From positions 20,625 to 84,624 of the forward strand of contig DASUDP010000124.1 in the NCBI GenBank assembly GCA_036275535.1: a stretch of DNA of 64,000 nucleotides, written 5' to 3'. The translations under genes were made by a program, and so were the position numbers. The stretch's first letter is position 1. Every line of letters starts with the position of its first letter. The notes beneath the pieces are model-generated. The model ran no database searches, had not been told where the DNA came from, and was given only the letters and a program-made list of their open reading frames with translations. The stretch comes from Acidimicrobiales bacterium. GTDB taxonomy: Bacteria; Actinomycetota; Acidimicrobiia; Acidimicrobiales; VFJN01. This document shows, piece by piece, positions 1 through 64,000 of the stretch.

Positions 1-2917
1 CGAGGTGGTCCCGAAGGTGCTCGACGCCATCTCCGAGCTGCACGAGTGGGGCGACCACTGCCTCGACTCCACCGACCGGCTCATGAACCAGATCGAGGGA
101 ATCGTCGACTTCGGTGACCGCCTGCGGGCCGCCGGGGACGACGACCTCGACCTCCTCGAGGTGCTCATCGAGGGCCGGCCCAGGTTCAGCACCAACCTGG
201 GCCGCAAGGACTCCTGGGCCAACGACTGCAAGCCCCTCGTGCAGGACGGCGTGCGGGCCGTGGAGTCGATGGTGGAGGAGGTGCGCCTCGGCGTCCTGCA
301 GGCCTGCGCCCGCCACCTCGGCAGCGCCATGCGCCACCACACCCTGGCCGCGGCCGAGGAGCGTCGGTCGGCCGGCGCACTCGAGTTCCACGACCTGCTC
401 GTGCTGGCCCGCCAGGTGCTGACCGATCCCCAGCACGGGGCCACAGTGCGCACCGCTCTCCACGACCGGTACCAGCGGCTCCTGCTCGACGAGTTCCAGG
501 ACACCGACCCCATCCAGATCGAGCTGGCGGTGCGCATCGCGGCCGCCGACCCGGCGACAGTCGACGCCGACCGCTGGATCGACGTCGCCGTCGAGCCGGG
601 CCGGCTGTTCGTGGTGGGCGACCCCAAGCAGTCGATCTACCGGTTCCGCCGGGCCGACATCAGCACGTTCCTGGAGGCCAAGGGCCACTTCGGCGCGCAG
701 GCGGGCGGCCCGGTGGAGCTCACCGCCAACTTCCGCACCGTCGAGCCGATCATCCACTGGGTCAACACCACCTTCGGCGCCCTCATGGCCGAGGAGCCGG
801 ACCACGACATCGCCGTGCCGTCCCAGCCCCCGTACGCCGCGCTCCAGGCCCAGCGGGGCGCGGTGCCGGCCGGCCCCGCCGTGGCGGTGGTCGGCGGCGA
901 TCCCCACCCCGCGAAGACCAAGGCCGACGTCGTCCGGGAGGCCGAGGCCCGCGACGTGGCCCACGCCATCTCGGTCGCCATGTCCGAGCAGTGGACCGTC
1001 CAGGACGGCCACGACGGCTGGCGAGCACCCACCCTCGGGGACATCACGATCCTCGTACCCGCCCGCACCTCGCTCCCCTTCCTCGAAGACGCCCTCGACG
1101 CCGCCCGCATCCCCTACCGCACCGAGTCGAGCTCGCTCGTGTACGCCAGCCGGGCCGTGCGAGACCTGCTCATGGTGCTCCGGGCCGCCGACGACCCCAC
1201 CGACCACCTCCGCATCGTCTCGGCGCTGCGGACGCCGCTCCTGGCCTGCGGCGACGACGACCTCTTCCGGCACAAGGTGCTGGCCACGCGCAGCTGGTCC
1301 TACAACACGCCGGACGGGCCCGACCCGGCCGACGGGCCGGTCGCCGCCGGGCTGGCCTTCCTGCGGGAGCTCCACGAGGCCCGGCACTGGCTGTCCCCGG
1401 CCGAGCTGCTCGATCGGATCGCCCGCGAGCGCCGGGCCCTCGAGCTCGGCTTCGCGGAGGGCCGCCCGCGCGACGTGTGGCGGCGCCTGCGCTTCGTCAT
1501 CGACCAGGCCCGGGCCTGGAGCGAGGCCACGGGGGGCAACCTGCGCGCTTACCTCCGCTGGGTCGACCAGCAGACCGCCGAGGGGGCCCGGGTCACCGAG
1601 TCCGTGCTGCCCGAGACCGACGACGACGCCGTGCGGATCATGACGATCCACGCCGCCAAGGGCCTCGAGTTCCCGATCACCATCGTCTCGGGCCTCTCCA
1701 CCGGCGCCACGACCCGCCGCAACCCCGTTGACGTGTACTTCCCCCGCGACGGCGGCCCGGTCGGCTACCGGCTGGGCAAGGACGTCGTCACCGAGGAGTT
1801 CGAGGACTGGAAGCCGATCGACGAGCAGATGGGCTACGACGAGCGCATCCGCCTCCTCTACGTGGCCTGCACCCGGGCCTGCGACCGCCTCGTCGTGTCG
1901 CTGCACCGGGTCACCCGCAAGGAGCCGCCCAAGCTCAAGCGCAGTCGCACCAACGCCGAGCTGCTCATCGACGGCATGGGCCCGCTGCGGGAGCACCTGC
2001 GGGACCTCAGCGGCACGGCCGAGCCGCTCACCCTCGATCCGTCCACGCTGCCCTCGCCGCCCGCTCCGTTCGCCGAATGGGAGGCCGCCCGGGAGGCGGC
2101 CCTGGCGGTGGCGGCGCGCCCCGGAGCGGTGGCCGCCACCGCCCTCACCGACGAGGGCGCCCCCGACTGGGGGACTGCCCTGGCCGCAGCGCCGCCGCCG
2201 CCCGCTCCCCCGCCCACCGAGTCCTCGCAGCCCAGCCTGTTCGACCTCGTTCCCGAACCGGCCACCCCCCGACCCCCCGGCCCGGCAGAGCTCGACGGGG
2301 AGCCCTCCGTCGTCCCCGAGCCCGACCCGGGCCTGCAGAAGCGCCCGCGCGACCTCGACCTGCCCCCGTGGTTGAAGGGCCGGTACGGCACGGCGGTGGG
2401 GCGGGCCGTCCACGGCGTGCTGCAGAGCATCGACCTCGCCACCGGCGAGGGGCTCGACGCCACCGCGGCCGCCCAGTGCCAGGCCGAAGCCGTCCCTGAC
2501 CGGGTCGCCGAGGTGCGTCGCCTCGTCGAGGACGCCCTGGGCTCCCCCAGCGTGCGGGCCGCCGCCGTCGCTCCCCACTGGCGGGAGGTCTACGCCTGCA
2601 CCCCGATCGGCGATCGCCTGCTCGAGGGCTACGTCGACCTCCTCTACCGGGTGGCCGACGGGCTCGTCGTGGTCGACCACAAGACGAGCGCCAGCGACGA
2701 CCCCGCCGAGCTCGACCGCCGCGTCGAGGGGTACCGCCTGCAGGGGGCCGCCTACGCGGTAGCGGTCGGGCAGGCCACCGCGGAGCCCGTCACCAAGGTG
2801 GTGTTCCTGTTCCTCACGCCCCACGGCGCCGTCGAGCGCGAGCTGGGCGACCTGCCCTCGGCCATGGCCGATGTGGAGCGCCTCGTCGCCGCCGGCCAGG
2901 AGCTCGTCACGCCCTGA
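1..2917 (+). CDS. UvrD/PcrA-type SF1 helicase fused to a C-terminal PD-(D/E)XK (RecB-family) nuclease, AdnB/AddA-like; 5' end outside the window
   Basis: ORF 5..2917 stays open to the window edge. Helicase motifs FQDTDPIQ, VGDPKQSIYRFRRAD, TIHAAKGLEFP and LLYVACTRA. C-terminal GYVDLLYR...LVVVDHKTS nuclease motif. A Pro-rich linker separates the two modules. Confidence 0.8.
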   Translation, partial: EVVPKVLDAISELHEWGDHCLDSTDRLMNQIEGIVDFGDRLRAAGDDDLDLLEVLIEGRPRFSTNLGRKDSWANDCKPLVQDGVRAVESMVEEVRLGVLQACARHLGSAMRHHTLAAAEERRSAGALEFHDLLVLARQVLTDPQHGATVRTALHDRYQRLLLDEFQDTDPIQIELAVRIAAADPATVDADRWIDVAVEPGRLFVVGDPKQSIYRFRRADISTFLEAKGHFGAQAGGPVELTANFRTVEPIIHWVNTTFGALMAEEPDHDIAVPSQPPYAALQAQRGAVPAGPAVAVVGGDPHPAKTKADVVREAEARDVAHAISVAMSEQWTVQDGHDGWRAPTLGDITILVPARTSLPFLEDALDAARIPYRTESSSLVYASRAVRDLLMVLRAADDPTDHLRIVSALRTPLLACGDDDLFRHKVLATRSWSYNTPDGPDPADGPVAAGLAFLRELHEARHWLSPAELLDRIARERRALELGFAEGRPRDVWRRLRFVIDQARAWSEATGGNLRAYLRWVDQQTAEGARVTESVLPETDDDAVRIMTIHAAKGLEFPITIVSGLSTGATTRRNPVDVYFPRDGGPVGYRLGKDVVTEEFEDWKPIDEQMGYDERIRLLYVACTRACDRLVVSLHRVTRKEPPKLKRSRTNAELLIDGMGPLREHLRDLSGTAEPLTLDPSTLPSPPAPFAEWEAAREAALAVAARPGAVAATALTDEGAPDWGTALAAAPPPPAPPPTESSQPSLFDLVPEPATPRPPGPAELDGEPSVVPEPDPGLQKRPRDLDLPPWLKGRYGTAVGRAVHGVLQSIDLATGEGLDATAAAQCQAEAVPDRVAEVRRLVEDALGSPSVRAAAVAPHWREVYACTPIGDRLLEGYVDLLYRVADGLVVVDHKTSASDDPAELDRRVEGYRLQGAAYAVAVGQATAEPVTKVVFLFLTPHGAVERELGDLPSAMADVERLVAAGQELVTP

Positions 2918-2939
2918 CGCCGGTAGCGTCGCCCGGGTG

Positions 2940-3593
2940 ATGCTGGCCGCCACACCCGACTCGTCGGTCTCCCGGCGCCTCGGCACCCTCGCCCTCGGGC
3001 TCGTGCTGGTGGCGACCGGCGTGGCGATGATGATCCGGGCCGAGGTGGGCGTGGCGCCCTACGACGTGCTGACCACGGGCCTGGCCGAGCTGACCGACCT
3101 CGACGTCGGCGTGGCGGCCATGGTCGTGCCGCTCGTGTTCACCGCGCTCGGGTGGGCCATCGGTCGCCGCCCGGGACCGGGGACCGTCCTCGCCGTGCTG
3201 CTCGTGGGCCCGATCCTGGGGGTAGTGCTCGACGCCCTCCCCGACCACGAGGCGATGGCGGCGCGCCTGCCCCTGTTCGTGGGCGGCTTCGTGCTCATCG
3301 CCGCCGGGATCACCGCCGTCGTCGTCGCCGAGATCGGGCCCGGGCCGGCCGAGGTCCTCATGCTGGCCATCCACGAGCGGGGGTACCCCCTGGCCCCGGT
3401 GCGCACCGGCATCGAGGTCACCTGCGTCGCCGTGGGCTGGGCCCTCGGCGGCCAGATCGGCGTCGGCACCGTCGTCGTCGCCCTGCTCATCGGCCCCCTC
3501 CTGCGCTGGATGCTCTCGACCGCCGGCTACCCCGCCGCCACGGCGGAGCGGCCCCTCGACGAGGCCGTGGACTGCGCCGCGCCCGGCGCCTGA
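2940..3593 (+). CDS. Polytopic membrane protein, YczE/YitT-like
   Basis: ATG at 2940 lies inside ORF 2871..3593, whose earlier part overlaps the upstream gene. Several hydrophobic spans. The MIRAEVGVAPYDVLTTGL motif resembles the YczE family. The functional assignment is weak. Confidence 0.55.
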   Translation: MLAATPDSSVSRRLGTLALGLVLVATGVAMMIRAEVGVAPYDVLTTGLAELTDLDVGVAAMVVPLVFTALGWAIGRRPGPGTVLAVLLVGPILGVVLDALPDHEAMAARLPLFVGGFVLIAAGITAVVVAEIGPGPAEVLMLAIHERGYPLAPVRTGIEVTCVAVGWALGGQIGVGTVVVALLIGPLLRWMLSTAGYPAATAERPLDEAVDCAAPGA

Positions 3594-3614
3594 GCGCAGC
3601 CACGGGGCCCGGCG

Positions 3615-5537
3615 ATGTCGGATCGGGCCGGTAGCGTCGGGCAGGTGCCCGACGCCGTCACCGCCGCCCTCCAGCGCGTCGTGGCCGAACTCCCCGGCGG
3701 GGGCGAGGCTCGTCCGGGCCAGGTCGAGATGGCCGCGGCCGTGACCGCCGCCATCAGCGGCAAGCGCCACCTCGCCGTCCAGGCCGGCACGGGCACCGGC
3801 AAGACGCTGGCCTACCTCGTGCCCATGATCCTGTCCCGCAAGAAGGTGGTCGTGGCCACCGCCACGAAGGCCTTGCAGGACCAGCTGGCGGGCAAGGACC
3901 TGCCCTTCCTGCAGGCCCACCTGCCGGAGCACTTCGAGTGGGCCGTCCTCAAGGGCCGATCCAACTACCTCTGCCTCCAGCGGCTCTCCGAGCTGGCTGC
4001 CCGCGACGACCACGGCGAGCAGCTCGGCCTCGACGGGGTCGCCCAGCGAGCCCCCGCCGACGAGCTGCTGGCGCTGGCCCGGTGGTCGGCCACCACCCAG
4101 ACGGGTGACCGGGCCGAGCTCGACGTCGAGCCGTCCGACCGGGCCTGGGCCGCGGTCAGCGTGAGCGCCCGGGAGTGCCCGGGCGCCAGCCGGTGCCCGA
4201 GCGGCGGCGTCTGCTTCGCGGAGGGCGCCCGGCTGCGTGCCAACGAGGCGGACGTGGTCGTCGTGAACCTCCACCTCTACGGCCTCGACCTGGCGGCCGG
4301 GGGCATGATCCTCCCCGAGCACGACGTCGTGGTCGTCGACGAGGCCCACCAGCTCGAGGAGATCGTCTCCGCCACGAGCGGGGTCGACCTCACGGGCGGG
4401 CGCTTCACCGACCTGGCCCGCCGCACCCGGGGCGTCATCGCGGACGACCAGATCGCAGCGGGCGTCGACGACGCCGGCCGGATGCTCACCGAGGCCCTCC
4501 GCCCCCATCGCGACCACCGCCTGCGGGCCCTGCCCGACGACCTGGGCGGCGTGCTGGCCGTGGCGCGGGGCCGGGTGGAGCGGGTGCTGGCGGCCGCCCG
4601 GGCCGTGCCGAGCGACGCGCCCGAGGAGAGCCGCTCGAGGGCGCTGCGCGTCCAGCAGTCGGCCAGCGCCCTGCTGGAGGACTTGGAGGCCGTCGAGCTG
4701 GTCACGGCCAGCCAGGTGATGTGGGTGGAGGGATCCGAGGCCAACCCGGTGCTGCGGGTGGCGCCCATCGACGTCTCCGGCCTCCTGCGCGAGGCCCTCT
4801 GGTCGAAGCGCCCGGCGGTGCTGACCAGCGCCACGCTGCCCGCCCACCTCCCTGACCGCCTCGGCCTGCTCCATGACGAGGTCACCGAGCTCGATGTGGG
4901 CAGCCCCTTCGACTACCAAGCCCACGCCCTGCTCTACTGCGCCGCCCACCTCCCGGATCCCCGCAGCGCCGCCTACCTCGAGGCGATGGTGACCGAGCTG
5001 GGTGAGCTCATCGCCGCTGCCGGCGGGCGCACCCTGGGCCTCTTCACCAGCTTCCGGGTGCTCGACGAGGCGGCCGCCGCCCTCCAGGCCCGGCTCGACG
5101 TGGAGATCCTCACCCAGCGCTCCCTGCCCAAGGCCAAGCTCCTCGAGCGCTTCATGGTCGAGGAGGAGACGTGCCTGTTCGCGACCATGGGGTTCTGGCA
5201 GGGGGTCGACGTGCCGGGCCGCTCGCTCAGCCTGGTCGCCATCGACCGCATCCCCTTCGGCCGTCCGGACGAACCGCTCCTCCAGGCCCGCCGGGAGAGT
5301 GCAGGAGCCGCCGCCTTCCGCCTCATCGACCTGCCCCGGGCCACGACGCTCCTGGCCCAGGGCGCCGGACGGCTCATCCGCTCCGCCTCCGACACCGGGG
5401 TGGTGGCCGTGCTCGACCCCCGCCTGGCCACCGCCGGCTACCGCTGGGACGTCGTCAACGCGCTCCCCCCCATGCGCCGCACGAAGGACCCCGCCGAGGC
5501 GCGCCGCACCCTCGAGGCCATCCGCCAGGGCGCCTGA
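3615..5537 (+). CDS. dinG: DinG/XPD-family ATP-dependent DNA helicase
   Basis: Walker A AGTGTGKTLAYL and DEAH box VVVDEAHQLEE. A Cys cluster (NYLCL..., ECPGASRCPSGGVCF) sits where the family Fe-S domain lies. C-terminal helicase motifs (TSATL, FWQGVDVPG). Confidence 0.8.
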   Translation: MSDRAGSVGQVPDAVTAALQRVVAELPGGGEARPGQVEMAAAVTAAISGKRHLAVQAGTGTGKTLAYLVPMILSRKKVVVATATKALQDQLAGKDLPFLQAHLPEHFEWAVLKGRSNYLCLQRLSELAARDDHGEQLGLDGVAQRAPADELLALARWSATTQTGDRAELDVEPSDRAWAAVSVSARECPGASRCPSGGVCFAEGARLRANEADVVVVNLHLYGLDLAAGGMILPEHDVVVVDEAHQLEEIVSATSGVDLTGGRFTDLARRTRGVIADDQIAAGVDDAGRMLTEALRPHRDHRLRALPDDLGGVLAVARGRVERVLAAARAVPSDAPEESRSRALRVQQSASALLEDLEAVELVTASQVMWVEGSEANPVLRVAPIDVSGLLREALWSKRPAVLTSATLPAHLPDRLGLLHDEVTELDVGSPFDYQAHALLYCAAHLPDPRSAAYLEAMVTELGELIAAAGGRTLGLFTSFRVLDEAAAALQARLDVEILTQRSLPKAKLLERFMVEEETCLFATMGFWQGVDVPGRSLSLVAIDRIPFGRPDEPLLQARRESAGAAAFRLIDLPRATTLLAQGAGRLIRSASDTGVVAVLDPRLATAGYRWDVVNALPPMRRTKDPAEARRTLEAIRQGA

Positions 5538-5582
5538 CTAGGGTCGACATGGAGCACGGGCGACCCGGGTAGACCTGCACCC

Positions 5583-6890
5583 ATGCCCGTCGCGCCCTCG
5601 CCCGCCCACCTGCCCGCCCGCCCGGCGCCGGCCAGCCCGCCACCGTCGCCGAACGAGGAACGCAAGCGCCGGCAGCTCGTGACCACCCGCCGTCGGGCCA
5701 CCGCCCTCTTGGCCGTCGTAGCGGCCGTCTTCGTCGGCACGGTCGTGGCGGGTGCCGAGGGCGGCTCGTGGCTGGGCTACGTGCAGGCCACCGCGGAGGC
5801 GTCGATGGTGGGCGGGCTGGCCGACTGGTTCGCCGTGGTGGCCCTCTTCCGGCACCCCCTCGGCGTGCCGATCCCGCACACGGCCATCATCACCGAGCGC
5901 AAGGAGCAGTTCGGCGAGACGCTGGGCGAGTTCATCCAGTCGAGCTTCATGACCCCCGACGCCATCGGGGAGCGGGTCCTCGCCGCCCGGCCCGGCCACC
6001 GCCTGGGGCTCTGGCTGTCGGAGCCCGACAAGGCGGACCGGCTGGCCGGGCACCTCCTCGGCGGCGCCGTCGAGGTCACCGAGCTCCTCGAGGACGACGT
6101 CGTCCACGACCTGCTCGAGGGCCTCGTCCGTGATCGGCTCGAGTCCACCTCGGTGGTGCCGCTGGCCGGCAAGGCGCTGGCCGCCCTCACCAAGGGCGGC
6201 CGCCACGACGAGGTGGTCGACGCCGCCCTCCGCGGGCTCGACCGCTACCTCGACGACCGGCGCGACGACCTGCGCTCCCGGTTCCGGGACCAGGCCCCCT
6301 GGTGGCTGCCCGGGGCCGTGGAGGACCGGATCTTCGAGCGCCTCCTCGACGGCGTTCGGGCCGTGCTCGACGACATGGCCAACGACCGGGGCCACGGCAT
6401 GCGCCAGGCCCTGAACGAGCGGATCCTGGCCTTCGTCCACGACCTCCAGCACGACCCCGCGCTGCGGGCTCGGGGCGAGCAGCTCACCCGCGATCTGCTC
6501 GAGCAGCCCGAGGTGCGCACCTGGGTGGCGTCGATCTGGACCGACGCCAAGGCCCAGATCCGGGCGCAGGCCGGCGACGACGGGTCGCGCCTGCGCACCC
6601 AGCTGGCAGGCGCCATCGTCTCCGGGGGGCAGCGCCTGCTGACCGAGCCGGCCCTGTCGGCCAAGGTCGACGACGGTGCCGAGGCGGCCGCCCGCTACGT
6701 GGTCGAGCACTTCGGCCACGAGATCACCCGGCTGGTCTCCGACACGATCGCCCGGTGGGACGGCGAGGAGACGAGCCGCCGCCTCGAGCTGCTCCTCGGC
6801 CCGGACCTTCAGTTCATCCGCATCAACGGCACCGTCGTCGGCGGCCTGGCCGGCCTAGCCCTCCATGCCATCGCCCAGGCCCTCGGCTGA
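5583..6890 (+). CDS. DUF445-family membrane-associated protein
   Basis: LADWFAVVALFRHPLGVPIPHTAIITERKEQFGETLGEFIQ and the C-terminal FIRINGTVVGGLAGL are typical of DUF445 (YjiN-like) proteins. Confidence 0.7.
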   Translation: MPVAPSPAHLPARPAPASPPPSPNEERKRRQLVTTRRRATALLAVVAAVFVGTVVAGAEGGSWLGYVQATAEASMVGGLADWFAVVALFRHPLGVPIPHTAIITERKEQFGETLGEFIQSSFMTPDAIGERVLAARPGHRLGLWLSEPDKADRLAGHLLGGAVEVTELLEDDVVHDLLEGLVRDRLESTSVVPLAGKALAALTKGGRHDEVVDAALRGLDRYLDDRRDDLRSRFRDQAPWWLPGAVEDRIFERLLDGVRAVLDDMANDRGHGMRQALNERILAFVHDLQHDPALRARGEQLTRDLLEQPEVRTWVASIWTDAKAQIRAQAGDDGSRLRTQLAGAIVSGGQRLLTEPALSAKVDDGAEAAARYVVEHFGHEITRLVSDTIARWDGEETSRRLELLLGPDLQFIRINGTVVGGLAGLALHAIAQALG

Positions 6891-6914
6891 CGGCAGGCCG
6901 GGTCCCCACCCTGC

Positions 6915-7096
6915 GTGGCGGTGCGCAGCGACGACGAGTCCTCCGAGGACACCACCGCCACCACGGAGGCGCCCAGCACCGACGCGCCCGAGGCCATGGC
7001 CAACCTGCAGACGATCATGGGTCCCTGGGCTCCGACGAGGTGCAAGAGGCCAGCAACAACCTCCAGGCCTACGTGTCCGCCTGCTGCGGGGGCTGA
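6915..7096 (+). pseudogene. Small acidic ORF split over two frames, ending ...LQAYVSACCGG; frameshifted gene or assembly error
   Basis: Third-position G+C is high in the frame of GTG 6915 up to about 7019 (…EAMANLQTIMG). It then switches to the frame ending at TGA 7094-7096 (SLGSDEVQEASNNLQAYVSACCGG). The second frame has no start codon nearby, and a 1-nt indel at ATGGGTCC (7017-7024) would join the two. Confidence 0.3.
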
Positions 7097-7161
7097 CCAA
7101 CGGACCTCGCCCCGCCACCGGGCGGTAGGAACGGGCCACGGCCCGGGCGAACCTCCTCTGG

Positions 7162-8010
7162 ATGGCCGATCCGACCCTGACCAGCGAGCCTCCCCTCCCC
7201 CGCCTGCTGATCATCGGCGCGCCCAAAGCGGGCACGACGACGCTGGCCGCGTGGTGGGACCTGCACCCCTTGGGGTTCACCGCGCCCGATAAGGAAGTGC
7301 AGTACTTCAACGTGTACCACGAGCGCGGCCAGGCCTGGTACCGCCGGCAGTTCCGGGGGATGGGCTCGGCGCAGGTGGGCTGCGATGCCTCACCTGGCTA
7401 CCTCTACGTACCCCATGCGCTCACCCGGATTCGGCGGGAGATCCCCGAGGCGCGGCTCGTGGCGGTGCTGCGAGAGCCCGCCACTCGGGTCTGGTCGCAC
7501 TGGTGCTACTTCACAGCCCTCGGCGCGGAGATCCGGCCCTTCCACGAGGTGGTGGCGGACGCCGAGGTCGGGTTCAGTGCACGCGGCGTCGACTACGCCC
7601 TGTTCAGTCGCTACCTCGCTCCGCTCCGGGAGGTGGTGGACCGGTTCGGACGTGACCAGCTCCTGGTGCTGTTCACCGACGAGATGCGGGCGGATCGTCA
7701 GGGTGTGTTCGACCGGCTTTGCGACCACGCCGGCGTCGAGCGAGCCCCGCTCCCCGACACCCCCGACCGCAACCAGGGGACGTTTCCGCGATCAGCACGC
7801 GCTCAACGGCTCTTGCAGCAGGCGCGGGCGGGCCATTGGCCGGCCGGGATCGGGCGTCGCCTGATGGCGGCAAACGCCTCGGCCAGCGGGCCACCCGCGG
7901 CCGACCCTGAGCTGCTCGATCGACTGCGAGCCATCTTCACCCCGGACCTCGGACGGCTGCAAGACTGGCTCGGTCGGCCGCTACCAGCGACGTGGGGAGC
8001 CACTCAGTAG
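7162..8010 (+). CDS. Sulfotransferase-family protein (PAPS-dependent type)
   Basis: 5'-phosphosulfate-binding loop LLIIGAPKAGTTTL and 3'-phosphate motif VLREPATRVWSHW. The 3' end overlaps the era stop region by 7 nt, convergently. Confidence 0.75.
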   Translation: MADPTLTSEPPLPRLLIIGAPKAGTTTLAAWWDLHPLGFTAPDKEVQYFNVYHERGQAWYRRQFRGMGSAQVGCDASPGYLYVPHALTRIRREIPEARLVAVLREPATRVWSHWCYFTALGAEIRPFHEVVADAEVGFSARGVDYALFSRYLAPLREVVDRFGRDQLLVLFTDEMRADRQGVFDRLCDHAGVERAPLPDTPDRNQGTFPRSARAQRLLQQARAGHWPAGIGRRLMAANASASGPPAADPELLDRLRAIFTPDLGRLQDWLGRPLPATWGATQ

Positions 8011-8843
8011 CCGAAGCGCTCCATGGCCTTGGGCCGGCTCTGCCAGTCCTTGTCGACCTTCACGATGAGCTCGAGGTAGGTGCCCTCGGGGAGCTGCTGG
8101 CGCACGGCGGTGCCGACCTCCTTCAGCACCTGGCCCTTGTGCCCGATGACGATCCCCTTCTGGCTGGGCCGCTCGACGAGGATCTCGCAGCGGATGAGCG
8201 GCCAGTCCCACTCGACGACCCGGGCCGCGATCGAGTGGGGCAGCTCGTCCCGGGTGCGGCGCAGCAGCTGCTCGCGCACGAGCTCGGCCACCATGAACGC
8301 CTCCGGCACGTCGGTGACCATGTCGTCGGGGAAGTACTGGGGGCCGTCGGGCAGGCGACCGATGAGGTGTTCGACCAGGGCGTCGACCCCGTCGCCGGTC
8401 TTGGCCGACACCGGGAAGTACTCGCTCAGCTGGAGCCCGGCGGCGGCCACCAGCTGCTCGGCCACCGCCCCCTTCGACGCCTTGTCGACCTTGTTGACCA
8501 CGCACACGGCGTCCTTGGGCACGAGGTTGGCCACCCACTGGTCGCCCCGCCCGAACGGCTGGGTGGCGTCGAGGACGAAGCACACGATGTCGACGTCGCC
8601 GATCGTGCCCTGGGCGGTGGCGTTCAGGCGGGTGCCCAGCTGGGTGCGGGGCTTGTGGATGCCCGGGGTGTCGACGAACACGACCTGGGCGTCGGGGCGG
8701 GTGAGCACGCCCATGATGCGGGTGCGGGTCGTCTGGGGCTTGTCGGAGGTGATGGCCACCTTGGTGCCGAGGATCCGGTTGAGGAGGGTGGACTTCCCGA
8801 CGTTGGGGCGACCGACGAAGGTGACGAAGCCGGAGCGCATCAC
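8004..8843 (-). CDS. era: GTPase Era
   Basis: G1 GRPNVGKSTLLN, G3 DTPG and G4 NKVD, with a C-terminal KH-like region (IVIGHKGQVLKEVG). Start is GTG 8843 or ATG 8840, overlapping the upstream stop. Confidence 0.9.
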   Translation of the reverse strand: MMRSGFVTFVGRPNVGKSTLLNRILGTKVAITSDKPQTTRTRIMGVLTRPDAQVVFVDTPGIHKPRTQLGTRLNATAQGTIGDVDIVCFVLDATQPFGRGDQWVANLVPKDAVCVVNKVDKASKGAVAEQLVAAAGLQLSEYFPVSAKTGDGVDALVEHLIGRLPDGPQYFPDDMVTDVPEAFMVAELVREQLLRRTRDELPHSIAARVVEWDWPLIRCEILVERPSQKGIVIGHKGQVLKEVGTAVRQQLPEGTYLELIVKVDKDWQSRPKAMERFGY

Positions 8844-10198
8844 TCGCCCCCACCGTCGACCGACACCCGGTCCGCGGACGGCGGGGCGGACGTCGGATCG
8901 GTGGCGTCCAGGCGACGGAGCCGGACGCGGCCGATGCGCCGCCCCTGCACTCGCTGGGCGGTGAGCTGCCAGCCCTCCACCTCGACCGCCTCGCCCTCGG
9001 CCGGGACGTGGCCCAGCTCGGAGAGGAGCAGGCCACCGATGGTGTCCCAGTCGCCCTCGGGAAGCTGGGCGTGGATGAGGTCGTTCACCTCGTCGAGGGC
9101 CATGCGGGCGTTGACCCGCACGTCGCCCCCGGGGAGCGGCTCGATCATCGGGTCTTCCACGTCGAACTCGTCGACGATCTCGCCGAGCAGCTCCTCGATG
9201 ATGTCCTCCAACGTGACGAGCCCCGCCGTGCCGCCGTACTCGTCCACCGCGATGGCCATGTGGAAGCGCTCGACCTGCATCTCCCGCAGGAGGTCGGCCA
9301 CGCCCTTGGTCTCGGGCACGAAGTGGGCGGGGCGGGCCAGCTCGGCCACGGGGAGGTCGCCCTTGCCGTCGCGGTCGGCCCGCATGAGGTCCTTGGCGTG
9401 CACGACGCCGATGACGTCGTCGATGCCCTCCCCGCAGACCGGGATCCGGCTGTAGCCGTTGAGGATCACGACCTCCATGGCGTCAGCGGCCCGGAAGTCG
9501 GCGGGGATCGTGACCATGTCCGTGCGGGGCACCATGACCTCGCGCACGACGGTGTCGCCCATCTCGATGACGGACTCGATGAGCGCCCGCTCGCCGGCCT
9601 CGATGACAGCCTCCTCGACGGCCATGTCGGCCACGGCCAGGAGCTCGGCCTCCGACGTGTAGGGGCCGCTCTTCAGCCCCTTGCCGGGCAGGATCACGTT
9701 GGTCAGCCCGATCAGGCCCCGGGACAGGAGTCGCAGGGGAGGCCAGTTGGCGAGCACCTTGATCGGCCGGGCGGCGGCCAGGGCGGCCCGGTCGGTGTGC
9801 TGGATGGCCCACGTCTTGGGTGCCACCTCGGCCACCACGAAGAACAGAGTGACGTTGATGACCGTGGCCCCGAGCACGCCCCACGCCCCGAAGAGGCGAC
9901 TGGCCAGCACGCCGAGGAGGGTGGACTGCACGAGCTGGGTCGACAGCACGACGAGGAGCGTCGGGTTGAGCCACTCCTGGTGCTCGACGAGCGACAGGAG
10001 CACCTGACCACGCTTGCCCTTCGTCTCGGCCAGCGCCTGCGCCTTGGCCCTGGTGACGCGGGTGAGCGCCGTCTCGGCTGCGGCCAGCACGATCGAGAGG
10101 AGGAAGAGGACGACGACGGCCGTCGCGATCAGCCAGTCCGCGTTGGACATCGCCGCCGCGAGCACGGTTCCGCTCGAACTTGGAGGGTGGGCGGTCAC
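8840..10198 (-). CDS. CNNM/DUF21 transmembrane + tandem CBS + CorC_HlyC protein (hemolysin/TlyC-CorC family)
   Basis: N-terminal DUF21-type helices (AAETALTRV). CBS-pair region (REVMVPRTDMVTIP...). C-terminal CorC_HlyC-like region. GTG 10198 overlaps the ybeY stop (GTGA); ATG 10150 is an alternative start. Confidence 0.8.
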   Translation of the reverse strand: MTAHPPSSSGTVLAAAMSNADWLIATAVVVLFLLSIVLAAAETALTRVTRAKAQALAETKGKRGQVLLSLVEHQEWLNPTLLVVLSTQLVQSTLLGVLASRLFGAWGVLGATVINVTLFFVVAEVAPKTWAIQHTDRAALAAARPIKVLANWPPLRLLSRGLIGLTNVILPGKGLKSGPYTSEAELLAVADMAVEEAVIEAGERALIESVIEMGDTVVREVMVPRTDMVTIPADFRAADAMEVVILNGYSRIPVCGEGIDDVIGVVHAKDLMRADRDGKGDLPVAELARPAHFVPETKGVADLLREMQVERFHMAIAVDEYGGTAGLVTLEDIIEELLGEIVDEFDVEDPMIEPLPGGDVRVNARMALDEVNDLIHAQLPEGDWDTIGGLLLSELGHVPAEGEAVEVEGWQLTAQRVQGRRIGRVRLRRLDATDPTSAPPSADRVSVDGGGE

Positions 10199-10818
10199 CG
10201 GTGGTGATGGTAGCGGTCGAGGAGCTCGCGCTCCCGGGCCTGCATGGCGGCCGTCTCGTCCGGCTCGGCGTGGTCCATGCCGAGCACGTGGAGGACGCCG
10301 TGCACGACCAGCAGGGCGAGCTCGTCGTCGTAGCTGCCGGCGTGCTCGGGCGCCTGGCGGGCGGCCACGGCCGGGCAGACGACGACATCGCCGAGCAGCA
10401 TCGGGAGCTCGGTCACCTCGGGCGGCTCACGGTCGGGGCCGGTGCTGCCCGAGTCGGGCCAGCGGCCGCCGTCGATGGGGTCGTCGATGGGGAAGGCCAG
10501 GACGTCGGTGGGGCCCTCCTTCTCCATGAACCGGCCGTTGAGCTCGGCCATCACGGCCTCGTCGACGAAGACGAGCGAGAGCTCGGCCTCGCCCCGGACG
10601 CCGGAGTCGTGGAGGACGTTGGTGGCCAGCTCGACCCAGCGGTGCAGCTCGACGGGGTGGTCGGTCTGCTCGTCGACGCCGAACACCTCGACCTCGCCCT
10701 CGGCCGGCGGGCGGCGCTTGCGGTTCGTCATGGGCAGCCGCGGCAGCTCCTCGTCGAAGCCCTCGGGGAGGTCGCTGGGATCGGGCCGGTCGGGCCCGAT
10801 GGGAGGGTCGCCGGCCAT
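10195..10818 (-). CDS. ybeY: rRNA maturation endoribonuclease YbeY
   Basis: Zn-binding HGVLHVLGMDH motif. ATG 10818 overlaps the phoH stop (ATGA). The track ORF 10195..10920 runs further into phoH. ATG 10731 is an alternative start; the Pro/Asp-rich N-terminal extension has coding-like third positions. Confidence 0.85.
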   Translation of the reverse strand: MAGDPPIGPDRPDPSDLPEGFDEELPRLPMTNRKRRPPAEGEVEVFGVDEQTDHPVELHRWVELATNVLHDSGVRGEAELSLVFVDEAVMAELNGRFMEKEGPTDVLAFPIDDPIDGGRWPDSGSTGPDREPPEVTELPMLLGDVVVCPAVAARQAPEHAGSYDDELALLVVHGVLHVLGMDHAEPDETAAMQARERELLDRYHHHR

Positions 10819-12851
10819 CAGCGGTCGTGCTTCGCCGGCGGGGCGGCCCGCTCGTAGGCGTCGACGATGTCCTGCACGATCCGGTGCCGCACCACGTCCC
10901 CGCTGGTGAGGTGCACCCAACCGAGGCCATCGATCCCGGTGAGGATCCGCTCGAGCCCGCCGAGCCCGCTGCGGCCCCCGGCCACGTCCACCTGGGTGGT
11001 GTCGCCGGTGACGACGGCCTTGGACCCGAAGCCGATGCGGGTGAGGAACATCTTCATCTGCTCAGGCGTCGTGTTCTGCGCCTCGTCCAGGATGATGAAG
11101 CTCGAGTTCAGGGTGTTGTGGGTGACGAGGAAGTCATCGGTGACGTAGAGCGAGTCCCCCGCCCCGACCTGGATGCACACGGTCTCCGCCACGCCGGCCG
11201 GCTCGATGCTGTCGACGAACCGCATCGGCCGTCCCGCCCCGAGCTCCCGGTACCGCTGCGCCTTGCGCTCCAGCCGGAACGGCTCGATGCCCGCCGGGAG
11301 CCGGATGTCGAGGATGTACGCATCCTGGCGGTGGTGCACGGCTCGACCCCGGGCCAGCCCCGGCGTGCGGCCGGCGGCAGGGCGGACCCGGCTGTAGGCG
11401 ACACCGCCGAGGGAGCGCACGAGGAACACGACGTCGTCGTGCAGCTGGGGCGAGCAGGTCCTGTAGTGGATCCCGCAGCGGCGAGCGGTCTGCCCCACCG
11501 GGCCGCCGTCGGTGTCGAGCAGCCCTTGGAGGACGGCGAGCCGCACCTCGGACGAGTTGAGGAGGTACTCGAGGGGGAGGAACTTCGTGGCCGAGGTGGT
11601 GCCCGCCAGCATCGTCTCGCGCAGGAGCACCGTCACCGGGTTGGCGAGTGGGCCCCGTCGCGGACCCTCCCGGCGCAGGACGTAGTCGATCTCGTTCTTC
11701 TGGCTGAGCCCGATGCCGTCGAAAGCGGCCTCGACGGCCATCGCCAGCTCAGGGTCTCCGGTCGTGAACGAGGGCGTCGTGCGCGTCGTGAGGCATCCGT
11801 CGCCGAGCAGCAGGCCGAGCGCGTAGGGCTCGATCGAGACGGGCCGCGGCTCGAACTCGACCGGCTGCGACACCAGCGGGAGCTCGAAGCGGCGCTGGTG
11901 GTGCGGCCGGAGGCGCCCCACCATGTCCCGGGTCTGCACGACGCGGCCCGGCTTGCCGTGGCGCCGATCGCTGGGCGTTGTGACGAACCAGAGGTGCTCG
12001 GCACAGGCCAGCGTCTCGGCTCCGTCCTGGGCCCGCACCCGGAACACCTCTCGGCGCCCCTGCGGGAACACACCGAGCACGGGGGTGGGCCGCCCGTCGG
12101 AGCCCACCACCAGATCGCCCACGGCCAGCTCGCCGATGCGGCGCCACCCCCACGGGGTGAGCACGCGCCGGTCGACCGGTTGGGCGCGGCCGCGCATGAA
12201 GGCCAGGGGGGCCACCTCGACCGCGCCGCGCTCGAGGAGCTTGCCGGCGTTCTCGGTGCCGACCATGTCGTGGAGGGCGTCCCACAGCGGGCGCAGGTAG
12301 GGGTCGACCTTGGCCATCAGGTCGCCGGGGAGGAAGCCGAGCCGCTCCCCCGCCTCCACCGCGGGCCGGGTGAGGATGATGCGGTCGACCTGCTTGGACT
12401 GCAGCGCCTGCACTGCCATGGCCACGGCCAGCCAGCTCTTGCCGGTGCCGGCCGGCCCCACGCCGAAGGTGATGACGTTCTCGCGGATGGCGTCGACATA
12501 GCGCTTCTGACCGCTCGACTTCGGTCGCACGGGCCTGCCGCGAGCGGGGCGCAGGACCTCGGCCGTGAGCACCTCGGAGGGGCGCTCGTCGGCCCGCACC
12601 ATCTCGACGCTGCGGCGGACCGTGCCGGCATCGAGCCGGTGGCCCTGCTCGACGAGCACCACCAGGTCCTCGATGAGGGCGCCCACCCGCTCGGCGTCGT
12701 CACCCTCCAGGGCGAACTCGTTGCCCCGCACATGCACCGCGACCTCGGGGAACGCCGCCTCGATGGCCCGGAGCACCTCGTCGCGCTCGCCGAGGAGAGC
12801 TGGCATGAGGTGGTTGCCGGGGACGGAGATCTTGACCTGGGTGCTCGACAC
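10818..12851 (-). CDS. phoH: PhoH-family ATPase interrupted by an in-frame 357-aa intein
   Basis: Walker A GPAGTGKSW, ...LAFMRGR | intein | TLNSSFIILDEAQNTTPEQMKMFLTRIG (Walker B). The exteins sum to 320 aa, the usual PhoH size. GTG start at 12851. Confidence 0.9.
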   Translation of the reverse strand: MSSTQVKISVPGNHLMPALLGERDEVLRAIEAAFPEVAVHVRGNEFALEGDDAERVGALIEDLVVLVEQGHRLDAGTVRRSVEMVRADERPSEVLTAEVLRPARGRPVRPKSSGQKRYVDAIRENVITFGVGPAGTGKSWLAVAMAVQALQSKQVDRIILTRPAVEAGERLGFLPGDLMAKVDPYLRPLWDALHDMVGTENAGKLLERGAVEVAPLAFMRGRAQPVDRRVLTPWGWRRIGELAVGDLVVGSDGRPTPVLGVFPQGRREVFRVRAQDGAETLACAEHLWFVTTPSDRRHGKPGRVVQTRDMVGRLRPHHQRRFELPLVSQPVEFEPRPVSIEPYALGLLLGDGCLTTRTTPSFTTGDPELAMAVEAAFDGIGLSQKNEIDYVLRREGPRRGPLANPVTVLLRETMLAGTTSATKFLPLEYLLNSSEVRLAVLQGLLDTDGGPVGQTARRCGIHYRTCSPQLHDDVVFLVRSLGGVAYSRVRPAAGRTPGLARGRAVHHRQDAYILDIRLPAGIEPFRLERKAQRYRELGAGRPMRFVDSIEPAGVAETVCIQVGAGDSLYVTDDFLVTHNTLNSSFIILDEAQNTTPEQMKMFLTRIGFGSKAVVTGDTTQVDVAGGRSGLGGLERILTGIDGLGWVHLTSGDVVRHRIVQDIVDAYERAAPPAKHDR
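11115..12185 (-). mobile_element. Intein (Hint domain + LAGLIDADG homing endonuclease) with class 3 (WCT) signature
   Basis: Block A AQPVDRRVLTPWGWRRIGEL has Ala at position 1. Block B LACAEHLW. LAGLIDADG motifs YALGLLLGDGCL and LAVLQGLLDTDGG. Block F ETVCIQV. Block G FLVTHN followed by Thr+1. Boundaries were checked codon by codon against the DNA. Confidence 0.85.
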
Positions 12852-12877
12852 GGTCCCGCCAGGCTACCGGTCAGGGG

Positions 12878-13522
12878 TTGCCATCTACGCTGCCGCCCGT
12901 GGTCGCTGGGGAGCATGGGCACACGGGCGGGCGAGGCCCGGCGGAGGCGGGCCGGGGGCCCGACGACCTGCTGCGAGGAGACGGCCGGCCGGGGCTCGTC
13001 GATCGGCTCGAGCGCTGGGTGGCCGAGGCCCGGGTGGACCAGGCCGCGATGGAGCGCAGCCGGGAGCGCTGGCTCCGGGAGGTGGCCGACCAGGAGGCGA
13101 CGCTGGCGGGGACCCTCCTCGACCTCGGCGAGCGCGGGGTGGGAGTGACGGTGCGCACCCGCGCCGGGCGGGCCCACCACGGGACGGTGGAGGTGGTGGG
13201 GTCGGGGTTCGTGGCCGTGCGGCTGCGCAGCGGCGCGGTGACGTTGGTGCGGATGGAGGCGATCAGCGTGGTGCGGACGGCGCCCGCCGAGGAGCTGACC
13301 CTGGGCGACCGGGGCGTCCGCAGCGAGCTGGGCTTCGACGACGTGCTGCGGGAGCTGGCGGCCGACCGGGAGCGGGTGCTGCTGGTGGCCGGGGACGGAG
13401 CTGACGTGGCCAGCGGCGAGCTGCGGGCCGTCGGCCTCGACGTTGCGGTGGTGCGCGGCGAGGGCCCGCCGTCGTCGGTCTACGTGCCCCTCGCCGCGAT
13501 CACCGAGGTGACCGTCGGGTAG
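12878..13522 (+). CDS. Hypothetical protein with two tandem small beta-rich repeats; start uncertain
   Basis: ORF with high third-position G+C and no family I recognise. The listed TTG start is only 26 nt from the divergent phoH start, so a later GTG is possible. Confidence 0.5.
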   Translation: MPSTLPPVVAGEHGHTGGRGPAEAGRGPDDLLRGDGRPGLVDRLERWVAEARVDQAAMERSRERWLREVADQEATLAGTLLDLGERGVGVTVRTRAGRAHHGTVEVVGSGFVAVRLRSGAVTLVRMEAISVVRTAPAEELTLGDRGVRSELGFDDVLRELAADRERVLLVAGDGADVASGELRAVGLDVAVVRGEGPPSSVYVPLAAITEVTVG

Positions 13523-13531
13523 TCGAGGGGC

Positions 13532-13762
13532 CTACTTGGCGCCCTTGGTGACGGGCTCGGGGTAGAGGTGCTCGAGGGTGCCCGGCTCGATCCGGGAGGC
13601 CTCGATGAAGCGGTCCACGTCTTCCGCCTTCAGGCGGATGACCCGCCCCAGGCGGTAGGCGGGGAGCTCGCCGACGTCGATGAACCGGTACAAAGTGCGC
13701 GGAGTGACCCCCAAGCGGCGGGCCGCGTCCTGGGTGGAGAGCCAGGTGATCTCGTCACTCAT
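13532..13762 (-). CDS. Excisionase/MerR-type helix-turn-helix DNA-binding protein
   Basis: MSDEITWLSTQDAARRLGVTPRTLYRFIDVGELPAYRLGRVIRLKAEDVDRFI matches the excisionase-family HTH pattern. ATG 13762 was chosen inside track ORF 13532..13939. Confidence 0.75.
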   Translation of the reverse strand: MSDEITWLSTQDAARRLGVTPRTLYRFIDVGELPAYRLGRVIRLKAEDVDRFIEASRIEPGTLEHLYPEPVTKGAK

Positions 13763-13890
13763 GACCTGCACCGTACACCCGAGGATCGGCTCCTTGGAGA
13801 ACCTTCGTGGATTCCATGCCCTTCCATGGAGGAAGATGGACGAAGCGGAGCGAACTGGTCGATCAAAGAGATCTGAGCGCAGGAGACGGG

Positions 13891-14655
13891 ATGGCGGGAC
13901 GGGGGCGTCCATCGGCCCGAACCGACAGTACGGGGGCACAGAGCGGCGGCACGGCGGCGGCCGACGCCCGGCGCCGAATCGAGCGCGCTCCCACCCTCCC
14001 GGGTAGCCGGGCCCTCCTCGGGGGCCTGCTCGTGACCACCGCGGCCGTCGGCGTGTTCGCGGCCTCCGCGTCCTCCGGGGACGACGACGGCTCTCCCATC
14101 GTGGTCGCGGCGACGGATCTGCGGGCCGGGGAGGTGATCGAGCGCGACGATCTCTCGGTCGCCCGGGGGACCCTCCCCACCGGAGCGGCCGGGTTCGCTT
14201 CGGTGGACGACGTCATCGGCCGGGCGGCCCTCGGCCCCATGGCGCGTGGCGAGCTCATCCAGACCGGTTCGGTGACGCCCGACCGGAGCCTGGGGGCCTC
14301 CCGCCGGGAGGTCGCCCTCACCCTTCCTCGGGAGCAGCTGGCGGTCGGACGGCTGCGAGCGGGCGACCGCGTCGATGTGTTCGTCACCCAGGAGGACCGC
14401 ACCGCAGTGGTGGTGCAGGGGGCCGAGGTGCTGCAGCTCGTGGCATCGGAGGAGGGGTCGCTCACGACGAGCCGCGAGGTCGAGCTGGTGGTGGCTGTCG
14501 AGTCGGGCGACCTGGTGACGGCGCTCGTGCACGCGCTGCGCACCGGGGAGATCACCGTGGTGCGATCCACGTTCGCACAGGAGCAGCCCGCCGCAGCCGG
14601 CGACGGTGTCGACCCCGCCGGTGCCGGCCGCCGCACCGGGGACGAGACGGGCTGA
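13891..14655 (+). CDS. cpaB: SAF-domain Flp pilus assembly protein, CpaB/RcpC-like
   Basis: N-terminal membrane anchor (LLGGLLVTTAAVGVFAA) followed by a SAF-like region (VVAATDLRAGEVIERDDLSV...GELIQTGSV). AGGAGA lies 5 nt upstream of ATG 13891. Confidence 0.7.
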   Translation: MAGRGRPSARTDSTGAQSGGTAAADARRRIERAPTLPGSRALLGGLLVTTAAVGVFAASASSGDDDGSPIVVAATDLRAGEVIERDDLSVARGTLPTGAAGFASVDDVIGRAALGPMARGELIQTGSVTPDRSLGASRREVALTLPREQLAVGRLRAGDRVDVFVTQEDRTAVVVQGAEVLQLVASEEGSLTTSREVELVVAVESGDLVTALVHALRTGEITVVRSTFAQEQPAAAGDGVDPAGAGRRTGDETG

Positions 14656-16004
14656 TGCCCGCCGAGCGCTTCGTCCTCCTGGGTCTGGCCCAGGTGCGCT
14701 CGCCCTGGTTCCGCGAAGCGTCGCGGTGGAGCACGGCAGCATCGCTGCCCATCGAGTTCGTCAAGACGATGTCGACCGAGGAGGTGCGAGCCCGACTCCG
14801 ATCCGGCCGCGCCTACTCCGCCCTCCTCGTGGACGACACGGTGACCGGGCTCGACCGCGACCTCATCGACCTCGCCAGCGAGGTCGGGTGCAGCGTGATC
14901 GTCGTGGACTCGGGGCGCACAGCCCGGCGCTGGCGCGAGCTCGGAGCCTCCGCCACCCTCCCACCCGAGCTCGACCCGGCGACCCTCCTGCAGGTGTTGA
15001 GCCAGGTCGCGCAGCCCGTCTCGCACGGGGACGAGCGGCCGCCGCTCCCGGGGGAGCCCGATCGGCCGTTGGGCTTCCTGGGCCACCTCGTGGCGGTCAC
15101 CGGGCGTGGCGGCGTGGGAACCTCCACCGTGGCGATCGGGCTCGCGCAGCACCTCGCCGACGACCCGCGTCAGGCCGGACTGGTCTGCCTCGCCGACCTC
15201 GCGCTCAACGCCGAGCAGGCCATGCTGCACGGCTCCCCGGACGTCGTGCCCGGCGTGCAGGAGCTCGTCGACGCCCATCGGACAGGGCTGCCCTCCACGG
15301 AGTCCATCCGCGCGCTCACGTGGCAGATCGAACGCCGCGGCTACGACCTGCTCCTCGGCCTGCGGAGGCACCGGGACTGGACGGCCCTTCGGCCGCGAGC
15401 CGTCAGCGCCGCCATCGACGGGTTGCGGCGCAGCTACCGGATCACGGTGGCCGACGTCGACGCCGACCTGGAGGGCGAGCGCGCCACCGGCTCGATCGAC
15501 GTCGAGGAGCGCAACGCCCTCGCTCGGGCCTCCGTCGACGTCGCCGAGCTCGTGGTCGTCGTCGGAGGCCCGGGGATGAAAGGGATCCACGCGCTCGTCC
15601 GATGCGCTCGGGACCTCGTGGAGCACGGCGTCCCTGCGGGGTCGCTCATCCCCGTCGTGAACCGGGCGCCGAAGAGCCCGCGAGCACGGGCCGAGCTGGC
15701 GAGAGCCTTCGGTGATCTCCTCGGAGCCGTCGACGGCAACGGCCGCGCCCCCGTGGCCGCCCCGCTGTTCCTGTCCGAGCGTCGCAACCTCGATACCCTC
15801 CTGCGCGACCGCAGCCGGGTACCCGACGCGTGGATCCGCCCGCTGGCCGGGGCGGTGCTCGCTGTGCTCGACGACCGGCCCGCCGTGTCCCAGCGCGGCC
15901 CCCTCGTACCGGTCGACAACGAGACGCCGGTACGGGTCGCGCCCGGGAGCCTCGGCGTGTGGACCGAGCAGGGCCACGACGGTGTGGCCGAGGGCACGGG
16001 CTGA
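14655..16004 (+). CDS. CpaE/TadZ-like (Ssd-like) ParA/MinD-family ATPase with receiver-like N-domain
   Basis: Deviant P-loop VTGRGGVGTSTVAIGLA without the conserved Lys. The N-terminal about 110 aa look receiver-like. ATGA overlap with cpaB. Confidence 0.7.
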   Translation: MPAERFVLLGLAQVRSPWFREASRWSTAASLPIEFVKTMSTEEVRARLRSGRAYSALLVDDTVTGLDRDLIDLASEVGCSVIVVDSGRTARRWRELGASATLPPELDPATLLQVLSQVAQPVSHGDERPPLPGEPDRPLGFLGHLVAVTGRGGVGTSTVAIGLAQHLADDPRQAGLVCLADLALNAEQAMLHGSPDVVPGVQELVDAHRTGLPSTESIRALTWQIERRGYDLLLGLRRHRDWTALRPRAVSAAIDGLRRSYRITVADVDADLEGERATGSIDVEERNALARASVDVAELVVVVGGPGMKGIHALVRCARDLVEHGVPAGSLIPVVNRAPKSPRARAELARAFGDLLGAVDGNGRAPVAAPLFLSERRNLDTLLRDRSRVPDAWIRPLAGAVLAVLDDRPAVSQRGPLVPVDNETPVRVAPGSLGVWTEQGHDGVAEGTG

Positions 16005-17317
16005 TGACCCCCGCCCACTCGCCGTTGGAGGAGATCGAGCGCGCCGTCCAAGAGCGAGCCAAGGACATCTCCTTGGAGATGGCGGGTCCCGATGGCGCGG
16101 ACAAGCTGCGCGCCCTGATCGCCGACGAGGTGGCCCGCTGGTCGCTCGACCATCGACGAGGGCTTCGGCCCTTCGACCTGGCCCAGCCCGAGGTCGTCGC
16201 CGAACGGGTGCTCCGCAACCTCGCCGGCTACGGACCGCTCCAACCGCTCCTCGAGGACGACGACGTCTGGGAGATCATGGTCAACGCGCCGGACGCCATC
16301 TTCGCCCGTCGCCATGCGGGCCGGTCCGGGTACCACGACGAGGTCTTCCACGACGACGAGCACGTCATCCGCACGCTCACGAAGATCCTCGACGACGCCT
16401 CCTCCTCCCATCGCAAGCTCGACCCGTCGGAGGGCCTCCAGGACGCACAGCTCGACGACGGTGCTCGGATGCACATCGTCCACGCCGACGTCAGCAGCGG
16501 CGGCCATGTGATGGTCAACATCCGCAAGTTCACCGGCGTGGCCTTCCGACACCTCGACGAGCTGGTGGAACGGGACATGCTCACCCAGGAGGTGGCCACC
16601 TTCCTCCGAGCGGCGGTGCGCTCCGGGCTCAGCATCCTCGTCGCCGGGCCGCCCGGCTCGGGCAAGACCACGCTGATGTCCTGCTGCACCGCGGAGCTGG
16701 ATCCGTCCCTGCGGGTGGTGGTGGCGGAAGAGGTCTTCGAGGCCGATGTGCCGCTCCCGAACGTCGCCAGCATGCAGACGCGAGCGGCTCGGCCCGATCG
16801 ACCAGCGGTCGATCTCCGGCGGCTCGTAGCCGGGTTCCTGCGCATGGCCCCGGACGTGGCGGTGGTCGGCGAGGTGCGGGACCGCGAGAGCATGCCGCTG
16901 CTGCTCACGCTCTCATCCGGCGTCCAAGGGTTCACCACGATCCATGCCGGTTCGGCTCGCCAGGCGCTCACCCGCCTGCGATTCATCTGCCAGCTGTCGG
17001 ACACCGCCACCCAGCTGCCGATCTCGGCCCTCAACGCCTTGGTGAGCGAGAGCATCGACGTCGTCGTGCACTGCGGTCGGACGGCAGCGGGACCGCGGGT
17101 CACGGAGGTCGTCGCCGTGGAGGACCTGGCCACCGGTCCCGATGCCGCCCAGTTCACCGCCACGAGCGTGTTCGAGCGGCAGAGCTGGGACGGTCCGCTC
17201 CGATGGACGGGCAACCTCCCCGTGCGAGCCGAGCGGGCGCTCGTCGGGGCCGGCTACGACCTGCGCGCCATCCTCAGCCCGACACCGGGCGCAGAGGTCC
17301 AGGAGGAGCGCTGGTGA
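16004..17317 (+). CDS. tadA: CpaF/TadA-type type II/IV secretion ATPase
   Basis: Walker A VAGPPGSGKTTLM, Asp box and Walker B (VVVAEEVFE), His box region (GFTTIHAGSARQAL). ATG 16004 overlaps the upstream TGA. Confidence 0.85.
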   Translation: MTPAHSPLEEIERAVQERAKDISLEMAGPDGADKLRALIADEVARWSLDHRRGLRPFDLAQPEVVAERVLRNLAGYGPLQPLLEDDDVWEIMVNAPDAIFARRHAGRSGYHDEVFHDDEHVIRTLTKILDDASSSHRKLDPSEGLQDAQLDDGARMHIVHADVSSGGHVMVNIRKFTGVAFRHLDELVERDMLTQEVATFLRAAVRSGLSILVAGPPGSGKTTLMSCCTAELDPSLRVVVAEEVFEADVPLPNVASMQTRAARPDRPAVDLRRLVAGFLRMAPDVAVVGEVRDRESMPLLLTLSSGVQGFTTIHAGSARQALTRLRFICQLSDTATQLPISALNALVSESIDVVVHCGRTAAGPRVTEVVAVEDLATGPDAAQFTATSVFERQSWDGPLRWTGNLPVRAERALVGAGYDLRAILSPTPGAEVQEERW

Positions 17318-18204
17318 TCCCCCTCCTATTGGCTCTCACGGCGGCCACCGGGGTGCACCTCCTCTACACGGCGGTGGTCCTCGGCCATCGCGAGCTCCGG
17401 ATCCCGCTCTCGGGCGACGGCGACCGAGCCACCCGGCGCGCCGCTCGGCGCAGGGACTGGCTCGTGCAGGCCGGGCTCGGACCGGGCGGGGTGCGCGACC
17501 TCGCCCTCACGATGGGCTGTCTGGCGATCGCCAGCGGGTTGGCGGCCTACGCCGTGTTCGGAGGACCGCTGCCGGCGCTGGCCACCGCAGGTTTCGCGGC
17601 GACGTTCCCCGTGGCCGCGCTGCGCACCCGACGGGCCAACCGCCGGGCGGCGGCGATGGAGGCGTGGCCACGGTTGCTCGAGGAGCTGCGCATCCTCACG
17701 TCGTCGCTCGGCCGGTCGGTCCCGCAGGCGCTGTTCGAGGTGGGCCGCCGTGCGCCACAGGACCTGCAGCCCGCCTTCCGGGCGGCGGAGCGGGAGTGGC
17801 TCCTCTCCACCGACTTCGGCCGAACCATCCGCGTCCTCAAAGCCGGGCTCGCCGATCCCACAGCCGACGCCGCCTGCGAGACCCTGCTCGTCGCCCACGA
17901 GGTCGGCGGCACGGACCTCGACCGTCGTCTCGAGGCACTCATCGACGACCGCATCCAGGACGCCCAGGGACGCAAGGACGCTCGGGCGAAGCAGGCGGGG
18001 GCACGGTTCGCCCGGCGGTTCGTGCTCATCGTGCCGGCGGGCATGGCCATGGCCGGGATGTCCGTCGGGACCGGCCGAGCCGCCTACCAGACACCGATGG
18101 GCCAGGCGCTCGTCGTCGTGGCCATCGCTCTCGTCGTGGCCTGCTGGGTGTGGGCGGGGCGGATCATGGTGGTGCCCTCCGAGGAGCGCGTGTTCGATGC
18201 GTGA
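17314..18204 (+). CDS. tadB: TadB-like pilus assembly membrane protein (T2SS F-family)
   Basis: GTG 17314 overlaps the tadA TGA. N- and C-terminal TM helices flank a cytoplasmic helical domain. This is the last 296 codons of track ORF 15712..18204, whose upstream part is a frame shadow. Confidence 0.7.
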   Translation: MIPLLLALTAATGVHLLYTAVVLGHRELRIPLSGDGDRATRRAARRRDWLVQAGLGPGGVRDLALTMGCLAIASGLAAYAVFGGPLPALATAGFAATFPVAALRTRRANRRAAAMEAWPRLLEELRILTSSLGRSVPQALFEVGRRAPQDLQPAFRAAEREWLLSTDFGRTIRVLKAGLADPTADAACETLLVAHEVGGTDLDRRLEALIDDRIQDAQGRKDARAKQAGARFARRFVLIVPAGMAMAGMSVGTGRAAYQTPMGQALVVVAIALVVACWVWAGRIMVVPSEERVFDA

Positions 18205-18225
18205 CCGAGCACGAGGCGGGGGCAC

Positions 18226-19125
18226 GTGACGCGGTGGCTCGCCGCCAGCGCCGTCGCGCTGTGGGCCGGCGCGACGCTCGTGCTGGCCGAGCTGCGGTGG
18301 TTCCGGCGCGAGCCGCTCACCCACCGTCTGCGCCCCTTCAGCCCGGGAGGGGCGGCGCCGGGCGCGGCGGGCACCGGGACATCCCTCCATGCGCTCGCCC
18401 TGCCGTTGGCCCGAGGTGTGGGCGAGGGCCTAGCCCGGCTCGTCGGGGTCGAGGAGGACGTCGCTCGCCGGTTGCGGCGCGTGCACGCTCCCTTTGATGC
18501 CGGCACCTTCCGGCTGCGCCAGCTGGCCTGGGCGGGGGCCGGCCTGGGCGGGGGCACCGTGCTGGCCGCCGCCACGCGACCTCCGATCGCCATCGCTGCG
18601 CTGTTCGTCCTCGGCGGCCCGGCCCTCGCCTTCCTCCTCGTCGAGCAGCAGCTCTCCGCCGCCTCCGCCCGCCGGCAACGGCGGATCTTCCTCGAGCTCC
18701 CTGTCCTGAGCGAGCAGCTCGGCATGCTCATCGGCGCGGGGTACTCGCTGGGCACCGCCCTCAACCGCTTGGCCAACCGCGGCACCGGCGCCTGCGCGCA
18801 AGACCTCGCCATCGTGTGCGGGAGGATCCGCCAGGGGCTCGGCGAGGTCGACGCGCTGCGAGAGTGGGCGGCTGTCGCCGACGTGAGCGCGCTCACGCGG
18901 CTGGTCGCCGTGCTGGCCCTCAACCGGGAAGCCGGCGATCTCGGCCGGCTGATCGCCGAGGAGGCCCGCAGCATCCGTCGCGACGTGCAGCGCGAGCTCA
19001 TCGAGCAGATCGAGCGCCGAGGGCAGCAGGTCTGGATCCCGGTCACCGTGGCGACGTTGGTGCCCGGTGCCGTCCTGCTCGCCATCCCCTTCATCGAGGC
19101 GCTGCGCCTCTTCTCGAGCACCTGA
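18226..19125 (+). CDS. tadC: TadC-like pilus assembly membrane protein (T2SS F-family)
   Basis: Same architecture as tadB (LPVLSEQLGMLIGAGYSLGTAL, C-terminal TM pair). GTG start at 18226. Confidence 0.7.
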   Translation: MTRWLAASAVALWAGATLVLAELRWFRREPLTHRLRPFSPGGAAPGAAGTGTSLHALALPLARGVGEGLARLVGVEEDVARRLRRVHAPFDAGTFRLRQLAWAGAGLGGGTVLAAATRPPIAIAALFVLGGPALAFLLVEQQLSAASARRQRRIFLELPVLSEQLGMLIGAGYSLGTALNRLANRGTGACAQDLAIVCGRIRQGLGEVDALREWAAVADVSALTRLVAVLALNREAGDLGRLIAEEARSIRRDVQRELIEQIERRGQQVWIPVTVATLVPGAVLLAIPFIEALRLFSST

Positions 19126-19165
19126 CACGTCCACGAACGCCCACCACCGACACCGGAGACCCACC

Positions 19166-19384
19166 ATGACCGAGCTGCTGCCCACCTACTGCTACCTCCG
19201 GGCGTGGTGCGCCACGACCCTCAGCCGCCTCCGTCACGACGACCGCGGCGAGGGGGTGATCAGCGCCGCCATCGCCGTGCTGATCATGGCGGGCATCGGC
19301 GCCCTCATGTGGGTGGGCTTCAAGGCCATCTGGCAGGACACCGAGGACAACACCAAGGACAAGGTGGCCGAGATCGGCGAATGA
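19166..19384 (+). CDS. Flp/DUF4244-like pilin candidate (72 aa)
   Basis: ATG 19166 with GGAG upstream. Charged leader ...RHDDRGEG, then a hydrophobic helix VISAAIAVLIMAGIGALMWVGF. It sits directly after tadC, where the pilin gene is expected. Confidence 0.55.
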   Translation: MTELLPTYCYLRAWCATTLSRLRHDDRGEGVISAAIAVLIMAGIGALMWVGFKAIWQDTEDNTKDKVAEIGE

Positions 19385-19388
19385 CCCC

Positions 19389-19808
19389 GTGGTCACGTCA
19401 CCGCCGGATCGCGGCGCGGGACTGATCTCCACGGCAGCCGGCATCGTCGTGTTCCTCATGTTCCTGGTGTTCGCGGTGCAGCTCCTGTACGGCCTCTACG
19501 CGTCGTCCACGGTGACCGCGGTGGCTCATGACGCCGCCCAGCGGGCCGCCACGAAGACCGCGCCGCCGCTCGCCACGATCGAGGCCGAGGCGCGAGCTCA
19601 GCTGGGTCGCGTCGGGGACGAAGCGGAGTTCACCTGGGGACAGGACGACACCGACGCCGACGGGCTCCCCGACACCGTGGTGCTGCGCGTCGTGGCAGCA
19701 CCCCCTCGGTTCGTGCCTCGGTCCCTGGGTGATGGCGTCGGGCTCGGTCCCATCGACCGGACGGTGCGGGTGCGCATCGAGGCGCCCTCGGAGCCGGCCG
19801 CACCATGA
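19389..19808 (+). CDS. TadE-like pseudopilin
   Basis: N-terminal DRGAGLISTAAGIVVFLMFLVFAVQLL, then AAQRAA, resembles the TadE N-terminal domain. GTG start at 19389. Confidence 0.6.
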   Translation: MVTSPPDRGAGLISTAAGIVVFLMFLVFAVQLLYGLYASSTVTAVAHDAAQRAATKTAPPLATIEAEARAQLGRVGDEAEFTWGQDDTDADGLPDTVVLRVVAAPPRFVPRSLGDGVGLGPIDRTVRVRIEAPSEPAAP

Positions 19809-20260
19809 GGCGGCTCCGGGGCGACGCCGGGCAGGTCGGCGGCATCGAGGCCCTGCCCTTCGGACTGCTCGTCTTCGTCCTCGGCGCCTTGCTCATCGCC
19901 AACGCCTGGGCGGTGGTCGACGCCAAGTTCGCCACCGACGCGGCAGCCCGCCAGGCTGCCCGCACGTTCGTCGAGGGCGATGAGCTGACTCGGGCACGGG
20001 CGGCGGCCGAAGCGGCCGCGCTGGCCGCCCTGGAGGCCCATGGGCGGGACCCGCAACGCGCCACCGTCGAGGCGCTGGGCCAGCTCGGTCTCGAGCGGTG
20101 CGACCGGGCCACCTTTGAGGTGAGCTACTCGGTCCCGGCCCTGTCCCTCCCGGTCATCGGCGGCTACGGCACCAGCCCGTTCCGGGTCCGGTCCACCCAC
20201 AGCGAGGTGGTCGACCCCTATCGCAGCGGGCTGCTCGGGGACGCCGGGACGTGCCCATGA
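19805..20260 (+). CDS. TadE-like pseudopilin
   Basis: GQVGGIEALPFGLLVFVLGALLIANAWAVVDAKFATDAAARQAAR. ATGA overlap with the preceding gene. Confidence 0.6.
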   Translation: MRRLRGDAGQVGGIEALPFGLLVFVLGALLIANAWAVVDAKFATDAAARQAARTFVEGDELTRARAAAEAAALAALEAHGRDPQRATVEALGQLGLERCDRATFEVSYSVPALSLPVIGGYGTSPFRVRSTHSEVVDPYRSGLLGDAGTCP

Positions 20261-20676
20261 GGAGATCGCGGGGTTCGGTCCTCATGCTCGTCCCTGCCGG
20301 ACTGCTGATCACCCTTCTCCTCGGGGGGATCGCCTTCGATCTGTCCCTGCTGTTCTTGCGCCAGCGGCAAGCCAGCAGCGTGGCCGTCGATCTCGCCAAC
20401 GACCTCGCCACCCTCGCCCTCGACGAAGGACATCTGCGAGCGACGGGCGAGTACGTGCTCGACCCCGCTCGCGCCGGCGCCCTCGCCACCGCGCTGCTCC
20501 GGGAGAGCGACGTCGCTGCTGACGCTGTGGGCCTCACGGTCCAGGTCACCGCTCCCGACTCGGTCTCGGTCACGGTCACCCTCGACGTGGACTACGTCTT
20601 CGCCAAGGCGATCCCCGGTGCCGCCGATGGCACGGAGGTCTCGGCCACGGCCTCGGCGCTCGCCGTCGCGGGGTGA
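20251..20676 (+). CDS. TadE/TadG-like pseudopilin
   Basis: RGSVLMLVPAGLLITLLLGGIAFDLSLLFLRQRQASSVAVDLANDLA. The start (20251 or 20257) overlaps the preceding gene end. Confidence 0.55.
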   Translation: MPMRRSRGSVLMLVPAGLLITLLLGGIAFDLSLLFLRQRQASSVAVDLANDLATLALDEGHLRATGEYVLDPARAGALATALLRESDVAADAVGLTVQVTAPDSVSVTVTLDVDYVFAKAIPGAADGTEVSATASALAVAG

Positions 20677-21657
20677 TCAGGGGGCGGGCAAGGTGATGAC
20701 CTGGCCGGCGAAGATCAGGTCGGGGTTGCCGGGGTCGACGAGCGCGGCCCGGTTGGCGTCGACGACCCGACGCCAGTAGCGGGAGATGGTCCGGTCATCG
20801 GCGTGACCGGTCAGGTCCACGAGCGCCTCCTCGGCGATGGACCACAGCGAGTCCCCCGGCTGTACCACCACGGTGTCGCCGGCGGCGCTCGGTCTGGAGT
20901 CCACGACAGCGGCAGGGGCGTCCGCCGGCTGGCCCGGCAGGGCAGCGGGGACCGCTGGGCTCGCCACCGGGAGCGGAGCGTGATCGACAGGTGGGGGCGC
21001 CGGCGCGGGTGCCGCGCCGACCGTTGCCGGTGAAGGCGTCGAGGCGGGGAGCGGGATCGACGTCGTAGAGGTCGGGAGCACGGGGACGGCGGTGGTGGAC
21101 GGCGCGACGATCGGCGGTGGCAACCCAGCCGTCGCCGATGATCCACCCGCCTCGGTGGGCTCCGGCTCCGAGTCGTGGGTCGTGGCCGAGGGCTCGACCC
21201 GGTGCATCGTCGCCGAACCGGACCCCACTGGCGTCGGGTCCTCGGAGCCGGGCCCCTGCTGAAGCACCCTCTCGGACGCGATGACGGAGGGGATCCCCGC
21301 GCCCGGAGCGGGGGCGGCCAACCCGGCGGTGAGGGAGAGGCCCGCCAGGCCGTAGCCCACACGCTGCAACGAGCGCGGGGAGAGCACGTCGGCGATCGAC
21401 TGCAGGGAGACCAGCGCGGTCGCTGAGGCGGCCAGTTGCAGGATCGAGGCCACGGACACCCAGACGGCCAGTCCCACCCCGACCCACCGCGCCACACCGG
21501 CCACCGCCGCGACCGGGCCCACTGCGTCGTACCACTGCACCAGCGCGTCGGCGTGAGCGGGAGGCCCCGGGACCGCCGGACCGAGCGCGACCAGCCCCCA
21601 CCCCGCAGCCACGCCGGCGCCGGCCACGAGGACCAGGGCCCGCCGGCGGCCGCTCAC
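20677..21657 (-). CDS. Membrane protein with Pro-rich linker and C-terminal LysM peptidoglycan-binding domain
   Basis: About four N-terminal TM helices and a Pro/Ala/Thr-rich spacer. LysM-like end: VVVQPGDSLWSIAEEAL...YWRRVVDANRAALVDPGNPDLIFAGQVITLP. Confidence 0.75.
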   Translation of the reverse strand: MSGRRRALVLVAGAGVAAGWGLVALGPAVPGPPAHADALVQWYDAVGPVAAVAGVARWVGVGLAVWVSVASILQLAASATALVSLQSIADVLSPRSLQRVGYGLAGLSLTAGLAAPAPGAGIPSVIASERVLQQGPGSEDPTPVGSGSATMHRVEPSATTHDSEPEPTEAGGSSATAGLPPPIVAPSTTAVPVLPTSTTSIPLPASTPSPATVGAAPAPAPPPVDHAPLPVASPAVPAALPGQPADAPAAVVDSRPSAAGDTVVVQPGDSLWSIAEEALVDLTGHADDRTISRYWRRVVDANRAALVDPGNPDLIFAGQVITLPAP

Positions 21658-22862
21658 GAGCCCGCTCCGACTGGCACCTGGGACCGAACGCCGCCATCGC
21701 CTTCGGCCACGAGAACGGTGCAGCCGGACCGCTCGGGATCTGGCACGGCCAGGAGACGCATCGCCCCCGAGACCCGGGCCCGCGCCGGAACGCGCACATC
21801 TGCCTCACCGGCCCAGGCCGGGAAGACGAACACCTCCCCAGTGGATGGTCGCAGCACCGCCGGCGTGGCGCCGCCGTCGCAGTCCCAATCGCCGAGCGCC
21901 ACGACATCACCGGTCTGGCCCACCTCGAAGCGGCTGCTGCCCGCCCGCACCGTTGTCCCGTCGACGACGACGGGGTCCGCGCATGGAGCGGTCGCCCCGG
22001 GCACCCGCACGCACAGGGCACGGGCCGAAGCGGGCGGCTGCACGGGGTCGGTGGCGGACCCCATGCGCAGCACGGCGATGCCGATCACGAGCGTGCCGGC
22101 CAGCGCTCCGACCAGCGACGCAGCCGGTCCCCGCCGGTGGCGGCCCTGCGCGGCGGTCGGCCCCGCGAGCTCCGTTGGGCGCCGGGAGGGTGAGCTGGAG
22201 TCTTGGACCCCGGAGCCCGACGGTGCGGATGGCTGGAGGCCCGCCGACGGGACGGCGGCCACGATGCTGGCGGCCAGGCGGCGCGCCGACGGGCGGCGAC
22301 TGGCCGGCTCGGCGGCCGCCTGGTCGGCGATCGTCAGCAACGAGCGGCGGGCCACGCCCGACCAACCCCGAGGCCGATGCCATCGGCGCTCCGGCAGCGG
22401 CTCGAGCTCCTCACGATCGCCGAGGAGCTCTACCAGCAACGCGCCCAGGGCAGCCACGTCGTCAGCCGGGCTCGCGGTCGTACCAGGACCGAGGCCGCAG
22501 AGCCGCACACGGTTTCCCGGCCCCACGAGGACGTGGGACGAGCTGAGCCGGCCGTGCACGGTGCCCTGGTCGTGCAGGTCGGCGACGATCGCGGCAGTCG
22601 CCGCCACGAGCTCGGCCACCTGCTCCGCCGTGGTGGGGCGCAGCAAGCTCAGTGGCCGCCCCCCATGGGCCAGGTGGAGCTCCCAGGTCGCCTCGTCCCC
22701 GGCGCTGCGGAGCACGGAGACGACGCCCGGGTGGGCGGCGCGCGCCAGCCGGGCGCCTTCCGCTCGCAGCTCGGCCACCCGGGGGCCGACCCCCCACTTC
22801 ACGATCACGGCCGCCCCGTCGTCGAGGACGAGGTCCACCCCTGCTGCCTGCGCTTCGACCAC
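21654..22862 (-). CDS. Ser/Thr-kinase-like protein with degenerate catalytic motifs (probable pseudokinase), TM helix and extracytoplasmic domain
   Basis: Kinase-fold landmarks: VIVKW, HPGVVSVL, LHDQGTVHGRLSSSHVLV, RLCGLG, DDVAALGALLVELLG. HRD is replaced by HGR, the catalytic Asn by His, DFG by GLG, and there is no Gly-rich loop. TM helix LVGALAGTLVIGIAVL. C-terminal GDWDCDGG motif. 4-nt overlap with the LysM gene. Confidence 0.65.
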   Translation of the reverse strand: MVEAQAAGVDLVLDDGAAVIVKWGVGPRVAELRAEGARLARAAHPGVVSVLRSAGDEATWELHLAHGGRPLSLLRPTTAEQVAELVAATAAIVADLHDQGTVHGRLSSSHVLVGPGNRVRLCGLGPGTTASPADDVAALGALLVELLGDREELEPLPERRWHRPRGWSGVARRSLLTIADQAAAEPASRRPSARRLAASIVAAVPSAGLQPSAPSGSGVQDSSSPSRRPTELAGPTAAQGRHRRGPAASLVGALAGTLVIGIAVLRMGSATDPVQPPASARALCVRVPGATAPCADPVVVDGTTVRAGSSRFEVGQTGDVVALGDWDCDGGATPAVLRPSTGEVFVFPAWAGEADVRVPARARVSGAMRLLAVPDPERSGCTVLVAEGDGGVRSQVPVGAGS

Positions 22863-22904
22863 CCTGAGATGGTAGGAGATACTCTGAAAGATGTCGAGAG
22901 TGGA

Positions 22905-24005
22905 TCAGTGGTGCAGACGGAGGGCGACCTCGTTGGCGAGCAACATCCCGTCCGTCGTGAGGACGAGCCGCGTCGGGTCAGTGGGGTGAGGCTCGACCAG
23001 GCCAGGCAGGGCGTCGGGGTCGAGCGCCGTTGCCGGCACGCCCTCCCGGGTGCGCAGCGAGAGCTGCAGGGACTCGAGGGCGCGCTCGTCGTCGTCGAGG
23101 CGCTCCCCCGCGGCCTCGACGGTTGCTCCTGAGGTCACCGCCTCGATGTAGCGGTCGGGGGTGCGGAGGTTCCAGAAGCGGCGGCCGTCGCGGTGGGAGT
23201 GGGCGGCGCAGCCGATGCCCTGGTACTCCCCCATCGTCCAGTAGAGGAGGTTGTGGCGACACTCGTGGCCAGGCTTCGCCCAGTTGGAGATCTCGTAGTG
23301 CTCGTAGCCGGCGCCGTCGAGGGCGGCCACGGCGGCCAGGTACTTGTCGGCCTGGTCGTCGTCGTCGGGGTGACGGGTGGGGTCGAGAGCCAGCGGCGTG
23401 CCGGCCTCCACCGTGAGGGCGTAGGCGGACACGTGGGGCGGGTCGAGCTCGACGACGTCGACCAGGGTGCGGCGCCAGTCCTCCAGGGTCTCGCCGGCGC
23501 CGCCGTAGATGACGTCGAGGTTGAACGAGTCGAAGGCGAGGGCCCGGGCCAGCTCGACGCAGCGGACCACGTTGGCGCGGTCGTGCACCCGGCCGAGGGC
23601 GGCCAGCACGTGGGCGGAGGTGGACTGCACGCCGAAGGACAGCCGGGTCACCCCGCCGGCCCGGTAGGTGGTGAGCAGCTCTTCGGTGACGTTGTCGGGG
23701 TTGCACTCGACGGTGACCTCGCAGCCCGGGGGGCGCGGGATGCGGTCGAGCACGGCGACGAGCTCGTCGCCCGGGACCATCGACGGGGTGCCGCCGCCGA
23801 CGAACACCGAGGTCGCGGGCGGCATGCCGGCGGCCACCAGCCGGTCGGCGTCGGCCCGGCAGGCGGCGAGATAGGCGTCGGTGAGGTGGTGCCGGTCGGT
23901 CCAGGTGGCGAAGGAGCAGTAGTCGCACCGGGACGCACAGAACGGGATGTGCAGGTAGACGCCGAAGGGACGAGCCGACGGTGCCGGGGGGACCGCCGCG
24001 TCCAT
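22905..24005 (-). CDS. hemW: Radical SAM heme chaperone HemW (HemN-like, oxygen-independent coproporphyrinogen oxidase family)
   Basis: YLHIPFCASRCDYCSFAT (CxxxCxxC) and a HemN_C-like C-terminus. Confidence 0.85.
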   Translation of the reverse strand: MDAAVPPAPSARPFGVYLHIPFCASRCDYCSFATWTDRHHLTDAYLAACRADADRLVAAGMPPATSVFVGGGTPSMVPGDELVAVLDRIPRPPGCEVTVECNPDNVTEELLTTYRAGGVTRLSFGVQSTSAHVLAALGRVHDRANVVRCVELARALAFDSFNLDVIYGGAGETLEDWRRTLVDVVELDPPHVSAYALTVEAGTPLALDPTRHPDDDDQADKYLAAVAALDGAGYEHYEISNWAKPGHECRHNLLYWTMGEYQGIGCAAHSHRDGRRFWNLRTPDRYIEAVTSGATVEAAGERLDDDERALESLQLSLRTREGVPATALDPDALPGLVEPHPTDPTRLVLTTDGMLLANEVALRLHH

Positions 24006-24024
24006 GGGGGCCGCCGGGAAGCGG

Positions 24025-24600
24025 CTAGGCGAGGCTCACCGTGGCCGGCTCGGCCGCGGTGAAGATGAGGCCCAGCTGGTCGAGGCGGGCCCCGACGAGC
24101 TCGGCCGTCACGTCGAGGATGGCGGCGATGGCCCGGAGGTCGTCCCGGCGCACGGTGAGCACGCGGCCGTTGAAGTCCCCTCGCTGCACCTGGATCATCC
24201 GCAGGTAGCGGGAGAGGGTCTCGGCCTGGTTCGCCTCGAGGCGGTCGATGGCGCCGAGGTCGAGCTTCACCTTCTCGTCGAGCCGCGGCGCGGGCCGGTC
24301 GAGGTCGATGATCACGTCGGCATCGCCCGGGCGGGGGCCGAAGTCCGGCCCGTCGTCACCCGGGAGGAGCTGGTCGACGGGCACCCGGTAGAAGCGGGCG
24401 AGCCGCTGGAGGCGGGGCACCGAGATGGCCCGCTCGCCGCGCTCGTAGGCACCAAGGACCGAGGCCTTGAACTCCTGCTCGGAGGCCGCCTCGACGTCTT
24501 GGAGGGACAGGCGCTTCTGCCGGCGGATGGCCCGCAGCCGAGTCCCGACCTTGCCGGCGTATGCGCCAACGTCGTCGGCGCCATCGTCGTGTTCGCTCAT
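24025..24600 (-). CDS. XRE-family HTH transcriptional regulator with C-terminal domain of unknown function
   Basis: ATG 24600 (MSEHDD...) inside track ORF 24025..25113. HTH: VGTRLRAIRRQKRLSLQDVEAASEQEFKASVLGAYERGERAISVPRLQRLARFY. Confidence 0.75.
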   Translation of the reverse strand: MSEHDDGADDVGAYAGKVGTRLRAIRRQKRLSLQDVEAASEQEFKASVLGAYERGERAISVPRLQRLARFYRVPVDQLLPGDDGPDFGPRPGDADVIIDLDRPAPRLDEKVKLDLGAIDRLEANQAETLSRYLRMIQVQRGDFNGRVLTVRRDDLRAIAAILDVTAELVGARLDQLGLIFTAAEPATVSLA

Positions 24601-24685
24601 GGTGTCCCTCCCAGGACGGCCTCGACGTCGAGACCCATCGCCCTCGCCCGGCACGGTCCCTCCCAGGCCCGTGCTATCTGTCGTC

Positions 24686-24714
24686 AATATACGCGCTTTG
24701 CGTGGTGTGGACAA
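24686..24714 (-). promoter_or_regulatory. Sigma-70-type promoter for the XRE regulator gene (TTGTCC-17 nt-TATATT)
   Basis: Minus strand reads TTGTCC (24714-24709), a 17-nt spacer, then TATATT (24691-24686), in a locally AT-richer stretch about 85 nt upstream of the ATG. Confidence 0.5.
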
Positions 24715-24761
24715 CCACCCTACGTGGCAGCCCGGATCGCGGGGAAACGCGCAGTTGGCGC

Positions 24762-25466
24762 TCAACCGGGCGGAGAGACCACCAACCCCTCGCGCAGCGC
24801 GGCCAGTAGGGCACCGGCAGTGAGGGCGGCGGTCTCCGAGCGCAGCACGTGGCCGCCCAACGCCACCCGGGGAGCGTCGAGCCGCCGCTCCGCGCCGGAC
24901 CAGCCACCCTCCGGGCCGACGGCCACCATGGGGACGTCCAGGCTCGGGGGTGCACCGTGGCGATCCGCCAGCGCCGCACCCTGCGCCACCAGGGTCAGGA
25001 GGTCGGTGACGTCCTCCACGACGGGGAGGTGGGGACGATGGCACTGCATTGCGGCGCCGGTCGCCACGGCCCGCAACCGGGCCACGGCCTTGGCCGCCTT
25101 GGCGTCCTCCCACCGCACGACCGAGCGCTCGGCCCGGAAGGGGACGATCCGATCGACGCCGAGCTCGGTGAGCTTCTGCACGACGAGCTCGGGCTTGTCA
25201 CCCTTCACGAGGGCGAAGGCGACGGTCAGCGCCGGTCTCGGCGCTGGCACCTCCTCGACGGGACCCGTCGACTCCACCGTCGCGTCGGGCCCGAAGCGGG
25301 CGGGGCGCCACCGGCCGGCGCCGTCGCCCACGGTGAGCGGATCGCCGGGCCGCAGGCGCAGCACCCGGCTCAGGTGGTGGGCGTCGTCGGATCCGAGGAC
25401 GGGCTCGTCGAGGTCGGCGACGAAGACGAGGGGTCCGGGGTGGTCCGCCGGGGACGCCTCGGGCAT
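24762..25466 (-). CDS. rsmE: 16S rRNA (uracil1498-N3)-methyltransferase RsmE
   Basis: VFVADLDEPVLGSDDAHHLSRVLRLRPGD (PUA-like N-domain), GPEGGWS and C-terminal LRSETAAL motifs. It follows dnaJ, as in the hrcA-dnaJ-rsmE operons I recall from other bacteria. Confidence 0.85.
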   Translation of the reverse strand: MPEASPADHPGPLVFVADLDEPVLGSDDAHHLSRVLRLRPGDPLTVGDGAGRWRPARFGPDATVESTGPVEEVPAPRPALTVAFALVKGDKPELVVQKLTELGVDRIVPFRAERSVVRWEDAKAAKAVARLRAVATGAAMQCHRPHLPVVEDVTDLLTLVAQGAALADRHGAPPSLDVPMVAVGPEGGWSGAERRLDAPRVALGGHVLRSETAALTAGALLAALREGLVVSPPG

Positions 25467-25470
25467 CGGT

Positions 25471-26589
25471 TCAGCGGAAGGCCGAGCGGATGCGGGAGAA
25501 GAAGCCCTCGTCCTCCGGGGCCACGTCCTCGCCCCGTTCGGCCGCCAGCTGGCGCAGCAGGGACTCCTGCGCGGGGGTGAGGTCGTCGGGCACCTGCACG
25601 ATGGTGTGCACGATCAGGTCGCCGCGGGACCGCCGCTCGAGGTGGGGGACGCCCCGGCCCCGGAGGCGGAGCTCCCTGCCGGAGGGGGTGCCCCGGGGGA
25701 TGACGAGGTCCTCGGTGCCGTCGAGGGTCTCGAACTGCAGGTGCACGCCGAGCGCCGCCTGCGCGTAGGAGATGGGCAGGTCGCAGTGCAGGTCGGCCCC
25801 GACGCGCGTGAACCGGTCGTGGGGCTGGACCCGCACGTGGACGTACAGGTCGCCCGCCGGGCCGCCGCGGAGCCCGGCCGCGCCACGGCCGGTCAGGCGC
25901 AGGGTGGAGCCGCTGTCGACGCCGGCGGGGATGTCCACCGTGTAGGTGCGCTCCTCGACCCGGCGGCCCTCACCGCCGCAGTCGCCGCACGGGTCGCTCA
26001 CGACCTCGCCCTGCCCCCCACAGCGGGGGCAGGGCGAGTTGGTGACCATCTGCCCGAGGAACGACTGGCGGACCCGCTGCACCTGGCCGCTGCCGGCGCA
26101 CTCGAGGCACGTGATCGGTTCGGTGCCGGCCTTGGCGCCGGTGGCCTGGCAGGTCGTGCAGGGGACCGCGGTGCGCACCTCGACGGGCTGGCGGACGCCG
26201 AAGACCGCGTCCTCGAAGGCCAGGTCGGCCACCACCTCGAGGTCCGGGCCGCGTGGCTTGCCGGCCGGCCGGCGGCCCCCGCCACCGCCTCCGAAGGGGC
26301 TGCCGCCGCCGAAGAAGGCGTCGAAGATGTCGTTGATGCCGCCGGCCCCGAAGCCGCCCGCGCCCATGGTGCCGTTGACGCCGTCGGGCCCGAAGCGGTC
26401 GTACCGGGCCCGCTTCTCGGGATCGGACAGCACCTCGTAGGCCCGGGCCACCTCCTTGAAGCGCTCGGCCGCCGTCGGATCGGGGTTCGTGTCGGGGTGG
26501 AGCTGGCGAGCCAGGCGGCGGTAGGCCCGCTTGAGCTCGTCGGCGGAGGCATCGGGAGACACCTCGAGGAGCTGGTAGTAGTCCGCCAC
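25471..26589 (-). CDS. dnaJ: Molecular chaperone DnaJ
   Basis: GTG 26589 then ADYYQLLEV...HPD (J domain), a G/F-rich region and four CxxCxGxG zinc-finger repeats. The track ORF 25471..27639 upstream part is an out-of-frame reading of hrcA. Confidence 0.9.
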   Translation of the reverse strand: MADYYQLLEVSPDASADELKRAYRRLARQLHPDTNPDPTAAERFKEVARAYEVLSDPEKRARYDRFGPDGVNGTMGAGGFGAGGINDIFDAFFGGGSPFGGGGGGRRPAGKPRGPDLEVVADLAFEDAVFGVRQPVEVRTAVPCTTCQATGAKAGTEPITCLECAGSGQVQRVRQSFLGQMVTNSPCPRCGGQGEVVSDPCGDCGGEGRRVEERTYTVDIPAGVDSGSTLRLTGRGAAGLRGGPAGDLYVHVRVQPHDRFTRVGADLHCDLPISYAQAALGVHLQFETLDGTEDLVIPRGTPSGRELRLRGRGVPHLERRSRGDLIVHTIVQVPDDLTPAQESLLRQLAAERGEDVAPEDEGFFSRIRSAFR

Positions 26590-26603
26590 GTCGGTTCCTT
26601 CGC

Positions 26604-27626
26604 TCAGCCTTCGGTGAGTCGCCGGGAGAGACGGTTGCCGACCACGGCCACCGCGGCCATGGCCTGGGGGTAGTCCATGCGAGCCGGGCCGAGCACCCCG
26701 ATGGAGCCCGCCGTTTCGCCGTCGACCTCGTAGGGCGACACGATCAGCGCGCAGTCGGCCAGGTTCTCCATCCCCGTCTCGGTGCCGATGGCGACCTGCA
26801 GGCCGCGGTCGAGCACGTCGCGCAGCAGCGTCACGACGACGTACTGCTGCTCGAGGATGCCCAGCACCTCGCGCACGGTCTCGAGGGCGTCGAAGGCCCG
26901 CGCCATCCGTGAGGTGCCGCCGACGAAGACCTGGTCCGGCTCGTCGCCCCCATCGGCCCGCAGGGACCGGACGGCGAGCTCGCACACCGCGTCGACCACC
27001 GCATCGCCCGAGGCGGGGACGGCAGCGACGGCGGAGCGGGTCGAGCCGTTGAGGTGAGCGGCCAGGCGGGCGGTGGAGGCGGCGATGCGCTCCTCCCCCA
27101 CGCCCCCGGCCAGGGCCGGTCCCCCGTCGGTGAGGTCGAGGTGGTGCTTCTCCACCGTGCCGTTCGAGAGCACCACCACCACGAGGGCGGCGGTGGGGGC
27201 CAACCCCACGACCTGGATCGAGCGGATGGTCGTCTCGGTGACGGCCGGGCCGACGACGACGCCGGCGTAGCTGGTGAGGTCGCCCAGCAGCCTCGACGTG
27301 TCCTGCAGCATCCGCTCGAGCTCGCCATGGGCCTGCTCGAAGAACGACCGCACCTGCACGGCATCCGACCGGCGCAGCGTGGCCGGCTCGCCCAGGTTGT
27401 CGACGAAGAAGCGGTAGCCCTTCTCGGTGGGGATCCGCCCCGCGCTGGTGTGCGGCTGGCGGAGGTAGCCCTCCTGCTCGAGGGTCGCCATGTCGTTGCG
27501 GACGGTGGCCGAGGACACCTGCACGCCGGAGGACCGCACGACGTGCGCGGACCCCACCGGCTGGGCGGTGTCGATGTACTCCTCCACGACGGCCCGGAGG
27601 ATGGCGGCCTTGCGTTCGTCGAGCAT
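26604..27626 (-). CDS. hrcA: Heat-inducible transcription repressor HrcA
   Basis: MLDERKAAILRAVVEEYIDTAQPVGS winged-helix N-terminus, length 340 aa, CIRCE immediately upstream. Confidence 0.9.
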   Translation of the reverse strand: MLDERKAAILRAVVEEYIDTAQPVGSAHVVRSSGVQVSSATVRNDMATLEQEGYLRQPHTSAGRIPTEKGYRFFVDNLGEPATLRRSDAVQVRSFFEQAHGELERMLQDTSRLLGDLTSYAGVVVGPAVTETTIRSIQVVGLAPTAALVVVVLSNGTVEKHHLDLTDGGPALAGGVGEERIAASTARLAAHLNGSTRSAVAAVPASGDAVVDAVCELAVRSLRADGGDEPDQVFVGGTSRMARAFDALETVREVLGILEQQYVVVTLLRDVLDRGLQVAIGTETGMENLADCALIVSPYEVDGETAGSIGVLGPARMDYPQAMAAVAVVGNRLSRRLTEG

Positions 27627-27632
27627 GGTTCT

Positions 27633-27659
27633 CTGGCACTCGATGCTACCGAGTGCCAG
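27633..27659. promoter_or_regulatory. CIRCE operator (HrcA binding site), GC-shifted variant
   Basis: CTGGCACTC-N9-GAGTGCCAG is a perfect 9-bp inverted repeat. The canonical consensus is TTAGCACTC-N9-GAGTGCTAA. It lies 6 nt upstream of the hrcA ATG. Confidence 0.85.
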
Positions 27660-27697
27660 CCGTGCGAAGCAGCCTCGACGGGTGGCAGGCTCGCCCG

Positions 27698-28672
27698 ATG
27701 CGATTCGTGGTAGTCGGGGCCGGGGCCGTCGGCGGCGTGGTGGGTGGCCGCCTGGCCGAGCACGGCCACGACGTCGTGCTCGTCGCCCGAGGCGCCCACG
27801 GGGCCGCCATCGCCGCCGACGGGCTGCTGGTGCGCTCCCCCGACCGCGACGTGCACGTCCACCCGCCGGTCGTCGGGCGGGCGGGAGACGCCGGGCTCAC
27901 CGACGACGACGTCGTGCTGCTGGCGGTGAAGGGCCAGGACACACCGGCGGCCCTGGCCTCGTTGGCCGACGGGCCGCCCCACCTGGCCGTGGCCTGCCTC
28001 CAGAACGGCGTGGACAACGAGCGCCAGGCCCTCCGCCGCACGTCGCAGGTCTACGCCGTGCCGGTGCTGCTCCCCGCCGCCCACCTGGTCCCGGGCGTCG
28101 TCGAGGTGTCGTCCTCGCCCGTCGCCGGCGTCCTCGACGTGGGCCGCTACCCCGCCGGCGCCGACGACCGGGCCGCCGCCATCTCGGCTGCCTTCGCGGC
28201 GTCGGGCTTCAGCTCGGTGGTCAACCCGACGGTCATGCGCTTCAAGTGGTCGAAGCTGCTGCTGAACCTGGCCAACGCCCTCGAGGCGGCGTGTGGTCCC
28301 GCTGCCTACGACGGCCCCCTCTTCCCGGCCGCCCGCGCCGAGGGCCGAGCCGTGCTGGCCGCCGCCGGGATCGACGTCGCCAGCGAGGAGGAGGACACCG
28401 CCCGGCGGGGCGACCTCATCCGCATGCGACGGATCGACGGGAAGCGCCGCGACGGAGGCTCGTCGTGGCAGAGCCTCGCCCGCCACACCGGCTCCATCGA
28501 GGCCGACCAGCTGAACGGCGAGATCGTCCTGCTCGGACGGCTCCACGGGGTCCCGACGCCGGTGAACGAGCTCCTGCAGCGCACGGCCAAGGACCTGGCT
28601 CGGCGGGGGGCGGAACCGGGATCGATGTCGCCCGAGGAGCTGATCGCCCAGCTGCCCCCGGGCACCCTGTAG
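27698..28672 (+). CDS. Ketopantoate reductase (ApbA/PanE) family oxidoreductase
   Basis: MRFVVVGAGAVGGVVGGRLAEHGHDVVLVARG Rossmann motif and KWSKLLLN in the C-terminal domain. ATG 27698 was chosen inside track ORF 27653..28672. Confidence 0.7.
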   Translation: MRFVVVGAGAVGGVVGGRLAEHGHDVVLVARGAHGAAIAADGLLVRSPDRDVHVHPPVVGRAGDAGLTDDDVVLLAVKGQDTPAALASLADGPPHLAVACLQNGVDNERQALRRTSQVYAVPVLLPAAHLVPGVVEVSSSPVAGVLDVGRYPAGADDRAAAISAAFAASGFSSVVNPTVMRFKWSKLLLNLANALEAACGPAAYDGPLFPAARAEGRAVLAAAGIDVASEEEDTARRGDLIRMRRIDGKRRDGGSSWQSLARHTGSIEADQLNGEIVLLGRLHGVPTPVNELLQRTAKDLARRGAEPGSMSPEELIAQLPPGTL

Positions 28673-29719
28673 TCAGCGGCCGGGGGAGCGCACCGCATCG
28701 TAGCGCCGCAGCGACTCCTCCCGCTCCTCGGCGTGGTCGACCATCGGCGGCGGGTAGCCAGCGGGCGCCCCGGGTCCAGTCCAGGTGGAGGTCCTTCACG
28801 AGGAAGCTGGCGGTGAGCATCCGCACCCGGTTGTGCATCCAGCCCTCGGCCACCAGCTGGCGCATCCCGGCGTCGACGATCGGATAGCCGGTGCGCCCCT
28901 GGCACCAGGCGGCGAAGCGCGGTCCCGTGCCGCGCCCGTCGACCTCCATGGTGGCCATCTTGGGGTTGACAGCCCGGTGGGCCGTCTCGGGGCGGTGGTG
29001 GAGGACGTCGGCGTAGAACTCCCGCCAGCACAGCTCGTTGTGGTTTGCGGAAGGCGCGCTCGCCCCTCGTCGCGCCGAGGCGGGCCAGCAGCTGCCGGGG
29101 GTGGATGCAGCCCCACTTCAGGTAGGGCGACAGCCGGGAGGTGCGGTCGTCGCCGGGGCGATCACGATCGTCCGCGTAGCCGGCCAGGGGACCGGCGAAG
29201 AACCGGCGGGCGACGGCCTTCGCAGCCGCCTCGCCGGGCTCCGGGAGGTCCGCCTCCACGGCCGGGACGTCCGGGAGGTCGTCGCGGGGGACGCCCTCGA
29301 CCCAGCGGACCGCCCGCGGAGCCGGCTCCGGCCGGGGCCCCCCTGCGCCGCCCACGCCTCCGAGAACGGCGTGAACACCTTGTAGGGCTGACCCGTGCCG
29401 TACGGATCGTGCCCGGGGCCACCGCGTAGGGAGCACCGGCCCGTTCCAGCGCGCAGCCGTGGGCGGCGAGGCGGCGCTCGACCTCCTCGTCGCGCCCCGA
29501 GCCGTACGGCCCGAAGTCCTCGGTGACGTGCACGCTGCGGGCGCCGGCCTCGGCCGCCAGCGCCGGCACGACCTCGACGGGATCGCCGTGGCGTACGACG
29601 AGATGACCACCCATCGCGTCGTCGAGGGCGACGAGGCAGCCGGCCAGGAACGCACGGCGGTTGGGCCCGGCCGCCGCCCAGAGCCGGTCGTCGAGGCAGA
29701 AGACCGGCAGCACGCCGCC
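28673..29719 (-). pseudogene. Deoxyribodipyrimidine photolyase pseudogene (several frameshifts, internal deletion, 5' truncation)
   Basis: Photolyase segments are spread over three frames: VLPVFCLDDRLW...HVTEDFGPYG; GQPYKVFTPFSEAW; TSRLSPYLKWGCIHPRQL; ELCWREFYADVL...GRTGYPIVDAGMRQL...GWMHNRVRMLTASFLVKDLHLDW; YPPPMVDHAEEREESLRRY*. The DGD...GGWQW...PYFRIFNP core between the last two is missing. Confidence 0.75.
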
Positions 29720-29728
29720 GTCCGGACC

Positions 29729-30142
29729 GTGTTCGACCTCGGTGACGGCACGGTGCTCCGCCGCTACCGCCACGACCACGACAGCACCCCGGAGGCCGAC
29801 GCCATGCGTTTCCCGCCGAGCAGACCTACCCCGGGCCCGGGGTGATCGCGGACGACAGGAGGGGTCTCGTGATGGAGCGCATCGACGGTCCGACGATGCT
29901 GGACGACCTCGGCGGCCACCTACACCTACGTGCTGATGGCGACCTTCGAGGTCGAGTCGTCGGTCGATCGCATCGGGCAGCAGGTCATCACCCGCGCCTT
30001 CCGGCGGGCCCGCGGCCGCCGTGCCGTGGCCCGGCACCTCGTGACGGCCTGCGACCTCCGCCTGGTGGACGACGGGGTCACCGCCGGGGAGGCGGTGCGG
30101 GTCGAGGCGCTCCGCTCCCGTGCGCGGGGGAAGGTGGGCTGA
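29729..30142 (+). pseudogene. Aminoglycoside-phosphotransferase-like (APH family) kinase remnant
   Basis: Three frames carry VFDLGDGTVLRRYR...EADAM, then GLVMERIDGPTMLDDL, then a C-terminal ...CDLRLVDDGVTAGEAVRVEALR*. The catalytic HGDLHPxN/DW region is absent. Confidence 0.55.
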
Positions 30143-30144
30143 GC

Positions 30145-30423
30145 TCAGCGCGGCAGCGCGTCGACGACGCGCCCGGCGATCACCTCGACGCCTTCGTCCC
30201 GGAGCCGGCGTGACTGCTCGCGGACCTTGTGGTCGGCCAGCGTTCCGTCGGCCCGCACGACGCGCCACCAGGGCAGATCACCACCGTGGGCGGCCAGGAA
30301 CCCACCGACCGCCCGGGCGGCGCCCCGCTGGCCGGCACGACGGGCCACCTCGCCGTACGAGACGACCTCACCCGGGGCGAGATCGGCGACCACGGCCCGG
30401 AAGCGCTCCTGGAGCGGCGTCAT
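30145..30423 (-). CDS. MGMT-family DNA-binding protein, alkyltransferase-like (ATL): acceptor Cys replaced by Trp
   Basis: VVSYGEVARRAGQRGAARAVGGFL...LPWWRVVRADG. The active-site PCHRV of O6-alkylguanine transferases reads PWWRV here. Confidence 0.75.
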   Translation of the reverse strand: MTPLQERFRAVVADLAPGEVVSYGEVARRAGQRGAARAVGGFLAAHGGDLPWWRVVRADGTLADHKVREQSRRLRDEGVEVIAGRVVDALPR

Positions 30424-30432
30424 GCCGGCGGG

Positions 30433-32217
30433 TCAGTCCTCGAGCTTGAGGGCGGCGATGAACGCCTCCTGGGGGACCTCGACGCGGCCGATGTTCTTCA
30501 TCCTCTTCTTGCCCTCCTTCTGCTTCTCCAGCAGCTTGCGCTTGCGGGTGATGTCGCCGCCGTAGCACTTCGCCAGCACGTCCTTGCGCTTGGCCTTCAC
30601 CGTCTCGCGGCTGATGATCCGGCCGCCGATGGCCGCCTGGATCGGCACGTCGAACATCTGGCGCGGGATCAGCTCGCGCAGCTTCTCGGAGATGCGGCGG
30701 CCGTAGTCCTGCGCCTTGTCGCGGTGCAGGATCGTGGAGAAGGCGTCGGCCGGCACGCTGTTCAGCAGCACGTCCACCTTCACGAGGTCGGACGCCGCGT
30801 AGCCCGCCGCCTCGTAGTCGAGCGAGGCGTAGCCCTGGGTGCGGCTCTTCAGCTGGTCGAAGAAGTCACGCACCACCTCGGCCAGCGGGATCGTGTACTG
30901 GAGCTCCATCCGCTCGGGGGTGATGTACTCAAGCTTCTTCATCTCACCCCGCCGCGTCTGGCAGAGGTCCATGATCGTCCCGGCGTAGTCCTTCGGGGTG
31001 AGGATCGTGCAGGTGAGCATCGGTTCCTCGATGCGCTCGATCTCGGTGACGGGGGGCAGGTCCGACGGGTTGTGCACCTCGACCACGTCGCCGTCGGTCT
31101 TGTGCACGAGGTACGCCACCGACGGCGACGTCGCGATGAGATCGAGGTTGAACTCACGCACCAGGCGCTCCCGGATGATCTCCATGTGGAGCAGCCCGAG
31201 GAAGCCGCACCGGAAGCCGAAGCCGAGGGCGCCGGAGGTCTCGGGCTCGTAGGTGTAGCTGGCGTCGTTGAGGCCGAGCTTCTCCAGCGCGTCCCGCAGA
31301 TCCGAGAACTGGTCGCCGTCAATCGGGTAGAGGCCGCAGAAGACCATCGGCTTGGGGTCGCGGTACCCGTGCAGGGCTTCCGCGGCCGGCCGCTGCGCCT
31401 CGGTGACCGTCTCACCCGAGCGCGCCTCGCGCACGTCCTTGATGCCGGCGATCAGGTAGCCGGTCTCGCCGGGGCCGAGCTGCTCCACCGGGGTGTGGGC
31501 GGGGCGGCGGACACCCACCTCGTCGGCCTCGTGGGTGACGCCGGCCTGCATGAACCGCACCTTGGCCCCCGTGCGCAGCACGCCGTTCATCACCCGTACG
31601 GACGACACCACCCCCCGGTAGCTGTCGAAGTACGAGTCGAAGATGAGGGCCTGGAGGGGGGCGTCGCGATCACCGGTGGGCGCCGGGATGCGCTCGATGA
31701 CGGCGTCGAGGAGGTCGGGCACGCCCTCCCCCGTCTTGGCGCTGATCCGCAGGATCTCCTCGGCGGGGATCCCGAGGACGGACTCGATCTCCGAGGCGCA
31801 GCGGTCGGGGTCGGCTGCTGGCAGGTCGATCTTGTTCATGCAAGCCACGATCTCGAGGTCGTTCTCGAGGGCGAGGTAGCAGTTGGCGAGGGTCTGGGCC
31901 TCCATGCCCTGGGCGGCGTCGACGAGCAGGATGACGCCCTCGCAGGCGGCCAGTGACCGGGATACCTCGTAGCCGAAGTCGACGTGGCCGGGGGTGTCGA
32001 TGAGGTTGATGACGTGGTCGTGCCAGTCGAGGCGGACCGACTGCAGCTTGATCGTGATGCCGCGCTCGCGCTCGAGGTCCATCGAGTCGAGGTACTGCGC
32101 CCGCATGTCCCGGGGGTCGACGGCTCCGCACAGCTCGAGGATGCGATCGGCGAGCGTGCTCTTCCCGTGGTCGACGTGTGCCACGATCGACAGGTTGCGG
32201 AGGCGGTCGAGGTCCAT
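30433..32217 (-). CDS. lepA: Translation elongation factor 4 (LepA)
   Basis: [28 protein letters not shown] and the conserved LepA C-terminal domain ending ...[18 protein letters not shown]. Confidence 0.95.
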
Positions 32218-32251
32218 AGGGGGATCCTGAACGCTACCGGGGGGCGGCGAT

Positions 32252-32281
32252 GTGACGCGAACCGGCAGGCAACGGTACGAT
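32252..32281 (+). promoter_or_regulatory. Candidate rpsT promoter (GTGACG-18 nt-TACGAT)
   Basis: The hexamers were read from the sequence about 30 nt upstream of the rpsT ATG. The -35 match is weak. Confidence 0.3.
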
Positions 32282-32312
32282 CTCCCGGTTCGATTCCGCA
32301 GTAGAGGACGTC

Positions 32313-32591
32313 ATGGCCAACATCAAGAGCCAGATCAAGCGCAACCGTCAGGCGATCAAGCGCACCGAGCGCAACAAGGCGGTGCGCAGCGAGCTGAAGA
32401 CCCGCACCAAGGCCGCCCTGGCGGCGGGTGCCGAGGGTGCTGAGAACGTCGACGCGCTGGCCCGCACGGCCCAGAAGCGCATCGACATGGCCGCCGCCAA
32501 GGGCGTGATCCACAAGAACGCGGCCGCCCGTCGCAAGTCCCGGCTGGCCAAGCGCATCAACAAGGCCGCGGCGGAGGCCAGCGCCGACTGA
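32313..32591 (+). CDS. rpsT: 30S ribosomal protein S20
   Basis: MANIKSQIKRNRQAIKRTERNKAVRSELKT..., 92 aa, GAGGA upstream. Confidence 0.95.
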   Translation: MANIKSQIKRNRQAIKRTERNKAVRSELKTRTKAALAAGAEGAENVDALARTAQKRIDMAAAKGVIHKNAAARRKSRLAKRINKAAAEASAD

Positions 32592-32614
32592 ACCGGCCCC
32601 ACCTGAGTTGACCG

Positions 32615-32650
32615 CTGCCGGGCCCCTGGGCCCGGCAGTCGTCGTTTTCC
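32615..32650 (+). terminator. Rho-independent terminator of rpsT
   Basis: CTGCCGGGCC-CCTG-GGCCCGGCAG (10-bp perfect stem) followed by TCGTCGTTTTCC. Confidence 0.75.
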
Positions 32651-32653
32651 ACG

Positions 32654-32704
32654 ACGTCTGTGGACCTCAGCGCACGCATGGCGTGCGGCCGCGTCCACAG
32701 ACGT
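32654..32704. terminator. Nested hairpin between convergent rpsT and holA (possible holA terminator)
   Basis: Outer 12-bp perfect inverted repeat ACGTCTGTGGAC (32654-32665) / GTCCACAGACGT (32693-32704). It encloses an inner CGCACGC-ATG-GCGTGCG hairpin (32671-32687). Confidence 0.45.
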
Positions 32705-32711
32705 TGGTTGG

Positions 32712-33689
32712 TCAGCGGGAGAGGGAGGCCAGGCGGGCGACGAGGACCTCGAGCACGAGGTGGTCGGGCCAGGCCTTGCCGCCCCGCAGGTCGAGGTCGG
32801 CCTCGGCCAGCAGGTCGATGGCGCGCACGATCCGGTCGTGGCCGAGGCGCCGCACCTGGCCCAGCGCCTTCTTGGCCGGGAAAGTGGAGCCCTTCATCCC
32901 GAGGAGCTCGGCCGCCCCCCGCTCCCCCGCCACGTCGGCCCCGTCGAGGCGCAGCATCCGGCTGTAGTGCGTGTGCAGGGTCGAGAGCAGCTGGAAGGGG
33001 TGCCGGCCGGCCAGCATCCGCTGCAGGAGCTGGAGGGCGACCGCCCGGTCACCCCGGTCGATGGCATCGGTCAGGTCCCAAGGAGGGACGCCCCCGTCGT
33101 CGCCGAGAAAGGGCTCGATGTCGTCGACGCCGAGCCGCGCCCCCGCCCCGAACGTGGAGCGCAGCAGCTCCAGGAGCCCGCCCAGGCGGCTCGGCTCGTC
33201 ACCGAGCCAGGCCACCAGGCGGGCCTGGCCGGCCTTGTCGACCTTGATCCCGGCCTCGGTCAGCTGGTCCGGCACCCACGCCGCCAGCTTGCCGCCGGGC
33301 GTGGTGTCCACCTGGGCCCCGCCGACGTTGGCGATCGCCTCGACGAGCGACTTGGGGACCTTGCCGCCCGCCCAGTCGAGGACGAGCAGGGTGGACGGCA
33401 GCGGGTCGGCCAGGTACGCCACCAGGGGGGCGACGAGCTCCGCCCGCTCACGCTTGTCGGTGATCCGCCCGAGGACCACCCGGTGCTCGGTCAGGAAGGG
33501 TGGGGTCTGGGCGGCGTCGACCAAGGCGACGATCGGGTCGCCGTCGTCCCCGGGCGACCCGACCTCGAGCTCCTCCACCATGAGGGACCGGTCCTCGTCA
33601 CCGACGAGGTCCTCGACGAGGGCCCGCACCGCGTCACGGCGCACGACCTCGTCGCTGCCCCGCACGAGAGTGACCGGGATCGTGCTCAT
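32712..33689 (-). CDS. holA: DNA polymerase III subunit delta
   Basis: Length 325 aa with a HolA-like pattern (PVTLVRGSDEVV..., FLTEHRVVL, C-terminal helical domain). It sits near comEC, as I recall for holA in many Gram-positive bacteria. Confidence 0.75.
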   Translation of the reverse strand: MSTIPVTLVRGSDEVVRRDAVRALVEDLVGDEDRSLMVEELEVGSPGDDGDPIVALVDAAQTPPFLTEHRVVLGRITDKRERAELVAPLVAYLADPLPSTLLVLDWAGGKVPKSLVEAIANVGGAQVDTTPGGKLAAWVPDQLTEAGIKVDKAGQARLVAWLGDEPSRLGGLLELLRSTFGAGARLGVDDIEPFLGDDGGVPPWDLTDAIDRGDRAVALQLLQRMLAGRHPFQLLSTLHTHYSRMLRLDGADVAGERGAAELLGMKGSTFPAKKALGQVRRLGHDRIVRAIDLLAEADLDLRGGKAWPDHLVLEVLVARLASLSR

Positions 33690-34579
33690 CGGCCCCGCTG
33701 CTCGCCCCGCGCCTGGAGGATGGCCGCCATGACGTCGACCGTCCGCCGGGCGCCTCGGACGTCGTGGGCCCGCAGCACGCGGCTGCCCAGCGCGATCCCG
33801 AGCGCATGGGCGGCGTGCGACGCCTCGCGCCGGTCGTCGACGGCCGTTCCCACGAGGTCCCCCAGGAAGCGCTTGTTCGACGCCGAGAGGAACAGTGGCC
33901 AGCCGAGGACGGCCAGGCGGTCGTGGGAGCGCAGCAGCTCGAGCGACTGGGGCTCGGACTTCCCGAGGTCGAGCCCGGCGTCGACCATCACTCGCTCCCG
34001 GGGGATCCCGGCCTCCTCCGCCCGCTCGGCCCGATCGCGCAGGAACCGGGCGACGGCGTCGACGACGGGCTCGTCGTAGACGGGGTCCGGGTCGGGGATG
34101 CGGGGCCCGAGGCGGATGTGGGTGGCGACGACCGACGCCCCGGCGGCGGCGGCCACCTCGAGGTAGGCGGGGTCGGCGAAGCCGCTGATGTCGTTGGCCA
34201 CCACCGCCCCTGCCGCCAGCGACTCCCGCAGCACCGACGCCCGCCAGGTGTCCACCGAGATCGGCACATCGAACCGGGCGGCGAGCGCTTCGACCGCGGG
34301 GACGACGCGCTCGAGCTCCTCCGCCTCACCGACCTCGGGACCGGGCCCCGCCTTCACGCCACCGACGTCGAGGAAGTCGGCTCCCTCGCTCACCAGCTGG
34401 TCGGCCTTGGCCAGGAAGGCGTCGAAGTCGTAGTAGGCGCCCTGGTCGAAGAAGGAGTCGGGCGTCCGGTTCAGGATGCCCATGACGAGCGCTCGGTAGC
34501 GGATGTCGAAGCGATGCGGGCCGAGGTGCAGGTCGGGGCACGGGACCTCGAACACCACCCGCCACGGCATCGCAGACAT
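33686..34579 (-). CDS. folP: Dihydropteroate synthase family protein (FolP/FolP2-like)
   Basis: LVMGILNRTPDSFFDQG, GADFLDVGGVKAGPG, ISVDT and a C-terminal VLRAHDV motif. Whether it is the catalytic FolP or a FolP2-type paralogue cannot be decided here. Confidence 0.75.
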   Translation of the reverse strand: MSAMPWRVVFEVPCPDLHLGPHRFDIRYRALVMGILNRTPDSFFDQGAYYDFDAFLAKADQLVSEGADFLDVGGVKAGPGPEVGEAEELERVVPAVEALAARFDVPISVDTWRASVLRESLAAGAVVANDISGFADPAYLEVAAAAGASVVATHIRLGPRIPDPDPVYDEPVVDAVARFLRDRAERAEEAGIPRERVMVDAGLDLGKSEPQSLELLRSHDRLAVLGWPLFLSASNKRFLGDLVGTAVDDRREASHAAHALGIALGSRVLRAHDVRGARRTVDVMAAILQARGEQRGR

Positions 34580-34629
34580 GGCGGCGAACCTACCGCCTGC
34601 ACCGGGGCCCTCCGCCCGGGCCGGCCCCC

Positions 34630-36441
34630 TCAGCGGGCAGCGCGGCGGGCGTCGACCACCAGCCGGTCCGGCGTGGGGATGAGGTGGACCTCGAGGTCAC
34701 CCAGCCGGAACGTCTGCGGCTGCGACGGAGCCGGCACCAGTGGGGCATCGGGCGTGGGCCCGCCGCTGTGAGAGGAGCTGCCACCCTGGCGGAGGACCGC
34801 TCCCAGCGGGTGGCGGGCCTCGAGGGCGGCGGCCAGCGTGGTGGGGACGGAGGCGTCGGACAGGACAAGCAGATCGATGCTGCCCACCCCCGCGGCCCGC
34901 AGCTCGGCCAGCACGGCGCTGACGCTCAGCGAGCTGCGACCCCCCACGCCGCCCAGGACCACCACCTCGGCCCCCGCCGCATGCCAGCGCACGACACCCG
35001 GCTGCAGCTCGGTGCGCAGCCCGGGCCCCGCCTGCGCCGTCGCCACCGCGGCCAGGACCGAGACCGCGGCCACCCCCAGCCCCAGCCGGTGGGCGGCACC
35101 GGGCCGCCCCGTCCGACGGCTGGCCATCGCCAACAGCAGTCCCCCACCCAGGCCGATCAGATGGGGGGCGCCGAGCTGCCCCAACGGGAGCGCGGCCGCC
35201 CGGCTGGCCACCTCGCTGAGCCAGCCGAGCATCGCCCGGGTGGGCAGGTGCACCAACTCGGCGACGCCGCCCCCGAGCACCCCCGCCACCATCCCGGCCG
35301 TGAGCCCCCAGACCATGACGAGGCCCGCCACCGGCACGGCCAGGACGTTGGCGGGGAACGACGCCACGGGCAGCGGCCCGAAGGTGGCGAGGAGCACCGG
35401 CGCCACGCCGAGCTGGGCCGCCACCGTCACCGACAGGGACTGCCGGAGCCAGGCGGGGCCGGGCAGCACCCGCTCAAGCGAACCCGCCACGACGATGATG
35501 GCCGCCGCGGCGGCCGTCGAGAGCTGGAAGCCGACCGAGCGCAGCAGCAAGGGATCGAGGACGAGGAGGCCCGTGATGGCCAGGGCGAGGAGGCGGAGCC
35601 GGGGCAGCGGGGATCCGATGGTGGTGGTCAGCAGGGCAAGGGCGGCCATCGCGGAGGCCCGGAGCACCGACGGCTCGAGGCGGGTCATCACGGCGAAGAC
35701 GCTGATCGCCGCGAGGCCGAGGAGGGCGCGGGGCCAGAGCCGCATCCGCCGGAGGAGGGGACCGGCCAGCACGAGCACGAACGCCACGTTCTGGCCCGAG
35801 ACGGCGAGGAGATGGGTGAGGCCGGCGCCCTGGAAGTCGTCGCTCAAGGCGGCCGGCTGCGAGCGGTCGTCGCCGATCACGAGTCCCGTGTAGAGCGAGC
35901 GCTCCAGGTCGTCGAGCGGGGCAGCGCCGTCGACCAGGGTGCGCCGCAGGGCGTTGGCCAACCGGGAGACGCCGTCGCCCGGCTCCCATCCCTCGACGAG
36001 GTGGACCTGCAGGCGGGCCGACAGGTGGCGGGCGGTCGACCAGCCGCCCCCGCCTAGAGGACCGACCTGACCCCGCAGCTTGATCTGCTCGCCCGCCAGC
36101 CGGTCCCGCAGCGCATCGGCGGCGACGCCCCCGGCCCGCAGCTCCACACGCCGGCCCCCCAGCCGGGCCTCGGCCCGGACACCCGAGAAGGCCGGCGCGG
36201 GATCGGTCACGAGCGTGACGACGCCGTCGACCTCCCGCTCAGGCGGCGGCTCGAGGCCGGCCTGCGAACGAGCAGCCAGCGCGCTGACCAGGAGGGCGAC
36301 CGTCACGCAGACCAGCGCCGGGCGATGCAGGCGCACGGCCACCCCCACGCCCACCGCGGCGAGCAGGACCGGAAGCGGCAGGGGCCGGGCCGCGCCCGCG
36401 ACGGCCGCCGCTGTCAGCACCAGCACCCACGCGTCGCTCAC
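34630..36441 (-). CDS. comEC: ComEC/Rec2-family DNA internalisation channel protein
   Basis: Polytopic, with a competence-domain motif FQGAGLTHLLAVSGQNVAFV. No C-terminal metallo-beta-lactamase motif was seen. Confidence 0.8.
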   Translation of the reverse strand: MSDAWVLVLTAAAVAGAARPLPLPVLLAAVGVGVAVRLHRPALVCVTVALLVSALAARSQAGLEPPPEREVDGVVTLVTDPAPAFSGVRAEARLGGRRVELRAGGVAADALRDRLAGEQIKLRGQVGPLGGGGWSTARHLSARLQVHLVEGWEPGDGVSRLANALRRTLVDGAAPLDDLERSLYTGLVIGDDRSQPAALSDDFQGAGLTHLLAVSGQNVAFVLVLAGPLLRRMRLWPRALLGLAAISVFAVMTRLEPSVLRASAMAALALLTTTIGSPLPRLRLLALAITGLLVLDPLLLRSVGFQLSTAAAAAIIVVAGSLERVLPGPAWLRQSLSVTVAAQLGVAPVLLATFGPLPVASFPANVLAVPVAGLVMVWGLTAGMVAGVLGGGVAELVHLPTRAMLGWLSEVASRAAALPLGQLGAPHLIGLGGGLLLAMASRRTGRPGAAHRLGLGVAAVSVLAAVATAQAGPGLRTELQPGVVRWHAAGAEVVVLGGVGGRSSLSVSAVLAELRAAGVGSIDLLVLSDASVPTTLAAALEARHPLGAVLRQGGSSSHSGGPTPDAPLVPAPSQPQTFRLGDLEVHLIPTPDRLVVDARRAAR

Positions 36442-37035
36442 TCAGACCGTCACGAGGTCTCGCAGCGCCTCCAGCTTGGCCTCGCCGATCCCCCGCACGT
36501 CGAGCAGCTGGTCGACGGAGGTGAACCGCCCAATCCGGTTGCGGTGCTCCACGATGGCCGCCGCGGTGGCCGGCCCCACGCCGGGCAGCGCGTCGAGGGC
36601 CGCCTCGTCCGCGGCGTTGAGGTCGACGGGGCCGGCCGGGCCCCCGCCGGCGGTCCCTCCGGTGCTCGCGGCTCCCACGACGGGGGGCGCCGCCTCCCCC
36701 ACGGCAGGCACGTAGACGCGCTCCCCATCGGTGAGCGGGGCAGCGAGGTTCAGCCGGGTCCCGTCCGCCGCGGGAGCCAGCCCTCCGGCGGCCGCCACCG
36801 CGTCGACCACCCGGGCCCCGGTGGCCAGCGCGTACACGCCGGGGCGCACCACGGACCCCGCTACGTGCACCACCACCACCTCGGGGAGCGTGCTGGCCCC
36901 GGGCAGGGCCGGCGCCGCGCCCCCACCCGCCGGCAGGGCGGAGGTGGTGCTGGCGTAGGGCAGGGACACCTCGACCGGGTCGGCCGGCGGGCGGGTCAGC
37001 CACCATCCGCCGACCAGCAGCGCGAGGACGAGCAC
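36442..37035 (-). CDS. comEA: ComEA-family DNA-binding protein (SLBB + tandem helix-hairpin-helix)
   Basis: VDLNAADEAALDALPGVGPATAAAIVEHRNRIGRFTSVDQLLDVRGIGEAKLEAL. The first canonical start is GTG 37035, but the coding signal continues upstream (see findings). Confidence 0.8.
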   Translation of the reverse strand: MLVLALLVGGWWLTRPPADPVEVSLPYASTTSALPAGGGAAPALPGASTLPEVVVVHVAGSVVRPGVYALATGARVVDAVAAAGGLAPAADGTRLNLAAPLTDGERVYVPAVGEAAPPVVGAASTGGTAGGGPAGPVDLNAADEAALDALPGVGPATAAAIVEHRNRIGRFTSVDQLLDVRGIGEAKLEALRDLVTV

Positions 37036-37219
37036 CCCGCCGCCCAGGATGCGCCCCGGCGTGGTCCCCGTGGCGTCGGCCAGCTGCCCGAGCCGCTCCT
37101 GGAGGGTGCGGGGCGGGTCGGGACGGCGCAGCTCGGAGCCGTCGGTCGGCAGGTCGGGGTCCAGGGCTTGCTCCCGGGGCGCGTAGGGGCGGCGGCGACG
37201 GGGGAAGCGCCGGCTCAGG

Positions 37220-37576
37220 CTAGGACGGACCCAGCCGCCGGGATAGGGCTTGTTGGGGCACCGGCGCGTCAGTCGGCCCGGGTGTGCGCGCCTCCCACTC
37301 CGCCTCGATCTCGAGGGGGATCCGTCGGTAGGCGGCCCAGTGCGGGTACCGCCGGAGCCGCCAGCGCAGGTACGAGCCGAGGTACCGCACCAGGAAGCCC
37401 CCCACCCCGAGACGCCGCCACTGGCGCACGTGCACGAGCTCGTGGCGCCGCAGCCTCCCTGATCCGGCCGCGCGGGGCGTGATGAACACGAAGCGGCCGA
37501 GCGTCGTGGCCGCCGCTCCCGGCGCCACCAGCCGGGACACCACGAAGACCGCCCCGTCGCGCCGCTCGACCCTCAC
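37220..37576 (-). CDS. Small HExxH protein, DUF4157-like metallopeptidase motif
   Basis: AATTLGRFVFITPRAAGSGRLRRHELVHVRQW resembles the DUF4157 (eCIS core) pattern ...T.G..I.F....HEL.HV.Q. 118 aa. Confidence 0.5.
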   Translation of the reverse strand: MRVERRDGAVFVVSRLVAPGAAATTLGRFVFITPRAAGSGRLRRHELVHVRQWRRLGVGGFLVRYLGSYLRWRLRRYPHWAAYRRIPLEIEAEWEARTPGPTDAPVPQQALSRRLGPS

Positions 37577-37693
37577 CCCGCCGCGACCGTCGCCAGCAGC
37601 ACCGGGATCGGCGCGGACCCGGCGATCGACGGGATTGCCGATCGCCCGTCAGGGGGAGGCAGGAGCGCAGCGACGCCCGCAGCCTGCATGGGA

Positions 37694-38410
37694 TCAGAAG
37701 AGCCGGCTGGTGAGCTGCTTGCGGTAGCCGGCGGTGCGAGGGTCTTCCGGGCCCATCAGCTCGAGGAGGTCGAGGTAGCGCTGACGGGCGGCCTCGTCGT
37801 CCTTGACCTGGTCGAGGAGGCCGTCGAGCTCGGCGCTCACGTCGTCGGCGCCCCCGGTGGCCGCCAAGCGGGCCAGGGCGGCCACGCGGCGAGTGTCGGC
37901 CGACTCAGGGATGCGCTCGAGGAGGCCGAGGGCCTCGTCGATGGCGGCCTGGTCGCCCCGGTCCACGAGCAGCGTGGCGAGGGCCACGACCGCACCCACG
38001 TGGCCCGGCTCGAGCTCGAGGGCCTGGCGCAGCGAGGCCTCATCACCAGCGGCGACCAGACGGCCGAGCTCCGTCTCCTCCTCGGTGGGCAGCAGCGCGG
38101 CGACGAACTGGCGGACGGCGGGCTCGGGCTGGGCGCCCACGAACGTGGAGACGATCTTGCCGTGGTGCATGGCGAAGACCGCCGGGATGCTCTGCACCTG
38201 GAAGGCCTGGGAGATCTGCGGGTTGGCGTCGACGTCCACCTTGACCAGCACCACCTGGCCGGCGGTCTCGCCGATGACCGTCTCGAGGATCGGGCCCAGC
38301 GTCCGACACGGACCGCACCACTCCGCCCAGAGGTCGATGACCACCGGGACCTGCATCGAGCGGTCGATCACCTCGGACTGGAACGTGGCGTCGGTGACGT
38401 CGATCGACAT
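37694..38410 (-). CDS. Thioredoxin-domain + TPR-like co-chaperone (YbbN/CnoX-like)
   Basis: VVIDLWAEWCGPCRTLGPILE with an intact WCGPC motif, followed by a helical TPR-like C-terminal half. Confidence 0.75.
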   Translation of the reverse strand: MSIDVTDATFQSEVIDRSMQVPVVIDLWAEWCGPCRTLGPILETVIGETAGQVVLVKVDVDANPQISQAFQVQSIPAVFAMHHGKIVSTFVGAQPEPAVRQFVAALLPTEEETELGRLVAAGDEASLRQALELEPGHVGAVVALATLLVDRGDQAAIDEALGLLERIPESADTRRVAALARLAATGGADDVSAELDGLLDQVKDDEAARQRYLDLLELMGPEDPRTAGYRKQLTSRLF

Positions 38411-38531
38411 CGGCGAGAGCTCCTGCAGCAGACGGGCGCCGGGCGGGATGGGCGCGGGGGCGGTCGCCCCAACCTACCGGCGGCGGTACCCTCGCCCACT
38501 CGGGACGAGCGACCCAGACGGGGAGGATGAC

Positions 38532-39575
38532 GTGAGCGATCAGGCCAGCGGCGAGGTCAAGGGCGTCGACGTCGCCAAGGTCACGGCCTGGTTCGAGGCC
38601 AACCTCGACGGCGCTCGCGGCCCGCTGCGGTTCGACCTGATCGCCGGCGGGCACTCGAACCTCACCTACGGCGTGACCGACGCCGCCGGACGCCGGTACG
38701 TCCTGCGCCGGCCGCCCCTCGGCCACGTGCTGGCCACCGCCCACGACATGGGCCGGGAGCACAAGATCATCTCCGCCCTCGGCCCCACCGACGTGCCCGT
38801 GGCACCGACCCTCGGCCTCTGCACCGACGAGTCCGTCAACGGCGCCCCCTTCTACGTCATGGACTTCGTGGACGGCCGGGTGCTGCGCGATGTCGCGGCG
38901 GCCGAGGAGATCTCAGTCGAGGCGCGCCGCACCGCCAGCCTGTCGATCGCCGACACGCTGGCCCGCATCCATGCGGTCGACCCCGACGCCGTCGGCCTCG
39001 GGGACCTCGGCAAGAAGGAGGGCTACATCGAGCGGCAGCTCCGGCGCTGGTACGGCCAGTTCCAGCAGTCCCAGACGCGCGAGCTCCCGAAGGTCGACGA
39101 GGTGCACGAGGCGCTGGCGGCGCGGATCCCCGAGCAAGGACCGGCCTCCGTCGTGCACGGCGACTACCGGCTGGACAACTGCATGACCGACGACGACGGC
39201 CACGTCATCGCCGTGCTCGACTGGGAGATCTGCACGCTGGGCGACCCCCTCGCCGACGTCGGGCTGCTGATGGTGTATTGGACGGAAGCCACCGACTCGC
39301 ACCCGATGCTGCTCACCGCCCCGACCACGGTGGACGGCTTCCTCTCCCGCAAGGCGGTGCTCGACCGCTACGCCGAGCGCTCCGGCCGGGACCTGTCGCA
39401 GATCGACTACTACATCGCCTTCGGCTACTGGAAGCTGGCCTGCATCGTCGAGGGCGTCTACACGCGCTACGTGAACGGGGCGATGGGCTCCGATGCCTCC
39501 GGCTTCGAGGGGTTCGCCCTGCAGGTCGAGCGCTGCGCCGACGCCGCCGCCGACGCCGTGGCCCGGCTGGGCTGA
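38532..39575 (+). CDS. Phosphotransferase (APH/ChoK-like kinase) family protein
   Basis: GTG 38532 preceded by GGGAGGA. GGHSNLTYGV, YVLRRPP, FYVMDFVDGRVLRD, VVHGDYRLDNCM and AVLDWE catalytic motifs. The track ORF 37803..39575 N-terminal part is antisense to the thioredoxin gene. Confidence 0.8.
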   Translation: MSDQASGEVKGVDVAKVTAWFEANLDGARGPLRFDLIAGGHSNLTYGVTDAAGRRYVLRRPPLGHVLATAHDMGREHKIISALGPTDVPVAPTLGLCTDESVNGAPFYVMDFVDGRVLRDVAAAEEISVEARRTASLSIADTLARIHAVDPDAVGLGDLGKKEGYIERQLRRWYGQFQQSQTRELPKVDEVHEALAARIPEQGPASVVHGDYRLDNCMTDDDGHVIAVLDWEICTLGDPLADVGLLMVYWTEATDSHPMLLTAPTTVDGFLSRKAVLDRYAERSGRDLSQIDYYIAFGYWKLACIVEGVYTRYVNGAMGSDASGFEGFALQVERCADAAADAVARLG

Positions 39576-39596
39576 CGGGCCACTCGGATCCCGCTC

Positions 39597-40451
39597 GTGG
39601 CGAACCCCCTGTACTCCATGGTCAGCCAGCCTGACCTCGACGCCCCCGTCCTGGTGATGGCCCTCAAGGGGTGGATCGACGCCGGCCTCGGCGCCGAGCA
39701 GGCGGCCGCCGTGCTCACCGAGGGCCTGCAGCTCGAGACGGTGGCGCGGTTCGACCCCGACGCCCTCCTCGACTGGCGGGCCCGCCGGCCCGTCATGCAC
39801 CTGAGCGACGGCGTGAACACCGACACGAGCTGGGAGGACACGGAGCTGCGCTGGGCTCGGGATCCCGCCGGCAACGACCTGCTCCTGCTCCTCGGCAACG
39901 AGCCCGATCACGCGTGGCTGGCCTTCTCCGACCAGGTCGTGGACCTGGCGCTCGACCTCGGCACCCGTCTCGTCTTCGGTCTCGGTGCCTACCCAGCCCC
40001 CGTGCCCCACACCCGCTCGGTCCAGGTCGCCGCCGCGGCATCGTCCCCCGAGCTCACGGAGGGCCTCGTGCGCAGCACGGTCGAGGCACCGTCCGGGGTG
40101 CAGAGCCTCATCGAGCGACGGGCCGCACTGCGAGGCCTGCCCGCCCTCGGCCTCTGGGCCCAGGTCCCCCACTACGTCGCGGCCATGCCCTACCCGGCGG
40201 CATCGCTCGTGCTCCTCGAGACCGTCAACCGGGTCGCCGGTCTCGCTCTGCCGACCGCCGATCTCGGCGAGCGGGCCCAGGCCAGCCGGGCCCGCATCGA
40301 CCAGCTCATCGGCGAGAACCCCGAGCACCTGGCGATGCTCCACCAGCTCGAGCAGCAGGCCGACGAGCAGGACACGACGTCGCGCATGGCCGCCACGTCA
40401 GGGGACGAGCTGGCCGCCGAGCTGGAGCGCTTCCTCCGCGACCAGGGCTGA
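39597..40451 (+). CDS. PAC2 (proteasome assembly chaperone 2-like) family protein
   Basis: LDAPVLVMALKGWIDAGLGAEQAA near the N-terminus and GDELAAELERFLRDQG at the C-terminus, as in actinobacterial PAC2-family proteins. GTG start. Confidence 0.65.
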   Translation: MANPLYSMVSQPDLDAPVLVMALKGWIDAGLGAEQAAAVLTEGLQLETVARFDPDALLDWRARRPVMHLSDGVNTDTSWEDTELRWARDPAGNDLLLLLGNEPDHAWLAFSDQVVDLALDLGTRLVFGLGAYPAPVPHTRSVQVAAAASSPELTEGLVRSTVEAPSGVQSLIERRAALRGLPALGLWAQVPHYVAAMPYPAASLVLLETVNRVAGLALPTADLGERAQASRARIDQLIGENPEHLAMLHQLEQQADEQDTTSRMAATSGDELAAELERFLRDQG

Positions 40452-40499
40452 CCACCAGACACTTGACCGCCCGGTCAAGTGGTCCAGTAGGGTCGTCCC

Positions 40500-41510
40500 A
40501 TGAAGGTCGACGGGGGTCTCGGGGCCGATCTGCGCGGCGCTAGCCGCGCCGCGGTCCGACAGGAGCAGCAGGGGTACGACGGTCTGTGGTCGGCCGAGAC
40601 CAACCACGACCCGTTCTTCCCCCTCCTGCTCGCCGCGCAGGAGACGGAGCGGGTCGAGCTCGGCACGGGCATCGCGGTGGCGTTCGCCCGCAGCCCGATG
40701 AACCTGGCCCAGATCGCCTGGGACCTGCAGGCGGCCTCAGGAGGTCGGTTCATCCTCGGCCTCGGCAGCCAGATCAAGCCGCACATCACGAAGCGCTTCT
40801 CCATGCCGTGGTCCCACCCCGCGGCGCGCATGCGGGAGCTCATCCTCGCCATCCGCGCCATCTGGGCGTGCTGGAACGACGGCACGAAGCTCGACTTCCG
40901 CGGCGAGTTCTACACCCACACGCTGATGACGCCCTTCTTCGATCCCGGCCCCAACCCCCACGGGAACGCCAAGATCTTCCTGGCCGGTGTCGGGGAGCTG
41001 ATGACCGAGGTGGCCGGCGAGGTGTGCGACGGGTTCCTGTGCCACGGCTTCACCACCGAGCGCTACCTCCGCGAGGTGACGCTCCCCGCGCTCGAGCGCG
41101 GCGCCGCCAAGGCGGGCCGCACGCTGGCCGACATCGAGATCTCCGGCCCGGCCTTCGTCGTCACCGGCACGACGGACGAGGAGATGGCCAAGTCCGTCGC
41201 CGGCACCAAGCAGCAGATCGCCTTCTACGGCTCCACGCCCGCCTACCGCGGCGTGCTCGAGCTGCACGGCTGGGGCGGCCTCCAAGAGGACCTCAACCGG
41301 ATGTCGAAGGAGGGAAAGTGGCAGGAGATGGGCGAGCTCATCACCGACGACATCCTCGACACCTTCGCCGTCGTCGCCGAGCCCGAGAAGCTCGCCGCCG
41401 GCATCAAGGCCCGCTACGGCGACATCGTGCAGCGCCTCAGCTTCTACGCCCCCTACGAGTCCGACCCGGACCGCTGGAAGGCGGTCATGGACGACCTCCA
41501 CGAGGTCTGA
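40500..41510 (+). CDS. LLM-class (luciferase-like) F420-dependent oxidoreductase
   Basis: GYDGLWSAETNHDPFFPL, GTGIAVAFARSPMNLAQ and RFILGLGSQIKPHITKRFSMPW match the luciferase-like monooxygenase fold. F420 dependence is inferred from family resemblance only. Confidence 0.65.
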   Translation: MKVDGGLGADLRGASRAAVRQEQQGYDGLWSAETNHDPFFPLLLAAQETERVELGTGIAVAFARSPMNLAQIAWDLQAASGGRFILGLGSQIKPHITKRFSMPWSHPAARMRELILAIRAIWACWNDGTKLDFRGEFYTHTLMTPFFDPGPNPHGNAKIFLAGVGELMTEVAGEVCDGFLCHGFTTERYLREVTLPALERGAAKAGRTLADIEISGPAFVVTGTTDEEMAKSVAGTKQQIAFYGSTPAYRGVLELHGWGGLQEDLNRMSKEGKWQEMGELITDDILDTFAVVAEPEKLAAGIKARYGDIVQRLSFYAPYESDPDRWKAVMDDLHEV

Positions 41511-41552
41511 GCCACCGGACCTGGCGGGAGCTGTCCCGGCCCGGTCCCGAGG

Positions 41553-43199
41553 TCAGGCGTGCGGAAGCTCGGCGCCCAGGTAGCGGAGCTTGCACAGGGA
41601 GCGCTGGAGCTTCCCTGAGCTCGTCTTGGGCAGGCTGCCCGGCTCGACGAGGACGATGTCCTTGGCCGGCAGCCCCACCGCGATCCGCACCCGCTCGGCG
41701 ACGGTGCGGCGCAGGCCGTCGTGGTCGTCGGACTTCGACTCCGCCACCACGACGAGGCCCTCCTTGCCCTGGTGCTCGACCCCGAAAGCGATGACATTGC
41801 CCGCCCGCACGCCCTCGACCTCCGCCAGCGCCCGCTCCACGTCCTCGGGGTACACGTTGCGGCCGCCGACGATGATCATGTCCTTGATCCGCCCGCACAT
41901 GACCATCTCGCCGTCGACCAGGTAGGCCAGGTCGCCCGTGCGGAGCCAGCCGTCGTGGAAGAGCTCGGCGTTGGCCTCGGGCCGTCGGTAGTACCCCGGC
42001 GTGACCGAGGTGCCCGAGATCTCGAGCTCGCCGACCTCGCGCTCCCGCAGCACGTCCCCGGTCACGGGATCGACCACCCGCACCTCGAGACCCGGGACCG
42101 GGCGGCCCAGGATGGCGAGGTGGCGCACGCCCTCGGCGTCGCCGTCGACGGGGGCCGCGTAGCGCTCCGACTCGAGCACGCGGCGGTCGACGGGGTCGGT
42201 CCGGAGCCCTGACATCGGCTCGGGGAAGGTGCCGGCGATGGCCACCTCGGCCATGCCGAAGGCGGGGAACACGGCTCCGGGCCGCAGGCCGTGGCGGGCC
42301 CCTGCCTCGACGAAGGCGTGCACCGTGGCGGGGTCGACGGGCTCGGCGCCGTTGAGCGCGATCCGCAGGCGTGACAGGTCGAGCTGCTCGGCCCGGTGCA
42401 GGGCCCGGGTGGCCAGGACGTAGGAGAAGTTGGGACCGGCGGTGGCAGTCCCGCCGTAGGTCGACATCCACTCCATCCAGCGGCTCGGGCCGGCCATGAA
42501 GTCCGTGGGGGCGCCAAGGACCAGCGGCGTGCCGGTGGACAACGAGAGGGTGAACAGCCCGACGAGCCCCATGTCGTGGTAGAGCGGCAGCCAGGAGACG
42601 AGCACGTCGTCGTCAGGGTCGAGCGAGGTGGCTTCGATGATGGCGTCGAGGTTCGCCCCCACGGTGCGATGGGGCAGCATCACGCCCTTGGGGTCCGACG
42701 TGGACCCGCTCGTGAACTGGAGGATGGCGAGGCGGTCGAGGTCGTCGGTGGGGCGCTCCCAGGCCTCGGCGCCCGCCCGCCCTGGCCCGGCCAGCGCATC
42801 CCAGCCCACCATGGGCGGGTCCCCGGGGGTCGCCTCGATGAAGGGAGCCAGGTCGGGGTCGACGAGCACGAGCGTGGCGTCGGCGTTGGTGATCCGGACG
42901 CGCGTCTGGTGCACGAACTCCTCGATCGAGGACATCCGCATCGGGAGCGGAAGCACGACTACCGTGGCGCCCGCCAGCCACACCCCCTGGATGGCGGTCA
43001 CGAGCGGGCGCGAGGTCGGGCCCAGGATCGCCACGTGGTCGCCCGGCGCCACGCCGAGGCCCTGGAGGTTGGCGGCCACCGCCCGGGCCTCCTCGTGGAG
43101 CTGGGCGTAGGGGACCGGGACGTGGTCGCCGCCGACCACGAAGGTGAGGGCGTGGCCGCGGTCGGCGCCGGCCTCGAGCCGTTGGTTGAGGGTCAGCAC
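41553..43199 (-). CDS. AMP-dependent synthetase/ligase (fatty-acyl-AMP/CoA ligase-like)
   Basis: AMP-binding motif [18 protein letters not shown], with GWLRTGDL and C-terminal [10 protein letters not shown]. Confidence 0.8.
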
Positions 43200-43306
43200 G
43201 GCGCTCCGACCGCACGTTGCGACGTGCCGTTACAGGATCGCAACGATTCCCGTGGGTCGGTCAACGGGTTCGGGGGGACCGGAGGGGGCCCACTACCGTC
43301 AGCCCC

Positions 43307-46213
43307 ATGGCCGACGCGAGCAACGAGCAGGACACCCCGCGGGAGGACCGCATCCCGCCGCACCGCTACACGGCCGCCCTCGCCGCCGAGGTGGAAGCCC
43401 GCTGGCAGGCCCGCTGGGACACCGCGGGCACCTTCCACGCGCCGAACCCGACCGGGCCGCTCTCGGAGGGCTTCGATCGCGTGGCGGACCGCCCCAAGCT
43501 CTACGTGCTCGACATGTTCCCCTACCCGTCGGGCGCCGGTCTCCACGTCGGGCACCCGCTGGGCTACATCGGCACCGACGTGTACGCCCGCTACAAGCGG
43601 ATGACGGGCCACAACGTCGTGCACGCCATGGGCTACGACGCCTTCGGCCTCCCCGCCGAGCAGTACGCCGTGCAGACGGGCCAGCACCCGCGTGTCACGA
43701 CCTACGCCAACGTCGCCAACATGCGCCGCCAGCTGCACCGCCTCGGTCTGGGCCACGACGAGCGGCGGTCGGTGGCCACGACCGACGTCGAGTTCTACCG
43801 ATGGACGCAGTGGATCTTCCTGCAGATCTACGGCGCCTGGTACGACACCGACGCCGACCGGGCCCGCCCGATCGCCGAGCTCGAAGCCGAGCTGGCGGCC
43901 GGCACCCGCCAGCCGGCCCCCGGCACCAACCCGACGGGGCGGCCGTGGGCCGAGCTCGACGAGCTCGAGCGCCGGCGCGTCGTCGACGCCCATCGCCTGG
44001 CCTACCTGAACGAGGCGCCGGTCAACTGGTGCCCCGGCCTGGGCACGGTCCTGGCCAACGAGGAGGTCACCGCCGACGGCCGCTCCGAGCGGGGCAACTT
44101 CCCCGTGTTCCGCCGACCGCTCAAGCAGTGGATGATGCGGATCACCGCCTACGCCGATCGCCTCCTGCGCGACCTGGACCTCCTCGACTGGTCCGACGGC
44201 ATCAAGCTGATGCAGCGCAACTGGATCGGCCGCAGCGAAGGCGCAGAGGTGACGTTCCCCACCCCGGTCGCAGCGTCACCGATCTCGGTGTTCACCACCC
44301 GGCCCGACACCCTCTTCGGCGCCACCTACATGGTGCTCGCCCCCGAGCACCCCCTCGTCGACGATCTGGTGGCGACGGAGTGGCCCGCTGACGTCGATCC
44401 CCGATGGACGGGCGGGGCGGCCACGCCCGAGGCGGCAGTGGCCGACTACCGGGCGCAGGCGGTCCGCAAGAGCGAGCTCGACCGCCAAGCGGAGGACCGG
44501 GAGAAGACCGGCGTCTTCATCGGCTGCTGCGCCACCAACCCGGTGAACGGCGAACCGATCCCCGTCTTCATCGCCGACTACGTGCTGATGGGCTACGGGA
44601 CGGGCGCCATCATGGCGGTGCCCGCCCACGACACCCGGGACTTCGAGTTCGCACGAGCCTTCGGGCTGCCCATCCGGGCGGTCGTCACGCCTCCTGCGGA
44701 CTGGCCGGCCGACGCCGAGCAGTGGGCCGAGGCATGGACCGGCGACGGCGTCGGCGTCAACAGCGCCAACGCGGACGTGACCCTCGACGGGCTCCCCGTC
44801 GCCGAGGCCAAGGCCGCCATCACCGCCTGGCTCGAAGCCCAGGACCTCGGGCGCGGCACCGTCAGCTACAAGCTGCGGGACTGGCTGTTCTCGCGCCAGC
44901 GGTACTGGGGCGAGCCCTTCCCCATCGTCTACGACGAGCACGGCCTGCCGGTGGCCCTACCCGAGTCCGAGCTCCCCGTTCGGCTGCCCGAGGTGGACGA
45001 CTACACCCCCCGCACCTTCCCGATCGACGACAACACCTCCGAGCCCGAGCCGCCGCTCGGCCGGGCTGCGGATTGGGTGGAGGTGACGCTCGACCTCGGT
45101 GATGGCCCGAAGCCCTACCGCCGGGAGCTGAACACGATGCCCCAGTGGGCCGGGTCCTGCTGGTATGAGCTGCGCTACCTCGACCCCACCAACACCGAGC
45201 GGTTCGTCGACCCCGAGGTCGAGCGCTACTGGATGGGGCCTCAGACCGACGGCGACTGCGGCGGCGTCGACCTCTACGTGGGCGGCGTGGAGCACGCCGT
45301 GCTGCACCTGCTGTACGCCCGCTTCTGGCACAAGGTGCTCTTCGACCTCGGGCACCTCAGCTCGAAGGAGCCGTTCCGGAGGCTGTTCAACCAGGGCATG
45401 GTCCAGGCGGCCGCCTACACCGACGAGCGGGGCTTCCACCGTGAGGCCAGCGAGGTCGTCGAGCGCGACGGGCGCTTCTTCCACGGCGACGACGAGGTCC
45501 GGCGCGAGTTCGGCAAGATGGGCAAGTCGCTCAAGAACGCCGTCACCCCCGACGAGATGTACGACGAGTACGGCGCTGACACGCTGCGGCTGTACGAGAT
45601 GTTCACCGGTCCCCTCGACCAGAGCCGCCCGTGGGACACCAAGGCCGTGGTCGGCGTCTACCGCCTGCTGCAGCGGATCTGGCGCAACGTGCTCGACGAG
45701 GAGTCAGGCCAGGTGCGGGTGGCCGACGTCACCGCTGACGACGACACCCGCCGGCTGCTCCACAAGACGATCGCCGCCGTGCGCGACGGGATGGAGACGC
45801 TGCGCTTCAACACCTCCATCGCCCGCATCACCGAGCTGAACAACCACCTGACGGCTCGTTTCCCCGACGGCGGCGTGCCCCGCGAGGTGGCCGAGCCGAT
45901 GGTGCTCCTCCTCGCTCCCCTGGCCCCCCACGCGGCCGAGGAGCTGTGGGCCCGCCTAGGGCATCCGGGGTCCCTGGCGTGGGAGGCGTTCCCCGAGGCC
46001 GACCCGGCCCTGCTGGTCGAGGACACCATCGAGATCCCCGTGCAGGTCAACGGGAAGGTCAAGGCCAGGATCCAGGTGGCAGCGGGGCTCTCCCAGGAGG
46101 CCCTGATCGAGGCCGCCCGGTCCGACGAGGCGGTCAGCGCCCTGCTGGCTGGCAAGACGGTCCGCAAGGTCATCGCGGTCCCCGGCAAGCTGGTGAGCTT
46201 CGTCATCGGCTGA
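43307..46213 (+). CDS. leuS: Leucine--tRNA ligase
   Basis: HVGH (HIGH-type) motif in [22 protein letters not shown] (KMSKS-type) motif, CP1 editing domain. ATG 43307 was chosen inside track ORF 43217..46213. Confidence 0.95.
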
Positions 46214-46224
46214 CCCGGGCGACA

Positions 46225-46255
46225 TTGGCGGGGCTCGCCACGGGTTCTGTAGAGT
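46225..46255 (+). promoter_or_regulatory. Candidate tRNA-Ala promoter (TTGGCG-19 nt-TAGAGT)
   Basis: TAGAGT lies 12 nt upstream of the tRNA 5' end. The spacer is long, so support is weak. Confidence 0.25.
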
Positions 46256-46267
46256 GACCGGTCCCAC

Positions 46268-46340
46268 GGGGCTATAGCTCAGTTGGTAGAGCGTCTCCAT
46301 GGCATGGAGAAGGTCAGGAGTTCGATTCTCCTTAGCTCCA
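46268..46340 (+). tRNA. tRNA-Ala (anticodon GGC)
   Basis: Cloverleaf folded by hand: acceptor GGGGCTA/TAGCTCC with the G3:U70 alanine identity pair, D arm GCTC-AGTTGGTA-GAGC, anticodon arm TCTCC-ATGGCAT-GGAGA, T arm AGGAG-TTCGATT-CTCCT. CCA is not encoded. Confidence 0.9.
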
Positions 46341-46346
46341 CCCCGT

Positions 46347-46373
46347 GAAGGCCCGCCGATCCGGCGGGCCTTC
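46347..46373 (+). terminator. Hairpin downstream of tRNA-Ala (terminator-like, no U-tract)
   Basis: GAAGGCCCGCC-GATCC-GGCGGGCCTTC, an 11-bp perfect stem. Confidence 0.5.
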
Positions 46374-46550
46374 GTCGCGCTCACGCCGTAGAGCCCTTCG
46401 CCCCTGCCGGACCCCTGCCTTCGGGGGTACAAGCGGAGGTGCAGGTGACATCGAACGGAGGTGTCGGTGATGTCGACATCGGCACGGCACGGTAGGCCCC
46501 ACCGGGGCGCGACTCGGGTCTCGCACCGGTCGCAGTCGGAGGCCGCCAGC

Positions 46551-46769
46551 ATGACCGCCTACGGCGTGGCCGTGTGCCTCGTGGGCCTGGCCATGACCTA
46601 CGGCGAGCTCACGGCCTGGAACTCCATGGTGGGCCTCGTGCCGGGGATCATCGCGTGGCCAGCCATCGCCGCCGTGGGGCTGGCCCTGGCGATCGCCGGG
46701 CGCGTTCAGGCGGCGGAGTCGGCCCAGTCGACCCGGGGGACGTCGGCCCAGAGGCGCTCGAGGTCGTAG
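46551..46769 (+). CDS. Small two-helix membrane protein (72 aa), hypothetical
   Basis: GGAGG lies 9 nt upstream of ATG 46551. Almost every codon ends in G/C. Two hydrophobic helices. The last about 64 nt overlap the convergent rsfS 3' end. Confidence 0.45.
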   Translation: MTAYGVAVCLVGLAMTYGELTAWNSMVGLVPGIIAWPAIAAVGLALAIAGRVQAAESAQSTRGTSAQRRSRS

Positions 46770-47167
46770 AACTCGCGCTGCTCCTGCTGGAACACGTGCA
46801 CGACGAGGTCGCCGTAGTCCATCAGCACCCACTGGCGGTCGGCCAGGCCCTCGATCCGCTTGGGCTTGGGGCCACCCGCTTCGTGGAGCTGCTGCTCGAT
46901 CTCATCGCACACCGCCTTGACCTGGCGCTCGTTGTTGGCGCTGGCGATCACGAACCAGCCGCACAGGGCCAGCACCTCGCCGACATCGAGCACCAGGACG
47001 TCCCGCGCCTGCTTGGCGTCGGCCGCCCGAGCGGCGGTGATGGCCCAGTCGCGTGGGTCGTCGAGGACGGGGGTCGCTTCGGCGGTGGTGGGCGGCAGCT
47101 CGCTCAGGGGTGGCTCCTTCAGGTCCGGGGCTCGGTCACAGGTCGGCGCCCAGCACGATGGTGACAT
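46706..47167 (-). CDS. rsfS: Ribosome silencing factor RsfS (Iojap family); start uncertain
   Basis: DAKQARDVLVLDVGEVLALCGWFVIASANNERQVKAVCDEIE...DYGDLVVHVFQQEQREFYDLERLW. The only canonical start upstream of the conserved core is ATG 47167. CTG 47107 with a GAAGGAG Shine-Dalgarno is an alternative. Confidence 0.85.
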   Translation of the reverse strand: MSPSCWAPTCDRAPDLKEPPLSELPPTTAEATPVLDDPRDWAITAARAADAKQARDVLVLDVGEVLALCGWFVIASANNERQVKAVCDEIEQQLHEAGGPKPKRIEGLADRQWVLMDYGDLVVHVFQQEQREFYDLERLWADVPRVDWADSAA

Positions 47168-48473
47168 CGAAGGAGTCGATCGGTCGAACGTCCTCGATGA
47201 CCTCCCCCGCCCCGAGGTCGCGCTGGATGCGCTCCGCCGCCCGCTTCTGCTCCGGCTGGTGGTACCTGATCTGGGTGGTCTCGTAGTCGAAGCTGTCGGC
47301 GTTGCCGACGACGACGATCGATGCATCCGACGCCACCACGGCGGGCGCCACCCGTCCCACGTGGTCCCGGTCGCCGGTGCCGTCGAGCAGCCGGACGAGG
47401 GTGCGGGGCGCGTTGCTCGTGCCGGTGGGGTACGGCACGAGGGTCACGACCAGGGCCGACCGGGAGGCGGCGTCCACGGAGAAGACCGTGTCGCCGTTGT
47501 CGCTCGTGCCCTCGTCCACCGGCATGGCCAGCGTCTCGTGCGACCCGGCCGCGATGCCCCGCACGAAGCGGCTGAGCCCGGTGTCGAGCTCCCCGGGCAC
47601 GGCGCCCGGTCCGGCCTCGGTCACCCGTTCCAGCCAGGCGTCCCAGAAGATCTCCTGGCGGGTCAGCCGGGCCAGGTCGCTCTCGTTCCGACCCCTGGCC
47701 CGCAGGTACGGGCCGACGTCCCCGGGCTCCAGCTCGATGGGGCCGCGGGGGAAGCCGGGCACGGCGTCCGGGTTGTCGATGGCCAGGGGCGCAACGGGGC
47801 CGACGAGCTCAGCCCACCTCGCGTCGTCGACCTGGACCAGCTCGCCGATCCCCACGCCGGCCACGTTCTCGACGACCGCCCGCATCTGCTCGGGCCCGGC
47901 CCCGCCGAAGGCCTGGGCGATGGCGAGCGTGCCCGCGCTCCCCGAGCCGATCTCGGTGTCGGGCGGGATGAGCAGCACGCCCCCACCGGCCTCGTCGGAC
48001 CCGAGGGACAGCACCGCCACCCCCTCGAGCAGCCCGTCGTGGACGTAGGTCAGCGCGAGGGTCGGCGTGGGCTCGAGGAACCCCTCGAACCCGGGTTCGT
48101 CGGGGGTGGCGCTGGTGACCGTGCGGCCCGTTCGGCTGTCCCGGAGCGTCGAGACGCCGAGCACCGTCAGCCCCGCCGCCGCCACGATGCACACGAGGAG
48201 AGCGCCCGCGAAGGTGAGCAGCCAGCGCCGTGACGGGCGGCCGGGTGCTTGGGTGCTGGCGGCAGCTCCAGCGGGTCCCCCAGGGCCGACAGGAGGGCCG
48301 TCGGCCTCCGGCGGGGCCTCGGTCGTGGCGGTCGTGGCGGCCCGGGCGGCCCGGCGGGCGGCTCGTGCGCCCGTGCCCCGCTCCGGGAGCTCCAGGCTGA
48401 GGCCGTGCAGGGCCCGGGGCCCGTCCGAGCGGCCGTCGCCGGCCCCCGTGGTGTCGTCCGAGGGGAGGGTCAT
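47136..48473 (-). CDS. Membrane-anchored LCP-like / LytR_C-domain protein
   Basis: N-terminal disordered region plus a TM helix. Central region with an LCP-like layout (VLSLGSDEAGGGVLLIPPDTEI...). C-terminal LytR_C-like VRLLDGTGDRDHVGRVA...VVVGNADSFDYETTQIRY. ATGA overlap with nadD. Confidence 0.6.
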   Translation of the reverse strand: MTLPSDDTTGAGDGRSDGPRALHGLSLELPERGTGARAARRAARAATTATTEAPPEADGPPVGPGGPAGAAASTQAPGRPSRRWLLTFAGALLVCIVAAAGLTVLGVSTLRDSRTGRTVTSATPDEPGFEGFLEPTPTLALTYVHDGLLEGVAVLSLGSDEAGGGVLLIPPDTEIGSGSAGTLAIAQAFGGAGPEQMRAVVENVAGVGIGELVQVDDARWAELVGPVAPLAIDNPDAVPGFPRGPIELEPGDVGPYLRARGRNESDLARLTRQEIFWDAWLERVTEAGPGAVPGELDTGLSRFVRGIAAGSHETLAMPVDEGTSDNGDTVFSVDAASRSALVVTLVPYPTGTSNAPRTLVRLLDGTGDRDHVGRVAPAVVASDASIVVVGNADSFDYETTQIRYHQPEQKRAAERIQRDLGAGEVIEDVRPIDSFDVTIVLGADL

Positions 48474-49063
48474 CGAGGGTCCTGGTAGAGGCCCAGCGCC
48501 TCGATGCAGTCCACGACCTCGTGGGTGACGAGGTAGTCGAGCGGCCGGCCCTCGACCACCCGCTGCCGCAGATCGGTGCTCGAGACCTCGAGGTGGGGCA
48601 CCTCCACGTCAACCCAGCGCCACCCCGCCGGGGGCTCAGCCGGCTGGGCCCCCGGGCGTTCCACCACCACGATGGTGGCGAGGTCCCGCACCTCGTTGGC
48701 CCGCTCCCACGTCTCGATGCCGGCAGCGGCGTCGGCCCCCAGCACGACGAACAGCTCGCGCTGCGGATCCTCGGCCTGGAGCGCGGCGAGGGTGTCGGCG
48801 GTGTAGGAGAGCCCCCCGGCGTCGATCTCGATGCGGCTCGGCTCGATGCCCGCCACGTCGGCCACCGCGGCCTCGACCATCTGCAGCCGGGCCGCTGCCG
48901 GGCTGATCTCCCGGTTGCCGACCTTCTGCCACGGCAGGTTGTTCACGACGAGCAGCACCCGGTCGAGGTCCAGCTCGAAGCGCACGTTCACCGCGGTCAC
49001 CAGGTGCCCGATGTGAGGCGGATCGAAGGTCCCCCCGAAGATCCCGAGCCGCTCCGTCGCCAT
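48470..49063 (-). CDS. nadD: Nicotinate-nucleotide adenylyltransferase
   Basis: LGIFGGTFDPPHIGHL (HxGH motif) and ISSTD-type motif EVSSTDLR. Confidence 0.9.
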   Translation of the reverse strand: MATERLGIFGGTFDPPHIGHLVTAVNVRFELDLDRVLLVVNNLPWQKVGNREISPAAARLQMVEAAVADVAGIEPSRIEIDAGGLSYTADTLAALQAEDPQRELFVVLGADAAAGIETWERANEVRDLATIVVVERPGAQPAEPPAGWRWVDVEVPHLEVSSTDLRQRVVEGRPLDYLVTHEVVDCIEALGLYQDPR

Positions 49064-49269
49064 CCGGGAAACCTATTCCGTCCACTGGTCACGTCGGTCT
49101 CGTACCTGTCGGAGAGCCCGCACGAGCGCTCCCGCCCGTGACATGGGTCACCGCCCACCCGGGAATCGTCAACCGGCGGGCCTGGTTGGGCGGATTTGCC
49201 CTACGCCGATGGTGGAAATTCGCTTCCCCTGGGAAGAAGGCCCGGGTACCAATCGTTGGAGAGATTGCC

Positions 49270-50100
49270 ATGACAGATTCCGTTGGTCAGTACCTGAACG
49301 AGATCGGCCTCGTGCCGCTGCTCACCGCCGCCGAGGAGCGTGAGCTCTCCCAGGCCGTCGAGGCCGGGGTGAAGGCCCGCGCCGCCATCGAGGCGGGCGA
49401 CGACACCCCCGAGAACCGCCGCCTGGCCCGCAAGGGCGCCCAGGCCAAGGACCGCTTCATCCGCGCCAACCTGCGCCTCGTCGTGTCCGTGGCCCGGCGC
49501 TACCCCCTCCCCCCGGCCATGGAGCTGCTCGACCTCGTCCAGGAGGGCAACCTCGGCCTGGAGCACGCCGTCGACAAGTTCGACTGGCGCAAGGGCTTCA
49601 AGTTCTCCACCTACGCCACGTTCTGGATCCGCCAGGCCATCGGCCGGGCCCTCGACCAGAAGGCCTCCCTCGTGCGGCTCCCGGGCGACCGCTCGGCCAG
49701 CCTGCGGGCGGCGCTGCGCCAGGTCTCGGGCGACGGCGACGAGCTCGACGACGAGAACGCCCGCCTCTACCGGCTCACCACCCCCACCTCCCTCGACCGC
49801 GTGGTCGGCGACGACGACGGCAGCGAGCTGATCGACCTGATCGCCGACGACAAGCCCACCCCCGAGGCCCAGGTGGTCCACGCCGAGGACCAGGCCCTCG
49901 TCGGCGACCTGCTGGGCGTGCTCGACGATCGGGCCCGCCACGCCGTCGAGCAGCGCTTCGGCCTCCACGACGGCCGCAAGCGGAGCTACCGGGAGGTCGG
50001 CGAGGAGCTCGGGGTCACCGCCGAGGCCGCTCGACGCCTCGTCAAGCGGGCGGTCACCGCGGTGCGTGAGGAAGCGCTCGCTCGCAGCGACGCCGCCTGA
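49270..50100 (+). CDS. RNA polymerase sigma-70 family factor, principal-like (group 2-like) lacking region 1.1
   Basis: Region 2: RANLRLVVSVARRY, DLVQEGNLGLEHAVDKFDWRKGFKFSTYATFWIRQAI. Region 4: SYREVGEELGVTAEAARRLVKRA. ATG 49270 with GGAGAG upstream. Confidence 0.85.
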   Translation: MTDSVGQYLNEIGLVPLLTAAEERELSQAVEAGVKARAAIEAGDDTPENRRLARKGAQAKDRFIRANLRLVVSVARRYPLPPAMELLDLVQEGNLGLEHAVDKFDWRKGFKFSTYATFWIRQAIGRALDQKASLVRLPGDRSASLRAALRQVSGDGDELDDENARLYRLTTPTSLDRVVGDDDGSELIDLIADDKPTPEAQVVHAEDQALVGDLLGVLDDRARHAVEQRFGLHDGRKRSYREVGEELGVTAEAARRLVKRAVTAVREEALARSDAA

Positions 50101-50146
50101 TCGACGCTGACTTTCCCGTAGCCGAGCCACCCCCGGAGGGTCCAAG

Positions 50147-50329
50147 ATGACCCTGAACGCCGGAGCCACCTACCGCTCTGGCGTGCGAAGCCGTGGCACC
50201 GCCCGCTCGCCCGGCTTCCTGTCCGGCCAGCCGCCCCGTCCGCGAGGCGGCTGGCCAGCGTTTTGGCCGCCTCACCGGCGCAACCGGCTTTGCCTCAGGC
50301 TCGCCCAGCGGCGAGGCTTGACGGCGTGA
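50147..50329 (+). CDS. Candidate 60-codon upstream ORF / leader peptide of aroG
   Basis: GGAGGG lies 6 nt upstream of ATG 50147. 49 of 60 codons end in G/C. The stop TGA overlaps the aroG GTG (GTGA). The ORF spans the 50225-50264 terminator and encodes W-P-A-F-W across its 3' arm and T-tract. Confidence 0.35.
   Translation: MTLNAGATYRSGVRSRGTARSPGFLSGQPPRPRGGWPAFWPPHRRNRLCLRLAQRRGLTA
50225..50264 (+). terminator. Rho-independent terminator between the sigma factor gene and aroG
   Basis: GGCCAGCCGCC-(10 nt)-GGCGGCTGGCC (11-bp perfect stem) followed by AGCGTTTT. Confidence 0.7.
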
Positions 50330-51669
50330 GCACGACCTGGGCCCCCGACTCCTGGCACCGCCGCACCGCGGCGCAGCAGCCCCAGTGGGGCGACGCCGGC
50401 GCCCTCGACGCCGTCCTGAAGCAGCTGTCGACCCTCCCGCCCCTGGTGTTCGCCGGGGAGGCCCGGGCCCTCACCACGGCGCTGGCCCAGGTGGCCGACG
50501 GGAAGGCCTTCCTCCTCCAGGCCGGAGACTGCGCCGAGTCCTTCGACGCGTTCTCCGCCGACAACATCCGGGACTCGCTCAAGGTCATCCTGCAGATGGC
50601 CATCGTCCTCAGCTACTCCTCCGGCGTGCCCACCGTGAAGGTGGGCCGGATCGCCGGCCAGTTCGCCAAGCCCCGCTCGGCCGACACGGAGCAGATCGGC
50701 GACCTCGTCATCCCCTCGTTCCGCGGCCACATGGTCAACGACATCGCCCCCACCGCCGCCGCCCGGGTGCCCGACCCCGAGCGCCTGCTCCAGGCGTACC
50801 ACCAGTCGGCGTCGACCCTGAACCTGCTGCGGGCGTTTGTGAAGGGCGGCTTCGCCGACCTGTCCCAGGTGCACCAGTGGAACCAGGAGTTCGTCGCCTC
50901 CAGCCGTGAGGGCCAGCGCTACGAGCGGCTGGCCGAGGATCTGGACCGGGCGCTGCGGTTCATGAAGGCGTGCGGGTTGGACTCCACGACCATCCCCGCG
51001 CTGCACGAGGTCGACTTCTTCACCAGCCACGAGGCGCTGATCCTCGGCTACGAGGAGGCCCTCACGCGGCAGGACTCGCTCACCGGCGACTGGTACGACT
51101 GCTCGGCCCACATGCTCTGGATCGGCGAGCGCACACGACAGCTCGACGGCGCCCACGTGGAGTTCCTGCGGGGCGTGCAGAACCCCCTGGGGTGCAAGAT
51201 CGGCCCGTCGGCCAGCCCCGAAGAGGTGCTCGACCTGTGCGAGGCGCTCAACCCGGACAAGGTGCCCGGGCGCCTCACCCTGATCTCCCGCATGGGCGCC
51301 GACACCGTCGAGGATGCTCTGCGCCCCCTGCTGGCTGCCATCCGCGACGCCGGCCACCCGGTGGTGTGGGCCTGTGACCCCATGCACGGCAACACGTTCA
51401 CCTCCGAGGGCGGCAAGAAGACCCGCCACCTCGATGCCGTGATGCGGGAGATCGCCGGGTTCTTCGCCGCTCACCGGGCCGAGGGGACCTGGCCCGGGGG
51501 CGTGCACGTGGAGCTCACGGGCGCGGACGTCACCGAGTGCCTGGGCGGCGCCGAGGAGATCCTCGACGCCCACCTCGACGAGCGCTACGAGACGATGTGC
51601 GACCCCCGCCTCAACGGCCGCCAGTCCCTCGACCTCGCCTTCCGGGTGGCGGAGCTCCTCCAGCGCTGA
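50326..51669 (+). CDS. aroG: Class II 3-deoxy-7-phosphoheptulonate (DAHP) synthase
   Basis: AAQQPQW, KAFLLQAGDCAESF, RIAGQFAKPRS, HMLWIGERTRQLDGAHVEF and CDPMHGNT are class II DAHPS motifs. GTG 50326 was chosen because the TTG 50263 alternative lies inside the terminator. Confidence 0.85.
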   Translation: MSTTWAPDSWHRRTAAQQPQWGDAGALDAVLKQLSTLPPLVFAGEARALTTALAQVADGKAFLLQAGDCAESFDAFSADNIRDSLKVILQMAIVLSYSSGVPTVKVGRIAGQFAKPRSADTEQIGDLVIPSFRGHMVNDIAPTAAARVPDPERLLQAYHQSASTLNLLRAFVKGGFADLSQVHQWNQEFVASSREGQRYERLAEDLDRALRFMKACGLDSTTIPALHEVDFFTSHEALILGYEEALTRQDSLTGDWYDCSAHMLWIGERTRQLDGAHVEFLRGVQNPLGCKIGPSASPEEVLDLCEALNPDKVPGRLTLISRMGADTVEDALRPLLAAIRDAGHPVVWACDPMHGNTFTSEGGKKTRHLDAVMREIAGFFAAHRAEGTWPGGVHVELTGADVTECLGGAEEILDAHLDERYETMCDPRLNGRQSLDLAFRVAELLQR

Positions 51670-51678
51670 GCCCAATAG

Positions 51679-51717
51679 TTGACCTGCTGACTCAGGTTTG
51701 CCAGTATTCCTGAGTCA
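51679..51717 (+). promoter_or_regulatory. Candidate sirA-cysH promoter (TTGACC-17 nt-CAGTAT) overlapped by a 9-bp inverted repeat operator
   Basis: TTGACC at 51679-51684 and CAGTAT at 51702-51707. Inverted repeat TGACTCAGG (51688-51696) / CCTGAGTCA (51709-51717). The segment is locally AT-richer and lies 50 nt upstream of the sirA ATG. Confidence 0.45.
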
Positions 51718-51767
51718 AGTGGTCAGGTTTTCTCTGGCCGGCCCCAACGCAAGCCGAGGCGACCCGC

Positions 51768-53537
51768 ATGCTGCAGCGTGAGATCGATCCCGAGATCCGA
51801 GCCGACGTCGAGAAGTTCGAGGTCCAGCTGGCCCGCTACCTCGCCGGCGACCTCGAGGAGGACGCCTTCCGGGTCTTCCGGCTGAACAACGGCGTGTACG
51901 GCCAGCGCCAGGGCGGCCAGAACCAGATGCTGCGGGTGAAGGTCCCGTACGGGTCGATCACCCCCGACCAGCTCGACACGCTGGCCCACATCGCCGACAC
52001 GTACAGCCGGGGCTGGGGCCACCTCACGACCCGCCAGAACGTGCAGTTCCACTTCGTCCAGCTCGAGCAGGTGCCCGCCGCGCTGTGGGACATGGCCTCG
52101 GTGGGCCTCACGTCGCGGGAGGCCTGCGGCGACACGGTCCGCAACGTCATCGGCTGCCACCTGGCCGGCGCCTGCCCCTACGAGGCGCTCGACATCAGCG
52201 CCTGGGCCGAGGCCGCGTTCCAGCACTTCCTGCACCACCCCCTCGCGCAGCGCCTGCCGCGGAAGTTCAAGATCAACTTCTCGGGCTGCGAGACGGACTG
52301 CGGCCAGGCCATGTTCAACGACGTCGGCGTGATCGCCACCACCCGCACCCTGCCCGACGGCACGCGGGAAGCTGGCTTCCGGGTGTTCGTGGCCGGCGGG
52401 CTCGGGGCCAACCCGCACGCCGCGCTGGCCCTCGAGGAGTTCACGCCGCGCCAGGAGCTGATGGCGACGATCGAGTCGATCCTGCGGGTCTTCTCGAACC
52501 ACGGGAACCGGGACAACAAGCTCCGGGCCCGCATGAAGTGGCTCGTCCAGACCATGGGCTGGGAGGAGGTGCAGGCCCGCATCCTCCGTGAGCGCAAGCT
52601 CCTGGTGGCGTCGTCGAGCTGGCCCGGCGGCATCCCCGAAGCGGTCCTCAAGGCGGGCGACGAGCCGGCCGGCCTCGGCCACGGCGTCGTCCCCACACCC
52701 GTCGGACAGGGCACCCCGGTGACCTTGCGCCGCCGAGACCCGCAGCAGGCCTGGGACGACGCCAACGTCATCCGGGGCACCGCCAAGGGCACGGTCTCGG
52801 CCATCGCCTACGCCCGCCTCGGCGACATCACCTCCGCCCAGTTCCGCGCCCTCGCCGCCGTCCAACGGGAGCTGGGCGCCGACATCCGCATCACCAACCG
52901 CCAGAACCTCGCCTTCCGCGGGCTGTCCGAGAGCCAGCTCCCAGTCCTCTACGAGCGCCTGTCGGCCATCGGCATGGCCGAGCCGGGGGCCGAGCTGGCC
53001 CGCGACGTCGTCGCTTGCCCCGGCGCCGACACCTGCAACCTGGCCGTCACGCAGAGCCGGGGCCTGGCCGACGCCATCGGCACGGCCCTCGACGACGCCG
53101 GCCTGGCCGACGTCGGTGGCGTGCGCACCAACATCTCGGGCTGCACCAACAGCTGCGGGCAGCACCACATCGCCGACATCGGCTTCTCGGGAGCCGAGCG
53201 CCGAGCCCACGGCCAGTCGGCGCCGGGCTACACGATGCTGCTCGGCGGCTACGTCGGCCAGGAGCAGGTCCACTTCGGCGACCGGGCCCTGCGGCTTCCC
53301 GCCAAGGCGGCACCGCAAGCCGCCGTCCGGGTGATCGCCCGCTTCAACGAGGAGCGCCAGCCGGGCGAGGTCTTCCGCGCCTGGATGGACAGGGTGGGCG
53401 GGGCCAAGGCCATCGCCGCCGGGCTGGCCGACCTCGACGAGTTCCCCACCCCCGACGCCGCCCCCGACTTCTACGTGGACTACGGCGAGACCGGGCCGTA
53501 CGTGGCGGAGACCGGCGAGTCGGAGTGCGCGACGTGA
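51768..53537 (+). CDS. sirA: Ferredoxin-dependent sulfite reductase (NirA/SirA family, siroheme + 4Fe-4S)
   Basis: Duplicated nitrite/sulfite reductase ferredoxin-like and 4Fe-4S/siroheme domains (TTRQNVQFHF, SREACGDTVRNV, VACPGADTCNLA, SGCTNSCGQHHIADIG). It is followed by cysH. Confidence 0.85.
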   Translation: MLQREIDPEIRADVEKFEVQLARYLAGDLEEDAFRVFRLNNGVYGQRQGGQNQMLRVKVPYGSITPDQLDTLAHIADTYSRGWGHLTTRQNVQFHFVQLEQVPAALWDMASVGLTSREACGDTVRNVIGCHLAGACPYEALDISAWAEAAFQHFLHHPLAQRLPRKFKINFSGCETDCGQAMFNDVGVIATTRTLPDGTREAGFRVFVAGGLGANPHAALALEEFTPRQELMATIESILRVFSNHGNRDNKLRARMKWLVQTMGWEEVQARILRERKLLVASSSWPGGIPEAVLKAGDEPAGLGHGVVPTPVGQGTPVTLRRRDPQQAWDDANVIRGTAKGTVSAIAYARLGDITSAQFRALAAVQRELGADIRITNRQNLAFRGLSESQLPVLYERLSAIGMAEPGAELARDVVACPGADTCNLAVTQSRGLADAIGTALDDAGLADVGGVRTNISGCTNSCGQHHIADIGFSGAERRAHGQSAPGYTMLLGGYVGQEQVHFGDRALRLPAKAAPQAAVRVIARFNEERQPGEVFRAWMDRVGGAKAIAAGLADLDEFPTPDAAPDFYVDYGETGPYVAETGESECAT

Positions 53538-54208
53538 GCCTGGTGGAGGTGGCCGAGTACACCGACGACGAGCTGGCCGAGCTGAACCGCGAGTTCGAGC
53601 GGCTCCCCGCCTCAAAGATCATCCAGTGGGCCGTGGACAGCTTCGCCCCTCACCTGTCGCTCAGCGCCTCGATGAACGACGCCGTGCTGATCGACCTCGC
53701 CACCAAGGTGCACCCGGCCATCGAGGTGGTGTTCATCGACACGGGCTACCACTTCCCCGAGACGCTCCAGACGGTGGAGACCGTGCGGCGCCGCTACGGG
53801 CTCAACCTGCGCATGATGACCGTCCCCCACCACGACGAGGAGCTCTGGAAGGTCGACCCGGAGAACTGCTGCTCGGCGGTCAAGGTGGGCCAGCTCGACC
53901 GGGCCCTGGAGGGCAAGGCGGCATGGATGAGCGGCCTGCGACGGGACGAGGCCGCCACCCGAGGCCAGGCCCCGATCGTGGCCCGGGACCTGCGGGGACT
54001 CGTGAAGATCAACCCCATCGCCACCTGGACCGATCTCGACGTGGAGGGGTACATCGCCGACCACGACGTGCCGGTCAACCCGTTGCGGCACCAGGGCTAC
54101 CTGTCGATCGGGTGCATGCCCTGCACGCAGCTCCCGACCGACCCGAACGACCCCCGCTCGGGGCGCTGGGCCGGCCGCGACAAGACGGAGTGCGGCATCC
54201 ACCAGTAG
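53534..54208 (+). CDS. cysH: Adenosine 5'-phosphosulfate / PAPS reductase (CysH), Fe-S cluster type
   Basis: GTG 53534 overlaps the sirA TGA. VVFIDTGYHFPET and the C-terminal KTECGIH motif. Cys pairs ENCCSAVKV and GCMPCT are typical of cluster-containing APS reductases. Confidence 0.85.
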   Translation: MSLVEVAEYTDDELAELNREFERLPASKIIQWAVDSFAPHLSLSASMNDAVLIDLATKVHPAIEVVFIDTGYHFPETLQTVETVRRRYGLNLRMMTVPHHDEELWKVDPENCCSAVKVGQLDRALEGKAAWMSGLRRDEAATRGQAPIVARDLRGLVKINPIATWTDLDVEGYIADHDVPVNPLRHQGYLSIGCMPCTQLPTDPNDPRSGRWAGRDKTECGIHQ

Positions 54209-54258
54209 CCCGGGCAGGGAGGGGGGCGGGTCCCGTCGAACCTGCCTGCGTGAGCCTC

Positions 54259-54447
54259 ATGGACCTGTTCTCGAGGCGGGGGGATGCGGACGGTGACGAT
54301 CTCCCGCGCCAGATGACCGACGCCGAGCTGCTGGCGTGGAGCGCCGCCCTCGGCGTCGAGCCGGAGCGGCCCCGGCGCCGGACGCCCCTGCGGGCGGCGG
54401 CGGAACCGCCGCGGCGCACGCGCCCGCTCGTCGCCGAACCGCGCTGA
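54259..54447 (+). CDS. Small hypothetical ORF (62 aa) downstream of cysH
   Basis: Third-position G+C is high in an otherwise unassigned 289-nt gap. There is no recognisable motif and no clear Shine-Dalgarno. In-frame GTG 54250 is an alternative start. Confidence 0.25.
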   Translation: MDLFSRRGDADGDDLPRQMTDAELLAWSAALGVEPERPRRRTPLRAAAEPPRRTRPLVAEPR

Positions 54448-54497
54448 GCCACCCCTGCGGCCACTGGTCCGGGCGGTCGGAGACCTAGCGTGCGGGG

Positions 54498-55907
54498 ATG
54501 GACGCCTTCCCCACCGCGCTCGAGCTGGCCGCCGCGATCCGGGGCGGTGAGCTGAGCCCCACCGAGGCCCTCGAGGAGACGCTGGCGCGCGCCGACCGGC
54601 TCAACCCTGCGATCAACGCCCTCACCTGGCGCGACGACGAGGACGCCCGGCGCCGAGCCCGCGCCGCCGACGACCTCGTCGCCGCCTCCGACCCGGCGGA
54701 GCTCCCGCCGTTCTGCGGGGTCCCCATCCCGATCAAGGACCTCACCCCCGTCGCCGGCTGGCCGACCACCTACGGCTCGGCCGGTGCCTCCGACGACCCC
54801 ACCCCCGAGAGCGAGCTCGTGGTCGAGGCCCTCGAGCGAGGCGGGTTCGTGCTGGCCGGCCGGACGAACACCCCGGAGTTCGGCCCCATCACGGCGGCCG
54901 AGAACGTGCGCTACGGCATCTCCCGCAACCCTTGGAACACGGACCACACACCGGGGGGCTCGTCGGGCGGAGCCTCCGCCGCCACCGCGGCGGGCATCTA
55001 CGCCATCGCCCACGCCAACGACGGTGGCGGCTCGATCCGCATCCCGGCATCGTGCTGCGGGCTCGTCGGGCTGAAGGTCAGCCGGGGGCGGGTGCCGGCG
55101 CGAGCGCAGGCCTGGGAGGGGGCGTCGGTGGAGGGGGTCGTCAGCCACACCGTGGCCGACACCGCCGCCGTCCTCGACGTCATCAGCGGTCCCGACCCGC
55201 TCGGCTGGTGGAACGCGCCCGCGCCGGCCCGCCCGTTCGCCGAGGAGATCGGGGCCCCGGTAGACCCGCTCCGGGTGGCCGTCGTCACCGAGACGGCGCT
55301 CGGGCTGCCCACCGACCCTGCCTGCGTCGAAGCCGCCGAGCGCACGGCCGCGGCGCTCGAGGCCGCCGGCCACCACGTCGTGGACGTGACCCCCGACTTC
55401 CACATCGACCAGTTCATCGGCCACTTCGTCACGGTCGTGAACTCCGGGCTGTCGGCCTACGACGACATGGTCGACTGGGCCCTCGTCGAGGAGCACAACC
55501 GGCTGAGCCGGGAAGCCGCGGCCGGGATCGACTCCATCACCTACGCCAAGGCCGTGGCCGCCCTCCAGCACTGGACGCGCGCCGTCAACGCGCAGTGGGG
55601 CGACCAGTTCGACTTGCTCGTCACGCCCACCATGGCCATCGAGCCCGCTCCCGCCGGGCAGGTCCTCGCCGAGGTGCAGGCCGACCCGGACGGGGTCTCC
55701 CCCACCGTCTTGCACTCCGTGCTGTTCACGGCCGTGTTCAACATGAACGGCCTGCCGGCCATCTCCCTGCCGGTGCACCAGAGCGAATCCGGGCTCCCGA
55801 TCGGCGCGCAGCTCGTGGCCGGACCGTGGCAGGAGTCGACCCTCCTGCGTCTGGCCGCCCAAGTCGAGCAGGCCCTCCCCTGGAGGGACCGCCACCCCGC
55901 GCTCTGA
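54498..55907 (+). CDS. Amidase-signature family amidase (GatA-like)
   Basis: GVPIPIKDL and GGSSGGASAATAAG amidase signature with the Ser-cisSer-Lys context. Confidence 0.85.
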   Translation: MDAFPTALELAAAIRGGELSPTEALEETLARADRLNPAINALTWRDDEDARRRARAADDLVAASDPAELPPFCGVPIPIKDLTPVAGWPTTYGSAGASDDPTPESELVVEALERGGFVLAGRTNTPEFGPITAAENVRYGISRNPWNTDHTPGGSSGGASAATAAGIYAIAHANDGGGSIRIPASCCGLVGLKVSRGRVPARAQAWEGASVEGVVSHTVADTAAVLDVISGPDPLGWWNAPAPARPFAEEIGAPVDPLRVAVVTETALGLPTDPACVEAAERTAAALEAAGHHVVDVTPDFHIDQFIGHFVTVVNSGLSAYDDMVDWALVEEHNRLSREAAAGIDSITYAKAVAALQHWTRAVNAQWGDQFDLLVTPTMAIEPAPAGQVLAEVQADPDGVSPTVLHSVLFTAVFNMNGLPAISLPVHQSESGLPIGAQLVAGPWQESTLLRLAAQVEQALPWRDRHPAL

Positions 55908-55917
55908 CGCGCTCCCG

Positions 55918-57402
55918 CTACGCCAGCAGGTCGACGAAGCGCTCGAGCTGCCGCAAGTTGCGGCACTCGTAGACGCCGTCGCAGTGGCTGGCGTACTCCC
56001 CCACGATCGAATCGCCGGTGTCCCAGTAGCTCTTCGGCTCGGGGTTGAGCCAGTAGAGGTGGCGGGCCTTGTTCTCGATCTCCTTCAGGACCCAGCTCTG
56101 CGAGGCGTGGTAGTTGTTCCGGGCGTCGCCGAGGATGAGCACGGTCGTCTTGGGACCGACCTCCTTGCCGTACTTGTTCCAGAACACCTCGAAGGCGTGG
56201 CCGTAGTCGGAGTGCCCGTCCACCCAGACCACATCGGCTTCGGTGTTGACCCGGTGGACAGCGTCGGCGATGTCCTCGACGCCCTCGAAGAGCCGCGTGA
56301 CCTCGTCGAGACCGTCGATGAACACGAAGGAGCGCACCTTCGAGAACTGGCCGGAGATGGCGTACACGAGGTGCAGCGTGAACCGGGCGAAGGCGGCCAC
56401 CGAGCCGGAGATGTCGGCGATGACGAAGATCTCGGGCTTGGAGGGACGGGGGTACTTGAACTTCGGCTCGGCGGGGACGCCGCCGTAGGAGAGGGAGTGG
56501 CGGACGGTGTTGCGGAAGTCGAGCGGACCCTTGCGGCCATGGCGGCGCTTGCGGGCCAGGCGCACGGCCAGCTTGCGGGTCAGCGGGTAGATGGCCTTGC
56601 GGAGCGACGCCATCTCCTCGCGAGAGGCGTGCATGAAGTCGACGTCCTCCGGCAGCGGCTTGCGCAGCGTCTTGGCCATCGCCTCGACGCCGCGGTCGGC
56701 CACCAGGGCCCGGCGGATCTCAGCCTCCACCTCCTTCTTGAGCTGGTCGATCCGGTGCTCGTACTCGTCCTGCTCGAGCCGCTCCTCGAGGGGGGTCAGC
56801 GGCTCGGGCGAGTCCTGCCGGGCCTGTTCCATGAGGCGCTCGAGGACGCCCTCGAGGTCGAGGTTCCGCAGCGTGCGGTACAGGTAGTAGGTGCCGCCCA
56901 CCGGGCGACCGGGCTCCATGCCGGCGAAGCGGCGCACCGACTGGCGGGCGACGGCGCGCATGAGGGCGTCGTCACCGCGCTGGAGCGCCTTGTAGAGCAT
57001 CTCGGCGATCTCCTCGGGCGTCATGGCCTCGCCCGAGCCGCTCCCCGTGCGGGACCCGTCGCCCTGCATATCCTGCTGCTGCTCGAGCTGCTCGAGGAGC
57101 TTGGCCAGCTCGTCCTCGTCGACATCGGCGATGTTGTACCGGGTGCCCCGGAGCGAGAAGTACACCTCGAAGACCGTCTCGAAGGCCCGCCAGTGCGAGT
57201 TGTTCTTCACCAGGGTGGCGGCCAGCGCGTACTTGAAGGCCTCGCGGTCCTCGAGCGGGATGTGCTTGACCGCCTCCATGGCGTCGATGTTCTCGCTGAG
57301 GCTCACCGGCAGCCCAGCCCGGCGCAGCTCCTGGATGAAGCCGGCCAGGAGCTCGGTGATGGCGGTCCCGGCAGCGCTCTCGGGGCGGACGACGTCGGTC
57401 AC
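55918..57402 (-). CDS. VWA-domain protein, CoxE-like (MoxR partner)
   Basis: C-terminal VWA region with PEIFVIADISGSVAAFARF (DxSxS MIDAS) and LILGDARNNY. It lies directly downstream of a MoxR-type ATPase gene. Confidence 0.75.
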   Translation of the reverse strand: MTDVVRPESAAGTAITELLAGFIQELRRAGLPVSLSENIDAMEAVKHIPLEDREAFKYALAATLVKNNSHWRAFETVFEVYFSLRGTRYNIADVDEDELAKLLEQLEQQQDMQGDGSRTGSGSGEAMTPEEIAEMLYKALQRGDDALMRAVARQSVRRFAGMEPGRPVGGTYYLYRTLRNLDLEGVLERLMEQARQDSPEPLTPLEERLEQDEYEHRIDQLKKEVEAEIRRALVADRGVEAMAKTLRKPLPEDVDFMHASREEMASLRKAIYPLTRKLAVRLARKRRHGRKGPLDFRNTVRHSLSYGGVPAEPKFKYPRPSKPEIFVIADISGSVAAFARFTLHLVYAISGQFSKVRSFVFIDGLDEVTRLFEGVEDIADAVHRVNTEADVVWVDGHSDYGHAFEVFWNKYGKEVGPKTTVLILGDARNNYHASQSWVLKEIENKARHLYWLNPEPKSYWDTGDSIVGEYASHCDGVYECRNLRQLERFVDLLA

Positions 57403-57407
57403 GGGGG

Positions 57408-58316
57408 CTACTTGCCTGCCGCAGCCTTGGAGATGGTGCCGTTCTCCTGCTCGAGCTCGCGCACGGCCTTGGCGATGTCGCTCTGGTACTTGAGCAGGAT
57501 GTTGATGGTGGCCTTGGCCGTCTCCGCGTCCACCGACTCGATGCCGAGGAGCAGCAGCGTGCGGGCCCAGTCGAGCGTCTCGGACACCGACGGCGACTTC
57601 TTCAGCTCCAGCTGGCGGATCGAGCGCACGATCCGGGCCACCTGGTCGGCCAGGGAGTCGGTGATGTCGGGGACCTTGGTGAGGACGATCTCCTTTTCAC
57701 GCTCGAGCTCCGGGTAGTCGATGTGGAGGAAGAGGCAGCGTCGCTTCAGGGCCTCGGAGAGCTCACGGGTGTTGTTGGAGGTGAGGAACACGAGCGGGAT
57801 CTGCTTGGCCGCCACGGTGCCGAGCTCGGGGATCGACACCTGGTAGTCGGAGAGGATCTCGAGGAGCAGGGCCTCGGTCTCCACCTCGACGCGGTCGACC
57901 TCGTCGATGAGCAGCACGACCGGGTCGTCGGCGGTGATGGCCTCGAGCAGCGGGCGGGTGAGCAGGAACTCGTCGGAGAAGATGTCGTCCTCGACCTCCT
58001 CCCACGTCTTCTCCTCGCCGCGCTCGGCCTGGATGCGCAGGAGCTGCTTCTTGTAGTTCCACTCGAACAGCGCCTTGGACTCGTCGAGGCCCTCGTAGCA
58101 CTGGAGGCGGATCAGCCGGGCGCCGGACATCTCGGCCACCGACTTCGCCAGCTGGGTCTTGCCAGTGCCGGCCGGGCCCTCCACCAGGATCGGCTTGCCG
58201 AGCCGGTCGGCCAGGAAGACGATGCCGGCGATCCCATCGTCGGAGAGGTAGTCCACCTTGCGGAGTGAGTCGCGCACAGCGGCGACGGACTCGAAGCGGT
58301 ACGAGGGTTCAGCCAT
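57408..58316 (-). CDS. MoxR-family AAA+ ATPase (CoxD-like)
   Basis: Walker A VEGPAGTGKTQLAK, Walker B VVLLIDEVDR, sensor region FLTSNNTRELSEALKRRC. Confidence 0.85.
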   Translation of the reverse strand: MAEPSYRFESVAAVRDSLRKVDYLSDDGIAGIVFLADRLGKPILVEGPAGTGKTQLAKSVAEMSGARLIRLQCYEGLDESKALFEWNYKKQLLRIQAERGEEKTWEEVEDDIFSDEFLLTRPLLEAITADDPVVLLIDEVDRVEVETEALLLEILSDYQVSIPELGTVAAKQIPLVFLTSNNTRELSEALKRRCLFLHIDYPELEREKEIVLTKVPDITDSLADQVARIVRSIRQLELKKSPSVSETLDWARTLLLLGIESVDAETAKATINILLKYQSDIAKAVRELEQENGTISKAAAGK

Positions 58317-58370
58317 CTCCGCAGGATAGAGGCCCTCTTGACCAGGCGGTCAATCGTGTTGCGCGTGCGC

Positions 58371-59624
58371 TCAGGTGCGGACCTGGCCCTCGCCGCGGAT
58401 CACGAACTTGAGGGTGGTGAGCTCACGCAGGCCCATGGGGCCGCGGGCGTGCAGCTTCTGGGTGGAGATGCCGATCTCGGCGCCGAAGCCCAGCTCCTCG
58501 CCGTCGACGAAGCGGGTGGAGGCGTTGACGAGCACCGCGGCGGCGTCGACCTCCTGGGTGAAGCGGTCGGCGGCCCGCAGGTCGCTCGTGACGATGGCCT
58601 CGCTGTGGCCGCTGCCGTAGCGGGAGATGTGGGCGATGGCGGCGTCGAGCGTGTCCACGACGCGCACGGCCAGCTTCAGGTCGAGGAACTCGGTGGCGTA
58701 GTCCTCGTCGGTGGCGACGCTGGCCACCCGGTCGCCCAGGATCTCCTTCGTCGCCTGGTCGCCCACCAGCTCCACGCCCTCGAGCTGCGGGACGAGCTCG
58801 TCGAGGAAGTTGGCGGCGATGTTGCGGTGCACGAGGAGCGTCTCGGCCGCGTTGCAGACCGAGGGCCGCTGGGTCTTGGCGTTGACGACGATGGCGGCGG
58901 CGGCGGCGAGGTCGGCAGAGGCGTCGACGTAGACGTGGCAGTTGCCGTCGCCGTCGATCACGTAGGGCACCGTGGCGTTGTCGAGGATCGACCGGATGAG
59001 CGAGGGCCCACCGCGGGGGATCAGGACGTCGATCGACTGGCGAAGCCGCATGAACTCGACGGCGGCCTCATAGCTGGTGTCCTCCACCAGCACGACCGAG
59101 TCCTCCGGCAAGCCGGCCTTGACGAGGCCCTCGCGCAGGGCGGCCGTGATGGCGGTGTTGGAGCGGATGGCACCGGACGACCCGCGCAGGAAGGCGGCGT
59201 TGCCCGACTTGAGGCACAGGCCGAAGGCGTCGCTCGTCACGTTGGGTCGGTTCTCGTAGATGATCGCCACGACACCGAGCGGCACCCGGACGCGCTGCAC
59301 CCGCAGCCCGTTGGGGCGGGTCCAGCCGTCGGCCACCTCACCCACGGGGTCGGGCAGGGCGGCCACCTTGCGCAGGCCGGCGGCCATCGACTGCAGCCGG
59401 GCGTCGGACAGGCGCAGCCGGTCCACGACGGTGGCGGTGGTGCCCGCCTCGTCGGCGGCGGCGACGTCCTGGCGGTTGGCCTCGAGGATCTCGGCGTGGC
59501 GGTCGAGGATCAGGTCGGCCGCCGCGAGGAGGGCCGCGTCCTTCTGCAGGGTGGAGGCGGAGGCGAGCACCCGGCTCGACGCCTTGGCGCGCGCTCCGAG
59601 GTCGGCGATGAGCTCAGCAGGCAC
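58371..59624 (-). CDS. proA: Gamma-glutamyl phosphate reductase
   Basis: GTG 59624 chosen inside track ORF 58371..59678. ILEANRQDV, RVPLGVVAIIYENRPNVT, CNAAETLLVH and GAEIGISTQKLHARGPMGL motifs. Confidence 0.9.
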   Translation of the reverse strand: MPAELIADLGARAKASSRVLASASTLQKDAALLAAADLILDRHAEILEANRQDVAAADEAGTTATVVDRLRLSDARLQSMAAGLRKVAALPDPVGEVADGWTRPNGLRVQRVRVPLGVVAIIYENRPNVTSDAFGLCLKSGNAAFLRGSSGAIRSNTAITAALREGLVKAGLPEDSVVLVEDTSYEAAVEFMRLRQSIDVLIPRGGPSLIRSILDNATVPYVIDGDGNCHVYVDASADLAAAAAIVVNAKTQRPSVCNAAETLLVHRNIAANFLDELVPQLEGVELVGDQATKEILGDRVASVATDEDYATEFLDLKLAVRVVDTLDAAIAHISRYGSGHSEAIVTSDLRAADRFTQEVDAAAVLVNASTRFVDGEELGFGAEIGISTQKLHARGPMGLRELTTLKFVIRGEGQVRT

Positions 59625-59724
59625 CCCGCAAGTGTACGGGGGCGGCCGGGACCGGACGGCATGGCAGGCTCTGGGCATGGGGTCGACGCAGGGAGCTGCG
59701 GGTCACGATGGCTGACCACGCCCG

Positions 59725-61140
59725 ATGAGCGAGTCGCTCGTCGAGCCGGCGCGGCGCTTCATCCAGGTGGTCGCCGCCGCCTTGGAGGACGTCGGCACGG
59801 GGGTCAGCGGGGTGCGACCCGACCGCTGGCACCAGGACGCCGTGCTCGAGGGGTTCAACCTCGTGGCCGGCCTCCTCGCCGCCGACGACGGGGTGAGCGA
59901 CGACGCGCTCTGGGAGGTCCTCGCCGCCTTCGGGCCCCTCTTGGAGACCCGCCTGGCCGGGGCCACGCCCGACGCCCTGCGCCGCTCGGGCCTCATCGAC
60001 GCCCAGCGGGAGTTCGCGGCGGCGCCCTCGGCGCTGTTCGAGGTGCTGCTGGCGGCCGACGGCCGAGGCGGCACCGCGCACGCCCGGGCCTACTACGGCG
60101 CCGCCGTCGACCTCGCCTTCGCGGTGGCCGCCATCGACCTCCACACCTCCGAGCGCGAGCTGCGCGTCATCGAGGGCTTCCGCGGCCGGCTCCTCGCCGC
60201 CATCACGGCCACGGAGGCCCGTCGAGGCGCGTCGGCTGTCCCCGCGCCCTCCCCCGCCCCCGCCGCGCCGCCGGCCGCCGACGCGCCTCCGCGCCCGCTC
60301 GACGACCTGCTGGCCGAGCTCGACGACCTGATCGGCCTCGACGGGGTGAAGCACGAGGTCAAGCTCGTCACCAACCTCCTGCGGGTGCAGCGGATCCGGG
60401 CGGAGCGGGGCCTGCCCACCCTCGACCAGAGCCGCCACCTCATCTTCACCGGCAACCCCGGCACCGGCAAGACCACCGTGGCCCGCCTGCTCGCCCAGAT
60501 CTACCGCACGCTCGGGGTCGTCCAGCGAGGCCACCTCGTCGAGACCGACCGCTCCGGGCTGGTGGCAGGCTACGTGGGGCAGACGGCGCCGCTCGTCACC
60601 CAGCGCTTCGACGAGGCCGACGAGGGCGTGCTGCTCATCGACGAGGCCTACGCCCTCGTGCGCGGCGGCGAGCGGGACTTCGGGCGAGAGGCCATCGACA
60701 CGATCGTGAAGCTGATCGAGGACCGCCGCGACCGCATCGTGGTCGTGATGGCCGGCTACCCGGAGGAGATGGACGAGCTCATCGCGGCCAACCCCGGCCT
60801 GCGGTCTCGGTTCCCCAAGTCGATCCACTTCCCCGACTACTCCACCGACGAGCTGCTCGCCATCATCGACTCGATGGCCGAGCACGGCGGCTACCGGCTC
60901 GACGACGGCGCCCGGGAGGCGGCCCGCCGGTGGCTCGACGCCGTGCCGCGCGACCGTGGGTTCGGCAACGGCCGCAGCGCCCGCAACCTCTTCGAGCACG
61001 CGGTGGCGACCCAGGCCACCCGCCTGGCCAGCGTCGACCAGCCAACGGACGCCCAGCTGACGGACCTGCAGGCCGAGGACATCCCCGCCCCGGGTGAGGG
61101 GCCGATCACGGCCGCCCGATGGCGCCTCGGTACGGTCTGA
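59725..61140 (+). CDS. CbxX/CfxQ/SpoVK-type AAA+ ATPase with an unassigned about 230-aa N-terminal helical domain
   Basis: LIGLDGVKHEVKLVTNLLRVQRIRAERGL, Walker A FTGNPGTGKTTVARLL, Walker B VLLIDEAYAL, and RIVVVMAGYPEEMDELIAANPGLRSRF. Confidence 0.8.
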   Translation: MSESLVEPARRFIQVVAAALEDVGTGVSGVRPDRWHQDAVLEGFNLVAGLLAADDGVSDDALWEVLAAFGPLLETRLAGATPDALRRSGLIDAQREFAAAPSALFEVLLAADGRGGTAHARAYYGAAVDLAFAVAAIDLHTSERELRVIEGFRGRLLAAITATEARRGASAVPAPSPAPAAPPAADAPPRPLDDLLAELDDLIGLDGVKHEVKLVTNLLRVQRIRAERGLPTLDQSRHLIFTGNPGTGKTTVARLLAQIYRTLGVVQRGHLVETDRSGLVAGYVGQTAPLVTQRFDEADEGVLLIDEAYALVRGGERDFGREAIDTIVKLIEDRRDRIVVVMAGYPEEMDELIAANPGLRSRFPKSIHFPDYSTDELLAIIDSMAEHGGYRLDDGAREAARRWLDAVPRDRGFGNGRSARNLFEHAVATQATRLASVDQPTDAQLTDLQAEDIPAPGEGPITAARWRLGTV

Positions 61141-61144
61141 CCCG

Positions 61145-62092
61145 ATGGCGAAGCGGGTGCTGGCGGTGATCGGAGCGGTGGCGCTCGTGCTGGTGGCCAT
61201 CGTCGTCCGCAGCGCCCTCGACGACGGCGACACCACCCCGGGCCGTGACGACCGCCCGAGCGACGGCCAGCTGGTGGCGGTCTGCGACACGGACTTCGCC
61301 GACCAGTGCCGAGCCCTCGACGGCGCCGCCGTGCGGGTGGAGCCGTCGGCCACGACGAGCGCCGCCATCGTCGACGGCACAGCCGAGGACATCGACGTGT
61401 GGGTCACGACGAGCGCCTGGGTCGAGCTCACCGCGGCCCGCGTCGCCAGCCACGAGGGGTCGATCCCGCTCGGCTCGGTCCAGCCCCTCGCCATCGGCGA
61501 CGTCGCCCTCGGCGTGGTGGCCGGCCGGGCCGACGCGCTGCAGGGGCTCTGCGGGGGGCAGCCCTCCTGGCGCTGCCTGGGGGACAACGCCGGCCGGCCG
61601 TGGGCCGACGTGGGCGGGCAGCCCACCTGGGGGGCCGTGCGGACCGGCCTGCCCGATGCCGACACCGCGGTCGGCCTGGAGGTCCTGGCCTCCGTGGCAG
61701 CGGGGTACTTCGGCAGCACGACCTTCGCGGCCAACGACTTCGCCCCCGAGGCGTTCGACGGCTGGCTGGCCCGGCTCGCCGCGCCCTCGGGCGCCGGCGA
61801 CCGCGACCTGCTGGCCACGCTCGTGCGCCGCCAGGGCACCTACGACGCCGGCGGGGTGCTCGCCCACGAGGCGGCACCGCGCGTCGAGCTGGTCACGGTG
61901 TCGCTCCAACCCTCCGTGCCGGTGCGGGTCGTGGCGGTCCAGCGCGGCGGCGACGGGCTCGGCGACGGCGGTGCGCTCCGGGCCGCCTTCGTCGACGCCG
62001 GCTGGACGCCGGGTGGCGGCGAGCCGGCCGAGCTGCTCGGCCCGGGGGTCATGGGGGCCCTCCACGACCTCTGGAAGGATGTGACGCGATGA
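61145..62092 (+). CDS. Membrane-anchored protein with periplasmic-binding-protein-like layout, hypothetical
   Basis: ATG 61145 lies 4 nt after the AAA+ stop. N-terminal helix VLAVIGAVALVLVAIVV. The rest resembles the N-terminal half of the next gene product (WV.TS.W..., ...PL..G.VALGVV..RADAL, ...W..VRTGLPDADTAVGLEVLASVAAGY). The resemblance was judged by eye. Confidence 0.55.
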   Translation: MAKRVLAVIGAVALVLVAIVVRSALDDGDTTPGRDDRPSDGQLVAVCDTDFADQCRALDGAAVRVEPSATTSAAIVDGTAEDIDVWVTTSAWVELTAARVASHEGSIPLGSVQPLAIGDVALGVVAGRADALQGLCGGQPSWRCLGDNAGRPWADVGGQPTWGAVRTGLPDADTAVGLEVLASVAAGYFGSTTFAANDFAPEAFDGWLARLAAPSGAGDRDLLATLVRRQGTYDAGGVLAHEAAPRVELVTVSLQPSVPVRVVAVQRGGDGLGDGGALRAAFVDAGWTPGGGEPAELLGPGVMGALHDLWKDVTR

Positions 62093-63948
62093 CTCGCCCC
62101 CCGAGGACCCCGCGGTTGCGGCGGCGGCTGCTGGCGGTCCTGCTGGCCGGTCTGCTGGCGGCCGGCTGCGTCGAGTCCGCGTCGGACTCCGACGCCGCCG
62201 ACCCCGACCAGAGCGGCGGCAACGTCGACGATAACCCGGGCGACTGCGCCGTCGTCGACCTCTCGGTGTCGTCCGAGAAGATCCAGCTGCTCACCGAGCT
62301 GGCCCGCGACTTCAACCGCAGCGACGAGGCCAAGATCGGCGACCGGTGCGTGTTCGCCCGCGTCCAGGGCAAGGCCTCCGGCGGCGCCGCCCAGCTCCTC
62401 GCCACCGGCTGGGACGAGGAGACCGAGGGCCCCCGACCCGTCATCTGGTCGCCTGCCGCCTCCAGCTGGGGGGCGGTGCTGAACCAGCGCTTGGCCGACG
62501 AGGGCGAGCCCGCCATGGCCGGCGACTTCACCTCGTTCATGCTCACCCCCCTCGTCATCGCCATGCCCGCCGCCATGGCCGACGCGCTGGGCTGGCCCGA
62601 GAACCCGCTCGGCTACGCCGACATCCTCGCCCTGGCCCAGGACGAGCAGGGCTGGGCCAGCTACGGCCACCCGGAGTGGGGCCAGTTCCGGCTGGGCAAG
62701 ACCAACCCGAACTTCTCCACGAGCGGGCTGTCGGCCCTGGTGGCCCAGGCCTACGCCGCCAACGGCAAGACGGCCGGCCTGTCCATCGAGGACCTCCAGA
62801 AGCCTTCGACCGCCCAGTTCGCGGAGGGCGTCGAGTCCGCTGTCGTCCACTACGGCGACATCACGATGACCTTCATGAACAACTGGTTCCGGGCCGACCA
62901 GCGGGGCAACCCGTACGGCTACGTGTCGGCCGTCGCCGTCGAGGAGAAGACGGTCATCGACTACAACCGCGGCGATCCCGACGGCATCCTCCAGGAGGGC
63001 GAGCAGCCCCGTCCGCCCCGGGTGCCACTCGTGGCGATCTACCCCGAAGAGGGGACGCTGTACTCGGACAACCCGCTCTACGTGCTCGACGCCCCGTGGG
63101 TCGACGCCGTGGAGAAGGAGGGGGCCGAGCGCTTCGTGGACTTCGTCCAGGAGCCCGCCAACCAGGCCAAGGTCCTCGAGTTCGGCTTCCGGCCCGGCAA
63201 CCTCGACGTCGCCATCGACGACCCGATCAGCGCCGCCAACGGGGTCGACCCCGACCAGCCCCAGACGCTCCTCGAGGTGCCGGAGCCGGCGGTGCTGGCT
63301 CGCCTCCTCGACGATTGGGAGGACCAGCGCAAGCCGGCCCGGGTCCTGCTCGTCATGGACGTGTCGGGCTCGATGGGCGACCCCGCCGACCCGTCGACCG
63401 GCGCCACCAAGCTCGATCTGGCCAAGGAGGCCACGATCACCGCCCTCGACGACTTCAACGACGACGACGAGGTCGGGCTGTGGGTGTTCACCACAGGCCT
63501 CGGCTCCGACCAGACGGCGGACTACGCCCCGCTCATCGAGCCGGCTCGCGTGGGCGACGTGCGGGAGGAGCTGAAGAACCGCATCCGAGACCTCGTGCCC
63601 CTCAACGGGACGCCCCTCTACCTGGCCGCCGAAGCCGCCTACGAGCAGCAGCTGTCGACCTACGACCCCTCCCGCATCAACGCCGTGGTGCTCCTCACCG
63701 ACGGCATGAACGACGACGGGGACACCGACGACGACGACGAGCAGCTGCGGGACCTCCTCGATGCGCTGTCCGCGGAGTCCGAGGGCCAACAGAGCCGCCC
63801 GGTGCGCGTCTTCCCCATCTCCTACGGCCAGGGCGCCGACCTCACGACCCTGCGCCGGATCGCGGAGGCCAGCCAGGCCGCCGTGTACGACTCCACCGAC
63901 CCCCGCAGCATCACCAAGGTCTTCGTGGCCGTGGTCAGCAACTTCTGA
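62089..63948 (+). CDS. Lipoprotein with substrate-binding-protein-like N-domain fused to a C-terminal VWA domain
   Basis: ATGA overlap with the upstream gene. Signal peptide and lipobox LLAGLLAAGC. SBP-like region (VIWSPAASSW..., FRLGKTNPNFSTSGLSALV). VWA region with MIDAS VLLVMDVSGSMGD, then LNGTPLY and VVLLTDGMNDDG. Confidence 0.75.
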   Translation: MTRPPRTPRLRRRLLAVLLAGLLAAGCVESASDSDAADPDQSGGNVDDNPGDCAVVDLSVSSEKIQLLTELARDFNRSDEAKIGDRCVFARVQGKASGGAAQLLATGWDEETEGPRPVIWSPAASSWGAVLNQRLADEGEPAMAGDFTSFMLTPLVIAMPAAMADALGWPENPLGYADILALAQDEQGWASYGHPEWGQFRLGKTNPNFSTSGLSALVAQAYAANGKTAGLSIEDLQKPSTAQFAEGVESAVVHYGDITMTFMNNWFRADQRGNPYGYVSAVAVEEKTVIDYNRGDPDGILQEGEQPRPPRVPLVAIYPEEGTLYSDNPLYVLDAPWVDAVEKEGAERFVDFVQEPANQAKVLEFGFRPGNLDVAIDDPISAANGVDPDQPQTLLEVPEPAVLARLLDDWEDQRKPARVLLVMDVSGSMGDPADPSTGATKLDLAKEATITALDDFNDDDEVGLWVFTTGLGSDQTADYAPLIEPARVGDVREELKNRIRDLVPLNGTPLYLAAEAAYEQQLSTYDPSRINAVVLLTDGMNDDGDTDDDDEQLRDLLDALSAESEGQQSRPVRVFPISYGQGADLTTLRRIAEASQAAVYDSTDPRSITKVFVAVVSNF

Positions 63949-64000
63949 GCATGTCGGCCGTCGTCGGTGCGCCGGGGCTCCTGCCCTAGCCTCGGCGCCA

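Follow-up and report, generated by a model that had tools for sequence, protein, structure and literature searches.

The window, the whole 64,000-nucleotide stretch of Acidimicrobiales DNA that was analysed, contains an oversized phoH gene in a conserved operon. The genes and gene parts given with coordinates below lie on the minus strand. The open reading frame (ORF) list gave a precursor of 677 aa for this PhoH/YbeZ-type P-loop ATPase (10818..12851), and NCBI nr holds an identical 677-aa protein. Directly downstream is the endoribonuclease gene ybeY (10195..10920; PF02130, E 1.5e-32). The longest ybeY ORF overlaps phoH and its PF02130 match begins at residue 92, so that ybeY probably starts at a point downstream of this ORF's first codon. 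The operon phoH-ybeY-corC-era is completed by two genes assigned by Pfam, one of the CNNM/CBS/CorC type (8840..10198) and the GTPase gene era (8004..8843). The sole Rfam or ARAGORN find in the window was one tRNA-Ala, which is unrelated to the intein described below.

Pfam matched the PhoH domain (PF02562, E 1.5e-83) in two stretches on either side of an in-frame insert of 357 codons with the edges RGR/AQP and THN/TLN (residues 223-579, 11115..12185). The N-extein (residues 1-222, 12186..12851) carries Walker A (GPAGTGKS) and ends in APLAFMRGR, while the C-extein (residues 580-677 and the stop codon, 10818..11114) starts with TLNSSFIILDEAQNTT and carries Walker B, with nine residues between its start and the Walker B Asp-Glu; both align to the solved PhoH structure 3B85. 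Removal of the insert restores a contiguous, conserved PhoH of 320 aa that aligns to 3B85 without a gap across the RGR/TLN junction (E 3.3e-87). The PhoH domain, the presence of both Walker motifs and the adjoining ybeY identify the host gene as phoH. The original prediction had placed the end of the N-extein at residue 222, the resumption of the C-extein at residue 580 and 357 codons between them in a 677-aa ORF, and the analysis agreed with it residue for residue. It had also expected a contiguous extein across RGR/TLN, and this was seen with 3B85 and with at least 80 empty-site orthologues.

When the AlphaFold model of the insert (pLDDT 91.8, pTM 0.91) was searched with Foldseek, three intein endonucleases came out on top, with E 1e-17 to 4e-11 and TMq reaching 0.76: TliVMA, PI-PfuI and, best overall, PI-SceI (E 1e-17, TMq 0.72-0.76). 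A HINT fold built from blocks A, B, F and G was seen in the model, in Foldseek matches to intein and Hedgehog HINT domains and by phmmer, and the class 3 mini-inteins 6BS8, 6RIX and 6RIY matched this splicing domain. In the region that separates block B from block F, the model's secondary structure follows the alpha-beta-beta-alpha-beta-beta-alpha order of LAGLIDADG endonucleases, with fold matches to PI-SceI, I-DmoI and I-Tsp061I. The Pfam Hint models scored below their thresholds on the insert (E 0.006) and LAGLIDADG_3 above its cut-off (E 6e-8). Thus the Hint fold proposed earlier for residues 223-579 was recovered, together with a LAGLIDADG domain, by the combination of Pfam, phmmer, AlphaFold and Foldseek. 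Sequence searches returned intein homologues down to E 1e-194 and matches to solved class 3 and class 1 inteins down to E 3e-10. The best of the solved structures were gp41-1, both unmodified and as 6RIZ with a grafted Trp-Cys-Thr (WCT) triplet, and three DnaB inteins of class 3, namely 6RIX, 6RIY and 6BS8. The homologue E-values, the matches to solved inteins, the PI-SceI fold match and the split Pfam PhoH domain place the intein nature of the insert far beyond chance.

All sequence motifs quoted in the original prediction were found at the places given for them. Block A, AQPVDRRVLTPWGWRRIGEL (residues 223-242, 12126..12185), starts with Ala1 and has no N-terminal nucleophile. Block B, LACAEHLW (residues 281-288, 11988..12011), contributes Cys61 (B7), His64 (B10) and Trp66 (B12) in intein numbering, and aligns to His65/Trp67 of the Mycobacterium smegmatis DnaBi1 and M. 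chimaera DnaB1 inteins (6BS8, 6RIX). The homing-endonuclease domain spans approximately intein residues 96-320 (11226..11900), as judged from Pfam, the model and the fold matches. It has two LAGLIDADG motifs, YALGLLLGDGCL (residues 343-354, 11790..11825), with LLLGDG and Asp129 of the intein, and LQGLLDTDGG (residues 441-450, 11502..11531), with LLDTDG and Asp226. Block F, ETVCIQV (residues 556-562, 11166..11186), carries Cys337 at F4, which is precursor Cys559 (codon 11175..11177), the proposed initiating nucleophile, and aligns to the engineered Cys of the gp41-1 WCT intein 6RIZ. Block G comprises FLVTHN (residues 574-579) and the following Thr+1 (11112..11132), so that Thr355 (G5), His356 and the terminal Asn357 are followed by the C-extein nucleophile Thr580.

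Class 3 inteins, which are a rare type, are defined by the lack of Ser, Thr or Cys at position 1 together with the WCT triplet (PMC2807308), and their definition and mechanism are set out in PMC2807308, PMC6195587 and PMC7664689. The PhoH insert has Ala1, Trp at B12 with His at B10, Cys at F4, Thr at G5 and Thr at +1. The residues His64, Trp66, Cys337, Thr355, His356 and Asn357 were invariant in 106 of 106 close PhoH inteins, in all 78 PhoH inteins from Mycobacteriales, Nocardia and Gordonia, and in each of the 105 full-length relatives from other exteins. Both LAGLIDADG aspartates were likewise invariant in the 106 homologues. The +1 residue of homologues was Thr in 102 and Ser in three. The class 3 signature that had been read from this one gene was therefore complete and family-invariant in its WCT triplet, and the lack of a residue-1 nucleophile extended across the close homologues except for 17 of 106 with Ser1, the other 89 having Ala. 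These Ser1 homologues could in principle start splicing in a class 1-like manner, and the family may thus be mechanistically non-uniform. Tori and Perler reportedly widened the class 3 definition in 2011 to inteins with Ser1 or Cys1. Ser1 members may thus still follow the class 3 route; three inteins of the Ser1/Cys1 kind are mentioned in PMC2807308.

These observations very probably identify residues 223-579 as a full-length class 3 intein, consisting of a HINT domain and a double-motif LAGLIDADG endonuclease between blocks B and F. In the host protein, a housekeeping PhoH/YbeZ ATPase, it is flanked by the conserved MRGR motif on one side and the Walker B box on the other. The splicing chemistry, splicing competence and endonuclease activity are predicted; for the mechanism, the models are the homologous DnaB inteins of Bethlehem, M. 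smegmatis (DnaBi1) and M. chimaera (DnaB1). Since there is no nucleophile at Ala223, Cys559 (F4) is proposed to attack the Arg222-Ala223 peptide bond to give a block F branched thioester, assisted by His286 (B10), Trp288 (B12) and Thr577 (G5). Transesterification would then move the N-extein onto the side chain of Thr580 (+1), cyclisation of Asn579 would free the intein, and an O-to-N acyl shift would produce a normal Arg-Thr peptide bond and an active PhoH of 320 aa. At the DNA level, the element is expected to be mobile now or to have been so recently: the endonuclease would cut an intein-free phoH at the conserved junction between ATGCGNGGNCGN and ACNCTNAAC, and the intein would be copied in by repair. 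A class 1 intein that had received a WCT triplet by grafting did not splice efficiently by the class 3 route (PMC7664689), so the triplet alone is not proof of mechanism. The predicted class 3 route of the PhoH intein is argued from natural homology rather than solely from the motif. A 2026 paper states that no PhoH intein has been the subject of a reported splicing study (PMC13347336).

An alternative is that the intein splices by the class 2 (KlbA-like) route, in which Thr580 directly attacks the Arg222-Ala223 bond and Cys559 has a structural role only. In formal terms, the combination of Ala1 and an oxygen nucleophile at +1 would allow this, and in a model of the Bethlehem intein the scissile bond is only slightly farther from the +1 Thr than from the F4 Cys (PMC2807308). 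However, class 2 inteins do not have the WCT triplet (PMC2807308) and the class 2 intein of Mja KlbA carries Asp147 at F4, whereas the PhoH intein has Cys at F4 and a triplet that is complete and invariant in the 289 sequences examined. The F4 Cys is also absolutely required in the homologous Bethlehem DnaB intein (PMC2807308), and the nearest solved relatives include class 3 DnaB inteins. A class 2 route is therefore highly improbable. It is just as hard to credit that the intein is splicing-dead or crippled in this genome, yielding only an inactive 677-aa precursor or cleavage products and making phoH effectively a pseudogene. In favour of such decay are a 1-nt deletion within the intein of the nearest intein relative (L004) and degraded (mini) versions in other lineages. 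Here, however, the frame is intact over 677 codons and the catalytic residues of blocks A, B, F and G are all in the family-invariant state. Extein conservation is high (88 % identity to L001, a close intein-bearing relative), the phoH-ybeY-corC-era operon is intact, and the splicing blocks show a dN of 0.08 against a dS of 0.87 when compared with L001.

A further possibility adds a conditional switch to class 3 splicing. Block B of the PhoH intein has C-x-x-H in place of T/D/S-x-x-H, and the B7 Cys is expected to lie near the catalytic block F Cys. A Cys283 (B7)/Cys559 disulfide or bound zinc might form under stress and pause PhoH maturation and, as a consequence, PhoH/YbeY-linked RNA processing; this proposal is unlikely. 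In its favour, the F4 Cys of M. smegmatis DnaBi1 forms a reversible disulfide with a second cysteine and zinc inhibits splicing of that intein (PMC6195587, PMC7360933), and Cys occupies B7 in all 106 close homologues and, among the 105 wider relatives, in 75. In the Mycobacteriales branch of the PhoH intein, however, 75 of 78 sequences have Ser at B7, which indicates that this Cys is not needed by the family. That the B7/F4 pair acts as a redox- or zinc-gated switch in this particular branch, with PhoH maturation in this ribosome-maturation operon paused under stress, is a conjecture with little probability. If true, it would represent conditional splicing with a built-in, conserved partner Cys, whereas Cys48 of M. 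smegmatis DnaBi1 is not conserved.

The closest known systems are the mycobacterial PhoH inteins, which have the same host protein and the same class (WCT triplet). The original prediction had left room for an uncatalogued insertion site, but PhoH inteins, including those of class 3, are already in the literature: 21 were counted by Novikova et al. in 2016 (PMC4760082), an alignment by Kelley et al. in 2018 shows the class 3 PhoHi from M. fortuitum and M. xenopi (PMC6195587 Fig. 6a), and a PhoH intein of M. smegmatis is noted in PMC7360933. PhoH inteins of Mycobacteriales are 59-64 % identical to the window intein and, like it, include a LAGLIDADG endonuclease and are full-length, at about 359 aa. 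They differ in residing in another host class, the window extein being nearest to Acidimicrobiia, and in having Ser rather than Cys at B7. The published M. fortuitum and M. xenopi inteins probably occupy the same insertion site, judging by their close relatives. A search with the M. asiaticum PhoH intein against 5.8 billion proteins returned no match named M. fortuitum, M. xenopi or M. smegmatis, so the link to the published inteins was made by a locus search through fortuitum-complex and other mycobacterial genomes. A literature search for the phrase 'PhoH intein' found no paper. The window intein is thus an ordinary addition to a catalogued and widespread set of class 3 PhoH inteins.

It was on DnaB inteins that biochemical and structural work established the class 3 mechanism (PMC6195587, PMC7664689). 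Those of M. smegmatis (DnaBi1, 6BS8), M. chimaera (DnaB1, 6RIX/6RIY) and M. leprae have in common with the window intein the WCT triplet, the block B His, the terminal His-Asn and Ala1, match it in sequence over blocks A-B (E 4e-7 to 2e-6) and match the fold of its splicing domain. In contrast, they are mini-inteins of 139-146 aa without an endonuclease, are inserted at the DnaB P-loop and have Asp at B7 where the window intein has Cys. A full-length relative at a DnaB P-loop site (P0153) is 48 % identical and has the same signature. The founding class 3 intein, that of Bethlehem DnaB (Tori et al. 2010, PMC2807308), is also full-length, with 341 aa and a LAGLIDADG domain, and likewise resides in a P-loop NTPase/helicase-type protein. 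Its Trp67, Cys320, Thr339, His340, Asn341 and Thr+1 correspond to Trp66, Cys337, Thr355, His356, Asn357 and Thr+1 of the window intein. However, it has Ser at B7, lies in a phage DnaB extein and begins with Pro1, so that Ala1 is not part of the founding Bethlehem pattern to which it had been ascribed (PMC2807308). Inteins of the mycobacteriophage proteins Phrappuccino gp2 ('terminase') and Alice gp175 (a helicase) are 41.5 % and 36.6 % identical over all 357 positions and have the same Ala1, H-x-W, block F Cys and THN, although in other exteins, in phage genomes and at an identity far below that among PhoH inteins. These homologues agree with the discussion in PMC5050341 of class 3 inteins being exchanged between phages and hosts. 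The best fold match, PI-SceI (the yeast VMA1 intein, PDB 1VDE/1LWT), also combines HINT with a double-motif LAGLIDADG domain, but it is a eukaryotic class 1 intein (Cys1, Asp-type block F) with 15-17 % identity and, at 454 aa, is larger and has an additional region for DNA recognition.

About 140 actinobacterial genomes were found to carry the same intein at this site. The locus search placed a PhoH intein at MRGR/T in 78 genomes of Mycobacteriaceae, Nocardia and Gordonia, among them M. peregrinum, M. porcinum and M. setense of the fortuitum complex. No second intein was detected when the whole window was scanned in six frames with the family profile. Among the matches listed, 80 of 80 N-extein relatives, mostly Acidimicrobiia at 55-81 % identity, had the empty site FMRGR/TLN; these are a sample and not a census, and the equally close, intein-bearing L001 and L006 lie outside it. 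In comparisons with Thermoleophilia hosts, the intein was 70-73 % identical and the PhoH exteins 55-59 %, with a dN of about 0.21 for the intein and 0.35-0.40 for the exteins. In the endonuclease region dN was well below dS, with dN/dS roughly 0.24-0.44. As dS was near saturation and compressed by extreme GC3, only contrasts in dN and the sign of dN/dS were used.

The patchy distribution and the greater conservation of the intein than of the host gene across classes argue for horizontal homing rather than for long residence. Ancient residence of the intein in its lineage through vertical inheritance is rather unlikely. For L001 and L006, the closest intein-bearing Acidimicrobiia, extein identity equals or exceeds intein identity, as co-inheritance predicts. 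However, the empty sites in all 80 listed N-extein relatives oppose vertical descent, and the Thermoleophilia comparison is the reverse of its expectation. The GC3 of the intein (0.933) is near that of the exteins (0.955 and 0.96), and the match in codon usage reported in the original prediction is real as a match in composition. The long residence drawn from it was not supported, given the patchy spread and an intein divergence that does not follow that of the host gene. All intein hosts found were high-GC actinobacteria, so this match does not discriminate between the two histories, and GC3 and codon usage were rejected as evidence of residence time.

The importance of the locus lies mainly in the correct annotation of phoH, which should be recorded as an intein-containing gene with a mature protein of 320 aa and not as an oversized or fused PhoH. 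More widely, the PhoH inteins are a large collection, provided by nature, of class 3 inteins that are full-length, with hundreds of alleles at one site that vary between Ala and Ser at position 1 and between Cys and Ser at B7. As tools for protein engineering, class 3 inteins hold some interest. With its patchy spread and an intein more conserved than the host gene, the set is also a clean illustration of horizontal homing within Actinomycetota.

The phoH ORF (10818..12851, minus strand) encodes a precursor of 677 aa, an exact copy of which is present in NCBI nr. In the translation, the N-extein ends at residue 222 with ...VEVAPLAFMRGR and the C-extein starts at residue 580 with TLNSSFIILDEAQNTT, the two being separated by the 357 codons of Ala223–Asn579 (11115..12185, minus strand). 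The motifs AQPVDRRVLTPWGWRRIGEL, LACAEHLW, YALGLLLGDGCL, LQGLLDTDGG, ETVCIQV and FLVTHN/T were found as quoted in the original prediction, whose ORF translation and motif positions agreed exactly with the window sequence. The Pfam PhoH domain (E 1.5e-83) was split into two stretches, one on each side of the insert. Within the insert, LAGLIDADG_3 (Pfam) scored above threshold, the Pfam Hint models gave weak matches only, and the NCBIfam models for intein-containing DnaB, GyrA, RecA and Tes were matched. Removal of residues 223–579 left a 320-aa protein that aligned with 3B85, a solved Corynebacterium PhoH-like protein (E 3.3e-87), with no gap over ...MRGR-TLN..., giving the predicted contiguity across the RGR/TLN junction. 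An AlphaFold model of the insert, for which 51 homologues were used, had a mean pLDDT of 91.8 and a pTM of 0.91. Foldseek ranked PI-SceI, TliVMA, PhoVMA and PI-PfuI highest for this model (E 1e-17 to 4e-11, TMq ≤0.76), followed by class 3 DnaB mini-inteins and then by free-standing LAGLIDADG enzymes and Hedgehog HINT domains. The profile matches, the gap-free joined extein and the modelled fold with its Foldseek ranks together indicate that the insert is, as proposed, a full-length intein consisting of a HINT domain and a double-motif LAGLIDADG endonuclease.

Class 3 inteins are defined by a position 1 without Ser, Thr or Cys and by the Trp(B12)-Cys(F4)-Thr(G5) (WCT) triplet, the +1 residue being Ser or Thr in most cases, and their splicing passes through a branched thioester on the block F cysteine (Tori et al. 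2010, PMC2807308; PMC6195587; PMC7664689). The window's intein has Ala1 (codon 12183..12185, minus strand), His64, Trp66, Cys337 (precursor residue 559; codon 11175..11177, minus strand), Thr355-His356-Asn357 and Thr+1. The signature residues His64, Trp66, Cys337 and Thr355-His356-Asn357, the complete triplet included, were invariant in three sets of homologues: 106 close PhoH inteins, 78 PhoH inteins of Mycobacteriaceae, Nocardia and Gordonia, and 105 relatives within other host proteins, the last being the full-length sequences among the best 150 of the 50 %-identity cluster representatives. Of the solved structures, those matching best in sequence were gp41-1, 6RIZ, which is gp41-1 carrying a grafted WCT triplet, and the class 3 inteins M. 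chimaera DnaB1 (6RIX/6RIY) and M. smegmatis DnaBi1 (6BS8); in these alignments the H-x-W of block B and the Cys of block F were in register. With WCT present and Cys at F4, the intein does not fit the class 2 (KlbA) pattern. In a class 1 intein that received it as a graft, the triplet was insufficient by itself (Beyer et al., PMC7664689), so confidence in the class 3 assignment derives from natural homology, including 48 % identity to P0153, a full-length class 3 intein at the DnaB P-loop. On this sequence evidence the class 3 assignment is supported, and splicing would be predicted to proceed through Cys559 to a branched thioester. As a small correction to the original prediction, the Bethlehem intein, the founding member, begins with Pro1 and not with Ala1 (PMC2807308).

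Of the 106 close PhoH inteins, 89 had Ala and 17 had Ser at position 1, a natural series for asking if the block F cysteine is still used by members with Ser1; the +1 residue was Thr in 102 and Ser in three. The sole distinguishing detail of the window's copy is the Cys at block B position 7 (intein Cys61; 12003..12005, minus strand), which was found in 106/106 members of its branch and 75/105 wider class 3 relatives, compared with Ser in 75/78 Mycobacteriales-branch PhoH inteins. That this residue would act with the catalytic cysteine in redox or zinc control, on the analogy of DnaBi1 (PMC6195587), is a speculative and improbable reading.

HMMER, run unfiltered against 1.84 billion representatives, gave 18 101 matches at E ≤1e-3 and 4430 at E ≤1e-30. 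Full-length homologues with the same signature were found in mycobacteriophage Phrappuccino gp2 (41.5 % identity), Alice-type helicases (36.6 %) and jumbo-phage helicases, consistent with the movement of class 3 inteins between phages and hosts that Kelley et al. 2016 discuss (PMC5050341). In seven PhoH-family proteins (P0124, P0125, P0126, P0131, P0134, P0139 and P0142), inteins of the same family occupy, taken together, at least three different sites: the P-loop (GxGK/AQP...THN/T), GFLPG/PQP...THN/T with Pro1, and the window's site (MRGR/AQP...THN/T). Several of these proteins (820–1229 aa) contain two such inteins at once.

PhoH was listed among intein-bearing bacterial proteins by Novikova et al. 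2016, who counted 21 cases in Actinobacteria and Deinococcus-Thermus (PMC4760082), and a PhoH intein has been stated for M. smegmatis (PMC7360933). An alignment in Kelley et al. 2018 sets the M. fortuitum and M. xenopi PhoH inteins, both class 3, beside DnaB class 3 inteins with WCT marked (PMC6195587, Fig. 6a), and a 2026 paper describes the splicing of PhoH inteins as still without study (PMC13347336). The same intein occupies the same phoH site in the fortuitum complex and many other mycobacteria. Given these publications and this shared site, the window's copy is not a new kind of intein; class 3 PhoH inteins were already known, and it adds to them an unremarkable new member, carried by an Acidimicrobiia-like genome.

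The intein query matched 1547 proteins at E ≤1e-3, the best 120 of which were all PhoH with the same intein, and 62 genome loci from Acidimicrobiia, Thermoleophilia, Streptomyces, Nocardiopsis, Pseudonocardia, Mycobacterium and others. A scan that started from the M. asiaticum allele confirmed 104 loci and listed at least 80 further loci; those listed were largely Mycobacteriaceae, Nocardia and Gordonia. Among the matches listed, the nearest relatives of the window's exteins were Acidimicrobiia MAGs (77–88 % identity). The N-extein query returned an empty, contiguous site (...FMRGR/TLN...) in 80/80 loci among the matches listed, mostly Acidimicrobiia (55–81 % N-extein identity), in line with the contiguity foreseen for intein-free orthologues; these loci are a sample rather than a census, from which two intein-bearing Acidimicrobiia (L001 and L006) are absent.

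Long residence had been proposed from codon usage, and the match to the host gene was confirmed (GC3 0.933 for the intein versus 0.955 and 0.96 for the exteins). All hosts are high-GC, so this match does not support long residence. Intein and extein divergence were also out of step: L001 was 77 % identical to the window in the intein and 88 % in the exteins, whereas five loci in Thermoleophilia hosts (L002, L018, L024, L035 and L055) had inteins 70–73 % identical but PhoH just 55–59 % identical. For the three of these computed (L002, L018 and L055), dN was approximately 0.21 for the intein versus 0.37–0.40 for the exteins. Judged from these comparisons, the pattern appears to be one of horizontal homing and not of vertical descent; apart from residence time, the original interpretation is supported. 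In the endonuclease region dN was well below dS, and both catalytic LAGLIDADG aspartates were invariant among close homologues. Codon positions 1 and 2 of the target-site DNA were conserved in empty and occupied alleles alike. Same-site inteins shortened to 219–347 aa with intact AQP...THN ends were observed at eight loci (L061, L059, L048, L046, L006, L050, L017 and L051); their endonuclease domains are partly or largely deleted, the usual endonuclease decay toward mini-inteins.

The closest intein relative (82 %) was in L004, a Microthrixaceae MAG, where the loss of 1 nt from a run of G near intein codon 43 (L004:3120-3140) breaks the frame of an otherwise intact intein-containing phoH; either the gene is a genuine pseudogene or the break is a homopolymer error of long-read sequencing. 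Actinobacterial-type phoH contigs, intein-bearing in L034, P0074 and P0105 and with an empty site in L116, came from MAG bins with the labels Melainabacteria, Xanthobacteraceae, Planctomycetaceae and Chloroflexota. As all of these contigs are short, mis-binning is a likelier explanation than transfer between phyla.

The host protein is a housekeeping YbeZ-type PhoH, since phoH leads a conserved phoH-ybeY-CNNM/CorC-era cluster. The longest ybeY ORF (10195..10920) shares 103 nt (10818..10920) with the 3' end of phoH, and its true start is probably well downstream because the Pfam YbeY match begins at residue 92. Two plus-strand ORFs without a Pfam match (12878..13522 and 14655..16004) have a strong coding signature (GC3 0.91–0.94), and between them lies a SAF/FlgA-chaperone-like gene (13807..14655) divergent from phoH.
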